Assembly (NCBI GenBank): GCA_027491395.1
Contig: JAOZFI010000054.1
Location: forward strand, 1-43,158
Direction: 5' to 3'
DNA length: 43,158 bases
Source of the DNA: Thermoproteota archaeon
Lineage (GTDB): Archaea; Korarchaeota; Korarchaeia; Korarchaeales; Korarchaeaceae
Positions 1 through 43,158 of this stretch are shown piece after piece. The stretch's first letter is position 1. Every line of letters starts with the position of its first letter. Under the pieces are notes generated by a model, which did not search any database, was not told the origin of the DNA, and worked only from the letters and a program-made list of their open reading frames with translations. Made by a program: the position numbers and the translations under genes.

Positions 1-79
1 CTTCTCACAGGTAACTTTATAATAAGGGCGGAATTCGAGCCCTTAAGGTGAGTAGTGTGCGTTACCGGAGATTCCTTCT

Positions 80-1297
80 TTGAATGAGAGCATCTCCAAG
101 GTGGTTTTGGCCTACTCAGGCGGTTTAGATACGACGGTCGCCATAAAGTGGTTCACCGAGCAAGGGGTCGAGGTAGTCACATTCACAGCCGAGATCGGAC
201 AGGGAACCGATCTGAAGGATGTGGAGATGAGGGCTTACGAAGCCGGCGCCATCAAGCACTATGGCTTGAACTTGGTGGACGAGTTCGTCAAAGATTATGT
301 GGCCCCAGCCATAAGGGCCAATGCCAAGTACGAGGGCGAGTATCCCCTCTCCAGCGCCCTCTCCAGGCCTCTGATATCTACCAAGCTGGTCGAGATAGCC
401 GAGAAGGAAGGTGCAGATGCGGTTGCGCACGGTTGCACCTCCAAGGGGAACGATCAGGTGAGGTTCGACATAACTGTAAGAGCCCTAAATCCCGATCTCA
501 AGGTCGTGGCGCCCACCAGGATATGGCGCTGGACTAGGCAGCAGGAGATGGAGTACGCCAAGTCTAGGGGATTGAGGATACCGGAAAGCCACAGCAAGTA
601 CTCGATAGATCAGAACCTCTGGGGAAGGAGCATAGAGGGCGGTCCGGTCGAGGATCCCTGGAACGAGCCACCCGAAGACGCTTTCGAGTGGACGGTCTCC
701 CCGGAGAAGGCCCCAGACCATCCCGAGTATTTGACACTGGGGTTCGAGGAGGGGCTCCCCAGCTCTCTCAACGGAGAGGTGATGGGTCTGAGCGAGCTCA
801 TAGTTGAGCTGAACTCCTCGGCCGGGAAGCACGGTATAGGGAGGATAGATCACATGGAGAGCAGGATCATAGGGTTCAAGAGCAGGGAGGTCTACGAGGC
901 CCCCGCCGCTGTGGTCATCCTGAAAGCCCACAAGGACTTGGAGAAGCTGGTGCTGACTAGGAGAGAGCTTCAGTTTAAGGAGCTGGCTGATAGGGAATGG
1001 ACCAACTTGGTTTACGAGGGGCTGTGGGGCGACCCCCTGAGGGAGAGCCTCCAAGAGATGATCAGGAGGATGAACGAGTTCGTCACAGGGGAGGTCAGGT
1101 TGAAGCTCTATAAGGGAAGCGCGGTCGTGGTGGGTAGGAAGTCCCAGTATGCTGCCTACAGCCTAGAAGTCGCGGGATACGACGAGGGCTGGTATCCCAC
1201 CGACGAGGAGGCTAGGGGCTTCATACAGGCCTGGGGGCTTCACACGCTCATGGCGAGGGCGGCGAGGAGAGGTGTATCGAAGGTCGGGATTGGGTGA
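80..1297 (+). CDS. argG: Argininosuccinate synthase
   Basis: Motifs VVLAYSGGLDT, AHGCTSKGNDQVRF, YSIDQNLWGRSIEGG, GFKSREVYEAPA. TTG start. Confidence 0.97.
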   Translation: MNESISKVVLAYSGGLDTTVAIKWFTEQGVEVVTFTAEIGQGTDLKDVEMRAYEAGAIKHYGLNLVDEFVKDYVAPAIRANAKYEGEYPLSSALSRPLISTKLVEIAEKEGADAVAHGCTSKGNDQVRFDITVRALNPDLKVVAPTRIWRWTRQQEMEYAKSRGLRIPESHSKYSIDQNLWGRSIEGGPVEDPWNEPPEDAFEWTVSPEKAPDHPEYLTLGFEEGLPSSLNGEVMGLSELIVELNSSAGKHGIGRIDHMESRIIGFKSREVYEAPAAVVILKAHKDLEKLVLTRRELQFKELADREWTNLVYEGLWGDPLRESLQEMIRRMNEFVTGEVRLKLYKGSAVVVGRKSQYAAYSLEVAGYDEGWYPTDEEARGFIQAWGLHTLMARAARRGVSKVGIG

Positions 1298-2648
1298 TCA
1301 GCCGGACTGGCTCGCCGAGTTCACCTCATCCTTGGATTCAGATAGAGTTCTATTCAGAGCAGTGGTGCTCACTGCCTACGCTCACTTTTTCCACCTGCTG
1401 GAGAAGGAGGTCGTACCGGAGGAGGCCTCCCGAGTCCTGATATGGTTAAGGAAAGCCCTAGAGAGTACTGAGGAAATACTCTCAGGGAATTACGAGGATG
1501 TGCATGAGGCCTTGGAGGCTTGGCTTCTTGAGAAGGCTGGCAAGAATGCTGGCTGGTTGGCCTACGGTAAGAGCAGGAATGATCAGGTCGCAACGGCCCT
1601 CAGGCTGGCCCTCAGATGGAGGCTCATTGGGCTGCTCTGGGAGCTCAACAGGCTGAGGGAGTCCCTTCTAGAAGCAGCTGAGAAGCACCTCAACGTCAAG
1701 ATACCCCTCTTCACGCACCTCCAACCAGCCCAGCCATCTCTGGCCTCACATTACCTGTTGTACGTGGAGGGTGAGATCTTCCACCACTACAGGATGATAT
1801 GGCAGGTGTTGAGGGAAGTGGTGGATCTCTGCCCGTTGGGCTCCGGTCCTGTAGCTGGAAGTTCGGTTCCGTTGGATAGGGGGAGGCTTGCGGAACTCCT
1901 AGGTTTCTCAGGAGTTGAGAATAACACCCTACTAGCCACTGGAAGCAGGACATTTGCTTCCCTCTCTGTAGGCCAGGTAGCCAGCCTGATGGTCGTCCTT
2001 AGCAGGGTAGCGGAGGACCTGATAATCTGGTCGACACCTCAGTTCTCCCTAGTTGAACTGCCGCAGGAGCACATCTCGACCAGCAGCATCATGCCCCAGA
2101 AGAGGAACGCGGTGACCCTAGAGCTCATAAGGGCGAAGGCCGGAACCGTACTCGGATCTTTAGTTTCTCTACTCACGGTCACTAAAGGGGTTCCCAGCGG
2201 GTACAATCTGGACCTCCAAGAGGCAAATCTCCACATGTTGAAACCTGTTGAGGAGGCCACGTCCTCAGCTAGAGTATTAGCGGACCTGATAAAAGGTATC
2301 AGGTTCAAGGAAATCGTCGTACCCGCTACGCTGGCTCAGGACATTGCTGAGAGGCTCGCTAGAGAAATAGGGATCACGTACAGGGAGGCCCATTCGCTGC
2401 TGGCCTCGACCCTCAGGGAGGTAGGGTGGGACCTGCTCAAGGCCGCTGATAAGCTAGGAGTGGACGTCCCCAACGTGGAGGATGTCTTAAGGGAGAGAGG
2501 GAGAGGTGCTCCTAATCCCGAGCTGGTCACTAAGGAGATAGGGTCAAGAAGGAGATTGCTGAGGGAGGATATCGAGAGACTCGCATCCTACGAGGAGGAG
2601 AAGGTGAAGGCCGAGAGATCCCTCCTTTCCATGGGTGTGAGGGACTAA
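1272..2648 (+). CDS. argH: Argininosuccinate lyase
   Basis: Motifs EDVH, GKSRNDQVAT, FTHLQPAQP and fumarase-family signature STSSIMPQKRN, plus GYNLDLQE. Overlaps the argG end. Confidence 0.95.
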   Translation: MYRRSGLGDQPDWLAEFTSSLDSDRVLFRAVVLTAYAHFFHLLEKEVVPEEASRVLIWLRKALESTEEILSGNYEDVHEALEAWLLEKAGKNAGWLAYGKSRNDQVATALRLALRWRLIGLLWELNRLRESLLEAAEKHLNVKIPLFTHLQPAQPSLASHYLLYVEGEIFHHYRMIWQVLREVVDLCPLGSGPVAGSSVPLDRGRLAELLGFSGVENNTLLATGSRTFASLSVGQVASLMVVLSRVAEDLIIWSTPQFSLVELPQEHISTSSIMPQKRNAVTLELIRAKAGTVLGSLVSLLTVTKGVPSGYNLDLQEANLHMLKPVEEATSSARVLADLIKGIRFKEIVVPATLAQDIAERLAREIGITYREAHSLLASTLREVGWDLLKAADKLGVDVPNVEDVLRERGRGAPNPELVTKEIGSRRRLLREDIERLASYEEEKVKAERSLLSMGVRD

Positions 2649-3229
2649 CCTGCCGAGAGTCCCTTGAGATCCTGATCCAGCTCCTCCTCTATCAGGCTTA
2701 TCTCCTCCAAGAGCTCCTCGACGAGGACTGGAGGGAATGCCTTGACATAGGATAGCGAGTACACTTCAGTCAGTACCTCTTCAAGCTCCCTCAACATCCC
2801 ATCCACATCGCCTTTCTCGAGGAAGTACTCATCCAAATCGACATAACCCTCACCGAAGGCGACGACCGGAATAGTAGCCCATGTAATCCCGCCGTTACCG
2901 TTTTCGACTCCGCTGGGAACTGGTAGGAGTCCATTGGAGGTGAAGGGATTGAATACGTATATTTTGCTAGTCCTTCCCCTTCTCTCTAAGAGTCCCGCTA
3001 GGGCGACTGAGTTCACAGGTATCTCGTCAAATAGAGACCTACTGAACAGGTCGCTGACGTAGTACAAGGAGGGAATCACCGCCACCCTCATATCCTTGAG
3101 CGTTGGGATGACCTTGAGTACCTTCTCGGCTATTCGAACCGCCTCCTCATCACTCAGAGGCCTGAGGGGCACCTCGTTCATTAGTACGGGGATGCACAGG
3201 AGATCTATGGCCTCTGGTATCATGTTCAC
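2645..3229 (-). CDS. Hypothetical protein, acidic C-terminus
   Basis: 194-aa ORF filling the gap, host-like codon use, GAGGAG upstream. No recognisable motif. Confidence 0.7.
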   Translation of the reverse strand: MNMIPEAIDLLCIPVLMNEVPLRPLSDEEAVRIAEKVLKVIPTLKDMRVAVIPSLYYVSDLFSRSLFDEIPVNSVALAGLLERRGRTSKIYVFNPFTSNGLLPVPSGVENGNGGITWATIPVVAFGEGYVDLDEYFLEKGDVDGMLRELEEVLTEVYSLSYVKAFPPVLVEELLEEISLIEEELDQDLKGLSAG

Positions 3230-3325
3230 TCCTCATGCGGAGGCTCGCTGCCTTTAATTAAATGTTTATCGCATCATAAAGGTAATTCTGATTATAAATT
3301 GAGGAGGAATGGGTCAAATTAGTCC

Positions 3326-4003
3326 CTAGTCCCTTCCCTCCCACTCCCAAGTCTCGGGCTTGCTGACCTCGAGAGGACCGTTGAGCTGCGGTACCTCGGT
3401 CAGCTGGAAGATCGCGGTTGAGGTGAGGTTCCCGTCCGTTATGGACACCTCGATCCTCACCAAGTAACCCTCGGTCGTATCGAAGTAGAACTTTGTGGTC
3501 ATATTAACATCTGGCTGAGGATAGCTAGCGGTGAAGTTAGTGTAGTTGACCACTGGGTGGGGCCCCCAAGGCATGTCCACATTGGTTATCCCGTTGTACT
3601 TCAGGAAGATCTGATTCCCTCTCCCCAAGTTGAAGGGCAGGCCTATGGTATCCACGCCCATTAGCTCCTTGGGCATGGCCACCAAGCTGAAGGGCACATC
3701 ATAGCATTGGACTGTTGGGGCCGTCTCGTTCATCGGGCACAGGTGATAAGCTGGCCAAGAGAAATCATTCACCTTGACGGTCCTATCTGCCCTCTGAGTC
3801 TCTACGCTCTTGTTCCCGTAGCTCATTACTATCCTGAGTTCCTGCTTCAGGACGCTTCCCTTACCCACGGAGAAGGTGAGCTTGTCGATGGAGGCGTATC
3901 TTTCCTCGAAAGAGGTCCCTCCCGCCATCTCAGCTAGTAGATAGAGACCTAAGGCGAAGAGGACCGCTAAGATCACTACCACAGATACTAGAAGTTTATT
4001 CAT
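3326..4003 (-). CDS. Hypothetical membrane-anchored/secreted protein
   Basis: N-terminal MNK plus hydrophobic helix, and several N-X-S/T sequons (NKS, NET, NYT, NFT, NMT, NLT) consistent with a surface glycoprotein. Confidence 0.75.
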   Translation of the reverse strand: MNKLLVSVVVILAVLFALGLYLLAEMAGGTSFEERYASIDKLTFSVGKGSVLKQELRIVMSYGNKSVETQRADRTVKVNDFSWPAYHLCPMNETAPTVQCYDVPFSLVAMPKELMGVDTIGLPFNLGRGNQIFLKYNGITNVDMPWGPHPVVNYTNFTASYPQPDVNMTTKFYFDTTEGYLVRIEVSITDGNLTSTAIFQLTEVPQLNGPLEVSKPETWEWEGRD

Positions 4004-4048
4004 TGTGATCGGTAGTGGAGGCGACTATCCCAATATATTCTTATTGGG

Positions 4049-5142
4049 CTAGGAGAGGAGCCATTCGTTACCCAAGTAAACCTCCAATCCTTGCTCCTTA
4101 GCGACCTTGACGACGGCCTCCTCAGCGAACTCCCTCCTAGTTAGGGGCAGGTCACTGGCGAAGTGCTCTGGATGGAAGGCCAGCAGGACGTATGGAATAT
4201 TCACATCCAACGAGGCTAAGAACTCAGCTATCCCCATGATCTCCTCCAGATCCACGTAATAGGGAACCATCAACGTGCTCACAACTATCAGGGGAGGATT
4301 CTCCCTCTTTTTGGCAAGCTTCGCCGCCGTCTTCAGGTTCCCCAACACCTTGTCCTTCCCCTTCACTCCGGTTAGGGCCTCGTACACGGAAGGAGTCCAC
4401 GCCTTGAAGTCCACTTTAACTATCCCCCCGCTCTCAAGGGAGGCCTCGGCCATCTTCAGGAATATCCTCGGATCTTGAAGTCCATTAGTCTCCCAGCACA
4501 GTCTCTTGAGCCCAGACGCCGTATCCCTGACCTTCCTGTAGAGCGAGAAGAGCTGGGGCGTCCATGGGCTGGGCCCCCTCCGAAGGCGCATATACAGGTA
4601 ACATCATCCCTCAAAGCCTCCCTGAGTAGTGAATTAAGTGACATAAGGGGTCTTCCCATGGCAGCCATCCTCCTGTGCTCCGCGTTCTGGCAGAAGAAGC
4701 AATCAAGGTTGCATGATCCGTAGAAGACTGCCAGATTGTACCTCCCAATTTCCAGGCCGCATGTATCTGTGACTTCAGGATAACCGCGGCAAGTAGCTGC
4801 GGGACATACCGGGGTGGCGACGCAGTTGGTGGGAAGTGGATCCAAGTAATAGAGGCCCGTCGCTAAGTTCCAGCTCCCTGTCAGTGGTCTGAGCCCGTTC
4901 CTGTTGATTACGGTTCCGCAATACCCCCTCTCTCCCTCATTTAGCTCGCAGCCGTTAACGCAGAGTGGGCATTTGAGCATTCCTCCCCTCGGGAGATGTG
5001 ACGGGAGACCTATGGAGGTTCGCCATTTCTCCCTCCTTCTCCTCACAATCTCCAAGGATTCTGGCCTCTCCCTGAGGCACTCGAGGCACACTGAGAGGGA
5101 TTGGCTGATCCTCGAGCTACCGCAAAGCTCGCACCTAGTCAT
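4049..5142 (-). pseudogene. Radical SAM protein (PflA/AmmeMemoRadiSAM-like), split by a 1-nt frameshift
   Basis: ORF 4456..5142 has a Cys-rich N-terminus and CxxxCxxC (CNLDCFFC). ORF 4049..4591 has CWETNG, VKVDFKA and YVLLAFHP. Junction GGA GGG GGC CCA GC at ~4571-4582; adding one A restores GGA GGG GAG CCC AGC (GGEPS). Could be a sequencing error. Confidence 0.8.
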
Positions 5143-6413
5143 GACCCTAGCACAACCCTCCTCGTGAACCCATTAACTATGACGGTCCACCTGCCTTCAG
5201 GTAGCGGGCCGGCAGTTATCCTCGTCTCCACGACGGCTAGGCACTGTATGCAGGCTTTGTAACTTCTCTCAAGGTCGATCACGATTCTGAGCACCCTGTC
5301 GTCTAGATCCAGCTCGTACCACTGTACCACATGCCTGTAGCAGGGATTAGGCGCGCCTTCTTTGACTAGGATGAGGAGGTCGTTATAGCCCACCGCCACT
5401 GTGATGTCCCTTCCTGCCATCGATCCACAGGAGGCTGAACTGCTGACTCTGAGCTCAAACAAGTCCTTCTTTCCCTCAGACTGAAGTGAGAGTACTGCCT
5501 CCCTTATCCGGGAGGGTAGATCCGAGGAGGCGAAGCTCTGAGCGGTCTCACGCGTATCATTCCTATCGACTCCGGCGATCACGAGCAGAGGCCTGTCCAG
5601 TGGGAGCTCGTCCTCTACTATCACACCTCCCCTCCTTCCCTCCTTCAACCTCAGGAGGAGCTTCCTAGCATCATCCTTCGGCATGTAGATCTTACTGACG
5701 TAACCGGAGCCGGGACTGAGGGGACCTCCGAGAACTATGACCGCGGGATAGTTCAGGGTCCTAGCAATCTGCTTGGGATCGGTGGCATCGAGCCAGACGG
5801 CCCTCAAACCCACCCCCTCGAGGGCCTCGGAGATCACGTTGAAGGAGAGGTTCCTGTCTATCTCGTTTGAAAGCACGGCCACCTCATTGCCCTCTACGGA
5901 GATCTTAGCGCCTTCGCTCTCGCATCTCAGGGTTTCCTGCTTCACCTCGAGACCCTTCTCCTCCTTCAACCACTTCACCAAGGCGGCGGGGGGTATCATA
6001 TTATCGTAGCTCTTAACGGGATTAGAAAACTTATCCAAGTCGACGAGACCAGCTGAAGCAAGGAGCAGCTTCATCAACTTGAGGGGAGAATCGGAAAGGC
6101 TCTTATCCGTTTCGACGAGGACCAGCGACTTCTTGTAACCTTGGTAAACGTAGCCATGGAGTACCCTCCTGCCCCTCCCGGTCAGATCCCCGAGTCTCAC
6201 CTCCACTCTCTTGAGCGTGAGGCCTTGAACCCTCTCCTCTGAGATGACGAGCTTTAGACCCATGTCCTTGAAGGCGTGATAGACCTGATCCAGCTTCAGT
6301 TTACCCTTGTAGATGGCACCCACCGCGCCACCGGTGGGTATGCAGGCACCAATCGGGATGAGCGGCAGGAGGAGGGAAGCAATCAGTAGAACAGTGACGA
6401 GAGGTTTCCTCAT
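5139..6413 (-). CDS. Secreted/surface protein with S-layer-like central segment and Cys-containing C-terminal domain
   Basis: Signal peptide MRKPLVTVLLIASLLLPLIPIGAC. VIVLGGP and LVIAGVDRNDT resemble archaeal S-layer C-terminal motifs. C-terminus PNPCY...ACIQC...GPLPEGRWTVIVNG. ATGA overlap with the radical SAM gene. Confidence 0.7.
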   Translation of the reverse strand: MRKPLVTVLLIASLLLPLIPIGACIPTGGAVGAIYKGKLKLDQVYHAFKDMGLKLVISEERVQGLTLKRVEVRLGDLTGRGRRVLHGYVYQGYKKSLVLVETDKSLSDSPLKLMKLLLASAGLVDLDKFSNPVKSYDNMIPPAALVKWLKEEKGLEVKQETLRCESEGAKISVEGNEVAVLSNEIDRNLSFNVISEALEGVGLRAVWLDATDPKQIARTLNYPAVIVLGGPLSPGSGYVSKIYMPKDDARKLLLRLKEGRRGGVIVEDELPLDRPLLVIAGVDRNDTRETAQSFASSDLPSRIREAVLSLQSEGKKDLFELRVSSSASCGSMAGRDITVAVGYNDLLILVKEGAPNPCYRHVVQWYELDLDDRVLRIVIDLERSYKACIQCLAVVETRITAGPLPEGRWTVIVNGFTRRVVLGS

Positions 6414-6475
6414 CTGGAATAATCACTTGAAGGCCTTAAAAAGCGTTTCAAGCTGAAAAGTAGGGGGAGGTTGGT

Positions 6476-7747
6476 TTAGGAGCTTTTTATGTGATCTATG
6501 AGCACCTGCGTGTACTCGCTGGCCTTCAACGGCTGGACTCCGGGCATGTGCCTAGCCAAGTCTTGAGTGACCTTCTTCTCCGCTATTGCCTTCCTTATCG
6601 CATCCTTTATGAGAGCACTGGCCTCCTTCCATCCCATGTACTCGAGCAAAAGGCAGCCGCTCAGTATTTCAGCAGTCGGGTTGGCCACATCCTTGCCAGC
6701 GTACTTGGGAGCGGTACCGTGCACGGGCTCGGCTAGGGCCATGTAGTCACCGGCGTTCATGCCAGCTGCCATGCCTATCCCGCCAACTAGGGCATTGGCC
6801 TCGTCGCTTATGTAATCGCCATTAACGTTCGGGGCCACTATTATGTCGTAGTCCCACGGCCTAGTTATTATCTGCTGGAGCATGTTGTCAGCTATCCTGT
6901 CGTTCACCAGTATCTTGCCCTCGGGCATCTCCCCATTGTACTGCTCCCAGAGCTCCTGCTCAGTCACTACGTACTCCCTAAACTCCTCCGTGGCGACTTC
7001 ATAGGCCCAGTTCCTGAAAGCGCCCTCTGTATACTTCATTATGTTGCCCTTGTGCATGATGGTGACGGGGCTCCTTCCATTCTCGATCGCGGACCTCATA
7101 GCCTTCCTCATGAGCCTTTTGGTGCCGAATATGGAGATGGGCTTTATCCCTATACCAGCGTCAGGCCTTATCTCCACGCCCAGCTCCTCTTTAAGGAAAT
7201 TCCTGAGCTTCTCAGCCTCCGGACTGTCGTAAGTCCACTCTATCCCCGCGTAAAGGTCCTCGGTGTTCTCCCTGAATATCACGAAGTCCACCTTATCCGC
7301 ATGGCAGTGAGGAGCAGGCTGGCCGAAGTACTGAACAGGCCTTATGTTGGCGTAGAGGTCCAACTTCTTCCTCAGGGCCACGTTCAGGCTCCTGAATCCC
7401 GTGCCCACAGGAGTGGTCAGGGGGCCCTTCAGAGCCAAGACGGTGTACCTTATCGCTAGCACCGTATCTTCAGGTAGTAATTCCCCGTAGAGCTCCATGG
7501 CCTTCTCTCCGGCATAAGCCTCCCACCAGACTATCCTCCTCTTACCCCCGTAAGCCTTCTCTATAGCCGCATCCATCACGGCTCGGGCTTGACTCACGAT
7601 CTGGGGACCTATGCCATCGCCCTCTATATACACGATAATTGGATCATCGGGGACGACCAGCTTGCCGTCCTTAACCGTTACCTTCTCGCCCTCCTCGGGC
7701 AGCCTGAGCTTCTTGAACTCAGGGGGGCTCTCGAGTATATCCACCAA
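6476..7747 (-). CDS. icd: Isocitrate dehydrogenase (NADP-type)
   Basis: Motifs IEGDGIG, KGPLTTPVGTGFRSLNV, FRENTEDLYAG, MHKGNIMKYTEG, EPVHGTAPKYAG. Start placed at TTG 7747 (or GTG 7744) behind GGAGGTGA, not at 7909. Confidence 0.96.
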   Translation of the reverse strand: MVDILESPPEFKKLRLPEEGEKVTVKDGKLVVPDDPIIVYIEGDGIGPQIVSQARAVMDAAIEKAYGGKRRIVWWEAYAGEKAMELYGELLPEDTVLAIRYTVLALKGPLTTPVGTGFRSLNVALRKKLDLYANIRPVQYFGQPAPHCHADKVDFVIFRENTEDLYAGIEWTYDSPEAEKLRNFLKEELGVEIRPDAGIGIKPISIFGTKRLMRKAMRSAIENGRSPVTIMHKGNIMKYTEGAFRNWAYEVATEEFREYVVTEQELWEQYNGEMPEGKILVNDRIADNMLQQIITRPWDYDIIVAPNVNGDYISDEANALVGGIGMAAGMNAGDYMALAEPVHGTAPKYAGKDVANPTAEILSGCLLLEYMGWKEASALIKDAIRKAIAEKKVTQDLARHMPGVQPLKASEYTQVLIDHIKSS

Positions 7748-7752
7748 GGGGG

Positions 7753-7760
7753 TCACCTCC
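7753..7760 (-). promoter_or_regulatory. Shine-Dalgarno site of icd
   Basis: GGAGGTGA on the minus strand, 5 nt before TTG 7747. Confidence 0.75.
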
Positions 7761-7871
7761 TTGGAGGCCCGACGGCTCAGCTTAAAAGTTTGGACGCTTA
7801 GATAGTTGAACGGATGATCTACCAATAGAAGGTTTTTGGTGAGCTCTCTAATGAAAAAGAATGGGGAAGGA

Positions 7872-9143
7872 TTAGAAGACGAAGCTCTCCGTCTCCAAAG
7901 ATCTTCCAACCACTTCTAGCTTGTTGGTGGGTATCTTCTCCCCGCCGTATAGATCGGCGTAAGTCTCCCCGTACAGTAAAGCGGCAGCGATCCTGCCGAT
8001 CGCATCTCCCTTGAGTATCCCGCTTCCGCTGGCTCCAGTAGCCACGACCATGTTGGATCTCCTGAAAACTACAGGATTATGATCGACGGAGTTCAGCATA
8101 TAGAGGCCGGCCCACATGTTGTCCACTCTAGCTCCCTCAAGCTGCGGAAAGTACTTCACCATTATCGGGTAGATGTTGTCGTAGTAGTAGTTTTCCTCGG
8201 GCTCCTCATCCGGGGTGAAGGGCCTTATCTCGTCCGAGAACCCGAACCAGAAGGTTCCATCCCTCCTATCTGCCCTTATGTAATGGCCGGTCGGGAGGAA
8301 GGTGAATGGGAGTATGCCCTCCTCGTTAAACCCCTTCGTGTTCAGGAGGGCTTTCTGAGCTTCAGTCCTAGGCCTGAAGGTGAATATCTGCCTCTTCTTC
8401 GGCTTGGAAATGCAGTCTATACCTAGGGGATCGAGTAGGAGGTGGGTCCATCCGCCTGCAGCTATCACGAGCTTCTTCGCGGTTATTATCCCCTTGTTCG
8501 TCTCCACGCCGGCGAACCTCACCTTCTGCCAGGCTCTAGGCTCTCTAGGGATGCCGAGCTTGATTTCAGGCTCTACTATTATCCTCTCCACCTTGGTGTT
8601 GAACTGGAAATTCCCTCCCATTTCCTTGATTCTGTCCCTATAGTAGTAGGCGAGCTTGTCAGCGTCTATGTATCCGCATTTGACACCGAACAGCCCGTAG
8701 TCCACGTTCTTCACTCCTAGGATCTCGGCTTCCTCATCTCCGTCGAACTCGTAGTTCATCTCGAGTATCTTCTTCAGTTCAGCCCTCCGGTAGATCTTTA
8801 GGGTCCCCTTCTTCTCCAACGTGTGGGCTACGTCAGCTATCTCCTCGAACTGGTCCTTGCTCCTCAATATGAGGTAGCCCACTAGCTCCATCCCCAAGTC
8901 GTAACCCTCCTCCCTCTGGATGTGGAGGTAGAAGTCGACGGATGTGTCGGATAGGAGCCTGTTGGTTGAAGAGGTAAAGAGTCCAGCCCTGAAACCTGCA
9001 GCACTCTTTGCTGTAGCCCCCTGACCCACATCTCCCATTCTGTCGACGATGAGTACGTTAGCTTCGGGATCTCTACTCAAAACGTGATAAGCGGTAGCCA
9101 GCCCCAAGATACCGGCTCCCACAACTAGCACATCGGCCTCCAA
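7872..9143 (-). CDS. FAD-dependent oxidoreductase, DAO/sarcosine oxidase beta/proline dehydrogenase family
   Basis: Rossmann motif DVLVVGAGILG, GATAKSAAG, LVIAAGGW, WAGLY...DHNPV, GASGSGI. Confidence 0.9.
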   Translation of the reverse strand: MEADVLVVGAGILGLATAYHVLSRDPEANVLIVDRMGDVGQGATAKSAAGFRAGLFTSSTNRLLSDTSVDFYLHIQREEGYDLGMELVGYLILRSKDQFEEIADVAHTLEKKGTLKIYRRAELKKILEMNYEFDGDEEAEILGVKNVDYGLFGVKCGYIDADKLAYYYRDRIKEMGGNFQFNTKVERIIVEPEIKLGIPREPRAWQKVRFAGVETNKGIITAKKLVIAAGGWTHLLLDPLGIDCISKPKKRQIFTFRPRTEAQKALLNTKGFNEEGILPFTFLPTGHYIRADRRDGTFWFGFSDEIRPFTPDEEPEENYYYDNIYPIMVKYFPQLEGARVDNMWAGLYMLNSVDHNPVVFRRSNMVVATGASGSGILKGDAIGRIAAALLYGETYADLYGGEKIPTNKLEVVGRSLETESFVF

Positions 9144-9204
9144 GGAGCTTCACCTTGTTCTCACGAAGGAAAAAATGAAAAAGTTATCCTGATTCGGTAA
9201 AACG

Positions 9205-11073
9205 GTGTTACCATTGGTCGTGAGGGAGAGCTTCCCCCTCCTCCCAAGTTGGACCCCCGTAGTCATGTATTCTATACTCGTACCATTTGCGCTGATCTTC
9301 CTGTACGGACTCTGGAGAATCTCGAGGAAATTCGAGCTAGTCAGGGCGTTGAAGGAGCTTGACCTTGGAAAGCTGAGGAGGGGTCTTATCAGGGTCTTAT
9401 CCCAGAAGAGAGTTCTGGAGAGGAATAGAGGATTTTTTCACGCGCTCCTCTTCGCAGGAACCCTCGTCCTGTTTCTAGGCACACTCACGGTGTTCCTCGA
9501 GACGGACATCCTCGAGCACCTCGGTATCAGAATACTCTTCGACGGGACCTACTCAGCCTTCGAGCTGATAATGGACAGTTTCGGCATACTCTTCCTAATT
9601 GGAGCTCTTTCATTCTTTCCCACTAGGGATAGAGAGGGGAAGGTCCTCCTGCTGGGGCTCCTCTATATAGGGTTGACGGGTTTCCTTCTAGAATCAACTA
9701 GGATCTATGTCCAACCTAACGCCGCCAGTCACTACTCGCTCGTGGGCTACCTGCTCTCTGGAACTGTCGGTCCCCTCATTCTCCCCTTCTACACGGTCCT
9801 GTGGTGGAGCCACGCTCTTCTAGCTTTCTCGATGGTGGCCTACCTGCCCTACAGTAACCTGCTCCACTCCCTCACCGCCCTCCTCACCTCTTCCTTGGAG
9901 GAGGAGATCGTCATATTTCCGAAGGAACCGTTCAAGCTGCAGGAGTTGGAGGATGTCGAGGAGATCAAGCTGGGTTTCAAGGAAGCCTCTGAACTTCCAT
10001 GGTATGAGAAGTACATGCTCGCCGCCTGCGTGAAGTGCGGGAGGTGCACCGACTCTTGTCCCGCCAACATGACGGGCAGGCCCCTCTCACCAAAGGATGT
10101 GGTTCAGGGATTGAAGGTCTCACTACTGGGAGGCACTTATGAGCTGGCTGAGGATGCTGTCTGGTCATGTGTCTCCTGCGGAGCTTGCTCGACGGCCTGC
10201 CCGAATTATATAAGCCCGTTCACCTTCCTCATGGAGAGGAGGCGCTCCCTCGTGGCGGAGGGCAGGGTAGACAAGAAGATGGGTGAGCTGCTGAACGGGC
10301 TGAGGAGGTACCACAACTCCCTCTCCGTCCCGCAGAGGGGGAGGCTGAGCTGGATCGAGAGCGACGACGATCCCGACTATTACCTGTGGGTGGGCTGCCA
10401 GTACTCCTTCGATCCCGTGGGTAAGAGGGTAGTCTCCAAGCTAGTGGATCTACTGAGAAAGGTAGGCATCAAGGTCGCCGTCTTCGGAGATATGGAGACC
10501 TGTTGTGGCGAGCCAGCTAGAAGGCTCGGAGAGGAGGGCATGTTCCAAGAGTTCGCTCTCACTAATGCCGAACTCTTCAAGGAGCTTGGGGTGAAGAGGC
10601 TTCTGGTGATCTGCCCGCACGGCCTCACCGTGTTCAGGCATGAGTATCCCAGAGTCATTGAAGATTGGAACATAGAGGTGGTTTCACATGTGGAGCTACT
10701 GGCGAAACTGGTTAGGGAGGGGCGGTTGAAAGTGAATTACGGTGGCGATCTGACGTTCCACGATCCGTGTAACCTCTCCAGATTTAACGGATTAATAGAG
10801 GAGCCTAGAGAGATACTGGAGAGGGTAGATGGATTCAGAGAGATGCCTAGGCACGGAGTAAACACCTTCTGCTGCGGTGCGGGAGGCGCCAACTACTGGT
10901 ACCAGACCGGAGAGGGGACCATGGCCAAGGAGAGGGTAAAGGAAGCGTTGGGGGCGGGAGCTAGGGGAGTTGTTGTGGCCTGTCCATTCTGCTACGCCAT
11001 GTTGAACGATGCATCCAAGGGGATGAACTTGGAGGACTTCAAGGTTCTGGAGATAAGCGAACTCCTCGACTAA
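9205..11073 (+). CDS. Membrane-bound Fe-S oxidoreductase (NarI-like membrane domain, 2x[4Fe-4S], two CCG domains; HdrD/GlpC/FadF-like)
   Basis: About 6 hydrophobic segments with His residues; CVKCGRCTDSCP and CVSCGACSTACP; CCGEP, HDPC, CCGAGG, ACPFC. Confidence 0.9.
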   Translation: MLPLVVRESFPLLPSWTPVVMYSILVPFALIFLYGLWRISRKFELVRALKELDLGKLRRGLIRVLSQKRVLERNRGFFHALLFAGTLVLFLGTLTVFLETDILEHLGIRILFDGTYSAFELIMDSFGILFLIGALSFFPTRDREGKVLLLGLLYIGLTGFLLESTRIYVQPNAASHYSLVGYLLSGTVGPLILPFYTVLWWSHALLAFSMVAYLPYSNLLHSLTALLTSSLEEEIVIFPKEPFKLQELEDVEEIKLGFKEASELPWYEKYMLAACVKCGRCTDSCPANMTGRPLSPKDVVQGLKVSLLGGTYELAEDAVWSCVSCGACSTACPNYISPFTFLMERRRSLVAEGRVDKKMGELLNGLRRYHNSLSVPQRGRLSWIESDDDPDYYLWVGCQYSFDPVGKRVVSKLVDLLRKVGIKVAVFGDMETCCGEPARRLGEEGMFQEFALTNAELFKELGVKRLLVICPHGLTVFRHEYPRVIEDWNIEVVSHVELLAKLVREGRLKVNYGGDLTFHDPCNLSRFNGLIEEPREILERVDGFREMPRHGVNTFCCGAGGANYWYQTGEGTMAKERVKEALGAGARGVVVACPFCYAMLNDASKGMNLEDFKVLEISELLD

Positions 11074-11170
11074 GCCCCCACTCCCTATTTTCCCTCCGCC
11101 GAGAGAGGCCGGCGCGGCTTAGCGTGTCACAGTTATATCTAATCCCGGTCACGCGGGTAGGTAATGAAGG

Positions 11171-12469
11171 ATGCCTGCAGTGGTCGTCGTGGGCATGCAG
11201 TTCGGTGATGAGAGTAAGGGGGCAGTGGTGGACTATTTAGCCGAATGGGCGGATCTCGTTGTCAGATATAACGGGGGAAGCAACGCTGGGCACACGGTGG
11301 TGGCTGAGGGTCAGAAGTACAAGCTCCACCTGATGCCCTCCAGCGTGGTTCGCGGGAAGAGGGGGATTCTCGGCGCGGGCGTGGCGTTCGATCCCGAGGT
11401 GTTCCTACAAGAACTAGAGGACTTGAGATCTAGAGGGAAGGGTGTAGATGTGCTCATATCCCTCAAGGCAACACTCCTTCTTCCATACCACAAGGAGCTA
11501 GACGCTGCTCTGACTGGTGGGAGGCTAGGAACTACGAAGAGGGGAATAGGCCCCGCTTACCAAGACAAAATGGCTAGGATCTCGGGCCTCAAGGTCAGCG
11601 ATCTCTTCAGCTCTAACTTCCCCAAGAGGCTCAGGGACGTTCTGGAGGTCAAGGAGGATGAACTGAGGAGGGCCGGCGTCCTGACTGGCGATTTAGAGGA
11701 GTATTATAGACAACTGCTCGAGAGGGCCGATAGCTGGAGGGAGGCGCTGGAGCCCTTCGTGGGCGACGATCACCTAGAGGTCAATGCAGCTATAACTGAG
11801 AGGAAGTTCGTCCTCTTCGAGGGAGCCCAAGGGACGATGCTCGATGTCGATCACGGCACCTACCCGTTCGTGACATCGTCCAATGCCATAGCCGGAGGGG
11901 CGTGCACTGGAGTCGGGGTGAGCCCCCTTGCCATCGATGCCGTCGTAGGGGTCAGCAAGGCCTACACCACTAGGGTGGGCAAAGGCCCCTTTCCCACCGA
12001 GCTCACGGGGGACCTGGCCAGATATATTAGGGATAGGGGAGGAGAATATGGTACCACCACGGGAAGGCCGCGCAGAGTCGGCTGGCTCGATCTCCCGATG
12101 CTGAGGTACTCTGTCCTGATCAACGGTATCGGCTACCTAGCGATTAGGAAGGTGGACGTGCTTTCGGGCCTCGACAAGGTGAAAGTTGCTGTGGCTTACG
12201 AGATAGAGGGAGAGGAGTACAGGCTAGCCCCTCCCTACGTGGATACTCTCGAAAGGGTAAAGCCTGTGTACGAGGAGCTCGACGGCTGGAGCGTGGAGGA
12301 TTGGAGTGAGCTCATCAGGGAGGGCTGGGACTCATTCCCCGAGGAGGTGAAGGCCTATGTGGAATTTGTGGAGAGAGAAGTCAACGCAAAGACCATCATG
12401 GTCGGGGTAGGACCTGAGAGGGAGATGACCGCCCCCACGCCAGCGTTGGGGGACCTGCTCTCCCTGTGA
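11171..12469 (+). CDS. purA: Adenylosuccinate synthetase
   Basis: Motifs QFGDESKG, GGSNAGHT, GTTKRGIGPAY, EGAQG, GTYPFVTSS, GTTTGRPRRVGWLD. Confidence 0.96.
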   Translation: MPAVVVVGMQFGDESKGAVVDYLAEWADLVVRYNGGSNAGHTVVAEGQKYKLHLMPSSVVRGKRGILGAGVAFDPEVFLQELEDLRSRGKGVDVLISLKATLLLPYHKELDAALTGGRLGTTKRGIGPAYQDKMARISGLKVSDLFSSNFPKRLRDVLEVKEDELRRAGVLTGDLEEYYRQLLERADSWREALEPFVGDDHLEVNAAITERKFVLFEGAQGTMLDVDHGTYPFVTSSNAIAGGACTGVGVSPLAIDAVVGVSKAYTTRVGKGPFPTELTGDLARYIRDRGGEYGTTTGRPRRVGWLDLPMLRYSVLINGIGYLAIRKVDVLSGLDKVKVAVAYEIEGEEYRLAPPYVDTLERVKPVYEELDGWSVEDWSELIREGWDSFPEEVKAYVEFVEREVNAKTIMVGVGPEREMTAPTPALGDLLSL

Positions 12470-12493
12470 CGGAGATGGCACTAACCCCCTCAA

Positions 12494-12501
12494 TTTATAT
12501 A
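12494..12501 (+). promoter_or_regulatory. TATA box of the pyr operon
   Basis: TTTATATA in the purA-pyrF gap. Confidence 0.6.
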
Positions 12502-12576
12502 ATTAGGAGGTGGACCTAAGGAAGGGTTCCAATAGGGAACAAGCTCATTGAGAGGTCTTCTTCTCTAGACTCCCGA

Positions 12577-13200
12577 TTGATTCTCGCGCTCGATTTCCCA
12601 TCCGGAGATTTGGATGAGCTCCTTAATGGTTTGAAGGATTACGTGGTGGGCGTGAAAGTAGGCTTCCCCCTATCGCTGGCCATCGGATGGGACGGAATAG
12701 AAAAGCTAGCAAATAGGCACGAACACTACTACTGGATCGCGGATTTCAAGCTAGCAGATATACCTGACGTGGTCGAGCACATCCTAGGCAGGTTCAAGGA
12801 GATGAGTATGGATGCCGCCATAATGCACCTGTTCACTGGGCACAGGAGGTACGAAACCGGACTAGAACTGATTGGGGTTGCGGGCATGAGTCATCCCCAA
12901 GCTAAACTCATCAGGGAGAATTTCGTCAAGCTGCTGGAGGAAGCGGAGCTGCTCAATGTCATGGGAATCGTTGTTGGAGCCACCAGACCGGAGATGATCA
13001 GGGAAGCGAGGAGAAGGCTACCCGATGTTCTGATCTTCTCCCCAGGCGTGGGATTCCAAGGTGCCAAGCCGGGATCTAGCTTGGAGGCCGGTGCGAACTT
13101 CGAGATAGTAGGTAGATCCATTCTGAAGAGCGAGGATCCCGTTAAAGCCGCGAGGAGCATGGTGGAAGCTCAGAGGGTGATCCTTCATGGAGAGCGCTGA
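12577..13200 (+). CDS. pyrF: Orotidine 5'-phosphate decarboxylase
   Basis: Motifs ILALD, GVKVG, ADFKLADIP, SPGVGFQG, IVGRSI. True start may lie slightly upstream. Confidence 0.95.
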   Translation: MILALDFPSGDLDELLNGLKDYVVGVKVGFPLSLAIGWDGIEKLANRHEHYYWIADFKLADIPDVVEHILGRFKEMSMDAAIMHLFTGHRRYETGLELIGVAGMSHPQAKLIRENFVKLLEEAELLNVMGIVVGATRPEMIREARRRLPDVLIFSPGVGFQGAKPGSSLEAGANFEIVGRSILKSEDPVKAARSMVEAQRVILHGER

Positions 13201-13768
13201 GTTGGGGCTAATCCTCGTGAGGAGGGGCATGCTCAAGTTCGGGGATTTCCTGCTCACCTCCGGTCGGAGGAGCACTATCTACGTGGATCTCAGGCCCCTC
13301 CCTTCATTCCCGGAGGAGTTCAGAGCTATCTCAGAGGATCTGGCTGGGAGGATGGGGAAAGGGGGGATATGTGGGGTTGCGGTCGGAGGCCTACCCCTAG
13401 CCACGGCGGTGGCCCTGCTAACCTCCAAACCCCTGATCTACATTAGGAAGGAAAGGAAAGAACATGGAACGATGAGTAAGATGGAAGGGGTGGTGAGCGA
13501 GCGGGAGTACGTGGTGATAGACGATGTGGCCACCACCGGAGGATCACTGAGAAGGGCCGTTGAGGCGGTCAGGGAGGCGGGAGCCGAGGTCAGCGAGGCC
13601 TGGGTCGTGGTGGACAGGCTTCAGGGTGCGAGGGAGTCCTTGAAAGAGTTGGGTGTGGGGTTGAGGAGCATTGCGACCCTCCCCGACATAGTCAGGTCCG
13701 TCCTTCCCATTCTCTCCCCTGAGGAGAGGAAATATGCGGAGACCTACCTTGAGGAGGTGGGATATTGA
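13187..13768 (+). CDS. pyrE: Orotate phosphoribosyltransferase
   Basis: [32 protein letters not shown] motif [12 protein letters not shown]. Confidence 0.95.
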
Positions 13769-14658
13769 GTTTTAGAGGGAAGGATGTTCTTTCCATACTG
13801 GATTTCACCCGTAATGACCTGGAGAGGCTGTTCAGAATAGCCTCCTCTAAGTTCGAGGGGGACGAGCTGAAGGGGAAGGTGGTGGCCCTGGCCTTCTTCG
13901 AACCCAGCACGAGGACGAGGCTCAGCTTCGAGACCGCTACCCTCAGACTGGGAGGTGGATATATAGGGTTCGATGCCGTTCAGGGTACCTCGATAGCTAA
14001 AGGGGAGACTTTTTCCGACACCGTAAGGATGCTCGACGCCTACGCTGATGCGATAATCGTGAGACATAGCTTGGAGGGAGCTGCCAAGCTTGCTGCAGAG
14101 CTGGCTGAGGCTCCGGTGATAAACGCCGGGGACGGGTCGAAGAGGCATCCAACACAGGCCATGATAGATCTTTACACGGTCTGGAGGGAGAAAAAAGGAA
14201 TAGATAATCTGGTGTACGGGGTTTTGGGTGATCTCAGATACGGGAGGGCCTCGGGAAGCTTCCTCAGGGCGCTGAACCTCTACTCACCTAAGAAAGTGTA
14301 CCTGATAGCTCCCGAGAGCTTGCGCCCGAAGGAGGAGCTCCTAGACACGTTGAAGATGCCTTGGGAGTTCTCAAACTTGGAGGAGGTGCTACCGGAACTG
14401 GATGTCCTATATGTGACTAGGATACAGAAGGAGAGGTTCCCTGACCCGGCCGAGTACGAGAGGGTCAGGGGGAGCTACAGAATCGATGCTGCTCTGCTGC
14501 TCAAGAATGCTAAAGAGGACATGATAATCCTACATCCCCTCCCGAGAGTAGATGAGATTGCCTTGGATGTGGACTCCACGCCTCACGCTCTCTACTTCAA
14601 GCAGGCCGCTTATGGGGTCCCCATCAGGATGGCCCTGCTGAGGGAGGTGGTACCATGA
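13765..14658 (+). CDS. pyrB: Aspartate carbamoyltransferase catalytic subunit
   Basis: [34 protein letters not shown]. Confidence 0.97.
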
Positions 14659-15128
14659 GTGAGGAATTGGTGGTCAGGAGGATAAGTAACGGTACCGTAA
14701 TAGACCACATCCCCTCCGGAAGGGCTCTCAAGGTCCTCCGCATCTTGGGGATCACGGGGGAGGAGGGCTACATGGTATCCATGGTGATGAACGTCTACAG
14801 CAAGAAGCTGGGGAAGAAGGACATCGTGAAGGTAGAGGGGAGGGAACTCAGCAGTGAGGAGGTGAACAAGATAGCACTGGTTGCACCTACTGCCACGATC
14901 AACATAGTGAGGGATTACGAAGTTGTAGAGAAGAGGAAGGTAGAGCTCCCTGACAAGATAGAGGGAATATTGAGGTGCGTAAACCCCAAATGCGTAACAA
15001 ATGCTCCTAGGGAAGCGGTCCATCCATCGTTCAGGGTGATATCTAGGAAGCCCCTTAAGCTGGTCTGCGAGTATTGCGGCGAGTACCTGACGGAGGAAGA
15101 GGTCATTGCGCAGCTTGCGGGGACATAG
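14655..15128 (+). CDS. pyrI: Aspartate carbamoyltransferase regulatory subunit
   Basis: [16 protein letters not shown], Zn ligands CVNPKC and CEYC. Confidence 0.97.
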
Positions 15129-15912
15129 ACCCCACACAATAGCTGAAAGCGAGCCCCTCACCCCGAGAGTGAGGAGGATTGTGCTGAAAGGCGAGATCGG
15201 AGCGCTGCCCGGTCAGTATGTGATGGTCTGGATCCCCAAGGTGGGGGAAATACCGGTCAGCGTGGCTAGGGAGGGGAACGGGGAGACCTGGCTACTGGTG
15301 GCTAGGGTAGGGAAGGTGAGCTCGGCCATCCACTCCCTTAAAGCTGGAGATAGGCTCTGGATAAGGGGACCCTACGGCAGGGGCTACACCACCGAGGTTG
15401 AGGGGAAGGTCGCTCTCGTGGGAGGGGGCTACGGCATAGCTCCCCTCATACATCTAGCTGACGCACTCACGAGCAGAGGGGGGGTAAGGATCGAGTTCTA
15501 CGCGGGGTTCAGGAGCGCGGAGGAAGTGATGCTCGAAGATCTCATGAAGGATCTCTCGGACAGGCTTGTGGTGAGCACGGATGACGGGTCATACGGGCTC
15601 AGCGGATTAATCACGGAACACATAGACTATGAGGGGTTGAATTTCGTTTACACTGCTGGGCCGGAGGCGATGATGGTGAAGGTGGTATCCGAGGCGGTCA
15701 GGAGAGGAATTGGGGTGGAGGCTTCTCTGGAGAGGTTGATCAGGTGTGCCGTTGGACTATGCGGGGCGTGCGTCCTCGAGCCACAGGGCCTCCTAGTGTG
15801 TAGAGACGGTCCTGTCTTCGATGGTGCCGTATTGATGGCCTCCGAGGACTTCGGGAAGTACTGGAGGGATTTCGATGGGAGGAGGATCCCTCTGGGAGCC
15901 CTCTCTAGATGA
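15106..15912 (+). CDS. pyrK: Dihydroorotate dehydrogenase electron transfer subunit
   Basis: [23 protein letters not shown] and [2Fe-2S] motif CAVGLCGAC...VCRDGPVF. Lies within the pyr operon. Confidence 0.9.
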
Positions 15913-15940
15913 ACTGCTCGGATGAGAGGGTGTAATAGAA

Positions 15941-17161
15941 ATGACATGCCTATGTGGTCTCGCGTATCTGCCCTCCTTGGGATTTGAGAGGATCTGTGTC
16001 GAGTTCGGGTCCACCATTCTCAAGGTCTCCAAAGCATCTGATGGCCCCTGCACTGAGGTTGATGTCGTACTCCCCGGTTTCGTAGACCTCCATGTCCACA
16101 TGAGGGGCCTAGGGCAGAGGCACAAGGGAGAGTGGAGGACCGAGTCCCTCGCAGCGTTGCACGGAGGTGTAACCGTCGTGGTAGATATGCCGAACAACGT
16201 TCCGAGGGTGGACAACCTAGAAATCCTCAGGAGGAAGCTTGAGGAGGCTGATAGGGAGAGCTACGTGGACTTCATGCTCTACACCGCTTATCCCTTCCTT
16301 CCAGATGAGAGCTACGTGGCCGGGGTGAAGCTCTTCCCCTCTGACCTGATGAACGACCTCGATGAGGTGTTTTCAAGGGCTTCGAAGCTGGGAAAGGTAG
16401 TGGTGGTCCACGCGGAGGATCCTCTAATCCTTCAGGAGGCGGAAAAGCCGACTAGGGTGGAGGACCACTGGAGGGCCCATCCGGAGCTTGCGGAGGATGC
16501 GGCGGTGAGGAGAGCCCTCTGGCTGGCTGAAAGGCACAGCACCAAGGTTAGGATAGCCCACTCCACCCTCCCTATAACCCTGAGACTAGTGCAGGGGGCC
16601 AAGGTTAGGGGTGTGGACGCGAGCGCTGAGGTAACGCCGCACCACATCCTGTACAACATCGAGGACTCACCCACTTTAGGCCCCCTGGCCAAGGTCAATC
16701 CCCCGCTCAGATCTAAGCCTGTTGTTGAGGAGTTCAGGCGCATGGTCCACGCCGGGATGGCGGACTTCCTAGCCACGGATCACGCACCTCACAGCCCAGA
16801 GGAGAAGTCCAGACCCTATGAGGAGATGCCTCCTGGGATCCCTTGGCTCGACCTGATGGCCCCCTTGCTCATGACGATGATAGGAGAGGGAATTTTCCCG
16901 GCTGGGGTGATCGACATGTACAGTTCTAGGCCAGCGGCCCACCTAGGGCTGAAGAGAGGGAAGATATCACCGGGCAGCGCTGCTGACCTAGTCGTCCTGA
17001 GGAAGGAATCGTGGACGATAAGGGAGGATGACATGTACACTAAGGCGAGGTCCGCTCCCGTAAGGGAGGTGGGGTGGGTCGTGAAGAAGGTTTACCTGAA
17101 GGGGAAGCTGGCCTACGATAGTGGGCCAGTGGTGGAGGAAGGATTCGGTTCCCCCGCTTGA
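15941..17161 (+). CDS. pyrC: Dihydroorotase
   Basis: PGFVDLHVHMR, DMPN, VHAED, EVTPHH, KVNPPLR, ATDHAPH. Confidence 0.95.
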   Translation: MTCLCGLAYLPSLGFERICVEFGSTILKVSKASDGPCTEVDVVLPGFVDLHVHMRGLGQRHKGEWRTESLAALHGGVTVVVDMPNNVPRVDNLEILRRKLEEADRESYVDFMLYTAYPFLPDESYVAGVKLFPSDLMNDLDEVFSRASKLGKVVVVHAEDPLILQEAEKPTRVEDHWRAHPELAEDAAVRRALWLAERHSTKVRIAHSTLPITLRLVQGAKVRGVDASAEVTPHHILYNIEDSPTLGPLAKVNPPLRSKPVVEEFRRMVHAGMADFLATDHAPHSPEEKSRPYEEMPPGIPWLDLMAPLLMTMIGEGIFPAGVIDMYSSRPAAHLGLKRGKISPGSAADLVVLRKESWTIREDDMYTKARSAPVREVGWVVKKVYLKGKLAYDSGPVVEEGFGSPA

Positions 17162-18543
17162 AGCACCTCCTCGACGCTGAGTATCCTGAGCGAGTTCGTC
17201 TTGGCCCTCCCGTGGGGATGTCCGAACGTCACAACTACGGTATCTTCAATGTCCAACGCCCCTCTCTCCAAGCAGTGGTTAACCGCTTGCCTCACGGCCT
17301 CGTCCAAGTCTTGGGAGACGAGGAGGCTCTCGACTCCCCAGCTCAAGGTCAGTAAACCTCTTGTCTTTTCCCTGCTCAGGAGAGCTAGTATTTTGGCCTT
17401 GGGCCTGTGCCTCACTACATGCCTAGCGGTGAATCCTGTGTAGGTGAAGCACAGTATGACGGGGCTCTTCAACATCTCGGACGCCTCCACGGCCGCCTTA
17501 CCTATGAAAGCAGCCTTCGAAGTGAGGGGAAAGTCCATCCTCGGGGTTAGGGAACGCTCAGCGCTCTCTGCTATGACCCTCATCCACCTGACGCTCAACA
17601 CAGGGTACTTACCCACAGCCGTCTCCGCTGATAGCATGACAGCGTCACTCCCGTCCATTATGGCGTTGTAAACATCGGTTACCTCTGCCCTCGTCGGGAC
17701 GGGGCTCGAGGTCATGGATTCCAGCATCTCGGTGGCGGTTATCACGGGCTTGGCAGCCTCGTTAGCCAGTCTTATCAGCCTCTTCTGGATCTGGGGTACC
17801 TCCTCCAGTGGAAGCTCAACGCCTAGATCCCCTCTGGCCACCATTATGCCATAGGACTCCTCCAGAATTTCCTTTGCGTTCTCAACTGCCTCTCTTGTCT
17901 CTATCTTCGCTATTAGAGAAGGAGGATCGTCAGTCAGCGATTTCAAGAACTCCCTAGCTTCTATAACGTCCTCCACCGCCTTAACGAATGAGAGGGCTAT
18001 GAAGTCTACTCTCTTCTCCACAGAGAGCTTCATGGCTAGCCTGTCCTCCTCAGTAAGCCCCTTGAGGTCGAAGGGCTTAGAGGCATGTACCGACCTCTTG
18101 TCCCTTATCACTCCTCCATGGACCACCCGGCACTTCAGGAGGCCCTCCCTGACTTCCTCCACCACCAGCCGGATCCTGCCTTCGTCAATGTACAGCTCAT
18201 CTCCCTTCGCTAGGTTCTTGAGGACGCTGGACGGTTTAATCTTGATCTCTCCCAAGCCCTCCTTCCCACTGACCGTAACCACGTCCCTCTCCTCTACCTT
18301 CAGCTCCTTTCTCCCCATATGGGTTCTAACCTCTGGCCCCTGAAGGTCGGACATTACCCCAACCCTCAACCCCAGTTCCTGAGCTGCTCTACGAACCAAG
18401 TCTATGTGGTTGGCCTTCTCAGTTAGGGTGCCATGGGAGAAGTTCATTCTAGCAACGGACATGCCCTCCGCTACCATCCCCTTCACCACCTGTATGGTGG
18501 AGGAAGCCGGGCCTATTGTCGCTACTATCTTGGTGCGGGCCAT
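17113..18543 (-). CDS. pyk: Pyruvate kinase
   Basis: RTKIVATIGPAS, ARMNFSHG, IAKIE, MVARGDLGVE, ATEMLESM, PTRAE. 49-bp convergent overlap with pyrC. Confidence 0.97.
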   Translation of the reverse strand: MARTKIVATIGPASSTIQVVKGMVAEGMSVARMNFSHGTLTEKANHIDLVRRAAQELGLRVGVMSDLQGPEVRTHMGRKELKVEERDVVTVSGKEGLGEIKIKPSSVLKNLAKGDELYIDEGRIRLVVEEVREGLLKCRVVHGGVIRDKRSVHASKPFDLKGLTEEDRLAMKLSVEKRVDFIALSFVKAVEDVIEAREFLKSLTDDPPSLIAKIETREAVENAKEILEESYGIMVARGDLGVELPLEEVPQIQKRLIRLANEAAKPVITATEMLESMTSSPVPTRAEVTDVYNAIMDGSDAVMLSAETAVGKYPVLSVRWMRVIAESAERSLTPRMDFPLTSKAAFIGKAAVEASEMLKSPVILCFTYTGFTARHVVRHRPKAKILALLSREKTRGLLTLSWGVESLLVSQDLDEAVRQAVNHCLERGALDIEDTVVVTFGHPHGRAKTNSLRILSVEEVLQAGEPNPSSTTGPLS

Positions 18544-18629
18544 CCTGACCTAGTACAGTGATCCATTAAAAGCGGGCAGCAGAAGCCCCGAGAATCCAAT
18601 AGTATCTCCGGTCTTATCGCCTGAATAGT

Positions 18630-18657
18630 TTCTTAGAAAAATTAAAATTTCCTAGAA
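18630..18657 (+). promoter_or_regulatory. AT-rich promoter/operator of TA module 1 (imperfect inverted repeat)
   Basis: TTCTTAGAAAAATT..AATTTCCTAGAA immediately upstream of the antitoxin. Confidence 0.4.
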
Positions 18658-18662
18658 CGAAG

Positions 18663-18920
18663 GTGGGCTTGATGGGGGTAAGCAAGGTCAGCAGAAAGGG
18701 GCTCACCAACATACCCTCGAAGGTGAGGAGGGAAGCTGGAATAGAGGAGGGAGATCTCATGGTATGGGAGGTGGAGGGTAGAGAGGTCATAAGAGTGCGA
18801 ATCGTGAAGGACCCGCTGAAGCACCTGAAGGGGAAGTACGATGATCCAGATCTAACCTACGACAGAGTCGAGGAGACTACTGATAGGCTCATTGAGAGGG
18901 AGATGGATGCCGGTAATTGA
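18663..18920 (+). CDS. AbrB/MazE-family antitoxin (VapB-type)
   Basis: SKVSRKGLTNIPSKVRREAGIEEGDLMVW matches the AbrB pattern. Overlaps a PIN gene. ATG 18672 is an alternative start. Confidence 0.9.
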   Translation: MGLMGVSKVSRKGLTNIPSKVRREAGIEEGDLMVWEVEGREVIRVRIVKDPLKHLKGKYDDPDLTYDRVEETTDRLIEREMDAGN

Positions 18921-19320
18921 GCTGGATATGCTGATCGCCTTGGTCAACAAATCGGACAAGCTGCACAAGGTGGCAAGCGGGCTGTTTCAGGCTATCACCT
19001 CGGGGAGGTTGAAGGAAATGAAGTTAGCTTCTTCTGCCCTTCTGGAGTACGAGCTGGTGCTGAGGTCCCGTGGATACAGTGAGAAAGACATTAGGGGAGA
19101 TATAGAAGCCTTCAAACTGATCCCTAACTTAAAGGAGGCCTTCCTAACATCCGAGGTGATCGTGAAGGCCTCCTCACTCAGAGAGAAGTATTCCCTCACC
19201 TACTTCGATTCCCTGCACTGTGCCACAGCCATGCTGTATGATGGTAAAATAGTGGCCTCTGATAACGCTTACGATAATGTTCCCGAAGTGAGAAGGTTGG
19301 ATCCTTCCTACCTAATCTGA
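18907..19320 (+). CDS. vapC: PIN-domain toxin (VapC)
   Basis: MPVIELDMLIA, LLEYE, LTYFDSLHCATA, IVASD. Start at ATG 18907. Confidence 0.9.
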   Translation: MPVIELDMLIALVNKSDKLHKVASGLFQAITSGRLKEMKLASSALLEYELVLRSRGYSEKDIRGDIEAFKLIPNLKEAFLTSEVIVKASSLREKYSLTYFDSLHCATAMLYDGKIVASDNAYDNVPEVRRLDPSYLI

Positions 19321-19576
19321 TCTGGTAATTAAGAGCACTTGGTCGGAGAGAATAGGTGTTCTTACACGCAGTATCGGCATTGGGTTTTTCCAGGAGTTTA
19401 AACTTGGTTGGCGTGAGAGGGGGCCACAACTTACCTGCTCGTGCTCCTTTTTCAGGAATTCCTTCAGGCAGACTCTAGGTTTTCTTTTAGTGATGTATTG
19501 AACTCATGGGATCAGCAAATGGTTTGTCTGCGTGGTTAATGGCTGATACGGTGTATTAGGATGATGCCAGTCATGT

Positions 19577-20239
19577 ATGGTAATAAGTAATATTTGGCTC
19601 GACAATCCAGTGCCAGATACCCGGAGGTTCAGGTCCGATCTGGAGGAGCTGGCTAGGAGGATAGAGAGGAGGGGGGGTCTACCGGCCGGCAGGCTGAGAC
19701 CCCTTATCGACAGGCTGACCGACCTCTACATAGCTGGGGCCGTGAAGATAAATCATTCGGCCATGGAGCTGGTGATAGCGGCTCACCTGATCATGAAGGG
19801 ATATCAGGTGGATGTAGAGGTTAAAGTGAACGACCTCAGATGCGACGTGATGGGCACGAATAAGGGAAAGGTGATAGTAGAGGTGGAGACAGGCTTCGTC
19901 CCTCCAGAACATGCCTTGGATCCCGACAGTTTTTGCAGGGCGAGGATAGCAAGCAAGATCGCTAGGTATAGCCAGTATGCAGATATATTCTATTTAGCGG
20001 CGCCCCCCACCTATCTGATGGAGATACCCCCTTTCCTCCTTACCCCTCCCCACGCTAGGTCCGAGATAGAGCTGAGGAAGTGGAAGGAATTGCTGGACAG
20101 GTACTATAGAAATCCGCCCATACCCATAGAGCTGCTGAGGAGGGCCAAGCTCAATGGGATTCTTGTGACTTACGTAGATGAAGGTAGAGTGATAGAGCTC
20201 AGCACCGAGGCCTATCTCAACCTATTTAAGTACATCTAG
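19577..20239 (+). CDS. Uncharacterised archaeal protein, possible PD-(D/E)XK nuclease-like fold
   Basis: KGYQVDVE...LRCDVMG...VIVEVETG resembles restriction-endonuclease-like motifs, with EVE in place of ExK. Start uncertain. Confidence 0.7.
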   Translation: MVISNIWLDNPVPDTRRFRSDLEELARRIERRGGLPAGRLRPLIDRLTDLYIAGAVKINHSAMELVIAAHLIMKGYQVDVEVKVNDLRCDVMGTNKGKVIVEVETGFVPPEHALDPDSFCRARIASKIARYSQYADIFYLAAPPTYLMEIPPFLLTPPHARSEIELRKWKELLDRYYRNPPIPIELLRRAKLNGILVTYVDEGRVIELSTEAYLNLFKYI

Positions 20240-20362
20240 AGACATAAGCTCTGATTGCAAGACATAAGACGGGAACGATAGGATGACTTCTCAGCATTCA
20301 GCCGTTCCGATCTAATCTAAGGACAAGGTAGGAGGATGTGCTATTCTCGTATAGTGAATGCT

Positions 20363-20785
20363 CTACTTTATCACGGGGAATGTCTTTACCCCGACCTCTG
20401 AGGCCACATCTCTCAGTTTTTGATCGAATGTAGCGAGATCCGCTCCCCTCATGACGGCTAGAGCCAGATAAAGAGAATCGTATACCGTAATTTCATACCT
20501 CATCGCTATGCTCAGGGCCTCCATGATCAGCTCGCCTGCTGGATATACTTTCATTCTACTCAAGATGTTGAGCAGATCCTCAGCAGCCTTCCTGCACTCC
20601 TCTTCATCGAGCTCTCCCCGAACATTTCGCCTCCATATGGCATTGGCGGACTCTGGCAGTGCGAGGTCGAGGGTGCATACCCCTTCACCGCCTAATATCC
20701 AGCCCTTGATGGATCTCTCGGCCTCATCGGATCCCTCCTCATCCAGCACCAGCTTAACGAGGAAAGATGAATCCAAGACTTTCAT
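20363..20785 (-). CDS. vapC: PIN-domain toxin (VapC)
   Basis: VLDSSFLVK, ESANAIW, ITVYDSLYLALA, LATFD. Confidence 0.93.
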   Translation of the reverse strand: MKVLDSSFLVKLVLDEEGSDEAERSIKGWILGGEGVCTLDLALPESANAIWRRNVRGELDEEECRKAAEDLLNILSRMKVYPAGELIMEALSIAMRYEITVYDSLYLALAVMRGADLATFDQKLRDVASEVGVKTFPVIK

Positions 20786-21000
20786 CTGCTCTCCCTGTCC
20801 TCTCTGATGATTCGAGCTGAATCCGTCTTTATCTTCCTTTTTCGGGCCTCTTTCCTAGCTTTGTCTATTATCTCCAGTAATTCGTAGTCTCTAACCCTTT
20901 CTTCTATGTATTTCCTTATTTCTTTGCTCCAGTTGACTTTCAGCTTCTTCATTTTCTCTTTCAGCTCTCTCGGAACCCGGACTGTGACTACCGAACTCAT
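20782..21000 (-). CDS. Ribbon-helix-helix antitoxin (VapB-type)
   Basis: VVTVRVPRELKEKM...VNWSKEIRKYIEE, C-terminal IREDRESR. ATGA overlap with the PIN gene. Confidence 0.9.
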   Translation of the reverse strand: MSSVVTVRVPRELKEKMKKLKVNWSKEIRKYIEERVRDYELLEIIDKARKEARKRKIKTDSARIIREDRESR

Positions 21001-21004
21001 CGGT

Positions 21005-21041
21005 ATTACGTGATGAAATACGTTTTAAAGAATTGCGTAAT
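21005..21041 (-). promoter_or_regulatory. TATA box flanked by inverted repeat (probable antitoxin operator)
   Basis: Plus-strand ATTACG (21005-21010) and CGTAAT (21036-21041) bracket minus-strand TTTAAAA, about 25 nt before the ATG. Confidence 0.55.
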
Positions 21042-21112
21042 GACTAATTGGAATACTAACATTTGAGGTCACTGACTCGACAACGGCAAGGCACTGTGAG
21101 GTCCACAGTTAG

Positions 21113-21278
21113 AATAAACCCGAGAACTGCTTTCGGGGGGGATCCCCGACCTTCCGGCCGGGTTACCTCCGGTCGCCCCTCTCGAGGCGGCCGGAATTTC
21201 AGCGGTCAAGGCTAACCCCGACCGCCTACTCCTCCCCTTTCCCGGCAGAGGATACTTACCGGCAGTGACTAATAAACC
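21113..21278. repeat. 8-bp direct repeat AATAAACC flanking a 150-bp GC-rich segment
   Basis: AATAAACC at 21113-21120 and 21271-21278. Confidence 0.7.
21120..21246 (-). ncRNA. Unassigned structured RNA candidate (closing stem plus four-way junction)
   Basis: Five helices readable by eye. GNRA tetraloops GAGA and GGAA and five G-U pairs favour the minus strand. Upstream TTTATTA at 21276-21270. Confidence 0.65.
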
Positions 21279-21304
21279 TTCCGTATCATATTTTCACAAA
21301 TTTG

Positions 21305-21811
21305 TTAAAACTTTTTGATTAGGGATGGGAGGGAGGCCGTAGTGTATAGCTGATCCCTCCTGACGCCAATCCAGACCTCTATGGCCTCCTCCACGGCTTT
21401 CACGAGGCGAGGCGTGGGTCTGCCTAGCTTTATCCCTGGGCACCTCTGATCGACGTAAACGTAGAATTCGCCCAGTTTGTGGGAGTAGTAGGCCTCCTCA
21501 CCCCTTCCATACTCAGGATTCCTGTATATCTTGAAAGGCCATATTTTACAGGCGGAGGGCTTCATTCCCAAGCTTTGAAGGTAGCATAGACCCGCTTCAT
21601 TATCCTCGATGAGGAATGGGCAGGCCTCTCCTTCTCTCTTCCTTATGTACTGTTTCCCAGCAATCGACTCTATATACTGGGGACCGAAGGTGCGGGCTAC
21701 GGATATTGCTTCATGGGGCTTCAAGGGGATGCGGAAGCGGTAGCAACATAGGCCGCAGGCGTAACATGTGAAGTCGGAGACCCGGCTCCACGGTAGGTAC
21801 AGTTCGCCCAC
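21305..21811 (-). CDS. YkgJ-family CxxCxxCC cysteine-cluster protein
   Basis: CYACGLCC, ACPFL, GLC, KPSACKIWPF, RCPGI. Confidence 0.88.
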   Translation of the reverse strand: MGELYLPWSRVSDFTCYACGLCCYRFRIPLKPHEAISVARTFGPQYIESIAGKQYIRKREGEACPFLIEDNEAGLCYLQSLGMKPSACKIWPFKIYRNPEYGRGEEAYYSHKLGEFYVYVDQRCPGIKLGRPTPRLVKAVEEAIEVWIGVRRDQLYTTASLPSLIKKF

Positions 21812-21930
21812 CTCCCCGGATCTCCCCCTATATCCGAACGGGCTGGTTCTTAAGTGATACCCTTCTCAACGCACACATTTGAGAAAACTCTATTTTATTT
21901 TGAATGGGATGCTAGGCGCCATGGTGAGTT

Positions 21931-22242
21931 TTGGGTTATGTGGTAATTATTGATGATCGTGGGAGGATGGTCTTACCCGTCGAGGCGAGGCGCAGACTGG
22001 GCATCAGGAAAGGGAGCAGAGTCCCCCTGAAAGTGACCAGCGATAACCCGGCTGGAACCATAGTTTTAGACAAGCTGTATGAGGAGGTCTCCAAGATCTT
22101 CGATGAGAAGTTCAAAGACTGGAAGGAAGAGGATCACGAGGCCTCCAAGATGCTGGAGATTATTCTAGGTGGAGATCATCGACCCAGTTTACCTCGTTGC
22201 CTACCTTCGACCCTCCGATCCGCTTCACCCTCATTCCATTGA
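21931..22242 (+). CDS. AbrB/MazE-family antitoxin
   Basis: VIIDDRGRMVLPVEARRRLGIRKG, with GGTGAG before the TTG start. Its tail runs 74 nt into the toxin frame. Confidence 0.8.
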   Translation: MGYVVIIDDRGRMVLPVEARRRLGIRKGSRVPLKVTSDNPAGTIVLDKLYEEVSKIFDEKFKDWKEEDHEASKMLEIILGGDHRPSLPRCLPSTLRSASPSFH

Positions 22243-22572
22243 GATAATATAGGAACTCGGTGAGGACAGGAAGGTCTCTCAGGCTTCTCTCTTGGAGCTA
22301 GATTTGCTCATGAAGAGCAGGGGTTTTACATGGATCAGAGGATCAAGATGTGGCACCTGTTGAATGGTGTTATAGACGGATCTCTCGAGCCTCTCTCCCT
22401 CAGATATTGCGTTGGGGCGTTCCTCTCATCCAAGGGACTTGACTACTTCGACTCCCTCATAGCCGCCCAATGCCTAGTTAGGGGGAAGCTCGTCACAACA
22501 GATCAGGAGATCATCGAGGTTGTCATGAGGAGCGAGGAATTGCTAGGCGAGTCTGAGGAGTTATCTCGCTGA
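22169..22572 (+). pseudogene. Disrupted PIN/VapC toxin
   Basis: GTG 22169 gives MEIIDPVYLVAYLRPSDPLH..., then an in-frame TAG at 22250-22252, then SQASLLELDLLMKSRGF, a frameshift near 22325-22330, and GLDYFDSLIAA...LVTTD. Confidence 0.85.
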
Positions 22573-22687
22573 TTGATGAGGTTAGGTGATGGGTATTAAG
22601 GGGAAAGCCGATCAGGAGAGACCGGTGGACCATTAGGCTACTAGGAGAATTGGGCGTTACGGTAGGCAGATATCATAGCAAGTTCGA

Positions 22688-25600
22688 TCAAGGGGGGATC
22701 CTCCTCAGCAGTCCCATGGAGCGATATCCCCTAGCGTACGAGGACATCGGTTTGACCTCTACCTCCTCCAAGCTCACTGAATTGAAGGCTCTGGCCAACT
22801 CTAAGGCTAGATCGGCGTTCAAGACTAGAGGGGTATTCAGGTCGGCCGCCAACCTCCTCACCGCGTAGTCAACCTGAGGAGCGTACCCGGTAGCGATGAC
22901 CATGTCAGCTCTCCCCTCTTTCAGCAGTTCCATCGCCTCCTCCTCGCCAACTTCCGACACCCACCAGACGTCCAGCGTGGATGCCAGAGCATCCGCAGCC
23001 GCCTCCATCTTCCCGCGCTCCTCTCCGAAGCCTTCGTATCCCACTACCACCCCCCTCTCTGGCAATCTGTTCGGGCTCACAGCCAGCCAAGACTTAAGGA
23101 GAGCAGCCTCGTAAGCCCTGTCCATTGAAGCGACTTCCCCCGTTGACCTCATTTCAACCCCCAGAAAGGGATAGGCCCCTCTCAGCTGTGACCACGAGAA
23201 CTGCGGTGACTTAACCGCGTAGTGTCGCATCACGGGCTCGTAGAATTCATCAACCCCCAGAAATCCCTCAAATACTACTTTTGCAGCTGCTCTGGCTAGG
23301 TTGACGCCCGAGGCCTTGCTGGAGAAGGGCATTGACCTAGAGGCCCTCAGGTTCAGCTCCAGTACGTAAACACCGCTACCGTTTATCACGAACTGTAGGT
23401 TAAAGGGTCCCCTTATCTGGAGGGCCCTTACTAGTTTCAAGGTAGCCTCCTTCATTTCGCTCACTGGCAGACCGCGGACCGGCAGTATCATGGTGGAATC
23501 GCCAGAATGAATACCAGCAGGCCCGATATGCCTTATCACCACCCCAACCACGCTCTCTCCGTCGGCAACACCATCTATCTCGGTCTCTGGTCCTCTCAAG
23601 AACTTCGACACCACCACACTCCTTCCAGTGGAGAGGGCTGAGCGAACCGCCCGCATCAAGGACCCTTCGTCCCAAGCTAGTGACATGGAGGTGCCACTCA
23701 GGACGTGTGACGGCCTCACCATCACCGGGTAGCCGTGCTCCATCGCGAAATCCAGCGCCTCCTCCACCGAGTTCACCTCCTTCCATGGAGGCTGCTTCAA
23801 TTCGAGCTCATCCAAGAGTTGGGAGAACCTGTCCCTGCTCTCGGCCACCTCCACACTACTCCCGCTCGTCCCCAGCACCTCGACCCCTCTGGATTCTAGG
23901 GGCTCGGCCAAGTCATTGGCCACCTGCCCTCCGAGGAAGGTGACGACCTTGATGGTAGACTCGAACTCGTATATGTCGAGCAGCCTCTCTAGGGTGAGCT
24001 CCTCGAAGTAGAGCCTGTCCACCACATCCCAGTCCGTGGATACCGTCTCCGGGTTGTAGTTCACTATTGTTACGGTGTCTACGTACTCCTTCGCGGCTCT
24101 GGCGAACTCCATCACACCCCAGTCGAACTCCACTGAGACACCTATCCTGAAGACCCCTGCCCCTATCACCAGCACATCAGCTCTGGCCCTCACGTCGTGG
24201 GTCTGACCCCCGTAAGTGGCATACAGGTAGTAGGTGATGGAGGGCCACTCGGCTGCCAGCGTATCTATCTGCTTGAATACTGGAGATATTCCCAGCGACT
24301 TCCTGAGTCTCCTGACCTGATCCTCGCTCATCCCCAGCCTCCCAGCTATCTAAGCGTCGGAGAATCCGTACCTCTTCGCCGCATACAGAGAAGAAGGGCT
24401 CGGATCAAGCGTGGAGTAGGTCTTGACGGCCTTCTCCAACTCCTTGATGAACCATACATCCACGCCACTAGCCTCGGCTACCTCCTCAGCACTCGCTCCT
24501 CCAGCTAGAGCTATCGAGGCCCATGCCGGCCAGTAGGGCCTCCTCCCTCTTAAGGCCTCCAAGGCGTACGAGGGATCCCCTTCCATTGGCAGCCCGTCGA
24601 ACCCCCCTAACATCCTCAGGCCCTTCTGCATAGCCTCCGCTAAGTTCCTGCCTACAGCCATGACTTCTCCTATGCTCTTCATCTCGCTCCCTATGCTCTC
24701 CTCCACCCCCTCGAACTTCTCCAGATCCCATCTCGGGATCTTCACGACCACGTAGTCGAGGCTGGGTTCGAAGCAGGAGCAAGTTACCCCGGTCACCCTG
24801 TTCAGTACCTCATCGAGCCTGTAGCCCAGAGCCAGCTTGGCCGCCACGTAGGCTAGTGGGTAACCCGTGGCCTTGCTAGCCAAGGCTGAAGATCTGGACA
24901 TCCTCGGGTTCATCTCTATGGCGTAGTACCCGTCTCCCAACGCGAATTGAACGTTACCCTCGCCCACCAACCCCACGGCCTCAGTGACCCTCAGGGATGC
25001 GCTCCTCAGCATCTGATACTCCTGGTTGGTGAGGGTCTGGCAGAGCGCCACCACGACGGATTCGCCGGTGTGCACGCCCATTGGGTCAGCATTCTCCAAG
25101 CAGGCTGGAGCGATCACATTCCCGTAAGCATCCCTCACCACCTCGAACTCTATCTCCTTCCATCCTCCTAGGTACTTCTCCACGAGGGCGCTCCCTATAG
25201 AGCTCGCCTTCAAAGCCCTCAGGATGAGAGCCCTCATCTCCTCCCTGCTCCAAGCTATGAAGGAACCCCTCCCGCCCAAGTTGTAGGAGACCCTCACCAT
25301 CACCGGGTAGCCTATCGAGTCTGCCGCCTCCACCGCCTCCTCCACCGATGAGACATGCCTGCTAGGGGGCATGGGCACCCCGTTCCTCTCCAGAGCCTCC
25401 TTGAACTTCTCCCTGTTCAATGCCCTGTCTATGGCCTCGGGCTGGGTCCCGAGTACCCTCACTTCTTACCTGTCCAAGGCGCCGGAGCGCCACAGCCTGA
25501 CCCCGGCATCCAAGGCTGTCTGGCCACCGAACCCGAGCATTATCCCGTCGGGTCTCTCCGCCTCTATGACCCTCTCCAAGAACTCCTCCCTTATGGGGAG

Positions 25601-25783
25601 GTACACCCTGTCGGCCATATCTCCGGTCTGTATCGTCGCCACGTTCGGGTTCACCAAAACGACCTCTATATCCTCCTCCTTCAACGCCTTAATCGCTTGG
25701 CTACCGCTGTAGTCGAATTCGGCTGCCTCGGCTATCTTTATAGCGCCCGAGCCAATGAGAATGACCTTCCTCACAGATTCCAT
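22688..25783 (-). pseudogene. carB: Carbamoyl-phosphate synthase large subunit, two in-frame stops
   Basis: Motifs [66 protein letters not shown], all in one frame. TAA at 25466-25468 (LDR*EVRVLGT) and TAG at 24350-24352 (FSDA*IAG). Confidence 0.92.
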
Positions 25784-26902
25784 CTTCCCTCCCTCACCGC
25801 CTCGGCGAACAGGTCGAACAGCCAAGAGGTGTCTATAGGCCCCGGTGACGATTCGGGATGGAACTGGGTGGTGGCTATGGGGAGCTCCTCGTGGTACGCC
25901 CCCTCCAAGGTGGAGTCATCGGGATTGATGAACCACTCCCTGAGGTTAGCTTCCCTCAGGCTCTCCCTCCTTACTGCGTACCCGTGATTCTGGCTGGTGA
26001 CATAGCACCTCCCGGTCCTGAGATCTCTGATGGGCTTATTCTGGCCCCTATGCCCATACCTCATCTTGTAGGTCTCCGCTCCCAAGCCAAGGGATATGAG
26101 CTGATGCCCGAGGCATATACCGAAGGTGACTAACCCATCGGATGCCAGTTCCACGGCCATCTCCCCCTGAGACTTGAGCAGTTCAGGGTTTCCCGGTCCA
26201 TTACCGAGCAGAAGGGCGTCAGGCTTCGTCTCCCACACGTCATCAGCGCTGGAGCGACAGGGCAGCCTAACTACCCCTAACCCCCTCCTCAACAGTTCCC
26301 TCACTATCCCGAGCTTCAGTCCACAGTCGATGACTGCGACCAGAGGTCTAGAATCGCTCTGGTGTATTGCCTCCCTTGGGGAGACCTCGTCAACCAAGTC
26401 CAGCTCGTCATACGAAGGAGCTTCCTCCAGCGCCTTCCACAGCGAGTTCAGATCTTCTTCCGAGTCCCAAATCCCTATTGCTCCCTTCATTACCCCTCTT
26501 TCCCTCAGTTCCTTGGTGAGGGCTCTCGTGTCGACCCACTCCATTATAGGCACATCGTATTTATCGAACCACTCCTGCAGCGATAATTTCGATGATCTGT
26601 GGGGAGCGTCTGTAAGTTCGTGGATTACGAGCGAGGTCACCTGAACTCCGTCAGACTCCAGCAGGTCCGTATGTACGCCGTAGTTTCCTATCAGCGGATT
26701 CGTCATCACCAGAACCTGTCCCCTGTAGCTGGGATCGCTCAAGGACTCGGGATACCCGACCATACCGGTGGTGAATACGACCTCACCGAACGCGAATAGC
26801 GGGACCGCTCCTGCTGCAACCACGATAAACGTATCCGTTCTCAAGGATTAAGGTGGCCAGCTTGCATCCGTCAATGCCGAAGGTACATGCGGACCCTCGC
26901 AT
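25771..26902 (-). pseudogene. carA: Carbamoyl-phosphate synthase small subunit, N-terminal frameshift
   Basis: ATG 26902 frame gives ...KLATLILENGYVYRGC and stops at 26783. GEVVFTTGMVGYPESLSDPSY, GICLGHQ and QFHPE are in another frame, with one extra base near 26785-26815. Confidence 0.88.
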
Positions 26903-26915
26903 CTTCGCAATAACC

Positions 26916-26925
26916 ATATAAAAAA
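26916..26925 (-). promoter_or_regulatory. TATA-like box upstream of carA
   Basis: TTTTTTATAT on the minus strand shortly before ATG 26902. Confidence 0.45.
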
Positions 26926-27014
26926 TTAACTCTACATGCACGAGAGAGCTAGCACCGTCCAAGGTAGGGAGCGATGACATCCGGAAGATTCCACCTATTC
27001 CTTTAGATCTTACA

Positions 27015-27225
27015 TTGGAACTTCGCTTTTCGCGCGCGATCAGGAGGGCGTTGGGAGTAAGGGAAGGGGGCGTGTTTAGAGCCAAGATAGAGGAGGGAAA
27101 GCTGATAGTGGAACCAGTTCCCGCCTTGGAGGACATGATAAGGAATCCGGTTATCAGGATCACCCCCGAGGAGGCTGAGAGATTGAGCGAGGAGGCTCAG
27201 AGGGGGAGAGGGTATCTATGGATAA
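27015..27225 (+). pseudogene. Truncated AbrB-family antitoxin
   Basis: RAIRRALGVREGG...IEEGKLIVEPV...ITPEEAERLSEEAQ. The first beta-strand motif is missing, and the ORF reads into the broken toxin. End approximate. Confidence 0.7.
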
Positions 27226-27662
27226 CTCCTGCTGGATACCACTTACTGTTTCTCATATTTGGAATCGCTATTGAACTCGAGCACTTCGACAAGTTCCCAA
27301 CGGGTTCTTGAAGCTTACAGGGTCCTTTACAATTCTATTCCCTGATCGAGGCTAAGTGGATATCCCTCAAGCTCATGAAAAGATATCCGGAGATGAGGAA
27401 GGAGTTAGCAGGAGCCTTCATATCCGCTGAAGGCGCTGCTCTCCGATGACAGGATCTCCCAAGTTGAACTGATCGATCCGGAGGTGGAGAGGGTCGCGAT
27501 CTCTTGCTGGACGCCGGGTGGGGATTACTCCGATAGAATGATATACGCCACCGCCGTGAGAGGACACCGACTCCTCACCGAGGATGATGTGCTGTCAAGC
27601 TAGAGCTGGAATTGAGACCCGAGGAGGTGCTCAGCTGGTCTCTGCTCCTCCGTCGGCTCTAG
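27218..27662 (+). pseudogene. Heavily frameshifted PIN/VapC toxin
   Basis: Fragments LLLDTTY, IFGIAIEL, LIEAKW, LKALLSDDR, DY.DRMIYATA, LLTEDD in changing frames, ending at TAG 27660-27662. Confidence 0.85.
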
Positions 27663-27695
27663 TTACTTCCAATTTCGAAGGATTAGAGAAAAAGA

Positions 27696-29096
27696 TTAGG
27701 AGAGAAGGGCCACCAAGACATCCACGAGCCCTAGTCCGAGGAGGACGGTCAGTACAGCGGTGATGGTAAGCACATAGACCTCGAGGTCTGGTTCCTCCTC
27801 CCTGACGTCAACCTCCGGTGGATCGGCGAAGAACAGGTATCTTATCACCTGCGCGTAGTAACCCACGGAGATACCGCTGTTCACTATGCCGAGGAAGGCC
27901 AGCCACGGGGCCACGTTCATCACCGAGTAGAAGATGTACATGAACTTGCTCCAGAACCCTATGAGGGGGGGCATCCCCATCAGACTGAGTACCAACACGG
28001 TCATGAAGGTCCCTGAGAGAGGTAGCTTCCTCCCGACGCCGCTCAGGCCCTCTAGCGTCAAGTCGAATCCCTTCCTAGCGAAGTAGGCCAAGCCGACGAA
28101 TATACCCACCTTGGCCAAGACGTAGGTGGTGACATGCAGCCCTATGCCCTCCAGCGCCAGTGCTTGAGAGTCGGAGTATGCTAGGGCGGCGAAGGCTATC
28201 AGGAAGTATCCTGCCTGCGCTATGCTGGAATAGGCCATCATCCTCTGCACGTTCTTCTGGACCAGCGCAGCCAAGTTGCCGTAGAACATAGTTATTATGG
28301 AGAGAAAGGCCATTATCAGGAACCAATCATTGGCAACGGAGGGTATGAGGGGCTGGAGGACCCTCAGGAATGCTCCTATGCTTATGAGCTTTATCACGCC
28401 CGCCACGAAGGACACTATTATCGGATGAGCCCCGCCGTAGACATCGGGCAGCCAGCCGTGGAACGGGACGACGCCTAGCTTGAACCCGAATGCGGCGATG
28501 AGCATCAGTACGCCCAAGAGGAGGGTCGTCTTCAGGCCGATAGGAACGCTGTTCAACACTTGGAATGTGCTGGTCTTCACTATTCCCAGAACCAAGGCTA
28601 TGCCGAATATGAGGAGGGATGAGGAGGCGACGCCCATCAGCGCGTACTTAGCAGTCGCCTCCAAGGAGTCCTCGTCCTTCTTTATGCCCACCAACACGTA
28701 CGAGGCGACCGCCACTAGAGCCCATGCAGCGACGAGTACTGAAGCGTCATTAACATACAGCACGAAGTACACTCCCAAGAGAGCCAAGAGGAGGAGAGAG
28801 TAGAGGCTCGGGGAGGTACTCCACTCCTTCACCTGGACTAGGGAGGCGAAGGTGACGAGGAATGCTCCCACCGTTGCTATCAGCGCCAAGTAGGTGGCGA
28901 GCGGATCTACCCTTATGGTCCCATCGAAGAGGGTACCGCTCTTCCCTATCAGGAGTCCAACTAGCACTGCAGCTAGGGCTGTGGCTATAAGGGCTAGGTA
29001 AGGGCTCACCTTGGTGCCCTTGAGGTAGTCGAGCGTGGGTACCACCAAGCCTATGCCACCGAGCAGGACCATTAGTGACCAGATCACCATTTCCAT
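27696..29096 (-). CDS. nuoN: Complex I-like subunit N (antiporter-like)
   Basis: EATAKY, FKLGVVPFHGWLPDVYGGA, QKNVQRMMAYSSIAQAGY, GMPPLIGFWSK. Confidence 0.93.
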   Translation of the reverse strand: MEMVIWSLMVLLGGIGLVVPTLDYLKGTKVSPYLALIATALAAVLVGLLIGKSGTLFDGTIRVDPLATYLALIATVGAFLVTFASLVQVKEWSTSPSLYSLLLLALLGVYFVLYVNDASVLVAAWALVAVASYVLVGIKKDEDSLEATAKYALMGVASSSLLIFGIALVLGIVKTSTFQVLNSVPIGLKTTLLLGVLMLIAAFGFKLGVVPFHGWLPDVYGGAHPIIVSFVAGVIKLISIGAFLRVLQPLIPSVANDWFLIMAFLSIITMFYGNLAALVQKNVQRMMAYSSIAQAGYFLIAFAALAYSDSQALALEGIGLHVTTYVLAKVGIFVGLAYFARKGFDLTLEGLSGVGRKLPLSGTFMTVLVLSLMGMPPLIGFWSKFMYIFYSVMNVAPWLAFLGIVNSGISVGYYAQVIRYLFFADPPEVDVREEEPDLEVYVLTITAVLTVLLGLGLVDVLVALLS

Positions 29097-29099
29097 ATC

Positions 29100-31196
29100 T
29101 CATCCCACCCATAGCAGGAGGAACAACACTACGAGCAGTCCTATGAAGAAGGCCACGAGGTACTGGTTCACCAAACCGGTCTGGAGCCTTCTAACGTAGG
29201 ATCCGAAGGCCTTGAACATCCTCACTATCCTGTCGTGGTATGTCTCATCCACCACCTCTGTCTCGAAGTACTTGAACCCTAGCACGCTCAGCCTGTCCGT
29301 CAGCCAAGGTATGAAGCGGTGATAGAAGCCATCCACTATCAGGGAGTCGAAGTATTTGAAGATCGTGCGAGAGAGCCAAGCGAAGCCACCAACGATCACT
29401 ATGTAGTAGATAGAGTTGATGTACCACCTATCGTATAGGAAATCATGTATTACCTTCCCCGCCGGATTCTCCCTGAGGGAGCGCACGGTCACCCTGCCGC
29501 TGGAGGTCATGTACAGCCCTATGGCTACTAACATACCTCCGAACACCATGGTGAGCGAGGTCGCGAGCAGCCCTATGTCCAAGTGTACGTGCGGGTGGAA
29601 CTCCTCGTGTATCCCCAACACGTTACTCACCATGGCTCCGAGTATCTCAGGACCGTAGACAGGCCAAGACAGACCCACTATGAACGATACGAGGGCTAGG
29701 GATAGGTATGGGATGAGCATCAGCGGGTGGGCCTCGTGCAAGTGGTGGTGCTCCTCAGCGTGCTTCACGTTCTCGGACATCTCGTAGAGGAAGGTCCTTA
29801 TCACCATCCTAGTGGAGTAGAAGGCAGTCAGGCCAGCGGTCACGACTCCGAACAGGTAAGCCAAGAAGACCCCTGATTCTTTCGCCACCTCTATTATGGT
29901 GTCCTTTGTCCAGAAACCCATGAAGGGCGGCACTCCCATCAGGCTCAGAGCTGCCAAGCTCATGGCTAGGAAGGACCACTTCATGGCCTTCCAGAGGCCT
30001 CCCATGTCGTCGATGAACCTAGAGTGCACCACATGTATCACGGCTCCGGCCACGAGGAAGAGGGAGGCCTTGAATATCGCATGGCTCATCAGGTGGGAGA
30101 AGCCCGCAAGAAAGCCCAGCGGGAACTCGGCGATGAGCCCAGCAGCACCCAAGGCTAGGAACATGTATCCCAGCTGGGAGGCGGTGGAGAACGCGAGTAT
30201 GAGCTTGAGCTCCCTTGAGACGAGGGCCTGGGTCGCCATGAAGAAGGCCGTGAACCCGCCTATTAGCGCTACAGCCGTGAAGAACGCGTGTACCTGAGGC
30301 TCAGCTGCGGGTATCTCGTGAGCGGCGAGCACGAATATAGGGGAGAACCTGAGCAGGAAGTAGACTCCCGCCTTGACCATGGTAGCGGCGTGGATCAGGG
30401 CGCTGACCGACGTGGGACCGGTCATTGCAGTGACGAGCCACTCGTGGAACGGGAACTGCGCCGACTTGGCGAACGCGCCCAATGAGAATATCAGGAGGAA
30501 TGGGAAGAGCAGTCCAGCGTGGGCGAGTGGACCGGCCCACTCCCCGACCATGTGGGCTATCTCCGGTATGGAGAACGTGTGAGTGAAGTAGTAGATGGCG
30601 CCTATGCCGGCAATGAATCCCACATCGCCCAGCCTAGTGAAGACTATTGCTCTCAGGCCGCTATGGCTGGGTGGGAACCACATAGGCACGCCTAAAGCCT
30701 TCCTTCCTATGTCACCGACACACCTCTCGTCCTCATCGGTGTACCAGTGGCCTATGAGCGCATACGAGGCCAGTCCGGTGCCCTCCCATCCCAAGAACAT
30801 TAGGATCAGGTTGTCAGCCAGCACGAGGAGGAGCATGCTTCCTACGAAGAAGTCAAAGAAGAACCAGTACCTAGTTAGGCCTGGGTCTCCTTCCATGTAC
30901 TTCAGGCTGTAAACTGCGATGAGGAAGCTCAGCCACGCCACTATTAACGCCATCACCGCGGCCAAGGAGTCCACATACACGCCGAAGGTAACGCCAAGCG
31001 ACTTGATCCACGGATAGGAGATATGGATGGCCTCCTCTGAGGCCAGAGCTTCCTGCAAGGTGAGGGTGGAGGCCACCGCAGCGCCGAAGATCGCTAGCAC
31101 GGCGATTACATCCCTCACCTTGCCCGCCCTGTTCAGCAGCAGCGCCAAGATCGCCCCGATGTAGGGGATCTGCCAGGTCAGGAACGCGTACTCCAT
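29100..31196 (-). CDS. nuoL: Complex I-like subunit L
   Basis: GWEGTGLASYALIG, KSAQFPFHEWL..AMTGPTSVSALIHAATMVKAG, HAIFKA, LQTG. Confidence 0.95.
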   Translation of the reverse strand: MEYAFLTWQIPYIGAILALLLNRAGKVRDVIAVLAIFGAAVASTLTLQEALASEEAIHISYPWIKSLGVTFGVYVDSLAAVMALIVAWLSFLIAVYSLKYMEGDPGLTRYWFFFDFFVGSMLLLVLADNLILMFLGWEGTGLASYALIGHWYTDEDERCVGDIGRKALGVPMWFPPSHSGLRAIVFTRLGDVGFIAGIGAIYYFTHTFSIPEIAHMVGEWAGPLAHAGLLFPFLLIFSLGAFAKSAQFPFHEWLVTAMTGPTSVSALIHAATMVKAGVYFLLRFSPIFVLAAHEIPAAEPQVHAFFTAVALIGGFTAFFMATQALVSRELKLILAFSTASQLGYMFLALGAAGLIAEFPLGFLAGFSHLMSHAIFKASLFLVAGAVIHVVHSRFIDDMGGLWKAMKWSFLAMSLAALSLMGVPPFMGFWTKDTIIEVAKESGVFLAYLFGVVTAGLTAFYSTRMVIRTFLYEMSENVKHAEEHHHLHEAHPLMLIPYLSLALVSFIVGLSWPVYGPEILGAMVSNVLGIHEEFHPHVHLDIGLLATSLTMVFGGMLVAIGLYMTSSGRVTVRSLRENPAGKVIHDFLYDRWYINSIYYIVIVGGFAWLSRTIFKYFDSLIVDGFYHRFIPWLTDRLSVLGFKYFETEVVDETYHDRIVRMFKAFGSYVRRLQTGLVNQYLVAFFIGLLVVLFLLLWVG

Positions 31197-31202
31197 CCTA
31201 GT

Positions 31203-32729
31203 TCACCCTAGCAGACCAGCCAGGGCCTTCACCATGGGATCGATGAGTAGCTGAGGCACGAGGAAAAGTATGAGACCAACGGCGGCTATGACTATCATGG
31301 GTATGAGCAGGTTACCTCCGGCCTCCTGAGCGTGTTCGGCGGCCTCAGATGGTTTGCCGAAGAATATCCTCCTCATGGTGATGAAGGAGTATGCGGTGGA
31401 GAGTCCTATGCCTATCAGCAGGAAGATTGTAACGGGAGCGAACTGGTTCATCTTCACTGCGAAGTTGGCCACTCCGGCGAGTATGAGAACCTCGCTCCAC
31501 AGGCCTAGGGACGGTGGCACTCCCGTTATGTGCATGAATCCTATGAGGGCCAGCGAGGCTGTGAGAGGCATCTTGGGAGCGAGCCCGCCCATCTTGCTCA
31601 GGCTCCTGAGACCGTGAAGTTGAGTTATCAGAACTCCAGCGGTGGCGAATAGCAGGGCCTTGCCCACGGCGTGGGCGGCGTAGTGGAGTATGGCGCCAGC
31701 CATACCCAAGGCGGTGACGCTGGCTATCCCCATAAGTAAATATCCCATCTGGGAGACGCTGGAGTAGGCGAGGAACCTCTTGAAGTCGTCCTGGGCTAGG
31801 GCCATCAGACCACCGTATATTATCGTCAGGAGAGCCAGCCCGAGCATGTATGGAGCCAGGGCTTGGAAGTCAGCTGGGAAGAGGACGTATGCTATCCTTA
31901 TCATGGCGTAGGCGGCTATGCCTATCAGATTCGGGGACAAGAGGGCCGACACCGGCGTGGGGGCCTCAGCGTGCGCATAGGGCAGCCATATGTGAACACC
32001 AAACACGGCCATCTTCACGAAGAGCCCTATCAGTATGGCTATGAACACGGGAAACCTGATCACCTCTGGCAACGCGTTGCCCAGTCCCAAGTTGGCGACG
32101 GCCTTGATGGGGTTGAAGTAGTCGAAGGTCCCTACATTGAGACCCAGTATAAGTGTACCTACCAAGAACGCCAGCGCACCTACGTGGGTCCAGATCAGGT
32201 AGAGGAGCGCTATTCTCTCCCTCTTTCCGTACCCATAGAAGGCTATCAGGAGGAAGCTCGGGAGCAGCGATATCTCCAAGAATATGTAGAACTCGATGAG
32301 GTTGGTGGAGAGCACGGTACCCATCATGGCAGCGGAGAAGAGTATGTAGAGCATGTAGTAGACGCCCCAGCCAGCTGGCTTATGGCCTTCCTCCTCCATC
32401 TCCTCGAACCTGTGGTCCATGTACTTCAGGGAGTACCAAGAGATCATGGAGGTCACTAGGCCTATGGAGATGGCTAGCGGGGCGCTTATGGAGTCTAGAA
32501 GCATTGTGAAGTTACCTAGGGTGGGATGCGCGAAGAACACGGGGTCTAGAACGGGCTCTCTGAGACCGCTGACGTAGCCGAGCCATGAGACAATAGCTAG
32601 AGGTATCAGCAGCAGTACGGTAGATATGGTGGCGAACGCCTTCTTTCCCAAGTCTAAGAACGGAAAGATTAGGGATATCACCATTGGCACGACCACTGAC
32701 AGGAACATGTAGGGGGTTTCCAGTATCAT
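31203..32729 (-). CDS. nuoM: Complex I-like subunit M
   Basis: FYIFLE, VKMAVFGVHIWLPYAHAEAP, DFKRFLAYSSVSQMG, GGLAPKMP. Confidence 0.95.
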   Translation of the reverse strand: MILETPYMFLSVVVPMVISLIFPFLDLGKKAFATISTVLLLIPLAIVSWLGYVSGLREPVLDPVFFAHPTLGNFTMLLDSISAPLAISIGLVTSMISWYSLKYMDHRFEEMEEEGHKPAGWGVYYMLYILFSAAMMGTVLSTNLIEFYIFLEISLLPSFLLIAFYGYGKRERIALLYLIWTHVGALAFLVGTLILGLNVGTFDYFNPIKAVANLGLGNALPEVIRFPVFIAILIGLFVKMAVFGVHIWLPYAHAEAPTPVSALLSPNLIGIAAYAMIRIAYVLFPADFQALAPYMLGLALLTIIYGGLMALAQDDFKRFLAYSSVSQMGYLLMGIASVTALGMAGAILHYAAHAVGKALLFATAGVLITQLHGLRSLSKMGGLAPKMPLTASLALIGFMHITGVPPSLGLWSEVLILAGVANFAVKMNQFAPVTIFLLIGIGLSTAYSFITMRRIFFGKPSEAAEHAQEAGGNLLIPMIVIAAVGLILFLVPQLLIDPMVKALAGLLG

Positions 32730-32733
32730 ACTC

Positions 32734-33039
32734 TCACCCTCTGAATTTCTTCAGCTCGTACACATCGAGGGCCCTCCTCATCCTGAACATCATTATCGCT
32801 ATGGAGACTATGACGCCGACCTCCGCAGCCGATAAGGAGATGGCTATCACCACGATAGCTCCCCCTACCGGCCCGTAGCCGGCGTCCAGCGATGCCAGGG
32901 AGAGGAAGGCCAGGAGAGCAGCATTAAAAATAATCTCGGCTGAGAGGAGCATCCTGATTATGTTTCTCCTCGTTAGAAGTCCGTATATCCCGATAGCGAA
33001 GAGTATCGAGGAGACAAACAGATACCATGAGGCCTCCAT
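32734..33039 (-). CDS. nuoK: Complex I-like subunit K
   Basis: IGIYGLLTRRNIIRMLLSAE, SAAEVGV; three TM helices. Confidence 0.93.
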   Translation of the reverse strand: MEASWYLFVSSILFAIGIYGLLTRRNIIRMLLSAEIIFNAALLAFLSLASLDAGYGPVGGAIVVIAISLSAAEVGVIVSIAIMMFRMRRALDVYELKKFRG

Positions 33040-33042
33040 TAC

Positions 33043-33525
33043 TCACACCTCCCTTCTGGCGAGAGTTATTGCCTCTATCAGCGTAGTAACCAGCGCTATC
33101 GCCGCCACGATCAGGGCGAACCAGTACTTGGTAACGAGGAGGGCAGTCAGGTCTCTGTAGTTCAGGAAGAAGGAGGGCTCAGCAGTGAACACGGAAAAGA
33201 TCTTCATCATTATTAGCGCGAGCGCGCCAGCTGCTATCACCGCGAGAGCCTTCACCGGCGGTTCGACCACCGGCGCCTCCTTCAGCATCACCACTGAGAA
33301 GAGGATGAAAGTTACGGCTGCTCCGACGTACACGGAGAGGTGGAACAGGGCTATAATTGGGAAGCCGAGCAGGGTGAAGAGGATAGAGTTGCCCACTCCC
33401 AAGATGGAGAGGAAGAACGCCGAGTACACGATGGACTTATGGTGGACTATAAGCACCGCAGCTATTACGGACATGAGAGAGGAGAGGAGGAACACCACTG
33501 AAAGGGGATCACTCAACAGGCTCAT
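33043..33525 (-). CDS. nuoJ: Complex I-like subunit J
   Basis: IVYSAFFL, VYVGAA; position between nuoI and nuoK. Confidence 0.9.
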   Translation of the reverse strand: MSLLSDPLSVVFLLSSLMSVIAAVLIVHHKSIVYSAFFLSILGVGNSILFTLLGFPIIALFHLSVYVGAAVTFILFSVVMLKEAPVVEPPVKALAVIAAGALALIMMKIFSVFTAEPSFFLNYRDLTALLVTKYWFALIVAAIALVTTLIEAITLARREV

Positions 33526-34009
33526 ATCTTATCCCCCTCTTCTCATCCAGAACGGCCCTCACCTTTCTGGGTTCCTTGTCGTACTGGGGTTTCGGTATGC
33601 CCTCCCTGAACTTCTCAGGCGGGTAGATCTGTTCCTCGAATGTGTAGAATGCTACATCGTGTACCTTGGTGAACTTGAGCGAGTTCGTCGGGCATATGTC
33701 CACGCAAAAACCGCAGAAGATACACCTAGTGTAGTTTATGCCGGGCCTCCTGACTGGCCTCTTACCCTCTTCAGATTCCTCCTTTGAGACGTACATCTTC
33801 ATCGCGTCGGCTGGGCAGACCATGGCGCAGAGACCGCACTTTATGCAGGTGTCCCAGTCGTATTCTATCATTCCCCTGTAGCCGTCGGGGAACTCCTGTA
33901 TGTCGTCAGGGTACATGAGGGTGAGCCTGTGGCCACCCAGCATGTACTTGGCCCCCGTTGCGAGGGCCTTTATGTGACGGATCGTCCTTTCAACTGCCAA
34001 CTCAAGCAC
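33509..34009 (-). CDS. nuoI: Complex I-like subunit I (2x[4Fe-4S])
   Basis: TLMYP, CIKCGLCAMVCP, CIFCGFCVDICP. Confidence 0.95.
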   Translation of the reverse strand: MLELAVERTIRHIKALATGAKYMLGGHRLTLMYPDDIQEFPDGYRGMIEYDWDTCIKCGLCAMVCPADAMKMYVSKEESEEGKRPVRRPGINYTRCIFCGFCVDICPTNSLKFTKVHDVAFYTFEEQIYPPEKFREGIPKPQYDKEPRKVRAVLDEKRGIRYEPVE

Positions 34010-35012
34010 CTCCCATTATCATGATCTCAACCAGCGAGATGAAGATGGAGATTATTGACAGGGGCAGCATCGTCTTCCATCCCAAGTCCATCGCCTGATC
34101 TATCCTGAACCTCGGGTAGACGGCCCTGAGGAAGGCCCCTATCACTATTATGATGAAGGCCTTGATGAAGAGCAGAACCCCAGGCAGGAGCGGATCGTTG
34201 GCCATGAAACCTGGTATGGGGTTCCATCCTCCCAAGAAGAGTATCGCGAACACCAAGCTGAGCACGTAGAGCTTCACATAGGAAGCTCCCATGACCAGAC
34301 CGTAGAGAATGCCGCTGTACTCGGTGTAAGCGCCTGCGACTATCTCGCTTTCAGCCTCGGGTATCTCGAATGGGAACTTGCTGGTGGACATGTACATGAG
34401 GACGAGCATGGTTATGGCCGCCACCGGATTCAGGAAGATTCCCCATATGCCTTTCTGTGCCTCAGCTATCTCCACCAAGTCTAAGGAACCGTAGAGAACT
34501 GCCATAGAAAGTGCCGACAGGAACATGGGTATCTCATAGGAGACTACTATGTAGCCCTCTCTCACACCCCCTATTAGGGAGAACTTGTTGTTGCTGGCCC
34601 ATCCCATCACCACGGTGAATATCGGGGCTAGGGTTGACAGGGCCAGCACTATGAGGAGGCTTAGATCGTTTCTGAAGGCGTAGAACGTGGGGCTGACTGG
34701 TATAGCTATGGTGGGCAGGTAGGCGGCGCCAAAGAGCAGAGCAGGGGTCATTATGAAGGCCAGCTTGTCGACGGTCTTCGGTATGATGGGCTCTTGGAAC
34801 AGGTACCTGAGCAGGTCGGCGACCATCTGTATTGCACCGCCTAACGGTTTGAGGACGTAGAGAGGACCGTACCTCAGCTGCACCTTGGCTGCTATCTTCC
34901 TCTCAAGCCAGATAATCACGAGTAGGAGCAAGAAAGCCACAGTTATCCCCGGAAATATCAGGGGAACGAACACGTAAGGCTCCATTATTACACTCAACAG
35001 GTCCTGCATCAC
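34002..35012 (-). CDS. nuoH: Complex I-like subunit H
   Basis: WLERKIAAKVQLRYGP, GWASNNKFSLIGG, PFEIPEAESEIVAG..TEYSG, PRFRIDQ. Confidence 0.96.
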   Translation of the reverse strand: MMQDLLSVIMEPYVFVPLIFPGITVAFLLLLVIIWLERKIAAKVQLRYGPLYVLKPLGGAIQMVADLLRYLFQEPIIPKTVDKLAFIMTPALLFGAAYLPTIAIPVSPTFYAFRNDLSLLIVLALSTLAPIFTVVMGWASNNKFSLIGGVREGYIVVSYEIPMFLSALSMAVLYGSLDLVEIAEAQKGIWGIFLNPVAAITMLVLMYMSTSKFPFEIPEAESEIVAGAYTEYSGILYGLVMGASYVKLYVLSLVFAILFLGGWNPIPGFMANDPLLPGVLLFIKAFIIIVIGAFLRAVYPRFRIDQAMDLGWKTMLPLSIISIFISLVEIMIMGGA

Positions 35013-36178
35013 CTATCAGCCTCCGGCGGGAAGTAATCCAGACTACCGTAAATCGCGGGGATGTCAGCGACTCTGGCTCCCTTGGTGAGGTGCTCGAAGA
35101 GTATGACGTTCCTGAACGAGGGGGTGACCATCCTCATCCTGTAGGGGCTCATCTTCCCGTCGCTGATTATGTGGAAGACGACCTCTCCCCTTCCTCCCTC
35201 TACCCTAGCCACGGCCTCTCCGGCCGGGACCCTTAGGTTGGCGAAGACTCCGGGGAACTTTATGTGACCAGTCTCCTCCACCTGCTTCCTCAGGTTCGGC
35301 GGTATCATCTTCATGTATTTCTCGTCGAGGATGGGACCGTCAGGTATATTCTTCAAGACCTGTCTGATTATCTTGATGCTCTCCTGTATCTCCCTAACCC
35401 TTACCATGACCCTAGCGAATGCATCGCCAGCCTCCTCCGTTATCACGTCGAAATCCAGTTCGGGATAGGCCGCATAGGGTTCCGCCTTCCTGACGTCGTA
35501 GGGGACTCCGCTGGCCCTTAGGTTCGGCCCAGTCACGCCAAGTTTTATCGCATCCTCCTTGGTCAGCACCCCCACTCCCTCGAGCCTGGCCCTAGTCACA
35601 GGGTTGTTGAAGTAGATGTCGAAGTAGTCGGGCATCCTGTTCTCTAGGTACCTCATCACCCTCTCCACCTTGTCCTCGAAGCCTTGAGGCAGATCCCTCC
35701 TCACCCCTCCGGGCACTATGTAGGAGTAGGTCAGTCTGGCACCCGTCAGCTCTTGTGCCAGTTCTATTAGGGGCTCTCTGTCGCCGAAGCACCACATGTA
35801 AGCGGTTGATGACCCTATCATGACCCCGTGAATGCCCATGCCGTAGAAGTGGCTGTGAATCCTGTTTATCTCCGCTAGGAGGGTCCTCAGGTACTGTGCC
35901 CTAGGTGGTGGCTCTATTCCCAGCAGCTTCTCCACGGCCATGACGTAGGCCAAGTTGTTGGCGGTGGTATCAGCCAAAGAAGGCCTCTCCACCAACGGTA
36001 TTATCTGAAGGTACTTCTTGACTTCTGCCAGCTTCTCTACCGATCGATGCACGTAACCTATGTTGGGCCTCAGCTCGACCACTATATCCCCGTCTATCTT
36101 GGCCACAAGCCTCATGTGCCCCGATGCGGGATGTTGAGGACCTATTAGTACCTCTAACTCTCTCTCCTCTAAACTCAT
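35009..36178 (-). CDS. nuoD: Complex I-like subunit D (no NiFe-binding Cys)
   Basis: GPQHP, IGYVHRSVEK, GVTGPNLRASG, EGGRGE, C-terminus GSLDYFPPEADR. Confidence 0.94.
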   Translation of the reverse strand: MSLEERELEVLIGPQHPASGHMRLVAKIDGDIVVELRPNIGYVHRSVEKLAEVKKYLQIIPLVERPSLADTTANNLAYVMAVEKLLGIEPPPRAQYLRTLLAEINRIHSHFYGMGIHGVMIGSSTAYMWCFGDREPLIELAQELTGARLTYSYIVPGGVRRDLPQGFEDKVERVMRYLENRMPDYFDIYFNNPVTRARLEGVGVLTKEDAIKLGVTGPNLRASGVPYDVRKAEPYAAYPELDFDVITEEAGDAFARVMVRVREIQESIKIIRQVLKNIPDGPILDEKYMKMIPPNLRKQVEETGHIKFPGVFANLRVPAGEAVARVEGGRGEVVFHIISDGKMSPYRMRMVTPSFRNVILFEHLTKGARVADIPAIYGSLDYFPPEADR

Positions 36179-36651
36179 GCGTTTATCCCCTCCGTCTTCA
36201 CCTTGAACTCCTTCCTGAGTGGCGGTATGCCCTCGTAGCTTTCTGGAAGCAGTAACCTCTCACCCATCCTAGGATGGCCCTCGAACACTATGCCCATGAG
36301 GTCGTGCTCTTCGTGCTCTTGGTAGAGGACGCTCGGCCAGACCTCCAGCAAGGAGGGCATCTTGGGGTCGTCGTAGGGCAGCTCGGTCCTCAGGTTGACT
36401 ATGAAGTAGGCTAGCTCCAAGTTGGAGTACGAGGATGAGACATACACTACCTCGAACCTCTCGTTCGGGTAATCGATGGCCGTGACTGCCTTAACATGGT
36501 CAAAGCCCATTTCCTTGAGCCTCTTCGCTGCCTCCACTATCTTCTCCCGAGAGACTTTCACATCCACCACATTCGGCTCCTTCCCAGAGATCTCAGCGCC
36601 CAGATCCTTCATCCTCTCCTCTATTTGACTCTTCAGTTCCTCAAACTTCAT
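36175..36651 (-). CDS. nuoC: Complex I-like subunit C
   Basis: AIDYP, EHEEHDLMGIVFEGHP, PLRKEF. Confidence 0.94.
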   Translation of the reverse strand: MKFEELKSQIEERMKDLGAEISGKEPNVVDVKVSREKIVEAAKRLKEMGFDHVKAVTAIDYPNERFEVVYVSSSYSNLELAYFIVNLRTELPYDDPKMPSLLEVWPSVLYQEHEEHDLMGIVFEGHPRMGERLLLPESYEGIPPLRKEFKVKTEGINA

Positions 36652-37165
36652 AGGTCACCAGCTCCCCCTTCCTTATCTTCCTCTGAAGCATGATTATCGC
36701 TTGGGCAACTGCCTCGGGTCTTGGCGGGCATCCAGGGATGTAGACGTGAACTGGAAGGATGTCCTTCGGTCTCACTATGTTGTAGCTGTTCCAGAATATG
36801 CCGCCATCTATGCCGCAAGCACCCATGGCAACCACGAACTTGGGATCGGGCATCTGCTCGTAGACCCATATCGCCGCCTCGGCCATCTTCTTGCTAAGGG
36901 TCCCCTCTATGAAGAGGACGTTGCACTGCCTAGACGCTATGAAGGGGAGGAACCCGAACCTCTCGGTGTCGAACTTGGGCGCGGCGGAGGCTCCGAATTC
37001 AGCTCCGCAGCAGGCGGTAGTGAAGTGGACCGGCCATAGGGAGAAGGCTATCCCCCAGTCCCTCAGGCTCCTGATGGGAGTCTTGTTCACCAGCCAAGCT
37101 GCCGCCTTCCTGGCGGCTTTCTCCAAGTTACCAACCCACATGCTTCCCTCTAATGCGCAGACCAT
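36641..37165 (-). CDS. nuoB: Complex I-like subunit B
   Basis: TACCGAE (tandem Cys), EQMPDPKFVVAMGAC, YIPGCPPRPE. Confidence 0.96.
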   Translation of the reverse strand: MVCALEGSMWVGNLEKAARKAAAWLVNKTPIRSLRDWGIAFSLWPVHFTTACCGAEFGASAAPKFDTERFGFLPFIASRQCNVLFIEGTLSKKMAEAAIWVYEQMPDPKFVVAMGACGIDGGIFWNSYNIVRPKDILPVHVYIPGCPPRPEAVAQAIIMLQRKIRKGELVTYEV

Positions 37166-37536
37166 AGTTCCAGCCTCCTAACGTAGTATATCCCGAACAC
37201 GAGAGGGGATGCGAGGATCGCCACCATGGCGCCGAAAAGAAGAGTTGTGTTTAGAATGTATCTATGGGCCTCCATCAGGAATAGGAAAGAGTAGATCATG
37301 ATGGGCTCTAGGGTAAGGAACAGGATCAGGAAGGGATAGTATTGCATCATGAAGAGGCCTCTTGCCCTCCCCCGCGGCGGGTTAGCGCACTCATACCTCT
37401 CTCTCTTTCTGGGATACTCCTTAGCTGGGGATAGTATCTTACCGAGGATAAAACCGATTATCCCAAGTCCTATACCTATCGCAATGCCTAAGGAAAATGT
37501 CACGAGGATCTCATTTGTCAAACCGAGACCTTCCAT
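37150..37536 (-). CDS. nuoA: Complex I-like subunit A
   Basis: RYECANPP, QYYPFLILFL; three TM helices; first gene of the operon. Confidence 0.93.
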   Translation of the reverse strand: MEGLGLTNEILVTFSLGIAIGIGLGIIGFILGKILSPAKEYPRKRERYECANPPRGRARGLFMMQYYPFLILFLTLEPIMIYSFLFLMEAHRYILNTTLLFGAMVAILASPLVFGIYYVRRLELWSAH

Positions 37537-37559
37537 GATTCCTTGCCCCGTTCGAGATT

Positions 37560-37700
37560 CGAAATAATAGTTAAAAGCTTTCCTAGTTGATTATTGTAAA
37601 TTAAACTGTAGATATTATAGAAATATATTTCGTAAGATATCTGAGAGAAAAATTTATTTTTATATTTTAGCCCAAGCATAAAATATATTGGGATTTTTTC
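37560..37700 (-). promoter_or_regulatory. AT-rich upstream region of the nuo operon
   Basis: Abruptly AT-rich. Perfect palindrome GAAATATATTTC at 37620-37631; AAATATATT recurs at 37681. Confidence 0.55.
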
Positions 37701-37816
37701 GTCTATCGTCGGAGTACATAGGTAGTTCGGAGCGGTTAACTTGGGATGGATCCGGTGCATCCTTATTGTGTGTGCGGTCAAAGATACTCGACCTTATCAT
37801 TAAAAAAATAGAGGTG

Positions 37817-38110
37817 CTAGTGACCTTCTAGTAGTTCTTTCACTTCCTTTCTTCCCTCCTCTAGCTCTTTCACCTGCTCGGGGTCCAGAGAGAGGAGGAG
37901 TTCTAGAAACTCTCCTACATGAGTCTTTTCCTCCTTGGCCACGTCTAAGAATATCTTTCTGGCTTTCTCATCGTCTGTCGCATTGGCGAATTGAATGTAG
38001 AGGTTTATAGCATCTAGTTCAGCTATAATGGCATACCTCAGGGCTTGAGAGAGCTCCTCACGGGTCATCTTCCTTCCTCTTGAGAGCGACGCCGGGTTCT
38101 CAGCCAGCAT
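37817..38110 (-). CDS. Short ferritin-like protein of the encapsulin-cargo (EncFtn/Flp) type
   Basis: ALRYAIIAELDAINLY...DVAKEEKTHVGEF...LDPEQ matches the ferroxidase pattern. Start at ATG 38110. Confidence 0.88.
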   Translation of the reverse strand: MLAENPASLSRGRKMTREELSQALRYAIIAELDAINLYIQFANATDDEKARKIFLDVAKEEKTHVGEFLELLLSLDPEQVKELEEGRKEVKELLEGH

Positions 38111-38225
38111 GTAAGACCACCCCACTACCGAGGAGGCTTTCCCTTTAAAGTTGGAGGGATCCCTCAGTAGGAGCCCCTGAACCCTCTAGAATGCTTATTT
38201 CGTAAAAAGAGTGAACAAAATCAAG

Positions 38226-38744
38226 TTAAAATTCTATACCTTCCCTTGCATGGATCCCGGATGAGAAGGGGTGCTTCACCTCCTTGAACTCGGTCACATA
38301 GTCCGCCAATTCATAAAAAGAGGGAGGAGCGTATCTTCCAGTAAGGACAACCTCCGTGCGTGGGTGCCTCGACTTAACTGCCGAGATCACCTCCTCCTCA
38401 TCGATTAGATTGAAGGCCACAGCCACGTTCACCTCGTCCAAGATCACCAATCTGTAACTGCCGGAGGCCATGGCTTCAGCGGCCTCTTTGAGACCTCTCT
38501 TGGCCATGGCTATATCTTCCTCTGTTGGCCTCTTTGGATCCACGAACCTCTCGCTGCCGAACCTCCTTACCTCTATCTCGGGTATTTTTCTGACCGCCAC
38601 GACCTCCCCTGTTGGTAGTCCCTTCAGGAACTGGACTATGAGGACTCTACCTCCCCTTCCGGCTACCCTCAACGCCAGGCCAAAAGCCGCCGTGGTCTTT
38701 CCCTTGCCGTTACCCGTATAGAGGTGTACCAGCCCTCCGCTCAC
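38226..38744 (-). CDS. cobO: Cob(I)alamin adenosyltransferase, CobO/BtuR family
   Basis: YTGNGKGKTTAAFGLALR, VQFLKG, LVILDE, VVLTGR, KHPF..GI.AREGIEF. Confidence 0.95.
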   Translation of the reverse strand: MSGGLVHLYTGNGKGKTTAAFGLALRVAGRGGRVLIVQFLKGLPTGEVVAVRKIPEIEVRRFGSERFVDPKRPTEEDIAMAKRGLKEAAEAMASGSYRLVILDEVNVAVAFNLIDEEEVISAVKSRHPRTEVVLTGRYAPPSFYELADYVTEFKEVKHPFSSGIHAREGIEF

Positions 38745-38754
38745 TTGAATCCCC

Positions 38755-41700
38755 TCAAGAGACCACGCAGGCCGACCACCCGCAGTCCAAGCAGGTGACG
38801 CAGTCCTCCTTGTACACCAGCCTGGTGCTGCCGCACTCTGGACACCTCTCCACGTGATTCGCTGGCTGTGGCGATGGAGGTTTGAAGACCGGCTGAGCTA
38901 GAGCCTTCTCCTCAACGGGAGCCTTCTTGAGCTGGGGGAGCTCTATACCGAGCATCTCCATCATCTTAAGCGTCTGGTTCTCTGTCTTCACCACGTACTC
39001 ACCTTTCCTCTGGGAGGGGGTCACGAGAACCTGGGCCGCCTTAGAGCCGTCCCTGTAGACGGTGATGCCCTTCAATCCCAGCTTGTAGGCGAACAGGTAG
39101 GCCTTCTCAACGTCCGAGACGGACACCCAGTTGGGCATGTTTATTGTCTTGCTCACAGCAGCGCAGATCCACTTGGCTATCTCCGCCTGGGCCCTGACGT
39201 GATCCCACCACGGTATGTCGTAGGCCACGAGGAACACCTGCTGCATCCTCTTGAAGAGCTCCTCCTTGCCCTCGGGAGGCTCTATCCCCTGAAGCGAACC
39301 CCCATTATCGGCAATCTCCTTAAGAAGCTTCTCGTGGTAGAGGCCGTTCTCCTTGAGTTGCCTTTCCAACTCCCTGTCCACGTAGAAGAAAGAGCCGACG
39401 GATACCCTCTTCTCATACACCAGAGCGAATTGAGGCTCTATTCCCGATGAAACGTCAGCTATCATGGAGATAGAACCAGTCGGGGCTATCGTCGTTACTT
39501 CGGCGTTCCTGATCCCGTACCTCCGTAACTCGTCCTTAAGGGTGTCCCAGTCTAGGTGCCACCACTCCGGATGATAGAAGCCCTCGACCGGCATTTCCCC
39601 CTTGACGTACCCTGATCTCCCGTAAAGTGGGAAGGCCCCCCTTTCTTTGGCCATTTCAACGCTCTCCTTCATGGCGAAGTAGGTGAGGTACTCAGCCACC
39701 CTCCTCATGAAATCGAAGCCCTCCTCACTATTGTACGGTATTCCCAGCGCGAAGAGGACGTCAGCCAACCCCATCAAACCGAGGCCGACCTTTCTCGTGG
39801 CCTTGGTGTTCCTCTCTATCTCCGGAATGGGGAACTTATTCACATCGATGACATTGTCGAGGAAACGAAGGGCCAGCCTTACGTCCTCAGAGTAAGAATC
39901 CCAATCGAAGGATGTAATTCCGTTCTCTCTCCTTATGTAAGCATATAAGTTAATACTTCCTAGGTTACATGACTCATATGGATATAAAGGCTCCTCACCA
40001 CAGTTGTGGTTTATCAGACCGTTCGCGATGTAGTTATGATATGTTGGGACGGTGAAGTCGTAGAAGTCCACTAAACCAGCATCCTCCACAGAGGAGACAG
40101 TTACCCATACCGAGTCCCTCTTTGTTTTTCTTAAGAGAAGTTTCTCAAGCTTTTCAATGCTCTCAAATCCTATTAAGTCCTTGAAGATCTTCCTGCTATA
40201 GCCCTTAATTATCAGCTCGTAGTATCCACCGGCCTTGTAAGTCCTCTCCTCCCCATCTTTAGTCGTGTAATGGAATTTCCCTTCATAGGGCCTCTCGTAT
40301 ATGGCTGAGTATATTCCAAAGGTGGTGAGCAGCACCTGTACCTCCTTCAGTAGTTCCAAGCTGGCGCTGGTCAGCCTCACCGCCCTGTCTGCGTCCACAT
40401 ACCCGTCTGCCGTAAACAGGCCGCTGAGGAACGCTAACAGGGCTCTAGGTGAGAGGCTCCATGCTACATCGGGCAGGCTTCTCTCTCTGCTCCTCTCCAT
40501 CGTCTGACCCATCAGTTTCATGATATTCTTGTAGACAGTCGTTGCCCTGTTGTACTGGACCTTGTGCTCGCTCTCGCTCAGTACGTAAGTGTGGGAGAGT
40601 GGGTTGCCTCCGATCTTCTCTATCCCCCTCCTGACCCTCTCCTCAGCAGCCTTATCTCCGTGGCTGAAGAACCACGCTACATAATGCTTGTTCAGGGTCC
40701 CATCACCAACCAGCCAACCCAACGCAAAGGCCACATCCTCGTCCAAGTCGTAACTACCTTCATAGATCTCATCCAAGAACCAAGGGTGCAACCTCGCCAG
40801 TTTGATCTTATCCCCGGGCTTGAGATCTTTCGCCTCTATCCAGCCTTCTGGCGTGAGGACCTTGTGCTCTGGGGTGAGTGTCAACTCATATCCCTCCTTC
40901 GTGACCACCCTCAGTCCCTGCTTCCTTCCCACATGCCAGACCCAAGCTCTGACCCTCTTTGGAATGAGGAGCCTCAATTCATCTCCATGTACAGTCCTGT
41001 AGATGACCTCATCTCCCTCCGTAGCTACCAATTCTGTCTCATAGGCTTGAGGCTCACCGCTATCGCCCAAGACATCTTCATCAACGGCTACCGCCTTGAC
41101 GGGGCCCCTCATCTTAGATAGTCGATAGATTTCAGAGGCCCGGAACCATCCTGCTGGCGTGAGCACCCTAGTATCGCCAGCTACGCAGGGATTTGTTGAT
41201 TTTATTTCACCTAATGCTTCTTTCATTATATTTCTTTTGTTTATATTATCAGCGAACAACACACCCGGATCTCCGGTGCGCCAAGCCATCTCGGCTATCT
41301 TCCTGAAGAACTCCCTAGGATTCAGGGTATCCCAAACTTCGCCATTTCTGGGATTGATGAGGGTGTACTCCTCTCCAGACTCGAACTTGGGCCAGAAGTC
41401 CTCCGTTATCATCACTGATATGTTGAAGTTCTCGAACTGACCGGGCTTGGCTTTGGCCTCCACGAACTTCCATATATCGGGATGCCACACCTCCAGTATG
41501 CCCATATTTGCTCCTCTTCTGCGCCCTCCCTGCTTCACCACGTCCGTGATCACGTCTATTATTCTCATGAAACTGACCGGCCCCGAGGCCTGACCTCCGG
41601 TTGACCTGACTATGTCGCCCTGTGGTCTGAGCTTTGAGTAATTGATCCCCACTCCTCCGCCGGACTTGAATATCATCGCTGCGTCCGTGGCAGCCTTCAT

Positions 41701-42576
41701 TATCGACTCCAAGCTATCGTCTATGTCCAATACAAAGCATGCCGATAGTTGGCCCAGCCTAGTGCCAGCGTTGAACAGCGTCGGGGAGTTGGGAAGGAAC
41801 CTCAGATCGACCATAAGCCTGTAATAGTTGAGGAAGTCTTGGTAATGGTGATCGAACTCGCCATGGAGGAGCATTTCCCAGAACTGGGACCAGCTCACCT
41901 TCATCTTCCCCTGCTCGTTCAGTTCATCGTAGAGCGCCTTCATCCTCTCCAAGTGGTAGCTGTTCCAAGTGAAGGTAGGAGCTAAATGGTTCTCTGGATG
42001 TCCGTTCTTAAGCCCCACCTTACCTTCCCATTCTTCAGGTGAGAACTCCTCCTTTGGGTGAATTGGTTGACCGCCATCCTTGTCGAACACCTTGGGATCG
42101 TGTAGCACATCGGGGATCACCACTAGGGAGGAGACCCTTATGAACATGCCCTTTGGGTCCTCCTTCAGCCTCCCGTCCGGGTCCTTCTGTAGATATCTAG
42201 CGGCAAGGAGCCTGATGGCATTTAGGGAGAGCCTCTTATCTACATCATCCACGTAGTCTTTGCCCAGAACGGCCATCTTCTCCTTCCTTATCTTCTCCCT
42301 CTCCTTCCTGTAGAGGATGTACGCCTTGGCCACGTCGAAGAGGTCGTACTTCATCAGGGCAAGTTCCACTATGTCCTGGATCTCCTCAACGTGGGGCGGA
42401 TTATCGTCGCTGAACGTCCTGTTTATGACTCTGAGCACGTATCTAACTACCTTATCAAGTTTAGCTTCATCGTAATGTCCTACCTCCCGCATAGCCCCCT
42501 CTATGGCCCTCTTTATGCGAGAGGCATCGAATGGGACGATTCTACCGTCCCTCTTAACTACCTTAGTGACCGGCAT
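38755..42576 (-). CDS. nrdJ: Adenosylcobalamin-dependent (class II) ribonucleotide reductase with ATP-cone and one intein
   Basis: ATP-cone VVKRDG, FLPNSPTLFNAG, QLSACF, QGGRRRGANMG, NP/CGE split by the intein, TIAPTG, VSKTINMP, C-terminal CxxC pairs. Confidence 0.95.
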   Translation of the reverse strand: MPVTKVVKRDGRIVPFDASRIKRAIEGAMREVGHYDEAKLDKVVRYVLRVINRTFSDDNPPHVEEIQDIVELALMKYDLFDVAKAYILYRKEREKIRKEKMAVLGKDYVDDVDKRLSLNAIRLLAARYLQKDPDGRLKEDPKGMFIRVSSLVVIPDVLHDPKVFDKDGGQPIHPKEEFSPEEWEGKVGLKNGHPENHLAPTFTWNSYHLERMKALYDELNEQGKMKVSWSQFWEMLLHGEFDHHYQDFLNYYRLMVDLRFLPNSPTLFNAGTRLGQLSACFVLDIDDSLESIMKAATDAAMIFKSGGGVGINYSKLRPQGDIVRSTGGQASGPVSFMRIIDVITDVVKQGGRRRGANMGILEVWHPDIWKFVEAKAKPGQFENFNISVMITEDFWPKFESGEEYTLINPRNGEVWDTLNPREFFRKIAEMAWRTGDPGVLFADNINKRNIMKEALGEIKSTNPCVAGDTRVLTPAGWFRASEIYRLSKMRGPVKAVAVDEDVLGDSGEPQAYETELVATEGDEVIYRTVHGDELRLLIPKRVRAWVWHVGRKQGLRVVTKEGYELTLTPEHKVLTPEGWIEAKDLKPGDKIKLARLHPWFLDEIYEGSYDLDEDVAFALGWLVGDGTLNKHYVAWFFSHGDKAAEERVRRGIEKIGGNPLSHTYVLSESEHKVQYNRATTVYKNIMKLMGQTMERSRERSLPDVAWSLSPRALLAFLSGLFTADGYVDADRAVRLTSASLELLKEVQVLLTTFGIYSAIYERPYEGKFHYTTKDGEERTYKAGGYYELIIKGYSRKIFKDLIGFESIEKLEKLLLRKTKRDSVWVTVSSVEDAGLVDFYDFTVPTYHNYIANGLINHNCGEEPLYPYESCNLGSINLYAYIRRENGITSFDWDSYSEDVRLALRFLDNVIDVNKFPIPEIERNTKATRKVGLGLMGLADVLFALGIPYNSEEGFDFMRRVAEYLTYFAMKESVEMAKERGAFPLYGRSGYVKGEMPVEGFYHPEWWHLDWDTLKDELRRYGIRNAEVTTIAPTGSISMIADVSSGIEPQFALVYEKRVSVGSFFYVDRELERQLKENGLYHEKLLKEIADNGGSLQGIEPPEGKEELFKRMQQVFLVAYDIPWWDHVRAQAEIAKWICAAVSKTINMPNWVSVSDVEKAYLFAYKLGLKGITVYRDGSKAAQVLVTPSQRKGEYVVKTENQTLKMMEMLGIELPQLKKAPVEEKALAQPVFKPPSPQPANHVERCPECGSTRLVYKEDCVTCLDCGWSACVVS
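40003..41187 (-). mobile_element. Intein (395 aa) with LAGLIDADG homing endonuclease
   Basis: Begins CVAGDT after STNP; block B LTPEHKV; LAGLIDADG-like LGWLVGDG and LSGLFTADG; ends FYDFTVPTYHNYIANGLINHN followed by Cys. Confidence 0.95.
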
Positions 42577-42874
42577 ACCCCTATCAATTCCATCGCGGGA
42601 GCAATCTATAAGAACACTACCTAGATCTTTTCAACTCCATTTTCCGGTTTATACGAACGTAGATTTATGATAAGCTTGATATTATAATAAGAAGTTGACA
42701 TAAGAGTGCATATCCACCTTTGTAGACGATCCAACGGAGACCAGCCCCTTAAGCTAATAAAGTTTAGTCTATGGGTTAAAAACTTTTTTCGAAGATAGAC
42801 GTATCGAAATTAACATACTATGAACATGGCTGAGCTCTAACCTTGATTCCTATATACGAATTAAAGGTTAAATC

Positions 42875-43158
42875 TTATTGTTTAAGCTGGGTTCTCTCTA
42901 GCTTCTTGGGGAGTGTCACACCCCTCTGCCCCTGATAGCTCCCGCTGTACGGCCTCTCCACTTCACCTTCCACCCTGAAGAAGACCACATGAAGGAACCT
43001 TATGCCCCTGTACAGCTTCACGGGCGCAGGTCTGGTCCACATGACCTCTATCGTCAGTTGACCCTCGAAGCCAGCGTCTATCAGCGTTGGAGGGGCGACG
43101 AAACCCCACCTAGCAATGGAGGAGCGGAGCCCGCAGAGGGCAGCTACGTCGTTGGGCA
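42875..43158 (-). CDS. dcd: dCTP deaminase, 3' part (5' end outside the window)
   Basis: Manual translation: [18 protein letters not shown]...[12 protein letters not shown]...[16 protein letters not shown], stop TAA at 42875. Not in the ORF track. Confidence 0.9.

Follow-up and report, generated by a model that had tools for sequence, protein, structure and literature searches.

The 43,158-nt window, that is, the whole stretch of DNA that was analysed, contains an island of 63-68% G+C in flanks of 39% G+C. A YkgJ-like gene lies on one side of this island, and a VapBC module and a convergent gene lie on the other. The neighbouring genes and the signals that delimit the island are as follows.

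21305-21811, minus strand: YkgJ-like CxxCxxCC protein of 168 aa (Pfam PF03692, E 1e-5), upstream of the RNA in all 17 RNA-bearing genomes
21270-21283, minus strand: promoter, a purine-rich BRE-like run (21283-21277) followed by the TATA box TTTATTA (21276-21270), conserved in relatives
21246-21249, minus strand: predicted transcription start zone, placed by the spacing in other RNA genes
21111-21118, minus strand: T-rich run (TTTATTCT), likely an archaeal termination signal to judge by its sequence
20363-21000, minus strand: pair of a VapB-like gene (20782-21000) and a PIN/VapC gene (20363-20785; PIN PF01850, E 2.8e-13)
19577-20239, plus strand: convergent gene for a 220-aa protein that matches no Pfam family and has a PD-(D/E)xK-like fold, adjoining the RNA in 16 of 17 genomes

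The RNA gene in this island is real, small, structured and previously undescribed, and it is confined to one genus of hot-spring korarchaea. We read positions 21111-21283 of the minus strand as a probable stand-alone gene for this RNA, with a probability of about 0.5 that applies to the whole explanation developed below. The preliminary description had assigned the RNA its own TATA box, which is indeed present at 21276-21270 in a promoter that is invariant in all relatives. The promoter sequence AAGGTTTATTAG is identical across nine sequences of one form of the RNA (form A), and a second form (form B) retains GGAAAG-(T/C)TTATTA. The invariance of the promoter and its fixed distance of 32-35 nt from the RNA core fit a stand-alone gene. 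Furthermore, the promoter is of the same type as the tRNA promoters of this genome, in which the SRP RNA, RNase P RNA and tRNA genes start 30-31 nt past the first T of the TATA box, some of them preceded by GGG at 27-29. By the same count, G21246 is position 30. At the other end, a run of four or five T residues directly follows the outer helix in most form-A relatives. A scan for bacterial promoters and terminators, whose model is not relevant to archaea, returned no sites.

The RNA had been described as an orphan, a status that it loses with the finding of relatives in 16 other genomes of its genus. It is a single-copy element in its own genome by BLAST, and a strict regular expression for the stalk matches 15 times there, with only the element itself being of this kind. 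A form-A model (R1) matches 9 of 36 family genomes, all of one genus, and a form-B model (R2) matches 8 of 40 class genomes, which belong to the same genus. The two forms have diverged and differ in their hairpin sequences; they never occur together in one genome, and jointly they occupy the same locus in 17 of the 21 genomes of the genus. One further variant from a metagenome brings the set to 18 sequences. Neither model finds a match in 19 genomes from six other genera of the class, in a search that scores about 91-96 first-look candidates per genome and can therefore miss weak relatives. Likewise, no promoter or stalk motif is found 3' of the YkgJ-like gene at 13 loci of other genera or in one genome of the set (G003). 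A weak R2 match in G016 (E 0.02) was rejected, given that it reads like coding sequence.

The minus strand between 21120 and 21246 folds with a minimum free energy (MFE) of -70.8 kcal/mol into the five helices drawn in the preliminary description. Shuffled sequences average -56.2 kcal/mol (sd 4.05; z -3.60), and none of 200 folds as well; the plus strand reaches -57.9 kcal/mol (z -1.91), which 3 of 200 shuffles equal (all RNAfold). Helices P2 (21237-30/21142-35), P3 (21225-21202), P4 (21195-21168) and P5 (21162-21145) are all present as drawn, and the linkers GUAG, UGAAAU and GGUAA were recovered on that strand. The parts of the RNA, all on the minus strand and in the order of transcription, are as follows.

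21245-21248: 5' strand of outer helix h (CUGC), partner 21130-21127
21241-21244: 5' strand of the central 4-bp helix H (CGGG), partner 21137-21134; invariant in 18 of 18 sequences
21238-21240: bulge B1 (AAA), predicted cut 21239/21238; A-N-A in 18 of 18 sequences, with A, G or U as the middle base
21230-21237: 5' strand of P2 (GGGGAGGA), the first five bases of which form h' in the precursor fold
21201-21226: P3 hairpin of 11 bp with a UUAG loop; 100% of cells paired, four pairs changed on both sides
21168-21195: P4 hairpin with a GAGA (GNRA) loop; three pairs changed on both sides
21145-21162: P5 hairpin with a GGAA loop; two pairs changed on both sides
21135-21142: 3' strand of P2 (UCCCCCCC); in the precursor fold 21142-21138 belong to h' and 21137-21134 (CCCG) to H
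21131-21133: bulge B2 (AAA), predicted cut 21132/21131; AAA in 18 of 18 sequences
21127-21130: 3' strand of outer helix h (GCAG), pairing with CUGC at 21245-21248
21132-21238: predicted excised and circularised RNA of 107 nt with four hairpin arms, based on motif geometry and fold comparison

The homologues carry compensatory changes in P2-P5. In form A, 92.6% of cells are paired, compared with at most 61.3% when the partners are slid. Ten pairs are changed on both sides, a number reached by 3 of 500 shuffles, and the covariation score is reached by none of 500. Form B alone yields weak covariation (85.6% paired, reached by 36 of 500 shuffles). The loops of the RNA are all 3-5 nt long, and the P4 loop remains GNRA across form A as GAGA, GGGA or GAAA. 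Joint alignments of both forms (model-fitted A6 and MAFFT A7) are poor in the hairpins, and the modules were therefore analysed by script. Despite the divergence of the hairpins, a stalk with three hairpins is the fold of 17 of the 18 sequences, and the stalk is the only sequence that is invariant across both forms. Its bases never vary, so that neither of the two stalk folds considered below is testable by covariation. An RNAalifold consensus for form B that pairs AGAGG with CCUCU was rejected because it is broken in G016 and G007, both of which retain P3.

Does the RNA belong to a known family? A search of the whole window as a linear sequence against Rfam 15 gave no match at gathering scores, in line with the earlier failure to place the RNA in a known family. 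Between 20950 and 21400, only four weak matches appear (E 4-6.7; the best has 15.9 bits against a gathering score of 45), and eight homologues gave one weak match. Neither this search nor the changes seen in the homologues, which are two of the three refuting tests named in the preliminary description, refuted it. Identity with RNase P RNA, SRP RNA or 5S rRNA, already doubted in the preliminary description, is rejected because normal copies of all three sit on other contigs of the genome. Its exclusion of tRNA also stands, as ARAGORN detects no gene in the window and a cloverleaf would call for anticodon and T loops of 7 nt, longer than any loop of this RNA. The RNA contains no C/D boxes, ACA boxes or guide pockets, and a literature search found no description of it. 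To our knowledge, few non-coding RNAs are known from Korarchaeia.

In 18 of 18 sequences, the invariant stalk can adopt a 3-4-3 bulge-helix-bulge (BHB) built exclusively from Watson-Crick pairs. The strict hBHBh' motif is defined by its bulges, central helix and flanking helices (as given in PMC6379350 and PMC4090602). In the korarchaeal RNA, the two 3-nt bulges lie on opposite strands, and the central helix CGGG/CCCG is exactly 4 bp and entirely Watson-Crick in every sequence. Helix h spans 2-6 bp, and h' spans 4-5 bp in form A, 2-3 bp in seven of eight form-B sequences and 1 bp in G005; the flanking-helix threshold was set at 2 bp, a value that matches the tRNA introns of this genome. The outer helix is CUGC/GCAG here, UUGC/GCAA or GCGA in close relatives, GU/AY in three sequences and GGGGC/GCCCC in form B, and the pair that adjoins H switches from C:G to U:A among sequences. 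If transcription starts at G21246, the outer helix consists of 2 bp only. Motif polarity and predicted cut positions are those of pre-tRNA, with each bulge 3' of its helix strand and the cut after the second bulge base, following the rule set out in PMC4090602.

The scanner used for this motif also finds the two real tRNA introns of this genome, each with a 2-bp h' and AAA as B2. One lies in a tRNA at C45:40099-40201, where the scanner intron coincides with the ARAGORN intron (position 39, 15 nt), and the other is a 34-nt intron at C26:131648-131759. A tRNA-Gln that ARAGORN calls with an intron of 802 nt was rejected as false. Of 4000 random genomic windows, 5 hold an enclosing motif that is restricted to Watson-Crick pairs and has at least 6 bp in h and h' together, as do 10 of 4000 shuffles and 1 of 45 known RNA genes; these chance figures are post hoc because the motif was noticed after other readings had been tried. 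BHB-like motifs are common when G-U pairs and minimal helices are allowed, being found in 679 of the 4000 random windows and in 15 of the 45 RNA genes. One such motif at P1 of the RNase P RNA of this genome was rejected as a slippage artefact of a better continuous helix. Slippage between a G-run and a C-run is able to create a BHB-like motif.

Fold energies differ between the two forms. The BHB fold is the unconstrained MFE structure of seven of nine form-A precursors and beats the internal-loop fold by about 3 kcal/mol in nine of ten sequences; in form B, seven of eight sequences favour the internal-loop fold by 1-4 kcal/mol. The genome encodes both enzymes that BHB processing would use. The splicing endonuclease is a single frame of 366 aa that covers G000:C37:52654-53481 and has two PF01974 matches (76.8 and 42 bits), corresponding to two catalytic-type domains, and the ligase RtcB is identified by PF01139 (597.5 bits). 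The alpha2 type of endonuclease requires a strict 3-4-3 motif, and Korarchaeum cryptofilum is reported to have this type (according to PMC3239211).

These features suggest a two-fold model for the RNA. The BRE/TATA promoter would drive a precursor of about 125-135 nt in which P3, P4, P5 and the stalk P2 meet at a four-way junction. In the precursor, a strict BHB would arise from pairing of the leader and trailer with the stalk base; it would be composed of the outer CUGC/GCAG helix, the 4-bp CGGG/CCCG helix, the AAA bulges on opposite strands and the inner GGGGA/UCCCC helix. The tRNA-splicing endonuclease would then cleave both bulges 3' of their second base, and the resulting ends would be ligated by RtcB. 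The C-run would subsequently slide by 3 nt to pair with GGGGAGGA, yielding a 107-nt circle with four tetraloop-closed arms and the joint as a GAAA loop; the GGN-GGN repeat in the 5' strand of P2 permits this register shift between the two folds. The predicted joint reads ...CCCCCCCGAA|AGGGGAGG... and, as ...CCCCCCCGAA^AGGGG..., forms a GAAA tetraloop on P2, a loop that re-forms in 18 of 18 sequences. The predicted circle is 107 nt here and 72-114 nt in the other sequences. In G009, A14 and A17 change to U together with U116 to A, a single event. The two-fold model explains what a single fold does not, namely the invariant stalk, the variable middle base of the bulge that would be removed, the re-formation of the GAAA loop and the joint change in G009.

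Transcription, cleavage, circularisation and any role of the circle are predictions from sequence, and we consider the chances of the whole model, in which a promoter-driven precursor is cut at the BHB and joined into a four-armed circle, to be about even. The stand-alone nature of the RNA claimed earlier is supported, but the linear form of about 127 nt is probably the precursor and not the final product. We tentatively propose, with somewhat less assurance, that the locus is a dedicated gene whose product is a closed four-armed circular RNA made by the tRNA-splicing machinery. Equally tentative is the corollary that the product would not be a permuted housekeeping RNA, an rRNA intermediate or an intron, with the 3-nt register shift acting as a precursor-to-product switch.

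The main rival to circularisation is a linear stable RNA in which the invariant stalk is a K-turn-like loop, bound by a protein of the L7Ae family in a small ribonucleoprotein. In this geometry, P1 is the C helix closed by C:G and is followed by the bulge CGG and then by G.A, A.A, R.A and A.G pairs leading into P2. The outline fits the K-turn definition of a 3-nt bulge after C:G followed by G opposite A (as stated in PMC6298567), and the K-turn-like fold is the MFE structure of six of eight form-B sequences. G-run and C-run lengths also co-vary (4 G/7 C, 3 G/6 C and, in G005, 4 G/4 C), and 20 of the 21 genomes of the genus encode L7Ae together with a second member of its family. The K-turn RNAs bound by L7Ae include the C/D and H/ACA guides, RNase P RNA and the l7ae leader, and their helix is usually closed by C:G (both from PMC6298567); the bulge CGG follows C:G in 15 of our sequences and U:A in three. 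However, of the tandem sheared G.A/A.G pairs, the first can form as G.A, whereas the second (2b.2n) is A.A and not A.G in 18 of 18 sequences. Natural K-turns with A.A at 2b.2n exist, albeit rarely. The RNA also differs from K-turn RNAs in having neither C/D or ACA boxes nor guide pockets. Moreover, a K-turn leaves unexplained the invariance of the bulge CGG, its complementarity to CCCG and the A.C mismatch kept in P2, and no L7Ae paralogue specific to RNA-bearing genomes was found among the 21 genomes of the genus. We regard a K-turn-like linear RNA as unlikely.

It is improbable that the RNA remains linear and unprocessed in the five-helix form first drawn, closed by P1 (CCGGGAA/UUCUCGG, 21245-39/21126-20). 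The complementarity of P1 is real in this genome, the drawn fold is the MFE structure of 21120-21246, and in most form-A sequences the pyrimidine-rich tail offers a pairing partner for GGGAA(A). P1 is nevertheless not conserved among relatives. It is missing from the alifold consensus, its 3' partner coincides with the T-rich termination run, and four of eight form-B sequences have no complement. The addition of a few flanking bases switches the MFE structure to the other stalk fold in seven of nine cases. The conserved alternative is a shorter helix (CUGC/GCAG here) that flanks the invariant stalk.

An orphan or selfish intron-like element, in which a BHB-bounded RNA persists in excised and stable form without a cellular function, is very improbable. 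Its restriction to one genus, its loss from 4 of 21 genomes and the fast evolution of its hairpins are features that such an element could share, but the RNA is a single-copy gene at one fixed locus with its own invariant and strong promoter, and its flanks carry no exons of any gene. Viral contigs likewise speak against a selfish element. Their 84 + 46 = 130 pattern matches include none with a model match better than E 0.7 and are thus chance matches, and a viral or mobile origin was rejected on this ground.

The probability is remote that the element acts in cis as the 3' UTR or terminator of the YkgJ-like gene, as a vapBC leader, or as an antisense element or insulator against the convergent 220-aa gene. 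The RNA always follows the YkgJ-like gene and lies within a few tens of bases of the convergent stop codon in 16 of 17 genomes. Its own invariant promoter, however, lies past the YkgJ stop codon, and in G007 the RNA and the 220-aa gene are on different contigs. The VapBC module adjoins the RNA here, as the preliminary description noted, but it is a later insertion, and only four of nine form-A genomes (G000, G010, G002 and G012) carry it between the RNA and the 220-aa gene. As also noted there, the module has its own TATA box (TTTAAAA at 21029-21023, 23-29 nt before the vapB ATG at 21000). Five form-A genomes and all form-B genomes have no same-strand gene downstream of the RNA. A self-cleaving ribozyme is hardly credible, as only the layout (P1, conserved internal loop, P2 and four-way junction) recalls what we take to be that of twister-sister, while no ribozyme family matches at E up to 10 and the hairpin loops that would have to make tertiary contacts show no conservation from form A to form B.

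How does the proposed circular RNA compare with known products of the tRNA-splicing machinery? The closest likeness is the permuted SRP RNA of Thermoproteus tenax, in which leader and trailer form a BHB, the endonuclease cuts and the ends are joined into a stable circle (as reported in PMC4731332). Both are stand-alone RNA genes with their own TATA box, and in both the joint restores a hairpin loop. The SRP RNA of T. tenax is a rearranged version of a universal RNA whose function and partners are known, whereas the korarchaeal RNA is unpermuted, belongs to no known family and coexists with a normal SRP RNA in its genome. Cleavage and circle have been shown in T. tenax but are predicted in the korarchaeal RNA from its sequence. 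The stems of pre-16S and pre-23S rRNA and the tRNA introns use the same strict 3-4-3 motif with the same strand polarity (as described in PMC6379350, PMC4090602 and PMC3239211). The bulges of the korarchaeal RNA are A-rich as in the two tRNA introns of this genome, and its excised part is likewise expected to circularise. The rRNA circle, however, is an intermediate of a known RNA, and tRNA splicing discards the excised intron and keeps the joined exons as its product (same sources); in the korarchaeal RNA, the excised part is the conserved structured one, enclosed by short flanks of poor conservation. Small circular non-coding RNAs also occur in the hyperthermophile Sulfolobus, with stabilisation proposed as the reason (PMC3326292). 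Those circles were found by sequencing, the term bulge-helix-bulge is absent from the accessible part of that text, and they have no sequence or structure relation to the korarchaeal RNA.

If the model is correct, archaeal tRNA-splicing enzymes manufacture a stand-alone circular RNA from an unpermuted gene, which would widen the uses of this machinery beyond tRNA, rRNA and permuted SRP RNA and provide a compact natural case of a conformational switch from precursor to product. The finding also offers a simple search rule, namely to look behind promoters of the tRNA type for a variable structured core enclosed by an invariant 3-4-3 stalk. This rule could find similar genes elsewhere in archaea that are missed by covariance models of linear RNAs. 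Even without circularisation, the RNA constitutes a new conserved structured family with testable features.

Our best guess for the role of the circle is a heat-stable and exonuclease-proof scaffold for protein binding. A bolder extension is that the closed four-way junction may be a ligand or decoy of the convergent PD-(D/E)xK-like protein. This 220-aa protein is intact in all 17 RNA-bearing genomes and is missing or broken in the four RNA-less genomes. It is widely conserved. The RNA motif occurs only in the korarchaeal loci, and a link between the two beyond the genus was rejected for this reason. The RNA motif is found near relatives of the protein at 9 of 80 genome loci, in addition to one chance match, and separately at 6 of 82 loci. 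A YkgJ-like gene adjoins such relatives at 16 of 160 loci, all of them korarchaeal.

The minus-strand element at 21111-21283 is a genuine, conserved and previously undescribed structured RNA gene that is confined to one korarchaeal genus, and we put the probability that such a conserved stand-alone gene exists at about 0.9. All five helices (P1-P5) and the three purine-rich linkers drawn in the preliminary description are present on the minus strand, together with its two GNRA loops (GAGA and GGAA) and its TTTATTA box at 21276-21270 (-). The minimum free energy (MFE) fold of 21120-21246 (-) computed with RNAfold is the very structure drawn there (-70.8 kcal/mol, z -3.60), and none of 200 dinucleotide shuffles folds as well. 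The plus strand folds much worse (-57.9 kcal/mol, z -1.91, with 3 of 200 shuffles as good). The RNA stretch is a G+C island of 63-68%, compared with 39% in the flanks and 53.2% in the whole genome. As had been claimed, vapB possesses its own TATA-type box (TTTAAAA, 23-29 nt upstream of its start codon), separate from that of the RNA.

Is the element a member of a known RNA family? Rfam 15 at gathering scores gives no match in the whole window, consistent with the earlier failure to assign a family. At E-values up to 10, the region 20950-21400 yields only four weak matches, the best reaching 15.9 bits where the family's gathering score is 45, and a search with eight homologues gave one weak match. 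RNase P RNA, SRP RNA and 5S rRNA were each rejected as identities, given the ordinary copies on other contigs (175.6, 155.6 and 83.8 bits, respectively), and ARAGORN detects no tRNA in the window. Such an RNA was not found described in the literature searched on Korarchaeia.

The element occurs once in its own genome. Homologues in related archaea, for which a search had been proposed, were found by BLAST in eight others of 61 related genomes, all of the same genus, and a covariance model of these nine sequences (R1, form A) recovered the same nine genomes among 36 of the family. Seven more genomes of the genus maintain the gene order and carry a strongly diverged RNA (form B) between a YkgJ-like gene and a convergent gene of ~210 aa; the promoter is the same at the same distance and the stalk is the same, whereas the three hairpins are different. 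In an eighth form-B genome (G007), the RNA lies downstream of the YkgJ-like gene at C96:996-1102 and the 210-aa gene lies on another contig (C91:4197-4814), which reflects a rearrangement or else a break in the assembly of this 63%-complete genome. The form-B model R2 detects exactly these eight genomes among 40 of the class, and R1 gives seven of the eight form-B copies 10-19.5 bits, in each case at the correct position. Thus, 17 of the 21 genus genomes contain the RNA, nine as form A and eight as form B, never both in one; neither model finds it in 19 genomes of six other genera. One further form-A variant resides on a metagenome contig (L162).

RNAalifold, applied to a MAFFT alignment of the nine form-A sequences, predicts P2-P5 without P1, with both-side changes in 10 of 32 pairs. 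The compensatory changes sought in homologues are therefore found in form A, as quantified below.

Covariation in form A (fixed P2-P5 structure, nine sequences; controls, slid partners or 500 shuffles)
Cells paired: 92.6%; 37.7-61.3% with partners slid
Pairs changed on both sides: 10; reached by 3 of 500 shuffles
Cells changed on both sides: 20; reached by 0 of 500 shuffles
Covariation score: 0.361; shuffle mean 0.252, reached by 0 of 500 shuffles

The loop letters of P4 change across form A, yet the GNRA type is kept. Form B alone exhibits weak covariation (85.6% of cells paired, a level that 36 of 500 shuffles attain), partly because its P4 alignment is not structural. When each of the 18 sequences was folded under a constraint on the first three stalk pairs alone, 17 adopted a stalk and three hairpins, the exception being the degenerate G005 sequence. 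Given that the hairpins of the two forms differ in length and sequence, it is the architecture and not the letters that is conserved. Our best guess is that the RNA serves as a heat-stable, protein-binding four-way-junction scaffold.

The only letters invariant in both forms are those of the stalk, namely G-Y-C-G-G-G-A-N-A-G-G-G on the 5' strand and C-C-C-(C)-G-A-A-A-R-Y on the 3' strand. The originally drawn P1 is not conserved: its 3' partner overlaps the T-rich termination run and is absent in four of eight form-B sequences. What is retained instead is a short helix immediately flanking the invariant letters, and its pair adjoining the invariant part switches from C:G to U:A.

Outer helix of the stalk
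This genome: CUGC/GCAG
Close relatives: UUGC/GCAA or UUGC/GCGA
Three genomes: GU/AU or GU/AC
Form B: GGGGC/GCCCC

The stalk can be read in two ways. In the first reading it is a K-turn-like internal loop, in which a C:G pair is followed by the 3-nt bulge CGG and a G.A pair. The K-turn definition in PMC6298567, however, demands tandem G:A and A:G, and all the sequences would have A.A as the second sheared pair. In the second reading, the same letters form a bulge-helix-bulge (BHB): CGGG pairs with CCCG, made of the last three C of the C-run and the G, and A-N-A and AAA become two 3-nt bulges, one on each strand, with exactly 4 bp between them. The outer helix (h) and GGGG(A)/(U)CCCC (h') flank this core. 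PMC6379350, PMC4090602 and PMC3239211 describe this 3-4-3 hBHBh' arrangement as the motif recognised by archaeal splicing endonucleases. In form A, 9 of 10 sequences favour the BHB fold over the internal loop by about 3 kcal/mol at both 37 and 75°C, and the BHB fold is the unconstrained MFE fold of seven of nine precursors with a few flanking bases included; in form B, the internal-loop fold is ahead by 1-4 kcal/mol in seven of eight sequences.

A motif scanner locates a Watson-Crick-only 3-4-3 BHB in all 18 sequences. Under identical polarity and cutting rules it also returns the two genuine tRNA introns of this genome, one of them exactly as called by ARAGORN; in each intron the inner helix measures only 2 bp and the second bulge is AAA. 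When introns are allowed, ARAGORN also reports a tRNA-Gln containing an intron of 802 nt (G000:C26:35180-36076, this genome), but the stretch resembles coding sequence and the call is almost certainly false. The genome encodes RtcB and a splicing endonuclease whose single frame holds two catalytic-type domains. This is the alpha2 type reported for Korarchaeum cryptofilum, which is said in PMC3239211 to need the strict motif.

The BHB was spotted after other readings of the stalk had been tried, and the stalk cannot covary. Under loose rules that admit G-U pairs and 2-bp helices, BHB-like arrangements are common by chance: they turn up in 679 of 4000 random windows of 140 nt, in 973 of 4000 shuffles and in 15 of the 45 known RNA genes examined. 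They are rare under strict rules (Watson-Crick only, h+h' at least 6; 5 of 4000, 10 of 4000 and 1 of 45, respectively). For the element, h+h' amounts to 9 in this genome and never falls below 6 across the 18 sequences, and its stalk has no continuous-helix alternative. The single strict match among the known RNA genes, the P1 stem of RNase P RNA (G000:C26:6646-6932, L032), can be drawn as a 3-4-3 BHB with h of 5 bp and h' of 2 bp, and is probably a slippage artefact because an uninterrupted helix of 14 positions, with a single A.A mismatch, is clearly the better fold. For Sulfolobus, PMC3326292 reports circular fragments of RNase P RNA.

Excision and circularisation by the tRNA-splicing machinery is the most likely route of maturation, and we give processing and circularisation of the RNA roughly even odds. 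Cleavage behind the second nucleotide of both bulges (21239|21238 and 21132|21131) would release a 107-nt piece, 21238-21132; the corresponding predicted products measure 105-114 nt across form A and 72-78 nt across form B. End joining would create ...C-G-A-A-A-G..., and with CGGG removed the C-run could slide by 3 nt to pair with the whole of GGGGAGGA, converting P2 into a hairpin closed by a GAAA tetraloop. This capped fold is the MFE in 17 of 18 sequences in circular-mode folding. Such a two-fold model would explain the invariance of the stalk letters, each of which is used in two pairings, and the observed variation of the middle bulge base, which would be removed on cutting. The two-fold model, unlike a single fold, also accounts for the GGN-GGN repeat of the 5' strand, the A.C mismatch tolerated in P2, and the joint change of A14 and A17 to U with U116 to A in one genome (G009).

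The neighbourhood in the window includes the following features.

18892-19320 (+), further PIN gene
19577-20239 (+), convergent gene for a 220-aa protein
20363-21000 (-), VapB-like/PIN pair, also at L003, L004 and L005; in 4 of 9 form-A genomes only
21931-22572 (+), MazE/AbrB-like ORF (just below the Pfam cut-off), then an 80-aa ORF without Pfam match
22688-24331 (-) and the ORF upstream of it, carbamoyl-phosphate synthase large chain as two adjacent ORFs (370 and 547 aa)

The element had been placed between YkgJ and VapBC. The YkgJ-like (CxxCxxCC) gene lies upstream on the same strand in all 17 RNA-bearing genomes, but VapBC separates the RNA from the ~210-aa gene in only four (G000, G010, G002 and G012) and is thus an insertion, not the partner of the RNA. 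The PIN frame of G002 is split into ORFs of 64 and 70 aa; the pair is a recent toxin-antitoxin insertion that is already decaying in one genome. Further toxin-antitoxin pieces surround the RNA, which lies in a region that gathers such modules. The carbamoyl-phosphate synthase gene may be split. The promoter word AAGTTTTATTAG has one other close match in the genome, outside the window at G000:C6:9543-9554 (-), which may mark another small RNA gene since it precedes a G+C-rich stretch with a possible hairpin.

The RNA faces the 3' end of the ~210-aa gene in 16 of 17 genomes. Its 220-aa product has no Pfam, NCBIfam or PDB sequence match and belongs to a large, conserved and apparently uncharacterised archaeal family (2988 proteins with an E-value of 0.001 or lower; species genomes hold 552 confirmed loci), with relatives about 50% identical in Bathyarchaeia and Nitrososphaerota and the invariant motifs VKINHS, CD, VE(V/I)ETG..PP and AR..SK..RY. 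The structure model is confident (pLDDT 90.9), and residues about 57-210 resemble PD-(D/E)xK nucleases, including 3dnx (Z 8.5), XisH 2okf (Z 7.7), AF1548 (Z 7.0), NucS, HindIII and Can2, at Foldseek E-values of only about 1e-3. Beyond the genus, this protein is accompanied by neither the YkgJ-like gene nor the RNA motif. Within the genus, the gene is intact in all 17 RNA-bearing genomes and is unmatched (G003, G011 and G019) or broken (G008) in the four without the RNA. Since the two loci are neighbours and the genomes are related, this shared presence and absence suggests a link between the two as a hint rather than as evidence. In G008 (L061, contig C128, locus 2105-2250), only 84 nt separate the YkgJ-like gene from the 210-aa gene and the RNA is missing; the broken 210-aa gene lies in two pieces with two TAG codons within the match.
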